Positions 1 through 32,000 of a DNA stretch of 32,000 nucleotides are shown here, one piece after another. A model generated the notes under the pieces. It was not told where the DNA came from, ran no database searches, and saw nothing but the letters and a program-made list of their open reading frames with translations. Position 1 is the stretch's first letter. Each line of letters starts with the position of its first letter. The stretch spans positions 1,080,001 through 1,112,000 of the forward strand of contig NZ_OW441264.1 of NCBI RefSeq assembly GCF_936981045.1, read 5' to 3'. Source of the stretch: Candidatus Saccharimonadota bacterium. Lineage in GTDB: Bacteria; Bacteroidota; Bacteroidia; Cytophagales; Amoebophilaceae. The position numbers were made by a program, and so were the translations under genes.

Positions 1-15
1 ATCCCGAACTCAGGT
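1..15 (-). mobile_element. Terminus (ATCCCGAACTCAGGT) of an IS982-like element whose body lies left of the window
   Basis: Same 15 nt as the right terminus of the complete copy at 7051..7065. It cuts the IS256-type transposase frame that begins at 16. Confidence 0.6.
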
Positions 16-781
16 TTTTTGGGTATACAGCAGCAATGGCCTCAGACATGCCTGACAAATTATCTGTACATGCAATGAGCATATCGTTCATACCCCGATT
101 TTTGAGTTCTGTTAAATTGCCTAACCAAAATTTAGCCCCTTCATTTTCACTCATCCAAAGCCCTAAAACATCCTTTATGCCAGATCTATCTATACCTAAA
201 GCGACATAGACTGCCTTGTTGATGATACGCTTATCTTGTCTAACTTTAACTACAAAGCAATCAAAAAAAACAATAGAATAGACTGATTCTAAGGGACGAT
301 TTTGCCATATCTTAACATCTTCAATAACAGAGTCTGTGACGTTACTTATCAGGCTTTCACTTACTTCTGCGCCATATAATCCCTGTATTTGAATCTGAAT
401 ATCTGACAGACTCATACCTTTAGCATATAAAGATAAGATCTTATCATCCAAACCAGAAATTCTTGTTTGACGATTAGGCAATAAAATAGGTTCAAAAGTC
501 GATGCTCTACCTCTGGGTACTTCAACCGATATAACGCCATTATCAGTAATAACGTGCTTACTGGATAATCCATTACGTACATTCTCTGAATCACTACGTG
601 CATACTTATTATAACCTAAATGGTCATCCATTTCTGACTGTAATGCTTTTTCTACAAGACGCTTACTTAATTGTTTGAGTAAGCCGTCTTGATCAAAAAG
701 TCTGGAAAGGTCTACACCTGATTCTATCAGTACATCTATGGCCTTGCTTATCCCATCTTTAACTGTCTCTTTTCTTTTTAT
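16..781 (-). pseudogene. IS256/mutator-family transposase, N-terminal ~255 codons, start codon lost and 3' half missing
   Basis: My minus-strand translation reads KRKETVKDGISKAIDVLIESGVDLSRLFDQDGLLKQLSKRLVEKALQSEMDDHLGYNKY...NRPLESVYSIVFFDCFVVKVRQDKRIINKAVYVALGIDRSGIKDVLGLWMSENEGAKFWLGNLTELKNRGMNDMLIACTD. The start position 779..781 reads ATA here but ATG in the remnant at 21163..21165. It is absent from the ORF track because it has no start and runs into the IS982 end. Confidence 0.8.
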
Positions 782-849
782 TGTTTTAAGTGTTATGATT
801 TAGGTAAAGATAAATCCTAAAAAATATTTACACACTTAAAACAAAAGAC
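16..849 (-). mobile_element. IS256-family IS, type A, 5' ~830 bp only
   Basis: Outer end TTTACACACTTAAAACAAAAGAC (827..849) recurs at 21211..21233, and the flanks diverge immediately after it. The interior encodes a mutator-type transposase. The distal part is replaced by the IS982-like end at 1..15. Confidence 0.75.
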
Positions 850-907
850 CCACCGGTTTATCTCGTACTCAGATGCAGGATCTTGTATAGCTTCTACAGC
901 GTCCTTA

Positions 908-1144
908 TTATTTCTTCTTTTTACCATTTACTAATTTATCAATAAGTTTATGCGCTCCGAGCGTTTTACGGAAAAACTCAAGTGCCGCTTCTTTGTTTCT
1001 ATGTTCACGAAATAAAAAATCTATCGTATTATCAGCACTATCTATTGCTCTATATAAATAGACCCATTTCCCTTTTAACTTGACATAAGTTTCATCTAGC
1101 CTCCAACTAGTACTAACTGATTTTTTTCTGTTCTTTTTGAGCAT
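908..1144 (-). pseudogene. IS6-family transposase internal fragment (78 aa), divergent from the other IS6 copies
   Basis: WRLDETYVKLKGKWVYLYRAIDSADNTIDFLFREHRNKEAALEFFRK parallels WKMDETYVKLNGKWIYLYRAVDRYGDTVDFFLSDHRDKSSTLSFFRK of the intact copy at 20130..20837. The N- and C-terminal parts are absent. Confidence 0.7.
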
Positions 1145-1221
1145 CTATTGAATTAATATTTACTGATTATCAGCATTTTGTTTAAAATTTACTATTTCTT
1201 TCTATTTTCTTTTTACTACTA

Positions 1222-2223
1222 ACCTCAGTTCGGGATTAGACGTATTGTGAACCAGTCATATATATATTAGTTATAGAAGGTTTTTTCTCTTTTAGTGCAT
1301 AAGCTGTAATTCCAGCTATCAAATTGACTGGAAAATTAGGTATGCTTCTATGCCTGGAATGTTCTATCTGGCTAATATTTTTGAGCTGATCTATAATAGT
1401 TTCAATTATAGATCGTTTTCTAAGCATCAGTTTATCCCAGAGTGGCATAAAAGCATTTTTCATATTTTTTCTGATCTGGGTAATGAGTTCCACGCCTTTC
1501 TCGATCAGTTTTTCAAATAAATCTTTGCTTATGTAACCTTTATCGGCAAACATTTTACCCATGAAGTGTTTACATAAATTTTCTACAGGAAGCCTATCAT
1601 TAGTTTTACCTGTGGTCAGTTGAAAATTCATAATTTCTCCTAAATCATTGACTATCAAGTGCAACTTTAATCCAAAAAACCAACCGGTGCTGGTTTTACC
1701 TTTAGTAGCAATCGATTTAAAAACCCTGTGCGTATAGGCTCTTTTGATATGGCAAACCTTGATGGCTGTTGCATCCATAAAATAACAACCTGTTTTTGTT
1801 TTAGCAAGACTTTGTGTAAAACAGTACAAGGGAGCTAACGTTCTTTGGATCAGTTCTATAAATCTATTCTAGCTTACTAACTTTCCAAATTTACTAGAAT
1901 GAAATTGCCGTAAATGAATATAATAAGACTTAAAATTTCTAAAACCAATCACATGAAAGGCAATAAGAATAGTCATTATTTCACTCAAAGTTAATGAACA
2001 AGTTCTAGTGGGTTTTCTTTTAGAGTTGGTTAACAGTTGTTTTTCCATATACGGCATAAACTTTATGAGAAATTCATCAACAGCATAATATATTTCAACT
2101 AACTTTTCTACATTCATAACTAGCTCCTTTGGGTAATCTGGTTAGTATTTTTTTATCTCCAAATTTAAAACACAAAGGAGCTTTTTAAAGCTATTTTTTA
2201 ACAAGCTAATCCCGAACTCACGT
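1222..2223 (-). mobile_element. IS982-family IS, copy 1 (1002 bp)
   Basis: Termini ACCTCAGTTCGGGATTAG (1222..) and CTAATCCCGAACTCACGT (..2223) form inverted repeats starting with AC. It is near-identical to 6063..7065. Confidence 0.85.
1236..2117 (-). pseudogene. IS982-family transposase with an in-frame TAG
   Basis: ORFs 1869..2117 and 1236..1829 are one frame split by a stop at 1869..1871. Copy 1 reads AGC TAG AAT where copy 2 reads AGC TAC AAT. The motifs YFMDATAIKVC, WFFGLKLHLIVN and ADKGYIS fit an IS982 DDE transposase. Confidence 0.85.
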
Positions 2224-2491
2224 TAGTAGCGTCTTTTCTTTTAAGTGAAGTTTTGGATATATATTGGGTATTATTCGGCCATTAGCATAACAAAATTCTC
2301 AAAAGCAGAAAGATGATTTTTAGCTCCGATTACTTGTCCTTTTTGAATCATACGAATGTTTTCTATCCCTGCAATGGTAATGGCTGCAGACTTAAAACAC
2401 TTAAAACTAAGCATAGGTTTTAGCCGTTTTTTGATAAACCTATGATCTTGTTCAACTCTATTATTCAAGTATTTGTTTTGAAATATTTGAA

Positions 2492-3772
2492 TAGTGAGGC
2501 CGTTGTGATAGATTTCTATTATAATATTTTTAGGGTTGTTTAGACTGATTTTTGGTATTAAAGTGGTATTAATTTTATTATTTATTGATTTTTATGTACT
2601 TTTATTGCATTTTAGACAGACCATTCCCCTAAAGACCTCTTAATATGATATTTGGCGACCTGTATAAGTTATAGGCTATTGCTTCGATAATGTGTTGCGT
2701 ATGAGTTTTAGCAAGTCCTATGTAGCGAGCTCCTGAGCTTCGGAACCAACTTTTAATACTTCCAAATACACGTTCTACTTTATACCTGGTTTTAGCTACC
2801 AATGTATTAAACCGTTTAGCAGTAGGTGATAAAGGATTATTTCTAGTAGCTTTCTTCTGAATAGCTGATTTTAAGGCTTTATTCTTTAATAAGGTTTCAT
2901 TAGGTGATCCGCTATAGCCCTTATCTGCATATAGCCTACTACCTACTTTTAGCTCTACTTTATCCAATAAGACTTGTAAATGAGCACTATCATGACTAGA
3001 TGCTTTTGTGGTACTGACTGCTAGGACTAAGCCTTCTTTACTTTCCACAAGGATGTGACGCTTATACCCATAGTAGAGATTATCTCCTTTTTTTGTCCAA
3101 CTCGCTTCTGGATCTACACCTTTTTGATAACTTTCGGCTACAGTTATAGTGCCATCTTCATGGAGATCATAGCTTTTTTTACCTTTAGGGCGCCTAGCGG
3201 TAGGCGTAATAGAGGCATCAACAACTGCACCATGTTGAACTAATACACCATGACTAGATAGTTGATCGTTAATTATTTTCAATAACCTTTCTAGGACCTG
3301 CTTCTCCGTAAGCGCAGTCCTAAACCTGCTTAATACGCTATGATCTGGAACAGAACTATCCATGGAAATACGACAAAATCTGCTGAAAGTGATACGATCA
3401 TTTACTTCTTCTTCTACTTGATAGTCACTCAGAGCATACCATGTTTGAAGCAACAGCATTTTAAATAAAAGAAGCGGGCTATAAGCTGCCTTTCCTGATA
3501 AACACAAACCTTTAGGATAATACAAGAAAAGTTCTTTTTCTATTACTTTCCAAGTAATCAGCTTATTAAGCTGATCGAAAAAAGTATGCTTACACTTACG
3601 TCGACTGGCTGAAATATCTGCAAAACTTAATTGATTATTTGTTTTGACGGCCATAACAATATTATTAAAAAGCTTAAGTTTAAACGATTAAAGAATCAAC
3701 CTAATTTAACCATTGTATAACACTAAAAGTCACTTTTTATAACAAAGCTTAAAACTCTATTGCAACAACCTC
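2492..3772 (-). mobile_element. IS5-family IS (about 1281 bp) inserted into the IS6 transposase gene
   Basis: The IS6 sequence ...ATATTTGAAT|GGTATGATC is split here. GAAT is present on both sides (2488..2491 and 3773..3776), a 4-bp target duplication. Imperfect terminal repeats are GAGGCCGTTGTGATAG and CTATTGCAACAACCTC. Confidence 0.75.
2629..3654 (-). CDS. IS5-family DDE transposase, 341 aa, apparently intact
   Basis: Uninterrupted ORF. LLLQTWYALSDYQVEEEVNDRITFSRF, YGYKRHILV, LYADKGYSG and YKVERVFGSIKSWF...RYIGLAKTHTQ follow the IS5-group pattern. Confidence 0.85.
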   Translation of the reverse strand: MAVKTNNQLSFADISASRRKCKHTFFDQLNKLITWKVIEKELFLYYPKGLCLSGKAAYSPLLLFKMLLLQTWYALSDYQVEEEVNDRITFSRFCRISMDSSVPDHSVLSRFRTALTEKQVLERLLKIINDQLSSHGVLVQHGAVVDASITPTARRPKGKKSYDLHEDGTITVAESYQKGVDPEASWTKKGDNLYYGYKRHILVESKEGLVLAVSTTKASSHDSAHLQVLLDKVELKVGSRLYADKGYSGSPNETLLKNKALKSAIQKKATRNNPLSPTAKRFNTLVAKTRYKVERVFGSIKSWFRSSGARYIGLAKTHTQHIIEAIAYNLYRSPNIILRGL

Positions 3773-4326
3773 GAATGGTATGATCTTGATCAAGTTCTGT
3801 ATTGATCGTATCAAGGGCAGCTTTATTACTACCGTTTTTGTCAATTACTACTTTCTTAGGAATATTATTTTCTGTGATCGCCTTACGAAAAAAAGAAAAA
3901 GCTGCAGACTTGTCTCTATGCTCAGATAGAAAAAAGTCAACTGTATCACCATAACGATCTACTGCTCTATATAAATAGATTCACTTCCCGTTTAGTTTAA
4001 CATAGGTTTCATCCATTCTCCAACTACCACCAACTGGTCGCTTTCTTTTTCTTACTGCTTCATCTATAAGAGGAACAAACTTAATAACCCATCTTTGTAG
4101 CGTAGAATGATCAACTCTTGCGCCTCTCATACGCATCATCTCTTCCAAATCTCTATAGCTCAAGGAAAAACGACACTTCATCTAGACAAATAACAGGATG
4201 ACTTCTGCTGAAGAACAATAGCCCTTAAAATAAGGTAATAATTTGGGCGAAATATTAAACATAATAACTACTTTTTTAACTGCAGATGCTAAAATAATGA
4301 TTTTTTAGAATAAACGCGACAAAACC

Positions 4327-4679
4327 TCTCTAAGCAAAAGAATTATCAACCAATCAAAAAAAGTAAAAATAAAGTTTATAGTATCCATGAGCCTGCTGTC
4401 TACTGTGTCAGTAAAGGTAAGGCTTCCCATCTCTATGAATATGGTTGCAAGGTACAATTTACACTAACCCATAAACAGGGATTAATTGTATCCACGGAAG
4501 CTTTACATCCTAATGTATATGATGGACATACCTTGCAGAGGAGTTTATTACAAGCAGAAAAACTATATGGTACTAAGGTGAAATGTGCCTTTGTAGATAA
4601 GGGCTATAAAGGACATAATATACCTAGTAATGCATGTACTATATTTATAAGCGGCTCTAAAAAAGGGATAACACCTGCT
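4327..4679 (+). pseudogene. Fragment of another IS5/IS4-like DDE transposase, cut on both sides by IS ends
   Basis: My translation reads ...KVYSIHEPAVYCVSKGKASHLYEYGCKVQFTLTHKQGLIVSTEALHPNVYDGHTLQRSLLQAEKLYGTKVKCAFVDKGYKGHNIPSNACTIFISGSKKGITPA. No start codon. It is bounded by the IS6 IR (4326) and the IS256-B IR (4680). Confidence 0.55.
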
Positions 4680-6025
4680 GGAAGTGTTCTATAAACTGTG
4701 TCACATCTCCTGTTCATCTCAACGTCTCTTTTAATCTACCGGAAAAAAAGATGTCTATCTGAGATATGGTCAACGCCCAGTTTCGCAGCGGCATAGTCCA
4801 TTTATCCTCGATCTTCTTTATGGCACAATATACTAATTTATACAAAGCATTTATACTGGTAAACGCTCCTTTTGTCTTAGTAAACTTCCTAATCTGCCTA
4901 TGCAAGCTTTCTATAGGATTGGTGGTATAAATTAGCCTTCTGACAGAATCTGAATACTTAAAATAACCAGACAAATGTTCCCAATTATTTTGCCGAGATT
5001 TGGTAACCATTGGATACTTCCCCTCCCATTTTTCTTCTAATTCCAATAGATAATGCTCAGCAACTTCCTTACTTGAAGCTTGATATATTTGCTTTAAATC
5101 AGTTAAAAAACGTTTTACGTCTTTGATAGCTACATACTTGAGTGAGTTTCGTATCTGATGTACTACACAGACCTGCACTTGTGCATTAGGGAAAACGCTA
5201 TTTATGGCTGAAGGAAAGCTTTTTAGGCCATCAACACAGGCAATAAGGATATCTTCTACACCTCTTTCCTTAAGCTCGTTAAGTACACCCAACCAGAAGT
5301 TAGCCCACTCACTTTCAGACAAATAAATCCCAATACTTCTTTTTTACCCTCTTGATCTATGCCTAATAAGGTATACATGCATTTGCTTACACATCTGCCA
5401 TCTTCTTTTACCTTAAAAAACATCCTATCCATGAAAACTATCGGATAAACTGATTGAAGAGGGCGGTTACGCCATTCATTTATTATCGGTAACAAGCTAT
5501 CTGTAATAGATGATATTTCAGCAGCTGATACTTTATGATCATAGATCTCTTCAACATGAACGGCTATAGATTTATAGCTCATACCACTAGAAAACATGCT
5601 TAAGATCTTGCTTTCCAGCTCAGGATGTAGGCTTGTTTGACGCTTTTTAACTATTTGTGGATCGAAACTACCTGTCCTATCCCTAGGAGTTAGCAGATCA
5701 AAGGAACCAGAACTTGTACGTAAAGTTTTAGAGCTTTTGCCATTTCTTCTATTATTTTCTGTTGAATCACTAGATAAATGGTGTGCCATTTCACCTTCTA
5801 GACTTGCCTCTAGAAGCTTTTTTATCAGAGGCGTTAAAGCACCACCTTTTCCTGTTAAAGGCTTACCTAAACGGATGGAGCACAAAATATTTTCCTCCAG
5901 AAATTTGTAATCTACTAAACCAACATAGGAATTGTTCTTATTTTCTTCCATGTCTAAAACCTTTAATGTTTATTTAATTAATTTATAACTTTTTATCGCC
6001 TTGACACAGTTTATAGAACACTTCC
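4680..6025 (-). mobile_element. IS256-family IS, type B (1346 bp)
   Basis: Perfect 24-bp inverted repeats GGAAGTGTTCTATAAACTGTGTCA at 4680..4703 and 6002..6025. No matching direct repeat in the flanks. Confidence 0.85.
4714..5951 (-). pseudogene. IS256/mutator-family transposase with a frameshift
   Basis: ORFs 5256..5951 and 4714..5322 overlap in different frames. The join ...GIDQEGKKEVLGF / YLSESEWANFWLGVLNELKERGVEDILIACVDGL needs one extra T in GGATTTATTTG near 5320..5330. PRDRTGSFDPQIVKK and NPIESLHRQIRK are family motifs. Confidence 0.8.
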
Positions 6026-6062
6026 ATCTTAATCTTTATATGCTAAAGGTATGAGTCTGTCA
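6026..6062 (+). mobile_element. 37-bp internal fragment of the type A IS256-like element, opposite orientation
   Basis: The reverse complement matches 411..447 (TGACAGACTCATACCTTTAGCATATAAAGAT...) except for one extra T. It is sandwiched between the IS256-B IR and the IS982 copy 2 terminus. Confidence 0.5.
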
Positions 6063-7065
6063 ACCTCAGTTCGGGATTAGACGTATTGTGAACCAGTCAT
6101 ATATATATTAGTTATAGAAGGTTTTTTCTCTTTTAGTGCATAAGCTGTAATTCCAGTTATCAAATTGACTAGAAAATTAGGTATGCTTCTATTCCTGGAA
6201 TGTTCTATCTGGCTAATATTTTTGAGATGATCTATAATAGTTTCAATTATAGATCGTTTTCTAAGCATCAGTTTATCCCAGAGTGGCATAAAAGCATTTT
6301 TCATATTTTTTCTAATCTGGGTAATGAGTTCCACGCCTTTCTCGATCAGTTTTTCAAATAAATCTTTGCTTATGTAACCTTTATCGGCAAACATTTTACC
6401 CATCAAGTGTTTACATAAATTTTCTACAGGAAGCCTATCATTAGTTTTACCTGTGGTCAGTTGAAAATTCATAATTTCTCCTAAATCATTGACTATCAAG
6501 TGCAACTTTAATCCAAAAAACCAACCGATGCTGGTTTTACCTTTAGTAGCAATCGATTTAAAAACCCTGTGCGTATAGGCTCTTTTGATATGGCAAACCT
6601 TGATGGCTGTTGCATCCATAAAATAACAACTTGTTTTTGTTTTAGAAAGACTTTGTGTAAAACAGTACAAGGGAACTAACGTTCTTTGGATCAGTTCTAT
6701 AAATCTATTGTAGCTTACTAACTTTCCAAATTCACTAGAATAAAATTGCTGTAAATGAATATAATAAGACTTAAAATTTCTAAAACCAATCACATGAAAG
6801 GTAATAAGAACAGTCATTATTTCACTCAAAGTTAATGAACAAGTTCTAGTGGGTTTTCTTTTAGAGTTGGTTAACAGTTGTTTTTCCATATACGGCATAA
6901 ACTTTATGAGAAATTCATCAACAACATAATATATTTCAACTAATTATTTCTACATTCATAACTGGCTCCTTTGGATAATCTGGTTAGTATTTTTTTATCT
7001 CCAAATTTAAAACACAAAGGAGCTTTTTAAAGCTATTTTTTAACAAGCTAATCCCGAACTCAGGT
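6063..7065 (-). mobile_element. IS982-family IS, copy 2 (1003 bp)
   Basis: Termini ACCTCAGTTCGGGATTAG and CTAATCCCGAACTCAGGT. It is collinear with copy 1 and one nucleotide longer. Confidence 0.85.
6077..6959 (-). pseudogene. IS982-family transposase with a +1 frameshift after codon 4; a 273-aa ORF from an internal Met (6077..6898) remains
   Basis: Copy 1 reads ATGAATGTAGAAAAGTTAGTTG and copy 2 reads ATGAATGTAGAAATAATTAGTTG (start at 6957..6959), giving MNVEIIS-stop. The rest is intact, so activity from Met21 cannot be excluded. Confidence 0.65.
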
Positions 7066-7466
7066 TATGAAAGAAACCTCCCCTATATCGAGCAGAAATA
7101 TGGTCGCACTTCAAAAGAAGTTCAGGAGTGTAGAGGCCGGGACAAACGCCTTGTCGCTGGTATCTAGGGCCAATATGGTGGAGGAAGTCGTGTTGGCGAA
7201 GTAGACGAAGGGTACGTATCAGGGTAATATACACCTTCCCAAAGGCCAGGTTGATTAGAACGTGGCCCACGAATAAAACCACCCCTTGTAAAAAGTTACG
7301 ATGAGAAATCACATCTTGCAGTTGATCAGAAAAACAGCATGTTTGAAGCCCGCGCAGAGGGCAAGTTCTGTTTTTCCAGCAGTAAGGTGTGGTTTCAGCA
7401 ACTTTTTGCCATAGGGCTTGATTTTTTGGCTAGTTTTTGATCCAGCAAAAAATAGCATACAAATCC
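7066..7466. repeat. Long structured intergenic repeat, copy R1
   Basis: Three parts: a GC-richer arm (7066..7281), a foldback (7282..7417) and a GATC hairpin with terminus (7429..7466). The arm is related to 21234..21548 (inverted). The foldback CCCCTTGTAAAAAGTT...AACTTTTTGCCATAGGG and the hairpin GCTAGTTTTTGATCCAGCAAAAAATAGC are related to 26251..26338, 28862..29046 and 14840..14911. Confidence 0.6.
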
Positions 7467-7467
7467 A

Positions 7468-8949
7468 TCAAGACAATTCAAATGAATCATTTAACGCATT
7501 GGCCTTGCTCGAATGAATGACAAACTGTTCCGGTTGAGCGGTAGAAGGGGACATATCCGCATCTATAAACTTCATATATCGGCCCATAAATTGCAGATGA
7601 ACCTGATCTAATGCACCATTCCGATGCTTGGCAACAATAACCTCTGCTAGCCCCTGTGTAGGATTACCCAACTCATCCTCTGTTAAGCCATAATATTCTG
7701 GTCTATATAAGAATAGGACTAGATCCGCATCTTGTTCAATAGAACCCGACTCACGTAAATCAGATAATTGAGGCCGTTTGCTCCCTCCACGTGTCTCTAC
7801 TGCCCTACTTAATTGAGAAAGTGCCACCACTGCAATGTCCAACTCTTTGGCAATGTTTTTAAGCGCACGTGAAATCGAAGCAATCTCTTGTTCACGGTTG
7901 CCCCCTCCTCTATTAGGATCGCCTGACATAAGCTGCAAATAGTCAATAACAACCAGTTGAATATCATGTTTGGCCTTAAGCCTTCTACATTTGGTGCGTA
8001 GTTCAAAAACAGAGAGGGCAGGTGTATCATCTACGTAGATCGGAGCATTGGAGAGTTCGGCCGTTTTATGAAGCAATTGTTCCCACTCATGGTCCATTAA
8101 TTTACCTTGCTTTATTTTTTCACCCGCTAACTCTGCTTCAGCTGATATCAATCGATTGACCAATTGTAATGCACCCATTTCTAAGGAAAAAATAGCTACG
8201 GGTAACTTATGGTCTATAGCTGCATTGCGTAAAGCAGAGAGTACAAAAGCGGTTTTACCCATACCAGGTCTAGCTGCAATAATAATCAAATCAAACTTTT
8301 GCCAACCAGAGGTAATACGGTCTAAAGCGGTAAACCCACTTGGAATACCAGTCAGCCCATTAGTGCGCATGCGACGGTTATGTAAACTATCAAAGGCTTC
8401 TACCAATAATGAACGTATCTCTAGATAACGCTTGCGCATATTGCCATCCGAAATCTCAAATAGTGCCTGTTCAGTACGATCTAAAGTATTGAAAACATCC
8501 ATAGTAGGATCATAGGCATACTTCTGAACCATAGTGGAAATCTCTATTAACTTTCTGCGCATGGCATATTCTAGAATAGCCCTAGCATGAAATTCAATAT
8601 TGGCTGAAGAGCTAATGCGCGTCGTTAGATAACTTACATAATAACTTCCGCCTACTGCATCCAATTTACCATCTTTGCGCAACTGATTGACTACCGTAAG
8701 CATATCTATGGGCTCTGAATCATTAAACAGTTGTACGATGGCTCGATAAATTTCTTGATGGGATTCTTTATAAAAACTCTCAGGCCGTAAAAGATCAATG
8801 ACGCTCACTAACGCCTCTTTCTCTAACATCAATGCACCCAATACGCCCTCTTCTAAATCTAAGGCATGTGGAGGATATTTTGCATTGATCGCAAACGTGT
8901 CAGACGGATTAGATGGTGCCGCTTCTAAGTCTTTAGTATATGTTTTCAT
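7468..8949 (-). CDS. dnaB: Replicative DNA helicase DnaB
   Basis: 493-aa ORF. N-terminal PPHALDLEEGVLGALML, Walker A AARPGMGKTAF, and LVVIDYLQLM and SQLSRAVE motifs. Confidence 0.95.
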   Translation of the reverse strand: MKTYTKDLEAAPSNPSDTFAINAKYPPHALDLEEGVLGALMLEKEALVSVIDLLRPESFYKESHQEIYRAIVQLFNDSEPIDMLTVVNQLRKDGKLDAVGGSYYVSYLTTRISSSANIEFHARAILEYAMRRKLIEISTMVQKYAYDPTMDVFNTLDRTEQALFEISDGNMRKRYLEIRSLLVEAFDSLHNRRMRTNGLTGIPSGFTALDRITSGWQKFDLIIIAARPGMGKTAFVLSALRNAAIDHKLPVAIFSLEMGALQLVNRLISAEAELAGEKIKQGKLMDHEWEQLLHKTAELSNAPIYVDDTPALSVFELRTKCRRLKAKHDIQLVVIDYLQLMSGDPNRGGGNREQEIASISRALKNIAKELDIAVVALSQLSRAVETRGGSKRPQLSDLRESGSIEQDADLVLFLYRPEYYGLTEDELGNPTQGLAEVIVAKHRNGALDQVHLQFMGRYMKFIDADMSPSTAQPEQFVIHSSKANALNDSFELS

Positions 8950-8961
8950 ACTAGGTGATAC

Positions 8962-9435
8962 TTAAACTAGCCCAAAATCAGGCATGATAGATGAATTGCT
9001 TCTACTAAATCTAGATAAACCTCTTATTTTCAAGGTTTTAATCATGTGTGCCAACCCGTTGGCGCGCTGAAATCCAATCAACGCGCTTATGCCAATGGCT
9101 TCTGTAAAATAGAGCTTAGCCTCTACAATAGCTTGTACAGACTGGCCAGAAAATACCTTCAATAATAAACTAATTAATCCCTTTGTAATGACTGTATTGC
9201 TATCGGCTTGAAAAAATAGTCGTTCTTGTATAAGTGTATCCACTACCCATACTTTAGACATACAGCCTTGCACCAAATAGGCATCCGTCTTATACAAGGG
9301 ATCCATGGGAGCTAATGTGTTTCCTAAATCAATAAGATAGTCCAGCGTAGCGACTCTATCACCAGACAACATAGCAAAGGCATCTATGATTTCGTCTTGG
9401 TGTTGATCAACTGTCTTAAATGCTATTTGTACCAT
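8962..9435 (-). CDS. sufE: SufE-like cysteine desulfuration protein
   Basis: GCMSKVWVV active-site region and FFQADSNTVITKGLISLL. Start chosen at MVQIAF (9433..9435), just after the sufS stop; the ORF extends to 9456. Confidence 0.8.
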   Translation of the reverse strand: MVQIAFKTVDQHQDEIIDAFAMLSGDRVATLDYLIDLGNTLAPMDPLYKTDAYLVQGCMSKVWVVDTLIQERLFFQADSNTVITKGLISLLLKVFSGQSVQAIVEAKLYFTEAIGISALIGFQRANGLAHMIKTLKIRGLSRFSRSNSSIMPDFGLV

Positions 9436-9436
9436 A

Positions 9437-10669
9437 TTAGCGGTTTCCTTGATCAATAATCTCTTGCAATGCCTCTAAAAATAGATCTATTTCTTCAATG
9501 GTATTATAGACCGCAAAAGAAATACGTACTACACCTTCTATACCAAATCTTTCCATAAGTGGCTGGGTACAACAATGACCTGTACGAACGGCAATCCCTT
9601 TGGCATCTAAAAATAGACCTACATCTAAATGGTGCATATTGGCCACATTAAAAGCAATAATCGCTACCTTATGAGTAGTGGTACCCACCAATTTTACTGC
9701 TGGCATACGGGCCAAGCCAGCCAATGCATAGACCAACAAACTTTCTTCATGGGCAGCTAGTTTGGCGTAGCCTATCCCTACAATAAATTTGAGTGCTTCT
9801 GGAAAAGAGATAATAGCAGCCAATGGTGGGGTTCCTGCTTCAAATTTATAGGGCGGACCATGATAGATGGTCTCTGCTAGGGTAACTTGTTTGACCATTG
9901 CACCACCAGTTTGATAGGGTGGCATGGCTTCTAACCACTTTTTTTTACCATATAAAATGCCTAGCCCCGTAAGCCCATACATTTTATGGGCAGAAAAGAC
10001 AAAAAAATCACAATCTAAATCGGTAACATCAATGGGCATATGGGCTACTGCTTGTGCCCCATCGATGACTACAATGGCACCTTTTTGATGTGCTTGGCCT
10101 ATAATAGTTTTAATGGGATTAATGGTGCCCAATATATTAGACACATAACTTAATGCAACGATCTTAGTGCGGTTCGTAAAGGAAAAATGGGTTAGATCCA
10201 ATTTCCCTTTATCATCTATGGGGATCACCCTTAAAATGGCTTTTTGCTGCTTACAAAGCCATTGCCAAGGAACGAGGTTGGCATGATGTTCCATTTCAGA
10301 AATGACTACTTCATCCCCTTCACCCACCACCATCGCACCATAGGTGGCCGCAATTAAGTTAATCCCTTCTGTAGTACCTGAGGTAAAAACAATGGTTTCT
10401 ATCTCAGGAGCATGTATAAATTGTTGTACCGCCAGACGTGTCTGCTCTAAAGCTCCAGTAGAACGAGCCGCTAAGGCATGCATACCACGATGAATGTTGG
10501 CATTATCGCGCTGATAAAAGTGGGTGGCACGATCTATGACTGAAAGAGGTTTGTGGACCGTAGCCGCATTGTCAAAATAGACCAAGGCCTTGTTATACAC
10601 TTGTTGATTGAGAATAGGGAAAAAAGGCCTAATCTGACCTATATCTAAAGGACGCGCAACAAACATCAA
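9437..10669 (-). CDS. sufS: Cysteine desulfurase SufS (class V aminotransferase)
   Basis: 410 aa. PLP lysine context FSAHKMYGLTGLGILYG and catalytic Cys context RTGHCCTQPL. Confidence 0.9.
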   Translation of the reverse strand: MMFVARPLDIGQIRPFFPILNQQVYNKALVYFDNAATVHKPLSVIDRATHFYQRDNANIHRGMHALAARSTGALEQTRLAVQQFIHAPEIETIVFTSGTTEGINLIAATYGAMVVGEGDEVVISEMEHHANLVPWQWLCKQQKAILRVIPIDDKGKLDLTHFSFTNRTKIVALSYVSNILGTINPIKTIIGQAHQKGAIVVIDGAQAVAHMPIDVTDLDCDFFVFSAHKMYGLTGLGILYGKKKWLEAMPPYQTGGAMVKQVTLAETIYHGPPYKFEAGTPPLAAIISFPEALKFIVGIGYAKLAAHEESLLVYALAGLARMPAVKLVGTTTHKVAIIAFNVANMHHLDVGLFLDAKGIAVRTGHCCTQPLMERFGIEGVVRISFAVYNTIEEIDLFLEALQEIIDQGNR

Positions 10670-10701
10670 GGGCAGTTTATTAGGTTAATAGGCTGAAGAT
10701 A

Positions 10702-11976
10702 CTACAATTTTACAAGCTTTGCTATGAGCTGATCGTATAAATAATCCTGTAATGTGGTTAGCGTAATGGAGTCAATGATTTCGTTACCAAAAGCTTCCAA
10801 TAATAACCTTTTAGCTAAGGGCGTTGCTATACCACGTGTTTGCAAATAGAATAGTTGTTCTTCATTTAACTGTCCAGCTGTTGCACCATGGGAACATTTG
10901 ACATCATCTGCATAAATTTCCAATTGTGGTTTGGCATAATGGTGGGCTGCATCAGATAGAAGCAATACATTATTAGTTTGATAGGCATTGGTTTGCTGTG
11001 CAGCAGATGTAAGGTAAATTTTACCACTAAAACTGCCTATTGACTGACCGCCTAAGATGGATTTGTAATGTTGTTTGCTAAGACTATGGGGCGCACTATG
11101 GATTATTTGGATCTGCTGTTCTACTTTTTCTGTTGCAGCAAGCGTAGACAAACCATATAGGCTAGCACACGCATGACTGCCATTTATTTGAGCCCTAATG
11201 TACATACGCAACATAGCAGCACCAAAGGCAAAAGTATGGTGGCTAAAGGTGCTATGGTCCTTTTGATGACAATAGAGGGTATTGACTTGATAACATGATG
11301 GATCATCGGTATACAGGGTATGGTAAGCTAGATGCGTACCTTCTTCTAGTAGGATATGGGTAAAATTGTTTACAAAAGGCTGCACTTTGTACGGTACAAT
11401 ATACCAGTTTTCTATTATGGTTACTGGGCTGGCCCCACCTACTTTAACCATTAGCTGGGGCATTACATGGCCCACAGAATCGGTTACAATATGTTGCAGG
11501 GTAATCACTTGCTGCCTATCTGCTGCAATCTCCAGTAGATGGCTTTCTTGAGCCAACAGCCTATTCAACATAACAAAAAGATCATCGCTTGATTCAACAT
11601 CAGTCATATAAGGGGTCAATACCTCTTTTTGTTCCAACAGTGGTAGATCTGCTAGCCTGCGCAACTGAATCCCCTGATGGACACTATTAGATGGGGACCC
11701 TATGCCATTCACAAAGGTTAAGGTCACTCCCTCAGGAACATAGCGATAACCACCCACTTCCACCGGTGGAAAAGGCTGATTGGGCATATTAAAATGGTAG
11801 GCCTGGCGCGTCAATAACTGAAGGATTTCACGAAGGCTGTTATAGTTTTCTTTTTGGTTGGCTATAAAAGTAGGCTGGTTCAACTTATTAAATGCCCATA
11901 GGCGCCCTATATAAAAAGGATCCGTAGCAGAAAAGGTTGCAAAGGCCTCTGCCAACCAATTTATAAATGCCATCAT
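10702..11976 (-). CDS. sufD: Fe-S cluster assembly protein SufD
   Basis: 424 aa. The C-terminal ADDVKCSHGATAGQLNEEQLFYLQTRGI is SufD-type. It overlaps sufC by 4 nt. Confidence 0.85.
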   Translation of the reverse strand: MMAFINWLAEAFATFSATDPFYIGRLWAFNKLNQPTFIANQKENYNSLREILQLLTRQAYHFNMPNQPFPPVEVGGYRYVPEGVTLTFVNGIGSPSNSVHQGIQLRRLADLPLLEQKEVLTPYMTDVESSDDLFVMLNRLLAQESHLLEIAADRQQVITLQHIVTDSVGHVMPQLMVKVGGASPVTIIENWYIVPYKVQPFVNNFTHILLEEGTHLAYHTLYTDDPSCYQVNTLYCHQKDHSTFSHHTFAFGAAMLRMYIRAQINGSHACASLYGLSTLAATEKVEQQIQIIHSAPHSLSKQHYKSILGGQSIGSFSGKIYLTSAAQQTNAYQTNNVLLLSDAAHHYAKPQLEIYADDVKCSHGATAGQLNEEQLFYLQTRGIATPLAKRLLLEAFGNEIIDSITLTTLQDYLYDQLIAKLVKL

Positions 11977-12722
11977 AGATGAAGTTGTGTAATCCAGGCA
12001 TACCCTTCTTTTTCCAACCGCCTGGCAAGTGCATGATCGCCGGATTGCATAATCTTCCCATCATAGAAAACATGCACAACATCTGGCACAACATGATCCA
12101 ATAGCCTTTGGTAATGGGTAATCAATACCATAGCATTGTTTGCCCGGCGCAACTGATTGATGGCTTGTCCTACAATGGTCAAGGCATCAATATCCAAACC
12201 AGAATCGGTCTCATCCAAAATAGCCAAAGATGGATCCAATATGGCCATTTGTAACATTTCATTTCTTTTTTTTTCACCTCCTGAAAAGCCTTCATTGAGT
12301 GAACGCTGTACCAAGGCGTGATCCATACCCAATAGCTTGCGCTTCTCTTTTAAACGTTCTAAAAAAGCAACGGCATCTAAAGGGGGCAATGTCCTCTGTT
12401 TTCTTATTTGGTTGATAGCTGTTTTCAGAAAATTAGTGGTCGTGACGCCTGGAATTTCAACTGGATATTGAAAGGCTAAAAAAAGACCAAGTGCCGCTCT
12501 AGTTTCTGGCGCTAGCTGCAACAGATCCTGATCATGCAACAGGACACGCCCTTTTGTAATTTCATAACCTGCTTTACCAGCTAAAACAGCCGCTAAGGTA
12601 CTTTTACCTGCACCATTGGGCCCCATAATGGCATGTACCTGACCTGCATATACTTGAAGATTTATGCCATTCAGTACTTTTTTACCGCCTATGCTTACAT
12701 GTAAATCTTCTATTGTGAGCAT
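11973..12722 (-). CDS. sufC: Fe-S cluster assembly ATPase SufC
   Basis: 249 aa. Walker A GPNGAGKST, signature FSGGEKKR, Walker B AILDETDSGLD. Confidence 0.93.
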   Translation of the reverse strand: MLTIEDLHVSIGGKKVLNGINLQVYAGQVHAIMGPNGAGKSTLAAVLAGKAGYEITKGRVLLHDQDLLQLAPETRAALGLFLAFQYPVEIPGVTTTNFLKTAINQIRKQRTLPPLDAVAFLERLKEKRKLLGMDHALVQRSLNEGFSGGEKKRNEMLQMAILDPSLAILDETDSGLDIDALTIVGQAINQLRRANNAMVLITHYQRLLDHVVPDVVHVFYDGKIMQSGDHALARRLEKEGYAWITQLHL

Positions 12723-12803
12723 GATCTATTGTCTTAATTGGTTTAAAGTAAATCAGATGATGTAGCTGTTGGGTTTCCTTAAAGCTGCAAGGTAGAAGAA
12801 GTA

Positions 12804-13364
12804 CTATATAGCCATCACATCTGCCTCTTTCAAAGTTAAAAGATGGTTGATTTTATCAATGTAGCCATCTGTCAGGTCTTGTAATTTTTGCTCTGCCCTT
12901 TTGATGACATCTTCTGGTATGCCATCCTTTTGCATAGCTTTTAGTATTTCTTTATAGTCACGGCGAAGATTGCGAATCACCACCCTTCCTTTTTCTGCTT
13001 CACTTTTAATGAGCTTTACCAAACTCTTGCGCCGCTCTTCAGAGGGAGGAGGAAAGGTAACCATAACGGTGCGTCCATCATTTCTAGTAGAAAATCCAAG
13101 CTGACTTTCTGCAATCGCTTTTTCTATATGGGGAATCATACTTTGCTCCCATGGTTGAACAGTCAAAGTACGCGGATCAGCGGTAGTAATAGCAGCTACT
13201 TGGTGGAGTGGTGTTGGATTCCCATAGTAGACCACCATCAAATGGTGCAATATGGTAGGTAATGCACGCCCCACATTAACTTTTGCAAAAGCATCTTGTG
13301 CATGGCTATAAGCCTTATCCATACTGCGCTCAGCTTGATCTAAATATTGTTGAATGACTTCCAT
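12804..13364 (-). CDS. frr: Ribosome recycling factor
   Basis: RRF pattern (VQPWEQSMIPHIEKAI, PPPSEERRKSLVK, IRNLRRD). Start chosen at MEVIQQ; the ORF extends to 13385. Confidence 0.9.
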   Translation of the reverse strand: MEVIQQYLDQAERSMDKAYSHAQDAFAKVNVGRALPTILHHLMVVYYGNPTPLHQVAAITTADPRTLTVQPWEQSMIPHIEKAIAESQLGFSTRNDGRTVMVTFPPPSEERRKSLVKLIKSEAEKGRVVIRNLRRDYKEILKAMQKDGIPEDVIKRAEQKLQDLTDGYIDKINHLLTLKEADVMAI

Positions 13365-13430
13365 AAACGTTAAATTATATAGCACTAAAAAACCCGTCTG
13401 AATAGGTTATTCGATCCGTTACTCTACAGT

Positions 13431-13573
13431 AGACTTTTTGCATAATGCGCTTATGCTCTGGAATTTGTAGGAAACACGGAGCGCAAAACCGGAGCGTACT
13501 AGATGTACGTGAGGATTTGAGCACCGAATCAACGTGCAAATTACCAGCAGAGGTAGCGTTATGAAAGAAGTCT
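13431..13573. repeat. 143-nt long imperfect palindrome
   Basis: The left arm AGACTTTTTGCATAATGCGCTTATGCTCTGGAATTTG... mirrors ...CAAATTACCAGCAGAGGTAGCGTTATGAAAGAAGTCT. The centre is CGTACTAGATGTACG. It shares the CTTTTTGCA..GCGCTT motif with 28981..28998. Confidence 0.6.
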
Positions 13574-13622
13574 AATGAGCCCTTTAATTCTAGATGGAGG
13601 CAACGAGATGATCATGTACCTA

Positions 13623-14342
13623 TTACACTTCATCTAAATCAGCCTCTTCTTCACTTTCCCGTAAATCTATTACCTCCAAGTCGCCATGCGCACCTATGTC
13701 AAATGTAAAATAACCATCTGATAGAGGTATGTTGACAGAGAACTTACAAACTGTACAAATATACCTTGTTTCTTCGTTTTGTACTACTTCCCATCTATGA
13801 ATTTGTGAGGTGGCACGATCAACTTCAAGGGTAATACTTTTAAAACTACTCTCTTCATGAATAGGCGTTAACTGGACAATATCTCGTATTATATTTTTGG
13901 TTTTATATACTATACGTTCTCCAATATAAACGAATAGATAGCCTTGTTGATAGAGATTATATAATTCAGCAAAATTCAAATCGGAATCTGTTTTAGCATA
14001 TTCGCTAATGGTCACTTCTTTTAGCGCTTTATCGTATACCCAAACGGTTTCCCCATCTGTTATCGTCTCTTTTTGGTCATAGGATACCCTATATTGTTGC
14101 CCTCGAGCTGTGATGTGCATTTTATCGTACCGAACCATGTCCTCTTCTGGATATTTAATGGTCAAATTATAGATGGCACTAAAATTTTCTAGTCCTTGGT
14201 AGTAGGCAGAAGTTTTCTCGAGAATTTCAAGTGCTTTTTCATCTATCGCTGCAAAAATAGGGGTCATTGCAACAAACCACCATAACAGCGACCTAAATAG
14301 TACTACTAGAAAGTGCCAAAGCTTAGCGATGAGCATAACCAT
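13623..14342 (-). CDS. LolA-like outer-membrane lipoprotein carrier family protein with an N-terminal signal or anchor
   Basis: 239 aa with a hydrophobic N-terminus. The overall pattern (YYQGLENFSA, GETVWVYDKALKEVTI, FTFD...LEVIDLR) resembles Bacteroidota LolA-family proteins. Recognised from memory only. Confidence 0.55.
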   Translation of the reverse strand: MVMLIAKLWHFLVVLFRSLLWWFVAMTPIFAAIDEKALEILEKTSAYYQGLENFSAIYNLTIKYPEEDMVRYDKMHITARGQQYRVSYDQKETITDGETVWVYDKALKEVTISEYAKTDSDLNFAELYNLYQQGYLFVYIGERIVYKTKNIIRDIVQLTPIHEESSFKSITLEVDRATSQIHRWEVVQNEETRYICTVCKFSVNIPLSDGYFTFDIGAHGDLEVIDLRESEEEADLDEV

Positions 14343-14839
14343 TCATACAACATAATTTATTACCAGGTATAAGGAAAAAAGCTGCATCTAAACAATGCAA
14401 AACTCCATTATACTATTTTCTAGACTCCTGCACTCTAAAATTATAATAGGCGGGACCCATTATTGGTCTTGGCATGAGGCTTTATGCTAAGTACTACACA
14501 CGCTATACCTATTAAAATATCTTGACGCATAAAATGTGCCAATCGCATGGTATAGGTAGCTGTTTTTTAAAATTATACCTAAACCGTACACACCATTAAT
14601 GGTACTTGCGCACCCCAACCAGATCCCAATGGTCAGCCCCTCTTTCTATCAAATAATTGCAACTTTATAAGTTTATTTTCTGAAGTTTCAACCCCTCCAT
14701 ACTTATACATATTTCATAAAAGAAGAGGTGCCATCAAACAATGCGCTAAGTATAGATGTAAAGTAGCTTACAAACCAAAGCCATTCATATAAAGTTAATT
14801 GTAAACCTTAAGTTATAGAAATTTTTTGAGGGATTTAAA

Positions 14840-14911
14840 GGAACGTTTTTGCTTACTTTTTGATTGATCAACAAGTAAGCAAAAAATCAAGTCCTAGTGC
14901 AAAAAGTTTCC
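14840..14911. repeat. Nested-palindrome intergenic repeat, copy R4 (inverted relative to R1-R3)
   Basis: GGAACGTTTTTGC...GCAAAAAGTTTCC outer arms. Inner hairpin GCTTACTTTTTGATTGATCAACAAGTAAGC (14851..14880). Motif GCAAAAAATCAAGTCCT (14879..14895). Confidence 0.6.
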
Positions 14912-15067
14912 AAAATTGTGCCCTTAAAGGGCGAGCCAGATATAATAAATTAAGACTTAGACTTAATAACTTGCTTTTCAAAACAAAATAAAAAACACCC
15001 CTTCAGCCTTCTGGCAACACGAAACAAGAGAAAACACTTCTAATGCAAAAGGAGCATATAGGCTTCG

Positions 15068-15721
15068 TTATACCTCGTTTTTATGAACTGCATTATATAA
15101 TACATCAAGACACCTAGGGTGGTTATTCCAGTTAGCTGTATCAAGTGGGCTGTTCCCATACTTATTTTTTATCATTATCTGAATACCTGTAGCATCCACT
15201 AATGTTTTAACGACATCCAGATGACCTTTAGAGGCTGCATAGTATAATGGGGTGTTGTCATGCTGATTTTTTATATTGACATCAATGCCTTTGTTGGCCA
15301 ATAACGCCTTAAGCACCTCTACATGACCTTCAAATGCTGCATAATGCAACGGAGCGTTTTTGTACTTATCTTTGACATTCACATTAATCTTTACATCCTT
15401 CAACAACGCTTGTGTCATCTCTAAATGACCTGTGTATGATGTATAATGAAGTGGGGCATAGGTATCTTTATCTATTGCATTTACATTAATAGTAGTTGAC
15501 CCTGCTAGCAGTACTTTAAGTACCTCTACATGCTCCTCAACCACGGCATAATGTATTGGCGTGTTATCATAGTTATTTTTTGCATTTACATCATTTCTTT
15601 TGTCTTGCAACAACAATTGAACTTTTTGCCAATCACCTTCAAAAGCTGCCACATGCAGGGGAGTGTCTCCATATTTATTCCTTTGATCTATACTCATATC
15701 GATACCTGAATTTTGTTCCAA
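15068..15721 (-). CDS. Ankyrin-repeat protein (about six ANK repeats)
   Basis: Tandem ~33-aa units: TPLHVAAFEGDWQKVQLLL, TPIHYAVVEEHVEVLKVLL, APLHYTSYTGHLEMTQALL, APLHYAAFEGHVEVLKALL, TPLYYAASKGHLDVVKTLV. The track start is TTG; the first ATG is at 15697. Confidence 0.85.
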   Translation of the reverse strand: MEQNSGIDMSIDQRNKYGDTPLHVAAFEGDWQKVQLLLQDKRNDVNAKNNYDNTPIHYAVVEEHVEVLKVLLAGSTTINVNAIDKDTYAPLHYTSYTGHLEMTQALLKDVKINVNVKDKYKNAPLHYAAFEGHVEVLKALLANKGIDVNIKNQHDNTPLYYAASKGHLDVVKTLVDATGIQIMIKNKYGNSPLDTANWNNHPRCLDVLYNAVHKNEV

Positions 15722-16039
15722 AATATGTTCAATAGTTTACACTGCATTAAATTATTAATGGGTACATTCCCTAAGTATAACAACCTAAGCTAGCAACTTG
15801 AAAAATGTCAAAGGCAACTAACCTATCCCTATGCCTATTTTGTGCACTAGTAAACATTAGCAAAATAACTTACGCATTTGGTTAGTGCTTTTAATTTAGT
15901 AAATCTTTATAAAAAATCCTTTTATGGCATTAAAATACAATCAGATTAAATTGGATCAAGCCTATAGAGGCCACCCATCTAGTATCTGTTCAGGCCAGTA
16001 GTCCTACAGCTTCCACTTCAACTGTTTTTCTGTTCAGCT

Positions 16040-16209
16040 ATAAGCTGCACTTTCTAGTCCTAATTTTTTGCAAGGGACGATTTTTCTTGTTTTTAGGCAG
16101 TATGGCCAAAAGGCTGAATGGGTACCGAAACATTGGTAATATAATGATCCGTATATATTTTTTTGTTTAATATCCATAGGGCCATTGTTGTCTTTATATG
16201 AAACCTATC
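16040..16209. repeat. Degenerate partial copy of the long intergenic repeat (R6), ending at the MITE A boundary
   Basis: TTTTTTGCAAGGGACGATTTTTCTTGTTTTTAGGCAGTATGGCC parallels CTTTTTACAAGCAGCGGTTTTCTTGTTTTGGGGTAGTCTTGCC at 21263... GCACTTTCTAGTCCTAATTTTTTGC resembles the CTTGATTTTTTGC motif. Confidence 0.4.
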
Positions 16210-16451
16210 AACGTGAGTTCGGGATTAGATTATTTTTTCATTTGATAATCAATATTAATAAAAATTTATAAAATTTGTTTTATTAGACAGTTAAATAGGT
16301 AGTTGAATAATAAATAATTGTGGTAATCAGTTTATTATATATATTATATTTATAAAATTAGATATAAAAACTTGTTAAATAGGTGCAAATATTAACTAAA
16401 TAATTGATATTAAATTGTTGTAAATCAGTCAAATAAATCCCGAACTCACGT
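16210..16451 (+). mobile_element. MITE A: ~240-bp non-autonomous element with IS982-like termini
   Basis: ACGTGAGTTCGGGATTAG...AATCCCGAACTCACGT termini match the IS982-like IR. The interior is very AT-rich with no ORF. It is the reverse complement of 16807..17046. Confidence 0.8.
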
Positions 16452-16806
16452 TAAAAGGATAGCAAATGGCAGTATGTTGAAGCTAATTAAACAAACCCTA
16501 ACAACGTCAATAGCAAAACAAGGTAAAATTACATGCAAGAAAGTTGGAGTACCGCAAGGATCACCAATATCACCGTTGTATAGTGATATCTACCTAAATG
16601 TTATAGACCAAGTGTGGCACTCAAGGGGGTATCCAGAAAAGCTAAGCGCAACCTTGCATAGGTATTGTGATGATGCAATTTTGGTATGTCGTAAGAGTGC
16701 TAGCTTAGCGCTGGAGAAATTCACAGAATTAGCAAAGAGGTTATCGCTCATTATTAACCACCGAAAGACACGAATAACGAAACTGAAAGAAGGTTTTAAC
16801 TTCATA
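16452..16806 (+). pseudogene. Reverse transcriptase fragment (group II intron / retron-type RT, palm motifs only)
   Basis: The frame is open across the whole insert. GVPQGSPISPLYSDIYLN (RT motif 4), RYCDDAILVC (YxDD, motif 5) and LIINHRKTRITKLKEGFNFI (motifs 6-7). The N-terminal RT motifs and the thumb/X domain are absent. MITE ends cut both sides. Confidence 0.75.
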
Positions 16807-17046
16807 ACGTGAGTTCGGGATTTATTTTACTGATTTACAACAATTTAATATCAATTATTTAGTTAATATTTGCACCTATTTAACAAGTTTTTATATCTAA
16901 TTTTATAAATATAATATATATAATAAACTGATTATCAGAATTATTTTTTATTCAACTACCTATTTAACTGTCTATAAAACAAATTTTATAAATTTTTATT
17001 AATATTGATTATCAAATGAAAAAATAATCTAATCCCGAACTCACGT
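16807..17046 (-). mobile_element. MITE B (inverted relative to MITE A)
   Basis: 240 bp. I count 4 substitutions versus 18991..19230, and about 5 substitutions plus 1-2 single-nt indels versus the reverse complement of 16210..16451. Confidence 0.8.
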
Positions 17047-17577
17047 TATTATATAGTTCCAAATTTCTGCTACTGGTAACATTGCATCGCCTACAAAAAC
17101 AAATAGGCCCATTATGCATATAAAAGATACTATAATGAGATGACAAAAACTGCTATACAAGAAAACTTTTTTGGTTTCAATGGGACCAGAACACATGTAG
17201 ACCCTATGTATAGTTCGGCAATCAGAAACTTCAGAAAAAGGAAATGGGATGAATAAAAGCAAATGCAATAGTTGCCCATTAGAATGGCACAGGCTACTAA
17301 GTTGAAATTTTGCTTGCTTTTGCAGCAAGGATACAATTTCTAAAACAGATTTACCTGTTTTTATAAACATAAGCTTAGCAATAAGGAAAATAATAGCAAT
17401 AAAGGTTATAAATTGCCATACATCGGTATTGGTAACAGAACGAATGCCCCCCAAAGTCGCATAAACAATAAGCACTAAAGTGGACAATATAGTAACGGTT
17501 TTACGATCCATTAAATCCATATACGTAGTGGTAATCAAGTACTTTTCATTTAGAAAAGGTGTATTGAGTAGCATCAT
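17047..17577 (-). pseudogene. Fragment of a sodium:solute symporter-family membrane protein, C-terminus removed by MITE B
   Basis: ATLGGIRSVTNTDVWQFITFIAIIFL resembles the SSS-family GG..AV..TD..Q segment. Only ~177 codons remain. The frame runs straight into the MITE terminus, whose ACG TGA supplies the stop. Confidence 0.45.
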
Positions 17578-17792
17578 ATCATGTACATGCTAAAATAATA
17601 ACCAATATTGAATTAAACATTATACTGAGTAATTTTTACTACGCATGCAAGTGATTTCGTTGTTTGGTACAAACATTTAAGCGTTAGGTGATGCATCAAC
17701 TAGGCATGGTGCGATAAAATGGAAGGCATTACAACCGTTTTGGATCAAAAATAGTTTAAATTAGCCATTGTATCTTACAGTTATACAAAACA

Positions 17793-18905
17793 ATGGTTCC
17801 CCTCACTGAAAAACACTATCGATTGGCACTTTCATTAGTGCCCGGTATAGGCTGTGCCTGGTTAAGAAAATTATTAGCTTATTTCGGAAGTGCCCAAGCA
17901 GTATTTGCAGCTGCACATAAAGGTAACACGTTACTACCCTACAAAATAGCCCAATCTATTACCGCAAGCAGTAGCCTTTCCCAAGCAGAAAAGATCCTCC
18001 AATTGTATGAAACAGAAGGCATCCAATTGCTGACAACAGAGGAAGAGACCTATCCCAAACGGTTGCTAGAGCTACCAGATCGTCCTTCCCTGCTTTATTA
18101 TAAAGGGCAAGCGACATTGAACCAACAACGTATCGTGACCGTTGTAGGTACTAGGCAATTAACATCCTATGGACAAGCATCGATTACCAAATTTTTAGAA
18201 CAACTCCTTCCCTATCATCCGCTTGTAGTCAGTGGCCTAGCCTATGGAACAGATATATGGGCCCATAAGCAAGCATTGGAAATGGGGCTAACTACAGTAG
18301 CCGTATTGCCAACAAGCTTGCAGCACATCTACCCCACTGCACACAAAAAAATAGCCCTGGAAATGTGTGGTGTAAAAGGTGGCTTACTCACAGAGTACCC
18401 CATAGAAAGTGGACTAGGCCCCCATACCTTTGTGGCACGCAATAGAATTTTAGCTGGTCTAGCAGATGTAACCATAGTTATGGAGGCCAAAGAAAAAAGC
18501 GGTGCATTAATCACCGCCTACCATGCCAATAATTACCACCGGGAGGTTTTTGCATTGCCGGGTAGTATTTACGCAGCTACTTCTGCAGGATGCCATCGAT
18601 TGATTAAAAGAAATCAAGCACACCTCCTGACCCATATAGATGACTTAGCTTATATCATGAACTGGACAGTGCACCATCAACGCCAAGCAGATGCTTACGC
18701 GAACTATCCACTTACAGCATCAGAACAAATGGTCTTAAAACAGCTGCAGCAAGCCATTGAACCCATCACTATTGAGACGCTAACCTTTACTACTGCTTTG
18801 CCACCCGGTACATTACAAGCAGCATTATTGTCACTAGAATTACAAGGCTTATTACGTGCACTACCAGGTAACCGTTTTACATTAGCCCCTATCTATAAAC
18901 AATAG
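17793..18905 (+). CDS. dprA: DNA-processing protein DprA (Smf)
   Basis: 370 aa. VVGTRQLTSYG, VVSGLAYGTDIWAHK and ARNRILAGLADVTIVMEAKEKSGALITA are DprA Rossmann-domain motifs. Confidence 0.9.
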   Translation: MVPLTEKHYRLALSLVPGIGCAWLRKLLAYFGSAQAVFAAAHKGNTLLPYKIAQSITASSSLSQAEKILQLYETEGIQLLTTEEETYPKRLLELPDRPSLLYYKGQATLNQQRIVTVVGTRQLTSYGQASITKFLEQLLPYHPLVVSGLAYGTDIWAHKQALEMGLTTVAVLPTSLQHIYPTAHKKIALEMCGVKGGLLTEYPIESGLGPHTFVARNRILAGLADVTIVMEAKEKSGALITAYHANNYHREVFALPGSIYAATSAGCHRLIKRNQAHLLTHIDDLAYIMNWTVHHQRQADAYANYPLTASEQMVLKQLQQAIEPITIETLTFTTALPPGTLQAALLSLELQGLLRALPGNRFTLAPIYKQ

Positions 18906-18990
18906 ATGTTACCAAAGCATAAAGTATGATTTATGGCAAGAATTTAGCTAAATTTGAAGCATCTAAAATAGAATCAACACCATCCATATA

Positions 18991-19230
18991 ACGTGAGTTC
19001 GGGATTTATTTGACTGATTTACAACAATTTAATATCAATTATTTAGTTAATATTTACACCTATTTAATAAGTTTTTATATCTAATTTTATAAATATAATA
19101 TATATAATAAACTGATTATCAGAATTATTTTTTATTCAACTACCTATTTAACTGTCTATAAAACAAATTTTATAAATTTTTGTTAATATTGATTATCAAA
19201 TGAAAAAATAATCTAATCCCGAACTCACGT
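18991..19230 (-). mobile_element. MITE C
   Basis: 240 bp, same orientation as MITE B. Flanked by ATATA on both sides (a possible 5-bp target duplication, weak in AT-rich DNA). It ends 4 nt before the ATG at 19235. Confidence 0.8.
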
Positions 19231-19234
19231 ATAT

Positions 19235-20041
19235 ATGTTTAAAGTAGCTACCTTATACAAATTTGTGCCCCTAGATGACCTAGTAGCGCTACAGAAGAAA
19301 CTTCAATCTATATGCAAAGCACTAACCGGCACACTGCTGATTGCTTCAGAAGGGATTAATGGTACCATTGCTGGCCTGCCTGATCTACTAGACGATGCCA
19401 TCGCCCAGATAGAAGCCATTCCATCATTTGGTGACTTGTGGTATCAATATTCCAAAGCTAACCATAAGCCATTTCGTCTCTTAAAGGTTAGGATTAAAAA
19501 GGAAATTATAGCCATGCACCAACCGGAGGTCCCATCCATGCTACGACGTGGCCACTGCGTCTTAGCTTCAGACTGGAACAATAGGATGGATCAGTCAGCT
19601 GTTGTAATTGACGTTCGCAACGATTACGAACATCGATTGGGAAGTTTTGAAGGGGCATTAAATCCTAAAACAACCTACTTTAGCCAATTCCCTGCCTTTG
19701 TTGAACAAAATTTAACCCCCTATAAAGATCAGCCTATTGCTATGTTTTGTACGGGAGGGATCAGATGTGAAAAGGCCTCTGCTTATATGCTTTCTAGTGG
19801 CTTCAAAGAGGTGTATCAACTAAGTGGTGGCATTCTACAATATTTAGCCCATACGCAAGAAGCGCTATCCAGATGGAAAGGGGAATGTTTTGTTTTTGAC
19901 GAACGCATATCCCTAGGTCATGGATTAAAAAAAGGCAGTAGCCTGCTTTGCTATGGCTGCCGTATGCCTTTAACTACAGAAGATCTAGATGAAAATTACC
20001 AATCTGGTATTCGATGCAAATTTTGTCTAAAAGACAAATAG
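19235..20041 (+). CDS. trhO: Rhodanese-domain protein of the UPF0176/YceA (TrhO, tRNA U34 hydroxylase) family
   Basis: 268 aa. N-terminal ATLYKFVPL...LLIASEGINGTIAG, rhodanese active-site loop FCTGGIRCEKA, and a C-terminal Cys cluster CYGC...CKFC. Confidence 0.8.
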   Translation: MFKVATLYKFVPLDDLVALQKKLQSICKALTGTLLIASEGINGTIAGLPDLLDDAIAQIEAIPSFGDLWYQYSKANHKPFRLLKVRIKKEIIAMHQPEVPSMLRRGHCVLASDWNNRMDQSAVVIDVRNDYEHRLGSFEGALNPKTTYFSQFPAFVEQNLTPYKDQPIAMFCTGGIRCEKASAYMLSSGFKEVYQLSGGILQYLAHTQEALSRWKGECFVFDERISLGHGLKKGSSLLCYGCRMPLTTEDLDENYQSGIRCKFCLKDK

Positions 20042-20068
20042 ATCAGGCACTTATATTACATTTTTGCT

Positions 20069-20901
20069 GGTTCTGTCGCGTCTATAGTTTTCTTAGTATA
20101 GGTTTTTCGTTTAAGTCAAATTTTGGATATTATGCGGCCATTAAGATAGCAAAGTTCTCAAAAGTAGAAAGATGATTTTTAGCTCCTCTTACTTGTCCTT
20201 TTTGAATCATACGAATGTTTTCTATCCCTGAAATAGTAATGGAAGCAGAATAAAAATTCTTAAAACCCAGCATAGGTTTTATCCGTTTTTTGATAAACCT
20301 ATGATCTTGTTCAACTCTATTATTCAAATATTTGTTTTGAAATATTTGAATGGTATGATCTTGATCAAGATCTGTATTGATCGCATCAAGGGCAGCTTTA
20401 TTACTACCGCTTTTGTCAATTACTACTTTCTTAGGAATATTATTTTCTGTGATCGCCTTGCGAAAAAAAGAAAGCGTTGAAGACTTGTCTCTATGATCAG
20501 ATAGAAAAAAGTCAACTGTATCACCATAACGATCTACTGCTCTATATAAATAGATCCACTTCCCGTTTAGTTTAACATAGGTTTCATCCATTTTCCAACT
20601 ACTACCAATTGGTCGTTTTCTTTTTCTTACTGCTTTATCTATCAGAGGAACAAACTTAATAACCCATCTCTGTAGCGTAGAATGATCAACTCTTGCGCCT
20701 CTCATACGCATCATCTCTTCCAAATCTCTATAGCTCAAGGAAAAACGACACTTCATGTATACAAATAACAGGATGACTTCTGATGAAGAACAATAACCTT
20801 TAAAATATGGTAATAACTCGGGAGAAATATTAAACATAATAACTACTTTTTTAAATACCGATACTAAAATAATCATTTTTTAGAATAAACGCGACAGAAC
20901 C
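20069..20901 (-). mobile_element. IS6-family IS, complete (833 bp)
   Basis: Inverted repeats GGTTCTGTCGCGTCTATAG (20069..) and AATAAACGCGACAGAACC (..20901). No matching 8-bp direct repeat in the flanks. Confidence 0.85.
20130..20837 (-). CDS. IS6-family transposase, intact (235 aa from MFNISP)
   Basis: HTH region LSYRDLEEMMRMRGARVDHSTLQRWV, DDE core WKMDETYVKLNGKWIYLYRAVD, VIDKSGSNKAA and NNRVEQDHRFIKKR. The track ORF starts 13 codons further upstream. Confidence 0.85.
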   Translation of the reverse strand: MFNISPELLPYFKGYCSSSEVILLFVYMKCRFSLSYRDLEEMMRMRGARVDHSTLQRWVIKFVPLIDKAVRKRKRPIGSSWKMDETYVKLNGKWIYLYRAVDRYGDTVDFFLSDHRDKSSTLSFFRKAITENNIPKKVVIDKSGSNKAALDAINTDLDQDHTIQIFQNKYLNNRVEQDHRFIKKRIKPMLGFKNFYSASITISGIENIRMIQKGQVRGAKNHLSTFENFAILMAA

Positions 20902-21110
20902 GTTTTACTCGTTACTCCCTATTTGGACGATAATTCAACTAGTGTTCAATCTTCTTTTAGTAAAGCGAATACTATTTTAGTCTTTTCTTCCGAACTAAAA
21001 TTTCTAATCTTATTTCTGACCATTAGATAGCTCTATTTTAATATCATTAAACTAAAATATACAGAAACAAATTATCATCTTTTTTGTCCGAATTTTTCAG
21101 TCCAGTATAA

Positions 21111-21126
21111 TAGACGCGACAGAACC
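21111..21126. mobile_element. Solo IS6-type terminal repeat (TAGACGCGACAGAACC)
   Basis: Exact reverse complement of the left IR GGTTCTGTCGCGTCTA. The 209 nt (20902..21110) separating it from the intact IS6 do not resemble the IS6 interior. Confidence 0.55.
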
Positions 21127-21233
21127 CTTGCTTATCCCATCTTTAACTGTCTCTTTTCTTTTCATTGTTTTAAGTATTTTAGTTTATCTAAATATATAAC
21201 CCGAAATATATTTACACACTTAAAACAAAAGAC
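21127..21233 (-). mobile_element. 107-bp 5' remnant of the type A IS256-like element
   Basis: Aligns with 743..849. It retains the ATG at 21163..21165 and the first ~12 codons (MKRKETVKDGISK). It is fused directly to the solo IS6 IR. Confidence 0.7.
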
Positions 21234-21548
21234 TTGGCTGCAAGGTGTGCGTTCTGATCGCACCTTTTTACAAGCAGCGGTTTTCTTGTTTTGGGGTAGT
21301 CTTGCCATACTGCTGCATAGATACCATTGCCACAAGGTTGGACGGGTACACCTTTTCTTTATATTGCATTTTATTAAAGCAAGAACGGTAACCTCCCAGA
21401 GGCTTAAAATAAGGAAGGAAAGGCTGGAAGAACAGCAGCAGGGTTATAGGCATAAACCTGCTGTCTGTCCTTTCAGTTCAAATAACGCGCTTTTTCCATT
21501 ACGTAGCAACGTGGGTGTTTGTTTTTATCTATTGAAATTGTGTTAGAT
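21234..21548. repeat. Partial copy (R5) of the long intergenic repeat, left end cut by the IS256-A terminus
   Basis: GCAAGGTGTGCGTTCTGATCGCACCTTTTTACAAGCAGCGGTTTTCTTG parallels the reverse complement of 7271..7320. TAGATACCATTGCCACAAGG parallels the reverse complement of 7149..7168. It is GC-richer than the surrounding spacers. Confidence 0.5.
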
Positions 21549-22697
21549 TTATGCAGATGCTGCTCCTCCAGAAGAAGCTATTGAATCTACTATCCCGCGC
21601 AATATATCAGCATAGCCTTTCTTGATTGTGCCATTATTTTCTAATACATTAATTTCATTAGTAATAATTGCCCACTGGTTTCTATTCAAATTATCTTTTA
21701 CAGCCCATAAGACAATTTTGAACATATTGCGGTTTTCGTTAGGGATGTGGACCCATTTTTGTTTAATATGCTTAGGTAAATAAGCACTAGCCAACACAGT
21801 ATACCCTTTTTTATCTTTATCAAAAAGTTTAGTAATGGCCGTTGTCTTATTACTTAAACTACATATTTTTTCAAATAATGCCTTAAATGCATTTTGATTA
21901 TTATCACGCGCAGCTATATGTAGTAGTCCCTTTCCTTTTTGATCCATCACATAGAAATCGTTTAAGGTAGTAAGCTTGCTGACTAGACGTGTTACTACAG
22001 TGTTAAGACCATGTTTAGTTGCTAAGTAGAGAGGTGTCTCTAATTTTTTATTTTTTACCTTTAAACCTTCCTCAGGGAGCTTATCAATTAGTAATAGAGT
22101 TATATCTTCAAACTTTTTTTCAATTGCCAAGTGTAGTGGATAGGCACCTGAAGGTAAGTCTTTTTCCCCAATCTTTATCTTGGGATGCTTCAATAAGATC
22201 CCAGCTATATTTTTCTTGCCCCTAGATAGGGCTACGAAAAGTGATTTTGAAGTTGTTGTTGCTTTATTGATGTCAATGTATGGGCATGTAGCGAGCAGTT
22301 TGACAATTTCTGTATAACCATTTATTATAGCTATACCCAATGCAGTTGTTTTGCTACTGGTATTATATGAATTTGGGAAGTTAGGATCACTATGACTTGC
22401 ATGGTCCTCCAAATCCTTATTAATGCGTGCTACAATGCCTTTCACTTTTTGAAGATCGTTGTGTTCTACTGCAACGTATAGCCAGTTCTTGCCTGTTTCA
22501 TCTGTTTTACTAATATCTTTTCTATCCTCTATTTCTTTCAAGAATTGGTTGTCATTTGTATGATTTAATGTGTAATTATATGTTCCACCTGAGTGGCAAG
22601 CCCTGCCTTGCAAAGCAAGTGATAGCGATAAAGCGGTAATCCCTTGTACAAATAGGCCAGATCGTTTATTTTTACTATTTACATTAACCTCTTTCAT
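21549..22697 (-). CDS. Ankyrin-repeat protein with an N-terminal signal-like hydrophobic segment
   Basis: 382 aa. N-terminus KRSGLFVQGITALSLSLALQG. ANK-like units NWLYVAVEHNDLQKVKGIV, TALGIAIINGYTEIVKLL, YPLHLAIEKKFEDITLLL, TPLYLATKHGLNTVVTRLV and GLLHIAARDNNQNAFKAL. Confidence 0.85.
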   Translation of the reverse strand: MKEVNVNSKNKRSGLFVQGITALSLSLALQGRACHSGGTYNYTLNHTNDNQFLKEIEDRKDISKTDETGKNWLYVAVEHNDLQKVKGIVARINKDLEDHASHSDPNFPNSYNTSSKTTALGIAIINGYTEIVKLLATCPYIDINKATTTSKSLFVALSRGKKNIAGILLKHPKIKIGEKDLPSGAYPLHLAIEKKFEDITLLLIDKLPEEGLKVKNKKLETPLYLATKHGLNTVVTRLVSKLTTLNDFYVMDQKGKGLLHIAARDNNQNAFKALFEKICSLSNKTTAITKLFDKDKKGYTVLASAYLPKHIKQKWVHIPNENRNMFKIVLWAVKDNLNRNQWAIITNEINVLENNGTIKKGYADILRGIVDSIASSGGAASA

Positions 22698-22931
22698 ATC
22701 TAAATTTGTTTAATTGTTTTTTGATAACCCCCCTGCTTCCTCTTTAGATCAAGGGAAGCTTACTTTCCTTTACTTCATTAATAAGCAATCCATTCTAAAA
22801 AAACTAGATTGTATCTAATTATTTTGCAATTGTAAGGTAGATTGCGGTTGCGCATTTGATTTTAGGGTGCTTGCATCTGGATCAAAACGTTAAAGTTTTT
22901 AATATATTTAGATGCTATTATTTTATGTCCT

Positions 22932-25535
22932 ATGTCAAAACCAGTTGAGCCAACACCATTAATGCGGCAGTATTTTGCCATTAAGGGAAAATATCCTGGG
23001 GCATTGTTATTGTTTCGAGTGGGTGATTTTTACGAAACTTTTTTAGAAGATGCGGTTAAGACTAGTAAAGTCTTAGGTATTGCGCTTACGAAGCGATCTA
23101 ATGGCTCGGCTGCTAGTGTGGAACTGGCTGGTTTTCCCCACCATGCTTTGGATCTTTATTTACCCAAACTGGTAAAAGCAGGCTATCGGGTAGCCATTTG
23201 TGATCAATTAGAGGATCCTAAACAAGCCAAGGGCATTGTACAGAGGGGGGTTACCGAATTGGTTACGCCTGGTCTTTCTTTTAGTGAAGCAGTTTTAGAT
23301 AAAAGGGCTAATCATTACCTAGCATCCATTTTTTTTGACAAAGGGATACTGGGTATGGCCTTCTTGGATCTTTCTACAGGGGAATTTTTTGTAACGCAAG
23401 GCGCCTCTGATTACATACAGAAAGTCTTGCATCATTTGGCGCCATCTGAAGTTATTTTTAATAAAAAACAGCAAAATGTATGGAATAATTTTACGCAGAA
23501 TCTGTTTCATACCTATGCCCTAGATGAGTGGGTATTTCAGTTGGAGTATGCCTATGGTTTGCTGAATAGCCATTTTGGAACCCACTCCTTAAAAGGTTTT
23601 GGCATCGCAGACTATCCTGCCGCTATTGTAGCAGCTGGTGTTGTTTTACACTATTTATCTGAAACGGAACATAAAGAAATCAAACATATTCGTTCGATTG
23701 TCCGACTACAAGAACACCAGTATGTTTGGATGGATCCATTTACTGTTAAGGCCTTGGAGTTGATGGTGCCGCAGCAAGTAGGGGGAACCGCATTGATTGA
23801 AATATTAGATAGAACGGTGACCCCTATGGGGGCACGACTGCTTAAAAAATGGTTGCTGTTTCCGCTTAAGGCGGTGGTACCGATTCAAAAACGGCTGGCT
23901 ATAGTGGAATACCTTTCAGAAGATGCTGAATGGGCAGCATCATTAGTCAGCTATTTGAAAAAAATAGGTGATATAGAACGGCTTATTTCCAAAGTAGCGG
24001 TGGGTAGAGTGAATCCACGGGAAATGGTGGCCTTAAAAAGGGCATTGGAACAAGTACAATGCATACAAAAAACGCTGCAAGCGACTTCGTCTTCTTTATT
24101 ACAAAAACTGAATGCACAGCTCCATGGATGTCCCTCTTTGGTGGAAAGTATCCACCATACCCTTCAGGAAGATCCGCCTATCCTTACCCATCAAGGGGGA
24201 CTCATTCGGCCGCATGTCAACGATCAGCTGGATGTGTTAAATAAAATTATTTACGAGGGTAAAGATTATTTAGTCCAGCTGCAACAAAAAGAAAGCAAGC
24301 GTACCAATATTCCTTCCCTCAAAGTCTCTTATAACCGCGTATTTGGCTATTACCTTGAAGTACCTAATGCGCATAAAAACAAAGTGCCCCCAGATTGGAT
24401 TCGCAAACAAACCTTAGCTGGTGTAGAACGCTATATTACCGACACGTTAAAACAGTATGAAGAAAAGATCTTACATGCAGGGGAAGAGGCGCAGCTGTTG
24501 GAACAACAACTCTATCAAGCATTGGTAGAGGAGGCAGTAGCATATATTCCACAGATTCAAGAAAATGCAAAGCATATCGCACAATTGGATTGCTATCTTT
24601 CCTTTGCCAAACAGGCCTGTGAGCAGCATTATAGCAAGCCTATCATAGATGAGGGTACCCTGCTGCATCTTAAAGGGAACCGGCATCCTGTTATTGAGCA
24701 GCGACTACCTGTAGACAAAACCTATACGCCCAATGATATTTGTTTAGACCCATCAGAACAGCAAATCATAGTGATTACAGGGCCTAATATGGCTGGTAAA
24801 TCAGCCCTCTTGCGTCAGGTTGCGCTAACCGTATTAATGGCGCAAATGGGTTCTTTTGTACCAGCGGCCTGGGCCCATATTGGGGTGGTAGATAAAATAT
24901 TTACAAGAGTAGGTGCATCGGATAACTTGGCCCAAGGAGAATCTACTTTTATGATGGAAATGGTCGAAACTGCCAGTATTATGCACAACCTTAGTGACCG
25001 TAGTTTGGTATTGATGGATGAGATAGGCCGTGGTACCAGTACCTATGATGGCATTTCTATTGCCTGGGCATTGGTAGAATATTTGCACAATCACCCACAG
25101 TATAGGCCTAAAACCCTTTTTGCTAGCCATTACCATGAGTTGAATGAGCTTGCAAAAGAACTTCCTAGGGTTAAAAACTTTAATGTTGCGGTGCAAGAAA
25201 TAGATCGAAAGATTCTATTTCTCCATAAATTGGTGGCTGGAGGTAGTGCGCATAGCTTTGGCATTCATGTTGCTCAAATGGCTGGTATGCCCTCTATGAT
25301 TTTGGAAAGGGCCAGGGAAGTATTGGCGCACCTATCGCAAGTAGGCGGTAAGATGCATGCAAAGATAGAAGCGTTTCCAAAAGGGCAATATCAGCTCAAA
25401 CTTTTTGGTCCAGATGAGGACTTAAGTGGCCTCAAAGCACTCTTAGAAGCTATTGATATCAGTGCCCTTTCTCCAATAGAAGCCTTGTTAAAATTGAATG
25501 ACCTCAAAAATATGGTTAAAGGTTTTAAAAGCTAG
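22932..25535 (+). CDS. mutS: DNA mismatch repair protein MutS
   Basis: 867 aa. N-terminal TPLMRQYFAIKGKYPGALLLFRVGDFYETF, Walker A GPNMAGKS, STFMMEM and DEIGRGTSTYDG. Confidence 0.95.
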   Translation: MSKPVEPTPLMRQYFAIKGKYPGALLLFRVGDFYETFLEDAVKTSKVLGIALTKRSNGSAASVELAGFPHHALDLYLPKLVKAGYRVAICDQLEDPKQAKGIVQRGVTELVTPGLSFSEAVLDKRANHYLASIFFDKGILGMAFLDLSTGEFFVTQGASDYIQKVLHHLAPSEVIFNKKQQNVWNNFTQNLFHTYALDEWVFQLEYAYGLLNSHFGTHSLKGFGIADYPAAIVAAGVVLHYLSETEHKEIKHIRSIVRLQEHQYVWMDPFTVKALELMVPQQVGGTALIEILDRTVTPMGARLLKKWLLFPLKAVVPIQKRLAIVEYLSEDAEWAASLVSYLKKIGDIERLISKVAVGRVNPREMVALKRALEQVQCIQKTLQATSSSLLQKLNAQLHGCPSLVESIHHTLQEDPPILTHQGGLIRPHVNDQLDVLNKIIYEGKDYLVQLQQKESKRTNIPSLKVSYNRVFGYYLEVPNAHKNKVPPDWIRKQTLAGVERYITDTLKQYEEKILHAGEEAQLLEQQLYQALVEEAVAYIPQIQENAKHIAQLDCYLSFAKQACEQHYSKPIIDEGTLLHLKGNRHPVIEQRLPVDKTYTPNDICLDPSEQQIIVITGPNMAGKSALLRQVALTVLMAQMGSFVPAAWAHIGVVDKIFTRVGASDNLAQGESTFMMEMVETASIMHNLSDRSLVLMDEIGRGTSTYDGISIAWALVEYLHNHPQYRPKTLFASHYHELNELAKELPRVKNFNVAVQEIDRKILFLHKLVAGGSAHSFGIHVAQMAGMPSMILERAREVLAHLSQVGGKMHAKIEAFPKGQYQLKLFGPDEDLSGLKALLEAIDISALSPIEALLKLNDLKNMVKGFKS

Positions 25536-25606
25536 CCACAAAAGTGGATAACTATTTTGAAAACAAAGAATCTTTAAGTAAATTCGACCTATTATGTAGT
25601 GTATAA

Positions 25607-25679
<73 letters not shown>

Positions 25680-25786
25680 CGTCTGATCTATTTGGGTAAA
25701 CCATCAACTATTTCTTGCTATTACTAGTAGTTGAGCGGATGGTGCACTTATTTTTGTGTGTGCTGTCTTCACAGCCATGCAGCTTT

Positions 25787-25869
25787 GCCAGGATGGTGGA
25801 ACTGGTATACACGCAAGACTTAAAATCTTGTGGCTTTTGGCCATGCGGGTTCGATTCCCGCTCCTGGTA
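25787..25869 (+). tRNA. tRNA-Leu (anticodon TAA), class II with a long variable arm
   Basis: Acceptor GCCAGGA/TCCTGGT (G1-T72 wobble), anticodon arm CAAGA-CTTAAAA-TCTTG, variable arm TGGCTTTTGGCCAT, T arm GCGGG-TTCGATT-CCCGC. Confidence 0.8.
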
Positions 25870-25899
25870 CACATTCTACTCTTTTTGCTTGTTGTATTG

Positions 25900-26184
25900 A
25901 TGGACTTTTGCGCTATTTCCTTTTTAGATGTTGTGTCATGCATCGCTTCATCTACAGCAGTACTTTCTCTTCTTCCGCAGATTATACAGTCATATAGAAC
26001 CAAATCTGTTCATGATGTTTCCATGTTGATGCTCTTAAACCTAACCGTTTCTTCGGTCAGCTGGACCCTTTATGGAGCAATGACCGCTGATAAACCATTG
26101 TTGCTAACCAATTTGTTGCTCACAATTGGTTCTTTGATTATGGTGTGGCTCAAACGAAAATACTGTTCAGCTGAACGTCCATAA
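25900..26184 (+). CDS. SemiSWEET / PQ-loop small membrane transporter (94 aa)
   Basis: Three predicted TM segments and the PQ motif LLPQIIQSYRTKS. The first 48 codons of track ORF 25756..26184 overlap tRNA-Leu, so I start at MDFCAISF. Confidence 0.7.
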   Translation: MDFCAISFLDVVSCIASSTAVLSLLPQIIQSYRTKSVHDVSMLMLLNLTVSSVSWTLYGAMTADKPLLLTNLLLTIGSLIMVWLKRKYCSAERP

Positions 26185-26400
26185 GGACTTTGTATGCTAC
26201 TTTTTACCTATCTATTGAGCGGTACGGCCATGCAAAAAAATAAAAAAGCGCCCCTTGTAAAAAGTTGCTCAACTTCTTGTACAGGGCTTGACTTTTTGCA
26301 CACTTTTTGATCAAGAAAAAAGTGTGCTATAAATGCCTTTTTTACCACTGACTTGAATGGATACACTTTTTGTTTGATCAAAAAGTAACATACACAACCC
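26185..26400. repeat. Nested-palindrome intergenic repeat cluster R2
   Basis: The left terminus GGACTTTGTATGCTACTTTTT is inverted relative to the right terminus AAAAAGTAACATACACAACCC. Internal CCCCTTGTAAAAAGTTGC. Hairpins GCACACTTTTTGATCAAGAAAAAAGTGTGC (26298..26327) and ACTTTTTGTTTGATCAAAAAGT (26365..26386). Confidence 0.6.
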
Positions 26401-26457
26401 TTCTATTTATTTACTTACCTGCACTTTATGTGCATCTGCAAGTTCTGCTTCATGTTT

Positions 26458-27906
26458 TTACTCAGCTGCTGCTTTTAACTTTGCTAGAGTTCGAACAGCT
26501 ATTAACCAAAGCACAATCACAGCTATGATCATGAGCACAATTGGCGTACGAATATTTGCAATATTCCCACCACCCACTAAGGTGGCCATACCTGTAACCA
26601 ATACAGATGCTAAACTCTTTCCCAAACGAGAACCTACCCCATCTACAGCTGCTTTTCCACGCACTTTAGTTTCTTCATCTAATGGAATATACACCGCTTC
26701 TTTGGTGGGATCAAAAAGGACATATTTAACCGACTTAATCAACACCACATTGTAGAGACCTACTTGAACAGAGAGATGCAAAGCCGTGAGATTAAAGCTC
26801 TTTAAAAAATTATCCAAAACATCACCAAATCGAAGGAAGGTGAAAAATAAGGCTGTCATCACCAATGCCGTAACGGGTGTGGCAGATGCAGCAAAACGCC
26901 ATCCTCTTTTTCGTATAGGTGTGGCAAGGAAAAGTGTTACTAAAATAGAGATGATCCCTACTGCAACTTGTTGATCTGAGTATATACTTGCCAAAATGGT
27001 ATCATCCCCAGCAACCTTTACATATTGCTTAATTTGCTCTTTTTGTACGGCTTCAAAAAGCGCAATCACTAATCCGTAACCAATTACCAATATGGAAAGC
27101 AACGTCAAATACCTAGAGCGAGCTAGGAACTTTATAGAATCCATAAAAGACATTTTTACCTTTGCTTTTTTAGGCTTTTGTTCAATCTGATAGTAGGCTG
27201 GATTCGCTTTTATATCTGAAGTAAAGTAGTTGTACACTACTAGAATCAAAATAATCGCTGTAATCACAAACTGTAAACCCTGATCGAAGTTGGTACGCAC
27301 ACTATCCAGCTTAAGAATGAGTCCAGCCAAGATGCTGCCAACGGCAGCAAACATACTTAAGAAGCTGTAAAATCTTTTAGCTTGATTTACAGTAGTAATC
27401 TCATTTACAAAGGTCCAAAATACTACACTTAATGCAAAAGTTCCCCAAGCTTCAGCATGGATATAGAAGAGGGAAATAGGCCAATGGCAAATAGCTCCCC
27501 ACAGTCCTATAAGGCTTGGAAATTTTGCTTCAAGCATTTTAGAGAGGCTATTTAGTTGCAATAACTCTTTTTTAGGGAGCAAAAAAACCAATGAAAGGGT
27601 AAAAAAGGCAAGAAAGTAAATCATAACTGCATTGAACCTTCCATCCCTTCCTGTAGCACGACTCACTTTTCCATAAAGAATGGTAAAGAAAATCATACTA
27701 GGCGTGATGGCTACTGCTTTTAACCAGTAAATAGCTGTAACATTTATTTCTTTAATGAGATTCATATCTTTAAGGGAGCGTGTAAGCGCGTAACAGAAAG
27801 ATATAAGAATAAATATAAAGGCCATTGGCAAAAATTTACGTAGCTCACTTTTGTGAATGGGAAATACGATCCCACGTGTGTCACCAAATTCTTTTTTCAT
27901 GCTCAT
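26458..27906 (-). CDS. ATP/ADP translocase-type nucleotide transporter (NTT/Tlc family)
   Basis: 482 aa, about 12 TM segments. The N-terminal FPIHKSELRKFLPMAFIFILISFCYALTRSLKDMNLI is the characteristic NTT start region. Confidence 0.88.
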   Translation of the reverse strand: MSMKKEFGDTRGIVFPIHKSELRKFLPMAFIFILISFCYALTRSLKDMNLIKEINVTAIYWLKAVAITPSMIFFTILYGKVSRATGRDGRFNAVMIYFLAFFTLSLVFLLPKKELLQLNSLSKMLEAKFPSLIGLWGAICHWPISLFYIHAEAWGTFALSVVFWTFVNEITTVNQAKRFYSFLSMFAAVGSILAGLILKLDSVRTNFDQGLQFVITAIILILVVYNYFTSDIKANPAYYQIEQKPKKAKVKMSFMDSIKFLARSRYLTLLSILVIGYGLVIALFEAVQKEQIKQYVKVAGDDTILASIYSDQQVAVGIISILVTLFLATPIRKRGWRFAASATPVTALVMTALFFTFLRFGDVLDNFLKSFNLTALHLSVQVGLYNVVLIKSVKYVLFDPTKEAVYIPLDEETKVRGKAAVDGVGSRLGKSLASVLVTGMATLVGGGNIANIRTPIVLMIIAVIVLWLIAVRTLAKLKAAAE

Positions 27907-28013
27907 TGTGTTTTTAATTTAGTTAAAATATAAAGTATAAAATAAAATGATAGGTCAATCATATACTTTATAGTGTTATGAAATGCTTTTGGAAAATATT
28001 AATCATGCTGTTT

Positions 28014-28655
28014 TCATAGTTGTTCTGAATTTAGGGTTAGGTAGTTGCATACGCCCTCAGGGGTAGCTTCCATAGCCATATCGCCTTTTGCCCAGTTAGC
28101 TGGACAAACCTCTCCAAATTTGACGACATGTTGCCACATATCAATAATGCGTAGTATTTCATTAATATTTCTACCTAATGGCAAATCATTAATGGCCATA
28201 TAACGTATGATACCTTCTTTATCAATTAAAAAAGTTCCACGATACGCTACAGGAATACCCGTGAAAATCAACTGGTTATGTTCATTATAGCTCCAGTTGC
28301 CTCCTAATACACCATAGTTGGAAGCAATGGCCTTACTGGTATCTGCAACCAATGGATAGGTTAGGCCAGCAATGCCCCCTTTTGTTTTGGGTGTATGTAA
28401 CCAAGCCACATGCGTTTCTTCTGTATCGGTAGAGCAACCTACCAGTGCTACGTTGCGTTCTATAAGTTGGGGTAAATGTTGTTGGAAGGACAATAATTCA
28501 GTGGGACAAACAAAAGTGAAATCTTTTGGGTAAAAGAAAAAGAGTACTTCTTTTTTTCCTAAAAACTGCTCCAGTGAAAAGTCAGTTGTGACGTTTCCAC
28601 CATCTACGACAGCAGGCGCCTTAAAAATAGGGGCCTTTGTTCCTAATAAATGCAC
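28014..28655 (-). CDS. Typical 2-Cys peroxiredoxin (AhpC/Tsa family)
   Basis: 213 aa. Peroxidatic Cys in DFTFVCPTE and resolving Cys in EVCPANW. GTG start with an in-frame stop 5 codons upstream. Confidence 0.85.
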   Translation of the reverse strand: MHLLGTKAPIFKAPAVVDGGNVTTDFSLEQFLGKKEVLFFFYPKDFTFVCPTELLSFQQHLPQLIERNVALVGCSTDTEETHVAWLHTPKTKGGIAGLTYPLVADTSKAIASNYGVLGGNWSYNEHNQLIFTGIPVAYRGTFLIDKEGIIRYMAINDLPLGRNINEILRIIDMWQHVVKFGEVCPANWAKGDMAMEATPEGVCNYLTLNSEQL

Positions 28656-28861
28656 GGTATATACGAATAATTAAAAAATAAAATGCGCCGTCTATGCTTC
28701 TAACCTTATCATTTTTAGAAGCTTAGATGAGGCTAAGCCTTACACTGCAAATTTATACTTTTTTTAATAAATCCTAATAGTACCATACCTTTAAATTAAG
28801 AAATAAAGATTGGTTTACCATATCCTACTCTAGGCATCTAATAGCCATTCCTATCAAAAAG

Positions 28862-29046
28862 ACCCTGCATTGTAGAAAATTGCAACTGGCAGGTCTACGC
28901 TGAAAGCTGAGCAGAAAATCAGTTTAATGGGGCCGCGAGGCGGCTGCTGATTTCCCAGCTTTCAGCGTAAACTTACAACAGCTTTTTGCACAGCGCTTGA
29001 TTTTTTGCTTGTTTTTTGATCCAGCAAAAAGTAGCATAGCACTTCC
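28862..29046. repeat. Nested-palindrome intergenic repeat, copy R3
   Basis: 74-nt hairpin at 28896..28969: a 14-bp perfect base TACGCTGAAAGCTG/CAGCTTTCAGCGTA and an apical GCCGC-GAG-GCGGC. Then the motif AGCGCTTGATTTTTTGC and the hairpin GCTTGTTTTTTGATCCAGCAAAAAGTAGC (29007..29035). Confidence 0.6.
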
Positions 29047-29085
29047 TTTTAATCCGTCAAAAAGTAAGATCAAAACGTCTTATGT

Positions 29086-29430
29086 TTAAAACGGTAAATC
29101 ATCTTCTACATCGGCAGGAGATGGATTGGATGGAGGTGATTCGTTTAATTTATTGCCTTTTTCTAAACGCCATGCTTGCAACGCATTAAAGTATTTTACG
29201 ACTCCTTCTGGATTGGTCCATTTTCTACCCCGTAGATTGAAATGAACGGTTATCTCTTCTTGCTCCATGAATCCATCTAGTAGATCACATTTGTCCTGAA
29301 TCAACTCAAAGGAGATGTATTCTGGATATTGTGGATTCTCTACATATTCTACCACAAAATTTCTTTTTTTAAATGATTCAGACACTTGCTGTGGCGGACT
29401 AATTTCAAATAATCTTCCAGTTATATGCAT
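29086..29430 (-). CDS. DUF3127-family small protein (OB-fold-like), acidic C-terminal tail
   Basis: 114 aa. The pattern ITGRLFEISPPQQVSESFKKRNFVVEYVENPQYPEYISFELIQDKCDLL...VHFNLRGRKW resembles the Bacteroidota DUF3127 family, from memory. Confidence 0.65.
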   Translation of the reverse strand: MHITGRLFEISPPQQVSESFKKRNFVVEYVENPQYPEYISFELIQDKCDLLDGFMEQEEITVHFNLRGRKWTNPEGVVKYFNALQAWRLEKGNKLNESPPSNPSPADVEDDLPF

Positions 29431-29524
29431 GGTATGTATGGGTTTAGTGAAATAAAAATGATACGTCTCTCAAACAGACTGGATGATCCAGATCGCTTCT
29501 TTATGCAGTCTACTAGTGATTATC

Positions 29525-30361
29525 TTAATTATTTTTGGAAAATACAAAAGCAACTAAGAATAATAGCCCTGCTATGGTAACCATTGTAGCCGCCATAGAG
29601 CTATTCAACCAGAAACTGATATAATATCCGCTAATAGACGTTAATATAGCAAAGAGTATATTGTAAAATAACAAACGTTTAAGACATTTTGTAACCAAAT
29701 AGATGCTTGCAGCTGGAACAATTAAAAGGGCCACCACTAAAATCGCTCCTGCTACTTCAAATGCAGAAACGGTTGTCAATGAGGTTATGGCCATTAAGCA
29801 ATAGTGCCAACGGGTCGTGTGCACGCCAATGCTTTGGGCAAATTGTGGATCAAAGGTGCTTACAAATAGCTGTTTATAGCCCATGATCAAAAAGGTTACA
29901 TTGACGCTTAAAGCGGTTAATAAAATGTAAAATGCTTTGGGTCCTAGGTTGATGCCACTAGCTGTACGCCACAAATCTAATGGAACAGTTGCCAATTCCC
30001 CATATAAACTGCATTCGGGGTCTAAGTCTATTTTTCTGCTAAAAAAAGAGATTAAAATGACCCCTAAAGCGAAGAGAAAGGTGAAATTGATCCCTATGGC
30101 CGCATCTGCTTGTATGCTTATTTTTTTTTCTAAAAATGCGATTAGGAAGGTGACCAATAGGCCTGTTATACCCGCTCCAGCGATGAGTACAGGGGAATTT
30201 TTAGATCCAGTGATCAGGAGGGCCAATACAATGCCTGGTAGTGTAGAATGCGCAATGGCATCTCCCATCATGGCTATTTTCCGCAATACCAAATAGGTAC
30301 CTACTAAGGCACAATTTATACTGGCGAGTGCAGCAATAATAATGGTCCAGAGTACATCCAT
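29525..30361 (-). CDS. Metal (Zn/Mn/Fe) ABC transporter permease, ABC-3 family
   Basis: 278 aa, about 8 TM segments. MGDAIAHSTLPGIVLA and FDPQFAQSIGV are ZnuB/MntB/TroCD-type motifs. Confidence 0.85.
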   Translation of the reverse strand: MDVLWTIIIAALASINCALVGTYLVLRKIAMMGDAIAHSTLPGIVLALLITGSKNSPVLIAGAGITGLLVTFLIAFLEKKISIQADAAIGINFTFLFALGVILISFFSRKIDLDPECSLYGELATVPLDLWRTASGINLGPKAFYILLTALSVNVTFLIMGYKQLFVSTFDPQFAQSIGVHTTRWHYCLMAITSLTTVSAFEVAGAILVVALLIVPAASIYLVTKCLKRLLFYNILFAILTSISGYYISFWLNSSMAATMVTIAGLLFLVAFVFSKNN

Positions 30362-30363
30362 AG

Positions 30364-31737
30364 CTAAGATCTTGCGACTAAGGCTGCCCTTAATAGGCCA
30401 CAGAGATCAGACCAACTATAACTATTTTGTGCGCCTGTTTGCATATTTTTTAGTGTGTAATGGTTCATAGCACATTCTGTTGCTCCTAGTATAATCACAA
30501 AAGGGATATTTTTTTTATGGGCATAGCTTAATTGTTTTTTGATTTTTACCTGATCAGGGTATAGTTCTGCCTTAAATCCATCTACACGCAACTGATTTAA
30601 TAGATGAAGCAGTTGCATTTCTACTTTTGCTTCGATGTTGGTTAACAATACCTCTGTTGTGTAGGTGGTAATAGATTCAAAGCGATTTTGCGTCTCCATA
30701 AGGTCGTACAGCCTATCTATCCCAAAAGAAAATCCTACGCCAACCAATCCAGTTGTCCCGAATAGATCTCCAAGATGTTCATACCTGCCCCCTCCACCTA
30801 GGCTTCCTATAGGTGTATGGGCTACGGTTAATTCCATAATGAGCCCGGTGTAATAGGCCAAGCCTCGTGCTAAGGTTGGTTCAATACAACATATGCCATC
30901 TGGTAAACCAAGACCATGGGCTTGTGTGAGTATGCCTGTCAAGGCTTCTATTGCCTTGGATCCTTGATCTGTGTGACCAATAGCTGCTTGTAATTGCATC
31001 AAAAGTTCACTATTGTTCCCTTTAAAGTTTTGCAATAGAGCCAGTGATGCAATGGTTTGGCTGCTAAAGTCTGCTGCTTGTAAGGCAGTCATAACTTTTT
31101 CAAGACCCATTTTCTCTAATTTATCTACAATGGTACAAAATACCTTTTCTTTTTCAGGGTCAGCAATAGCGGATAGTATTCCTCTATGGTTGATTTTGAT
31201 GCAGAAATCTCGTATCTGCAACTCGGTAGATACGTCATAAATTAATTTTAAAATTTCCGCTTCACATAATAAAGCGCTACTTCCAATAATATCCGCATCA
31301 CACTGTAAAAACTCTCTATAGCGACCTCTTTGAGGCCTGTCTGCCCGCCATACGGGTTGCATTTGGTAGCGTCTAAATGGGAAGCATATTTGATGTTGGT
31401 TCGCTACAATATACCGCATTAAGGGCACGGTTAAATCATAGCGCAGCCCTTTGTCACTGATCAGCGGTTTCAGTTTTTTGTAATCTATGGCGTTTATACC
31501 TGACTCCATTCCTTCTAGGAAGTTACCAGATTTAAGTACGTTAAACATCAATTGCTCTCCTTCCTGGCCATATTTTTCTGTAAGGGTAGCACGCTGTTCC
31601 AGTGCAGGGGTCTCCAGTGGCTCAAAACCATAGCGTGCATAGATAGATTGTATAATGGAAAACATATAATTGCGCCGGTAGACCTGCAGGGTGCTGTAGT
31701 CGCGCATACCTTTTACAAGACTGGGTAATAGGGCCAT
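30364..31737 (-). CDS. hisS: Histidine--tRNA ligase
   Basis: 457 aa. GMRDY, class II motif 2 FRRYQMQPVWRADRPQRGRYREFLQCD, and motif 3 GGGGRYEHL. Confidence 0.93.
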   Translation of the reverse strand: MALLPSLVKGMRDYSTLQVYRRNYMFSIIQSIYARYGFEPLETPALEQRATLTEKYGQEGEQLMFNVLKSGNFLEGMESGINAIDYKKLKPLISDKGLRYDLTVPLMRYIVANQHQICFPFRRYQMQPVWRADRPQRGRYREFLQCDADIIGSSALLCEAEILKLIYDVSTELQIRDFCIKINHRGILSAIADPEKEKVFCTIVDKLEKMGLEKVMTALQAADFSSQTIASLALLQNFKGNNSELLMQLQAAIGHTDQGSKAIEALTGILTQAHGLGLPDGICCIEPTLARGLAYYTGLIMELTVAHTPIGSLGGGGRYEHLGDLFGTTGLVGVGFSFGIDRLYDLMETQNRFESITTYTTEVLLTNIEAKVEMQLLHLLNQLRVDGFKAELYPDQVKIKKQLSYAHKKNIPFVIILGATECAMNHYTLKNMQTGAQNSYSWSDLCGLLRAALVARS

Positions 31738-31906
31738 CTACTTTTGCGAATGGGTGAAAGATAGGTTTCCATTTGGACCTACAACAGCTGCTAATTTACA
31801 GGATCATTGGATGATTCACAATAGTTGATCAACCATTGATGGGCGGGCCATTTAAACGAAATACCCCTACAATGATTTTGCCATAACATAAAATTATGAT
31901 AAACTT

Positions 31907-31952
31907 GGTTCTGTCGCGTCTATATTTTCGTTAGTAACGTCTTTTCTTTTAA
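31907..31952 (-). mobile_element. First 46 nt of an IS6-type left end, cut by MITE D
   Basis: GGTTCTGTCGCGTCTATATTTTCGTTAGTAACGTCTTTTCTTTTAA. Its 3' part overlaps the sequence that starts the truncated copy at 2224. Confidence 0.7.
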
Positions 31953-32000
31953 ACGTGAGTTCGGGATTATATTATTTTTTCATTTGATAATCAATATTAA
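31953..32000 (+). mobile_element. MITE D, first 48 nt (continues beyond the window)
   Basis: ACGTGAGTTCGGGATTATATTATTTTTTCATTTGATAATCAATATTAA differs at one position from 16210..16257. Confidence 0.75.

Follow-up and report, generated by a model that had tools for sequence, protein, structure and literature searches.

Short structured repeats of bacterial genomes have been described under several names. Bacterial MITEs with a structured interior, such as Correia/NEMIS of Neisseria, RUP of pneumococcus and ERIC/IRU of enterobacteria, are short, non-coding, intergenic imperfect palindromes, and published surveys find MITEs to be mostly genus-specific (PMC11602168). REP/BIME elements are hairpins of about 35-40 nt associated with RAYT transposases, for which a Bacteroidetes-specific TnpA(REP) subclass 2.6 has been described (Quentin et al., 2018, PMC6006769), and they are targeted by IS110 elements in Pseudomonas and E. 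coli (PMC1525189, PMC11208160). TRIT is a sequence-conserved, terminator-like palindrome of Mycobacterium (Gardner et al., 2011, PMC3152330). In Cardinium cOegib, MITECca01/02 have been reported (Halter et al., 2022, PMC9769881), of which MITECca01 derives from the IS982-family ISCca4 and shares its inverted repeats.

Here, we analysed a repeat family first noticed in a stretch of 32,000 nucleotides (the window; contig NZ_OW441264.1, positions 1,080,001 to 1,112,000, assembly GCF_936981045.1) from a Cardinium-like genome of the Amoebophilaceae. A preliminary description, made from the sequence alone, had pointed to four intergenic nested-palindrome repeats with compensatory stem changes and a conserved GATC loop, and had likened them to REP/BIME elements. 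The observation itself is confirmed, whereas the reading given to it is only partly supported: the repeats are interspersed, mosaic and structured, but the copies in this lineage are MITEs, and a 40-nt core within them recurs in intergenic repeats across the phylum Bacteroidota.

The repeat copies in the window

All four copies (R1 to R4) lie where they had been placed, but they are longer than previously given (Table 1). The motif CTTGAYTTTTTG occurs exactly four times in the window, at 7417, 26287 and 28996 on the plus strand and at 14891 on the minus strand, and TTTTTGATCNNNNAAAA gives seven matches against 0.34 expected by chance. The four copies align over about 60 nt, and a covariance model built from 87 distinct sequences, 83 of them from other genomes, recovers them with E-values of 3e-12 to 1e-9, together with a fifth, hairpin-only copy. 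A chance resemblance among AT-rich, low-complexity spacers was considered because the window is AT-rich and the 12-mer alone reaches four matches in 2 of 100 shuffles, but it is refuted by these E-values and by homologous copies in other genomes whose 3' half, unconstrained by the search, is conserved and paired.

Table 1. Coordinates of the repeat copies, their parts and related features in the window (limits of R1 to R4 are approximate).
Coordinates	Strand	Feature	Support
7259..7487	+	R1, long-form copy; right end overlaps the last codons and the stop of dnaB (7468-8949, minus strand)	Aligns to positions 11-243 of a 249-bp TIR/TSD-bounded element of Cardinium (Philonthus); blastn 78% over 189 nt, E 2e-35
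7283..7416	+	R1 nested long foldback, CCCCTTGTAAAAAGTT ... AACTTTTTGCCATAGGG, inner arms CAGAAAAACAG / CTGTTTTTCCAG	MFE structure of 7280-7466, -61 kcal/mol, z = -4.77; 0 of 200 shuffles fold as well
7417..7456	+	R1 core module, CTTGAT TTTTTG GCTAG TTTTTG ATCCAG CAAAAA ATAGC	Covariance model 63.9 bits, E 2.7e-12
14835..14940	-	R4, short-form copy, inverted orientation; core 14852-14891	Covariance model 58.9 bits; aligns to reference positions 124-229
26208..26364	+	R2, short-form copy, intact right end (...GAATGGATAC); core 26287-26326; flanks ACTTTTTA / ACTTTTTG, a 7 of 8 target duplication	Covariance model 60.2 bits; TIR matches; aligns to reference positions 150-249; flanks read from the sequence
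26364..26387	-	Hairpin-only relic (GTTAC TTTTTG ATCAAA CAAAAA GT..), opposite orientation; R2 is inserted into its 3' arm	Covariance model 26.5 bits, E 3e-4; empty site rebuilt from the flanks of R2
28841..29059	+	R3, long-form copy; foldback about 28894-28969; core 28996-29035	Covariance model 52.0 bits; fold -60 kcal/mol, z = -2.89; aligns to reference positions 17-236; extra sequence relative to the syntenic Cardinium spacers
16019..16085	-	Probable fragment of the left half of a long-form copy	blastn to the long form from cBcalN2, positions 33-100, 76% identity, E 2e-8
21238..21272	-	Possible degenerate fragment of the left half	Weak blastn and pattern matches
16210-16460, 16804-17047, 18988-19240		IS982-type MITEs	

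The compensatory stem changes reported in the preliminary description are genuine. The stems GCACAC/GTGTGC (R2) and GCTTAC/GTAAGC (R4) are fully complementary, GCTAG/ATAGC (R1) has one mismatch, and the R3 stem is partly degenerate, with wobble pairs. The long foldback of R1 and R3 is also real, and the A/T to T/A swap noted in it is present. GATC is found in all four loops, but it is a by-product of the closing G and the loop consensus ATCAAG and is lost in related variants with TATCAAG, CATCAAG or GTCAAG, which leaves no significance for Dam/GATC.

In contrast to a REP-type reading, the copies of this lineage are bounded by imperfect terminal inverted repeats (GTATCTGTTC... / ...GAATAGATAC) and 8-bp target duplications. 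The elements span 135-253 bp and have no ORF, and they come in a short form of about 135-160 bp and a long form of about 240-250 bp, the latter being the short form with a 110-nt imperfect palindrome nested in its first hairpin. At locus L133 (L numbers designate loci sampled from other genomes), GTATCTGTTCAACACTATGG matches the reverse complement GTATCTATTCACGTCACTGG at 14 of 20 positions, and the same ends occur in Cardinium cBcalN2 and at the right end of R2, whereas the ends of R1, R3 and R4 are eroded. Perfect 8-bp duplications were found at L039 (GATGCTTT) and in copy B of L133 (AAAAAATG); apart from the 7 of 8 match at R2, other copies have no clear duplication, and both TIRs and TSDs were shown only for Amoebophilaceae. 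More than 15 near-identical copies with sharp shared boundaries lie in cBcalN2, many at contig ends.

The first set of loci shared no orthologous neighbours with the window, and exact-protein look-ups for the window's dnaB and TLC gave no record, but syntenic Cardinium loci revealed differences in the presence, number and orientation of copies. In the DUF3127-Prx spacer the window has R3, while the Philonthus strain has a shorter copy in the opposite orientation; in the TLC-PQ spacer the Philonthus strain has two tandem full copies; and C. hertigii has a copy between ABC-3 and DUF3127 where the window has none. That the copies be the ends of a known IS or MITE with a coding master copy had been named beforehand as a refuting outcome; they are MITEs, but no coding master copy or known parental IS was found, and no IS with these ends was detected in the window or the loci. 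The 8-bp TSD and a CTGTT motif fit the IS6 family, whose copies are present, but the similarity is weak, that of the TIR to the window's IS6-type ends (GGTTCTGTCGCGTC) being limited to TCTGT.

The conserved 40-nt core across Bacteroidota

The family is phylum-wide rather than genome-specific. A scan with an exact 21-base pattern returned more than 115 loci in Sphingobacteriales, Flavobacteriales, Bacteroidales, Cytophagales and Chitinophagales, a lower bound that quantifies neither copy number nor taxonomic breadth. Across lineages, sequence information is confined to about 40 nt, the flanks being unrelated: a 5' hexamer (CTTGAT), a T-rich linker (TTTTTG), and an 11-bp stem (NNTAC-TTTTTG / CAAAAA-GTANN) closed by a 6-nt loop (ATCAAG) complementary to the hexamer. 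The 3' half was not part of the search pattern, yet it is conserved and complementary. A phage origin was considered, but two exact-pattern scans of 2.9 million viral contigs found nothing. Searches of Rfam 15 at the gathering score and at E <= 10 returned only tRNAs (window) and a fluoride riboswitch (locus L005) above threshold, sub-threshold hits being noise with E > 0.1. Among the papers that could be searched, sequence strings gave only chance hits and topic searches found no description of the family.

The stem covaries strongly, with 94.5% of cells paired against 83.5% in shuffles and 91 double-change cells against 23, while slid controls give 49-62%, although related copies inflate the covariation counts, here and for the hexamer and loop. 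Variants such as TTTCTTC/GAAGAAA keep the stem paired. G·T outnumbers A·C 38 to 5, so one strand folds. The hexamer also covaries with the loop: base 6 of the hexamer against base 1 of the loop gives T-A 67, C-G 5, A-T 2 and 4 not compensated, with further cases in CTTGAC/GTCAAG (L139) and a complete swap to CTCCTT/GAGGAG (L141).

These data bear on the possibility that the core is a double-stranded DNA site for a protein, either a tyrosine-recombinase or Xer-like core site or a nucleoid or transposition host-factor site kept inside mobile elements. The 11-6-11 architecture is that of Xer and other tyrosine-recombinase core sites, each arm reads TACTTTTTG, apparently close to the GTANNTTTGC target of CTnDOT-type integrases, and small and large insertions occur precisely inside the core. 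However, the outer stem positions covary among four Watson-Crick pairs, which a protein reading duplex DNA does not require, the G·T over A·C asymmetry has no meaning in duplex DNA, and the hexamer-loop covariation includes a complete sequence swap. We consider this reading very unlikely. The IHF consensus WATCAANNNNTTR showed no fit by inspection.

About 115 of 121 copies are intergenic. The upstream neighbour is co-directional in 49 cases against 19, and between tandem genes the element is co-oriented 23 times against 6. Clustering of all ORFs within 3 kb of 121 copies gave no recurrent protein family. IS110 copies from 6 of 7 sampled subfamilies sit exactly after the loop hexamer, and the L034, P0088, P0014, P0021, P0086 and P0010 copies all lie directly 3' of it, the core being the fixed target of a clade of these DEDD-transposase elements.

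A REP/RAYT-type system, in which a single-stranded DNA hairpin would be recognised and spread by a domesticated Y1 (HUH) transposase encoded once per genome, with the hexamer acting as a guide that pairs with the loop as in IS200/IS605 and REP systems, finds some support in the invariant flanking and loop bases, the covarying stem, the folding of only one strand, the hexamer-loop pairing, the IS110 targeting, the clusters of mixed orientation (five copies in 1.6 kb at L030) and the description of the Bacteroidetes-specific TnpA(REP) subclass 2.6 (PMC6006769). However, a motif search found no HUH/Y-motif ORF in the window or in 115 loci, a result that does not extend to whole genomes, and no RAYT/Y1 gene lies within 3 kb of 121 copies. 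No GTAG or CGTC tag is present, the foot of the consensus hairpin being variable (NN) and its 5' flank CTTGAT-TTTTTG. The core is nearly invariant across orders, whereas REPs normally co-diverge with their RAYT, and the Cardinium carriers have TIRs and 8-bp TSDs, which a single-strand HUH mechanism does not produce. We regard this reading as unlikely. An IS200/IS605-derived PATE, with subterminal hairpins at both ends and neither TIRs nor target duplication, does not fit either, since there is one core per element and TIRs and TSDs are present in Cardinium.

Promoter and terminator readings were rejected. A sigma-70 scan shows nothing at the copies, and the Bacteroidota -33 TTG / -7 TAnnTTTG promoter, checked by eye on both strands, has the wrong spacing (10-13 nt where 17-23 nt are needed), TACTTTTTG having one T too many. 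The core stem is A/U-rich and followed by unrelated sequence without a U-tract, and a simple terminator scan flags none of the four window copies. We also considered an upstream hairpin with CUUGAUUUUUUG as the U-tract, but a hairpin abutting the core on its 5' side is not more frequent than in controls (36% against 26-32%), even if the 100 nt 5' of the core are more structured than the 3' flank (33% against 11% with z < -2).

Possible roles of the core module

Taken together, we favour the view, with a probability of roughly 0.6, that the four copies belong to a family of non-autonomous transposable elements of Cardinium/Amoebophilaceae carrying a core module that is much older and wider than the MITE. 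The repeat family, its TIRs and TSDs, the polymorphism between genomes, the phylum-wide spread, both covariations, the strand asymmetry and the IS110 targeting are established by the analysis, whereas action at the RNA level, the insulator role and the identity of the transposase are inferred from sequence alone. In this view, a DDE transposase supplied in trans would move the elements, the IS6 family being our guess. As a TIR/TSD element moves as double-stranded DNA, and the folding strand is usually the sense strand of the upstream gene, the module most likely acts in RNA. We propose a compact pseudoknot or two-state hairpin in read-through or 3'-UTR transcripts that would insulate neighbouring genes, by blocking either read-through or 3'-to-5' decay, although in the window R1 and R3 are antisense to both neighbouring genes, and any insulator role is not orientation-strict here. 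Such a role would make the carriers tolerated and would be why the module persists, and its ubiquity would have made it the landing site of the IS110 clade.

Alternatively, the core may be the active part of a free-standing functional RNA, a small RNA gene or a catalytic or ligand-binding pseudoknot, for which MITEs and other repeats are only vehicles. Two helices supported by covariation with invariant unpaired bases, the tendency of the 5' flank to be structured and the absence of an Rfam match are in its favour. The linker gains a C in three variants whose A-tract gains a G (L030:3212, L006, L141), which fits a U·A-U / C·G-C triplex or an alternative pairing, but only these three support the triplex idea, and two of them fit alternative Watson-Crick pairing equally well. 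In addition, no promoter or terminator is conserved around the core, no gene association exists, orientation is mixed within the window, and, with no unpaired loop bases, the hexamer-loop helix and the full stem may not coexist. We regard this alternative as unlikely. A bolder possibility, tentative but not excluded, is that the module is a previously unrecognised, phylum-wide class of structured RNA, a compact pseudoknot in which the 5' hexamer pairs with the hairpin loop and the U-rich linker lies along the U:A stem, possibly as a triple helix, acting as a self-contained transcript-end, stability or insulator element (or some other RNA device), repeatedly picked up by Bacteroidota mobile elements and homed into by an IS110 clade.

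Bacteroidota differ from model bacteria in their promoters, translation initiation and RNA-binding proteins, and their interspersed repeats and transcript-end signals are poorly charted. A 40-nt module kept by two independent sets of compensatory changes from Bacteroidales to Cytophagales would be a handy landmark for annotation, and it explains contig breaks and odd gene ends such as the dnaB terminus here. It is a candidate new structured RNA or recognition site, and a natural, conserved target for a large clade of IS110 elements, which is relevant to how these bridge-RNA recombinases choose safe harbours and to their use as tools in gut Bacteroidota. It also adds a second, widespread MITE family to Cardinium genomes, where the one paper that we found describing a Cardinium MITE reports it from a single strain.

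Comparison with described repeat and RNA systems

H-type pseudoknots with a U-rich loop over a U:A stem (telomerase RNA, ENE-type triple helices) have a comparable order of 5' strand, U-rich linker, U-rich stem strand, partner of the 5' strand and A-rich stem strand, and linker composition tracks the stem in the three variants above. This is a resemblance only, without experimental or statistical proof of a triplex: there are no spacer bases around the loop helix, and the linker is short for an 11-bp stem. TRIT is likewise a multi-copy gene-end hairpin with strong conservation of both sequence and structure that lacks a classical U-tail, which suggests a protein partner, but it is genus-restricted and sits at a fixed distance from stop codons, whereas the present core lies 100-1000 nt from the upstream gene and is phylum-wide.

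REP/BIME elements are similar in hairpin size and covarying stem, in being extragenic, multi-copy, sometimes clustered and embedded in mosaic units, and in being favoured targets of IS110-family elements, so that the comparison holds as a description of behaviour. Besides the missing foot and RAYT gene, the near-invariance across orders and the TIR/TSD carriers in Cardinium, the present core differs in that its loop-proximal bases are conserved and its stem-distal bases variable, and in the extra pairing between the 5' hexamer and the loop.

MITECca01/02 are also non-coding, about 240 bp long and multiplied in a Cardinium genome, and the window does contain such IS982-type MITEs (Table 1), but the present family has different ends and a different interior. 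With Correia/NEMIS, RUP and ERIC/IRU it shares the short intergenic imperfect palindromes, TIRs and target duplications (shown here for Cardinium), size variants made by internal insertions, as in ERIC, copy-number bursts in some strains, and the ability to overlap the ends of genes. It differs from them in that no parental IS was identified, and in that the conserved part is not the ends but a 40-nt internal module shared by otherwise unrelated repeats across a whole phylum.

The repeat family and its genomic setting

The repeat family reported in the preliminary description was recovered as described. The motif CTTGAYTTTTTG occurs four times in the window, and TTTTTGATCNNNNAAAA gave 7 matches against 0.34 expected by chance. 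The four copies, R1 to R4, align over about 60 nt and were picked up as a repeat family by an independent repeat finder. A covariance model built from 87 distinct sequences, 83 of them from other genomes, scored the four copies at 63.9, 60.2, 58.9 and 52.0 bits (E 3e-12 to 1e-9), and also identified a fifth, hairpin-only copy. The stems given in the preliminary description are correct for R2 and R4, while that of R1 has one mismatch and that of R3 is partly degenerate. The long foldbacks that had been proposed for R1 and R3 are real (z = -4.8 and -2.9, respectively), including the A/T to T/A swap noted between them.

The window is a piece of a Cardinium-like (Amoebophilaceae, Bacteroidota) chromosome. 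Its DUF3127 protein is 90% identical to that of the Cardinium endosymbiont of Philonthus spinipes, and the gene order hisS, ABC-3, DUF3127, peroxiredoxin, TLC ATP/ADP translocase, PQ-loop, mutS is the same in both. The window is crowded with IS982-, IS256-, IS5- and IS6-type transposase genes. All copies of the repeat are intergenic, except that the right end of R1 supplies the end of dnaB, so that the insertion appears to have replaced the original terminus of the gene.

Positions of the repeat copies and of neighbouring or related features (R1 to R4, copies in the window; L numbers, stretches retrieved from other genomes)
Feature	Position	Strand	Remarks
R1	window 7417 (start of CTTGAYTTTTTG)	+	aligns to reference positions 11-243
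R2	window 26287 (start of CTTGAYTTTTTG)	+	aligns to reference positions 150-249
R3	window 28996 (start of CTTGAYTTTTTG)	+	aligns to reference positions 17-236
R4	window 14891 (start of CTTGAYTTTTTG)	-	aligns to reference positions 124-229
Fifth copy	window 26364-26387	-	hairpin only
End of dnaB	window 7468-7490		last ~7 codons and stop codon, inside the right end of R1
IS982-family IS	window 6062-7066		transposase at 6077-6898, minus strand; IR AACCTCAGTTCGGGATTAG
Truncated twin of this IS	window 1221-2225		98% identical
IS982-type non-coding elements	window 16210-16460, 16804-17047, 18988-19240, 31952-32000		about 243 bp; same inverted repeats as the IS982-family IS (AACGTGAGTTCGGGATT); two of them bracket orf178 and dprA
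Reverse-transcriptase fragment (RVT_1)	window 16474-16812		112 aa; probably a group II intron remnant, between two IS982-type MITEs
IS256-like element	window 4679-6026		split Mutator-type transposase at 4714-5951; IR TGACACAGTTTATAGAACACTTCCA
IS6-like element	window 20069-20901		transposase at 20130-20876; IR GGTTCTGTCGCGTC
Extra orphan ends	window 31907; 4313; 21113
tRNA-Gly(GCC)	window 25607-25680
tRNA-Leu(TAA)	window 25787-25870
Mechanical 142-aa ORF	window 25756-26184		overlaps tRNA-Leu; the real PQ-loop gene is about 111 aa, as in the syntenic genome
DUF3127-Prx spacer	window 28656-29085, against L133 (Philonthus strain) 6334-6573		shorter family member in the opposite orientation in L133
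IS110-family element	L034 197-1806		splits the core
Clustered cores	L030 (Cyclobacteriaceae MAG) 1700-3270		five copies in both orientations, interleaved with other repeated modules
Split cores	L031 2600-2830; L071 356-445		structured insert of about 45 nt

The copies as MITEs in Cardinium

In this lineage the copies are MITEs. In the draft genome of Cardinium cBcalN2, more than 15 near-identical copies were hit, many at contig ends, which share sharp boundaries and occur in two sizes (135 and about 250 bp), the long one being the short one plus a 110-nt imperfect palindrome inserted into its first hairpin. The complete genome of the Philonthus strain has two tandem 249-bp copies, whose ends are GTATCTGTTCAACACTATGG... 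and ...CCAGTGACGTGAATAGATAC. Perfect 8-bp target duplications flank the element of L039 (GATGCTTT) and copy B of L133 (AAAAAATG), and R2 has ACTTTTTA / ACTTTTTG. R1 is 78% identical over 189 nt to the Philonthus element (E 2e-35).

Syntenic sites are polymorphic. In the DUF3127-Prx spacer, the window has about 200 nt (R3) that the others lack, while the Philonthus strain carries there a shorter copy in the opposite orientation, reflecting either inversion between the TIRs or independent insertion at a hot spot just after GCCGTTTTA. The TLC-PQ spacer has one copy in the window and two in the Philonthus strain, and C. hertigii has a copy between ABC-3 and DUF3127 where the window has none. R2 is itself inserted into the arm of the older hairpin-only copy. 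TIRs together with an 8-bp duplication point to a DDE transposase acting in trans. The IS6 family, which is present and also makes 8-bp duplications, is our guess for its identity, but the similarity of the ends is weak.

A core module across Bacteroidota and its structure

The centre of the element is not specific to this genome. An exact-pattern scan with CTTGAYTTTTTG-N5-TTKTTGATC against one genome per species returned more than 115 stretches, a lower bound, and was biased to an exact pattern. Nearly all are from Bacteroidota: Mucilaginibacter, Pedobacter, Sphingobacterium, Flavobacteriaceae, Polaribacter, Tenacibaculum, Bacteroidales, Bacteroidaceae, Cyclobacteriaceae, Chitinophagaceae, Saprospiraceae and Cardinium. 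Although the 3' half was not in the pattern, about 110 of 121 hits continue with AAGCAAAAAG plus the complement of the five variable bases. Across lineages, sequence information is confined to about 40 nt and the flanks carry none, whereas within a genome copies share 100-400 nt of lineage-specific flank. The core is therefore a module embedded in many different composite repeats. The covariance model found about 40 further diverged copies in the same loci, for example 5 in 1.6 to 1.7 kb of non-coding DNA in the Cyclobacteriaceae MAG, a BIME-like clustering. In Sphingobacteriales and Cyclobacteriaceae copies (L008, L015, L019, L044, L046, L065, L077 and L030), a second conserved motif, CCGCGGC-N3-5-GAGCGG, follows the core within a few bases. 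Two exact-pattern scans of viral contigs returned no hit, and nothing similar was found in Rfam.

The core reads CTTGAT, TTTTTG, [NNTAC TTTTTG], ATCAAG, [CAAAAA GTANN]. Its 11-bp stem is strongly supported: 94.5% of cells are paired, against 83.5% in shuffles and 49-62% when the partner is slid, and there are 91 double-change cells against 23, although these covariation counts are inflated by the relatedness of the copies. The outer pair shows GC 34, CG 22, AU 11 and UA 9. Variants change the T/A tract with compensation (TTTCTTC/GAAGAAA, TTTTGT/ACAAAA) and change the closing pair among G-C, T-A and C-G. G·T pairs outnumber A·C 38 to 5, so the structure forms on the strand written here. A site read by a protein in duplex DNA is unlikely, given the outer-stem covariation and this strand asymmetry.

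A second pairing links the 5' hexamer to the loop. Among distinct sequences, base 6 of the hexamer and base 1 of the loop are T-A in 67, C-G in 5, A-T in 2 and not compensated in 4. Other cases are CTGAT/ATCAG, CTTGAC/GTCAAG in further lineages, and a complete swap to CTCCTT/GAGGAG. As the loop has no spare bases, the two helices either alternate or form a tight loop-strand pseudoknot, which would be sterically possible by analogy with fully paired 6-nt kissing loops. In addition, the linker may track the stem: in three variants whose A-tract contains a G, the T-rich linker contains a C. This would fit either a triplex or an alternative pairing, and we regard it as a lead rather than a result.

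Genomic behaviour, inferred role and comparison with known repeats

About 115 of 121 copies are intergenic. Based on crude ORF calls, the gene on the 5' side is co-directional in 49 cases against 19, the element is co-oriented between tandem genes 23 times against 6, and convergent spacers are favoured over divergent ones, 26 to 13. The 100 nt on the 5' side are more structured than the 3' side, but a hairpin directly abutting the core is not a general feature. No protein family recurs within 3 kb of the copies, and a motif search of the window and these loci found no Y1 transposase. The main rival to the reading proposed below is a REP/RAYT-like single-stranded-DNA system, and Bacteroidetes do have their own RAYT subclass flanked by atypical hairpins (PMC6006769).

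The core is also a target of IS110-family elements. An IS110-family element (DEDD_Tnp_IS110 plus Transposase_20) splits the core of L034 exactly between GATCAAG and CAAAAAG. Its relatives number 5,931 at E <= 1e-20, and six of the seven subfamilies examined (L034, L124-L132 and L137-L141) sit at the same place, directly 3' of the loop hexamer, whatever its sequence: ATCAAG|, GTCAAG|, TTCAAG| or GAGGAG|. A sister IS110 subfamily (P0059, Chitinophagaceae; L116-L123) is flanked by a different repetitive target, the tandem heptamer repeats (GTGAAAA)n / GTGAATA. Small inserts of about 45 nt also occur inside the core: in L031 and L071, TTGATTTTTTG... and ...ATCAAGCAAAAAG are separated by such an insert, and the units are repeated in tandem with a conserved spacer (AAATAAAGTTCAGAAATTTC).

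The analysis establishes that the window copies are MITEs and that their core is an ancient module folding on a single strand, whereas what the core does is inferred from sequence alone. A TIR/TSD element moves as duplex DNA, so selection for pairing and for G·U over A·C must act elsewhere, most simply on RNA. The bias towards the sense strand of the upstream gene would fit a role in read-through or 3'-UTR RNA. However, there is no U-tail, no terminator was called at the window copies, and orientation is mixed in the window. As a hypothesis only, we propose a structure that stops read-through or exonucleolytic decay, which would make insertions harmless or useful.

In its behaviour the repeat resembles REP/BIME and ERIC elements, with a structured core, mosaic carriers, internal insertions and IS110 targeting. 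In Cardinium it qualifies as a MITE, but it lacks both the GTAG foot and the nearby RAYT gene expected of a REP, and it does not qualify as a terminator. The REP/BIME-type architecture suggested in the preliminary description was borne out only in part. We found no description of the module, within an incomplete coverage of the literature. The nearest named Cardinium element, MITECca01, which Halter et al. (2022) reported as unique to Cardinium strain cOegib, is IS982-derived and different, and the IS982-type non-coding elements of the window look like it. What seems new is a phylum-wide, nearly invariant 40-nt module with two covarying pairings, which is not what published MITE surveys describe, since they find MITEs to be mostly genus-specific.

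Follow-up and report, generated by a model that had tools for sequence, protein, structure and literature searches.

An inverted pair of MITECca01 copies around a group II intron reverse transcriptase fragment in the Cardinium endosymbiont cOegib

The MITE-RT-MITE unit and the ISCca4 copies of the window

[quoted passage not shown] Within it, a unit of 836 bp (16211-17046), about the size of the parental insertion sequence (IS), consists of two MITE copies in opposite orientation, A and B, and a fragment of a reverse transcriptase (RT) gene between them. The positions of the unit, its flanks, the related elements in the window and the sites at which RT open reading frames (ORFs) of this genome are cut are given in Table 1.

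Table 1. Features of the unit and its surroundings (window coordinates) and cut sites in cOegib RT ORFs (codon positions).
Feature	Position	Strand	Remarks
ISCca4	1222..2223	-	1002 bp; transposase split into two ORFs
ISCca4	6063..7065	-	1003 bp; parental autonomous element, 273-aa ORF with complete DDE domain
Left flank	15722..16210	.	489 bp, non-coding; upstream of ankyrin-repeat gene (15068-15721, minus strand)
MITECca01 copy A	16211..16451	+	241 bp; AGATTA-type (IRL) end left, facing outward
Group II intron RT fragment	16452..16806	+	355 nt, 118 codons (16453-16806)
112-aa ORF (P0003)	16474..16812	+	starts at an internal RT Met; Thr and stop supplied by the ACGTGA terminus of MITE B
MITECca01 copy B	16807..17046	-	240 bp, inverted relative to A; AGATTA-type end right, facing outward
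Na+/solute symporter-type gene fragment	17047..17577	-	cut at the outer end of MITE B
MITECca01 copy C	18991..19230	-	240 bp; between dprA and a UPF0176/rhodanese gene
MITECca01 copy D	31953..32000	+	cut by the end of the window
RT cut site	after codon 190		window
RT cut site	after codon 308		window
RT cut site	after codon 315		P0034; tail NVSSRLDYFFI corresponds to the MITE left end
RT cut site	after codon 327		P0191; ends in T-stop
RT cut site	near codon 388		P0198; tail NLSSGLDVL corresponds to the ISCca4 IRR

MITECca01 has been described from the cOegib chromosome, whose mobile-element annotation was curated by hand, as an element of ~240 bp that is present in 169 copies and occupies 3.5% of the chromosome (Halter et al., 2022; PMC9769881). 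It derives from ISCca4, a member of the IS982 family with 68 copies of which 7 are intact, and its 16-nt terminal repeats are nearly identical to those of ISCca4 (PMC9769881). Most copies were located between genes or within other mobile elements, which they often disrupt (PMC9769881).

The limits of the element (ACGTG...CACGT) were taken from Fig. S1 of PMC9769881. Copies A, B and C were identical to the published MITECca01 reference in 93-94% of the alignment columns (A in 93%), and most of the differences were due to 6 nt that were lost in text extraction when the reference was machine-read from Fig. S1. At the left end, 23 of the first 24 nt were identical to the reference, and the matched ends comprised the 16-nt repeats ACGTGA(A/G)TTCGGGATT, which at the left end precede AGATTATT. 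The three copies contained neither a Pfam or NCBIfam domain nor a long ORF. Together with copy D, the window contained four MITECca01 copies in 32 kb, as expected of a high-copy element. The two arms thus belong to the published MITECca01, and the components of the unit were already known.

Two copies of ISCca4 were present in the window, with lengths of 1002 and 1003 bp compared to a published length of 1002 bp. Their ends, ACCTSAG and ACGTGAG, fitted the 5'-AC start of IS982 elements, and the ISCca4 transposase matched the IS982 profile NF033520 with an E-value of 8e-79 and 264.6 bits (cut-off 130). In the copy at 1222-2223 the IRL, ACGTGAGTTCGGGATTAG, was identical to the MITE termini. In the copy at 6063-7065 two in-frame stops were located 16 and 18 codons upstream of the ATG of the ORF, after an upstream Met, and these may mark a damaged longer N-terminus. 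Given the complete DDE domain of this second copy and the 7 intact copies counted in the paper, the cell itself can supply a cognate transposase. Sequence common to the MITEs and the ISCca4 copies of the window was confined to the terminal ~25 nt. The first-pass annotation, which had been made from the DNA letters alone, had attributed IS982-type termini to the MITEs, and the two ISCca4 copies, as the parent, together with the profile match confirm that assignment.

The geometry of the unit was analyzed by blastn and by an inverted-repeat search. MITE A and MITE B lay on opposite strands and were 97.9% identical over 243 nt, differing by four substitutions and one 1-nt indel. The inverted-repeat search returned two arm pairs, 16261-16453/16805-16997 (193 nt, 93%) and 16210-16283/16974-17047 (74 nt, 100%), which are pieces of one gapped repeat. 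The outer ends of the pair were both of the AGATTA type and the inner ends both of the TTTATTT type. In copy A both 16-nt terminal repeats, ACGTGAGTTCGGGATT, were perfect, and in the unit as a whole this held for all four MITE terminal repeats (16-17 nt). The 17-nt terminal repeat AACGTGAGTTCGGGATT occurred 11 times in the 32-kb window, compared to 0 times in 100 shuffles. Two copies of one element with intact outer ends thus bracket a cargo, which is the arrangement of a composite element. In this respect the first-pass annotation, in which the two MITEs were described as reverse complements with outward-facing AGATTA ends in a composite-like geometry, was correct, and its limits for the MITEs and the spacer agreed with ours to within 1 nt.

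At the five positions where A and B differ, B matched the unrelated copy C in four. As the arms differ at five sites and B agrees with copy C at four of them, A and B are independent copies of the element, and a fresh inverted duplication of a single MITE was rejected as the origin of the pair.

The reverse transcriptase cargo and a second copy of its junction

The spacer consists of one open frame of 118 codons and carries the motifs VPQGSPISP and YCDD of the RT palm region. In profile searches it matched Pfam RVT_1 (1.8e-13) and, over positions 148-263 of 353, the group II intron RT/maturase profile TIGR04416 (1.3e-26), with a score of 93.6 bits against a cut-off of 300. The palm-motif fragment that had been read from the letters in the first pass was in this way recovered by the profiles. 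Its assignment there to a "group II intron or retron" ORF could be narrowed to the first of the two: retron and defence-associated RT (DRT) profiles gave 1e-15 or worse, against 1e-26 for group II, and the cargo was 95% identical to a group II RT of the same genome. A retron or DRT origin was accordingly rejected.

This group II RT is P0199 (WP_250238295.1), an intact protein of 437 aa and one of at least 26 distinct RT protein sequences of cOegib. It belongs to TIGR04416, the cargo corresponds to its residues 191-308 with 112 of 118 residues identical, and the YCDD of the cargo is its catalytic motif. The fragment thereby retains 27% of the 437-aa protein. A full-length RT of 457 aa from the Cardinium of Nabis limbatus (9365-10738 of the retrieved locus) was 82% identical to the cargo. 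When this protein was used as a tblastn query, only residues 213-331 were found in the 32 kb and the match ended exactly at both MITEs, in agreement with the first-pass reading that the RT gene is cut at both junctions.

The cargo contains neither the RT motifs of the N-terminal part nor the maturase (X) domain, and none of the intron RNA is present. No group II intron RNA was matched by Rfam in the window, even at E-values up to 5, and as a positive control Rfam detected RF02005 and RF00029 (D1-D4 and D5-D6) around the Nabis Cardinium RT. Compared to a functional group II intron, the cargo has no maturase domain and no ribozyme domains D1-D6, and the set of RT motifs 0-7 is incomplete. Judged from its sequence, the cargo is an isolated internal piece of an intron ORF that would be unable to act as an RT. 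The same holds for the 112-aa ORF P0003, because the N-terminal motifs, the maturase domain and the intron RNA are missing, and P0003 is the product of a pseudogene rather than a working RT.

At 90% identity P0003 clustered with one other, non-identical protein of 112 aa, P0064 (WP_250238364.1). This protein is encoded on the same 1,137,202-bp replicon and outside of the window, which itself contains a single RT locus. P0064 ends in ...GFNFI-T-stop, as does P0003, and at this point the intact copies read GFNFIGFYF. The T-stop of P0064 requires an ACGTGA terminus at the same nucleotide. P0003 and P0064 differ at three residues, and of the two it is the copy in the window that has gathered more substitutions. 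They have a private V-to-A change in common that was absent from nine other cOegib RT sequences. With P0064 known as a protein only, the comparison of the two sequences indicates that the RT|MITE junction is identical by descent at two loci. The shared junction and the shared V-to-A change imply that the junction, along with at least the RT fragment Met198-Ile308, has been copied at least once.

How far the copied segment extends was considered on both sides. The symporter fragment next to MITE B had no second cluster member outside of the window, so the copied stretch probably stops in or at MITE B. On the other side, six cOegib RT fragments (P0003, P0064 and four others) start at the same Met, and the common start of P0003 and P0064 is for this reason no evidence for a shared left junction. 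Metagenome scans gave no match to the RT|MITE junction or to the MITE end, and a viral scan gave none either. The matches in a scan of genome contigs came only from other Cardinium strains and from unrelated bacteria. In an exact-match look-up, no match was found for RT residues 1-190 joined to a MITE-derived tail (10 guesses, from 5 tail lengths and 2 variants).

Flanks, synteny and target duplications

The right flank of the unit is a symporter pseudogene that is truncated at MITE B. The ORF at 17041-17577 (minus strand) obtains its last codon and stop from the MITE, and the fragment had weak matches to TIGR00813 and TIGR03648. In a related Cardinium contig (L013) dprA and this gene have the same arrangement, with 54% identity to P0002/L013, and the homology of this contig to the window stops at 17046. 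A homologous symporter gene was also present in another locus (L012, 2938-7864). The downstream part of the symporter gene, ~500 bp in L013 and ~2.7 kb in L012, where it corresponds to 2938-5606, had no counterpart anywhere in the window, and permissive blastn and tblastx searches did not detect the missing part to the left of MITE A.

The left flank showed no relation to the RT, the intron or the symporter, and no relative of it was found in any locus fetched. Neither of the flanks continues the intron. The symporter homology ends at 17047 and is absent to the left of 16210, and an empty site could not be reconstructed. The unit marks a break in synteny rather than a simple insertion: the symporter gene ends at MITE B and has no continuation on the far side of MITE A, so that at least one extra event is required.

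The search for target duplications covered direct repeats from 3 to 9 bp long and let the boundary on either side shift by -2 to +4. The sequence reads ...CCTATCA to the left of the unit and TATTATA... to the right of it, with CA and TA, respectively, adjoining the outer ends. No direct repeat of 4 bp or more was found around the unit or around either MITE alone, and the only 3-bp match around the unit was TAT at shifted element limits. MITE A, MITE B and both ISCca4 copies of the window, each taken singly, had no direct repeat of at least 3 bp. A clear target duplication was seen in the window at copy C alone (ATATA, 5 bp). Of the three complete ISCca4/MITE copies other than A and B, two are thus without one. 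The target duplication of ISCca4 is listed as 6 bp in ISfinder (PMC7335449). The missing 6-bp repeats bear on the history of the copies in the window and not on their assignment to the IS982 family.

The first-pass annotation had regarded the unit as a possible composite that was moved by an IS982-type transposase. On the classical test this proposal failed: there is no target duplication, and the symporter gene is not resumed on the far side of MITE A. The opposite sign, a separate target duplication for each MITE, which had been named there as evidence against a composite, was not found at A or at B either. Two tests of a composite transposon thus fail for the unit, namely the target duplication and a reconstructable empty site.

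Origin of the unit and comparison with known composite elements

For 169 MITEs spread over 1.137 Mb, chance should give 8.9 pairs that lie no more than 355 bp apart, 4.4 of these inverted, and the RT ORFs of cOegib have been cut by IS or MITE copies at no fewer than five different sites (Table 1). Given these two numbers, two MITE insertions in one RT ORF are unremarkable. Two independent insertions into a decaying group II intron ORF had been put forward in the first pass as the alternative to a composite, and they are in fact the required first step under either of the two routes considered here.

We consider composite transposition followed by the loss of one flank to be the best account of the unit, with a probability of roughly 0.45. 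The sequence shows the first step, in which two separate MITECca01 copies, mobilised in trans by the ISCca4 transposase, inserted in opposite orientations behind codons 190 and 308 in the RT ORF of a single group II intron copy. The two later steps we infer. The transposase would have engaged both outer ends, so that the 836-bp module was moved or copied as a composite, and one flank would have been replaced subsequently at the present site. This replacement could have been a deletion or flank exchange with another MITE copy by recombination, or an intramolecular transposition, and it would have removed the target duplication together with the downstream part of the symporter gene. The composite route explains why the RT fragment is cut exactly at the MITE ends, why there is no intron DNA outside of them and why the junction is present twice. 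The four intact ends and the composite-like MITE pairs known from elsewhere also speak for it. It does need the later event, since the target duplication is missing.

Alternatively, the unit may have formed by decay in situ and homologous recombination only, without ever having moved as a composite; we regard this as a realistic possibility that falls a little short of an even chance. In such a history an intron, or an ancestor of it with a MITE at codon 308, would have been duplicated by retrohoming with an RT acting in trans or by segmental duplication. The rest of the intron would then have been removed by deletions or inversions between A or B and similarly oriented MITECca01 copies, one of them upstream of the ankyrin-repeat gene and the other inside the symporter gene. 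The absence of a target duplication at the unit and at either MITE is consistent with this, as is the synteny break, which coincides exactly with the outer end of MITE B. The proportion of other complete elements in the window without a duplication fits frequent flank exchange among the 169 near-identical copies, and such exchange could by itself give rise to what is seen at the unit. The number of close MITE pairs expected by chance and the many cut sites in RT ORFs (two in the window and those of P0034, P0191 and P0198) point in the same direction. The Met that is common to six fragments is a further argument, as a disruption near codon 190 could have been inherited by a whole intron subfamily. 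Against it stands the number of extra events, i.e. two MITE insertions at the flanks, two deletions and a separate duplication for P0064. Both deletions must moreover have removed several kb harmlessly, and the duplication appears to lack the symporter flank. The composite route needs fewer events than this and explains the copied junction directly.

A misassembly, in which the 355-bp RT segment was misplaced between two collapsed 240-bp repeats, is very unlikely. High-copy repeats do bound the segment on both sides, and neither flank continues it. However, long and short reads were combined to assemble the genome into one chromosome of 1.14 Mb, which was then curated by hand, and long reads easily span 836 bp. 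The arms differ at five positions, and the cargo differs from every other cOegib RT sequence that was compared, which argues that it was not pasted in from another locus.

Transposition of the whole module with subsequent flank loss remains our preferred account, and in either case the unit is best explained as a relic without function, left behind by mobile elements in conflict in cOegib. That the MITE pair is a live composite, already copied to at least one other site in cOegib by the ISCca4 transposase in trans, is a tentative proposal, to which we give distinctly less than even odds. The locus is ordinary debris of a repeat-rich genome, even if the RT piece may have travelled as one unit.

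The arms of the unit have the properties of MITECca01, which was published with its parent ISCca4 from the same genome, i.e. an element of ~240 bp with 16-nt inverted repeats and no ORF. Neither the main text nor Fig. S1 of PMC9769881 describes a head-to-head MITE pair around a captured fragment, or the duplication of such a module. The arms and their parent had already been published.

Composite-like structures flanked by MITEs are known from Acinetobacter, as summarised in PMC6382973: class 1 integrons that lie between two copies of a 439-bp MITE and, in pA297-3, a 76-kb region with MITE-297 on both sides. As in these structures, two non-autonomous MITEs in cOegib bracket foreign DNA that could be moved by a transposase acting in trans. 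The Acinetobacter structures have functional resistance genes as cargo and, in published cases, are accompanied by target duplications. The cOegib unit, in contrast, contains a dead fragment of 355 nt, has no duplication and is made of IS982-derived elements. The unit also resembles classical IS-bounded composite transposons of the Tn5 and Tn10 type, in that the terminal elements are inverted, the outer ends are intact and the cargo is set by where the elements inserted. It differs from them in that its terminal elements encode no transposase, no target duplication is present and movement is only putative.

If the unit moved as a whole, non-autonomous MITEs of a reduced endosymbiont genome would be able to package and relocate DNA and not only to inactivate genes, and this would open a way for rearrangement and for the shuffling of genes in genomes that are thought to be closed to exchange. 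If the pair is a live composite, MITE pairs of this obligate intracellular symbiont could capture and shuffle arbitrary DNA lying between them, which would make it the first example among maternally inherited endosymbionts. If the unit did not move, it would be a clear example of MITEs acting as breakpoints of deletion and synteny loss during genome reduction. Either way, the value of the observation is descriptive, the components having been published and no cellular function being expected.

The fold of the unit as a single strand was predicted to contain a stem of ~240 bp (-407.6 kcal/mol, z = -39), the stability of which follows from the inverted repeat itself. In the first pass a large cruciform or a dsRNA stem had been suggested for the unit; the geometry for such a structure is present in the predicted stem, but nothing that was found points to a function. 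In a scan for promoters and terminators, promoter-like sites were less frequent than in shuffled sequence, and no terminator was detected. A spacer of 355 nt, moreover, disfavours cruciform extrusion.

That the unit is a functional element, kept for example for a regulatory cruciform, for a long hairpin RNA or dsRNA, or for a protein with a truncated RT domain, is the least probable of the explanations and is most improbable. In its favour, the predicted stem is very stable, and the 112-aa ORF has an open frame and a protein annotation. Against it, that stability is trivial given the repeat, promoter-like sites are below the shuffled level with no terminator, the spacer counts against a cruciform, RT motifs 1-3, the thumb/X domain and a partner RNA are missing from the ORF, and the window copy carries more substitutions than its sister. 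As a long inverted repeat, the unit is a potential site of inversion or instability.

RT fragments elsewhere in cOegib and the symporter remnant

Three more RT proteins of cOegib (P0034, P0191 and P0198), encoded outside the window, were found to terminate in peptides encoded by the ends of MITECca01 or ISCca4, each at a different codon. The terminal peptides were NVSSRLDYFFI in P0034, T followed directly by a stop in P0191 and NLSSGLDVL in P0198. The same internal methionine (MLKLIK) formed the start of six cOegib RT fragments, perhaps because they inherited a disruption close to codon 190.

The symporter fragment at the outer end of MITE B (17047-17577, minus strand) is the remnant of a far larger gene. 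In the counterpart from the Nabis limbatus Cardinium (L012 2938-7864), the symporter domain and a long C-terminal region were fused in an 846-aa ORF, and in that Cardinium the gene itself was split by an IS256-family transposase.

ISCca4 and MITECca01 copies in the window

The two ISCca4 copies at 1222-7065 are another composite-like arrangement: they have the same orientation and enclose 3.8 kb of other transposase genes. Target duplications were absent at both copies. Within 6899-6965 of the second copy (6063-7065), two in-frame stops preceded the start ATG of the 273-aa transposase ORF by 16 and 18 codons, and a methionine lay upstream of both (M*K*LVEIYY...). As the ISCca4 transposase has 291 aa according to ISfinder, the N-terminus of this copy may be damaged, though the DDE domain is complete.

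A 20-nt motif, TAGTARCGTCTTTTCTTTTA, had two matches in the window versus 0 expected; it may represent the end of another repeat or the trace of a flank exchange between ISCca4-type elements. MITE C was flanked on both sides by the 5-bp duplication ATATA and ended 4 nt upstream of the start codon of the UPF0176/rhodanese gene. This copy looks like an intact, simple insertion. The IS6-family transposase gene probably belongs to ISCca2.

Features of the window and MITECca01-like relics in comparison loci
Feature	Position	Context
20-nt motif	2224-2243	directly right of ISCca4 copy 1222-2223
IS5-type transposase gene	2629-3654	between ISCca4 copies
IS256/Mutator-type transposase gene, frameshifted	4714-5951	between ISCca4 copies
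MITECca01 copy C	18991-19230	329-bp gap from dprA (17793-18905) to UPF0176/rhodanese gene (19235-20041)
IS6-family (IS240-type) transposase gene	20130-20876	
tRNA-Gly(GCC)	25607-25680	
tRNA-Leu(TAA)	25787-25870	
20-nt motif	31932-31951	directly left of MITE D
MITECca01-like relic	L001 10919-11125	Cardinium endosymbiont of Nabis limbatus, NZ_OZ239769.1
MITECca01-like relic	L014 2501-2719 (CP101108.1 20836-21054)	Cardinium sp. DF plasmid p_B

MITECca01-like relics in other Cardinium

For other Cardinium strains, no MITECca01 was reported by Halter et al. (2022; PMC9769881). Both relics, in L001 and L014, showed ∼73% identity to the MITECca01 interior and had a degenerate left terminus, TATGAGCTAGGGATTATA. 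As the flanking sequence GTCGRCCCTGAAGTATTA was common to the two, they may be part of a bigger repeat. The L001 relic began exactly where a group II intron had its 3' end.
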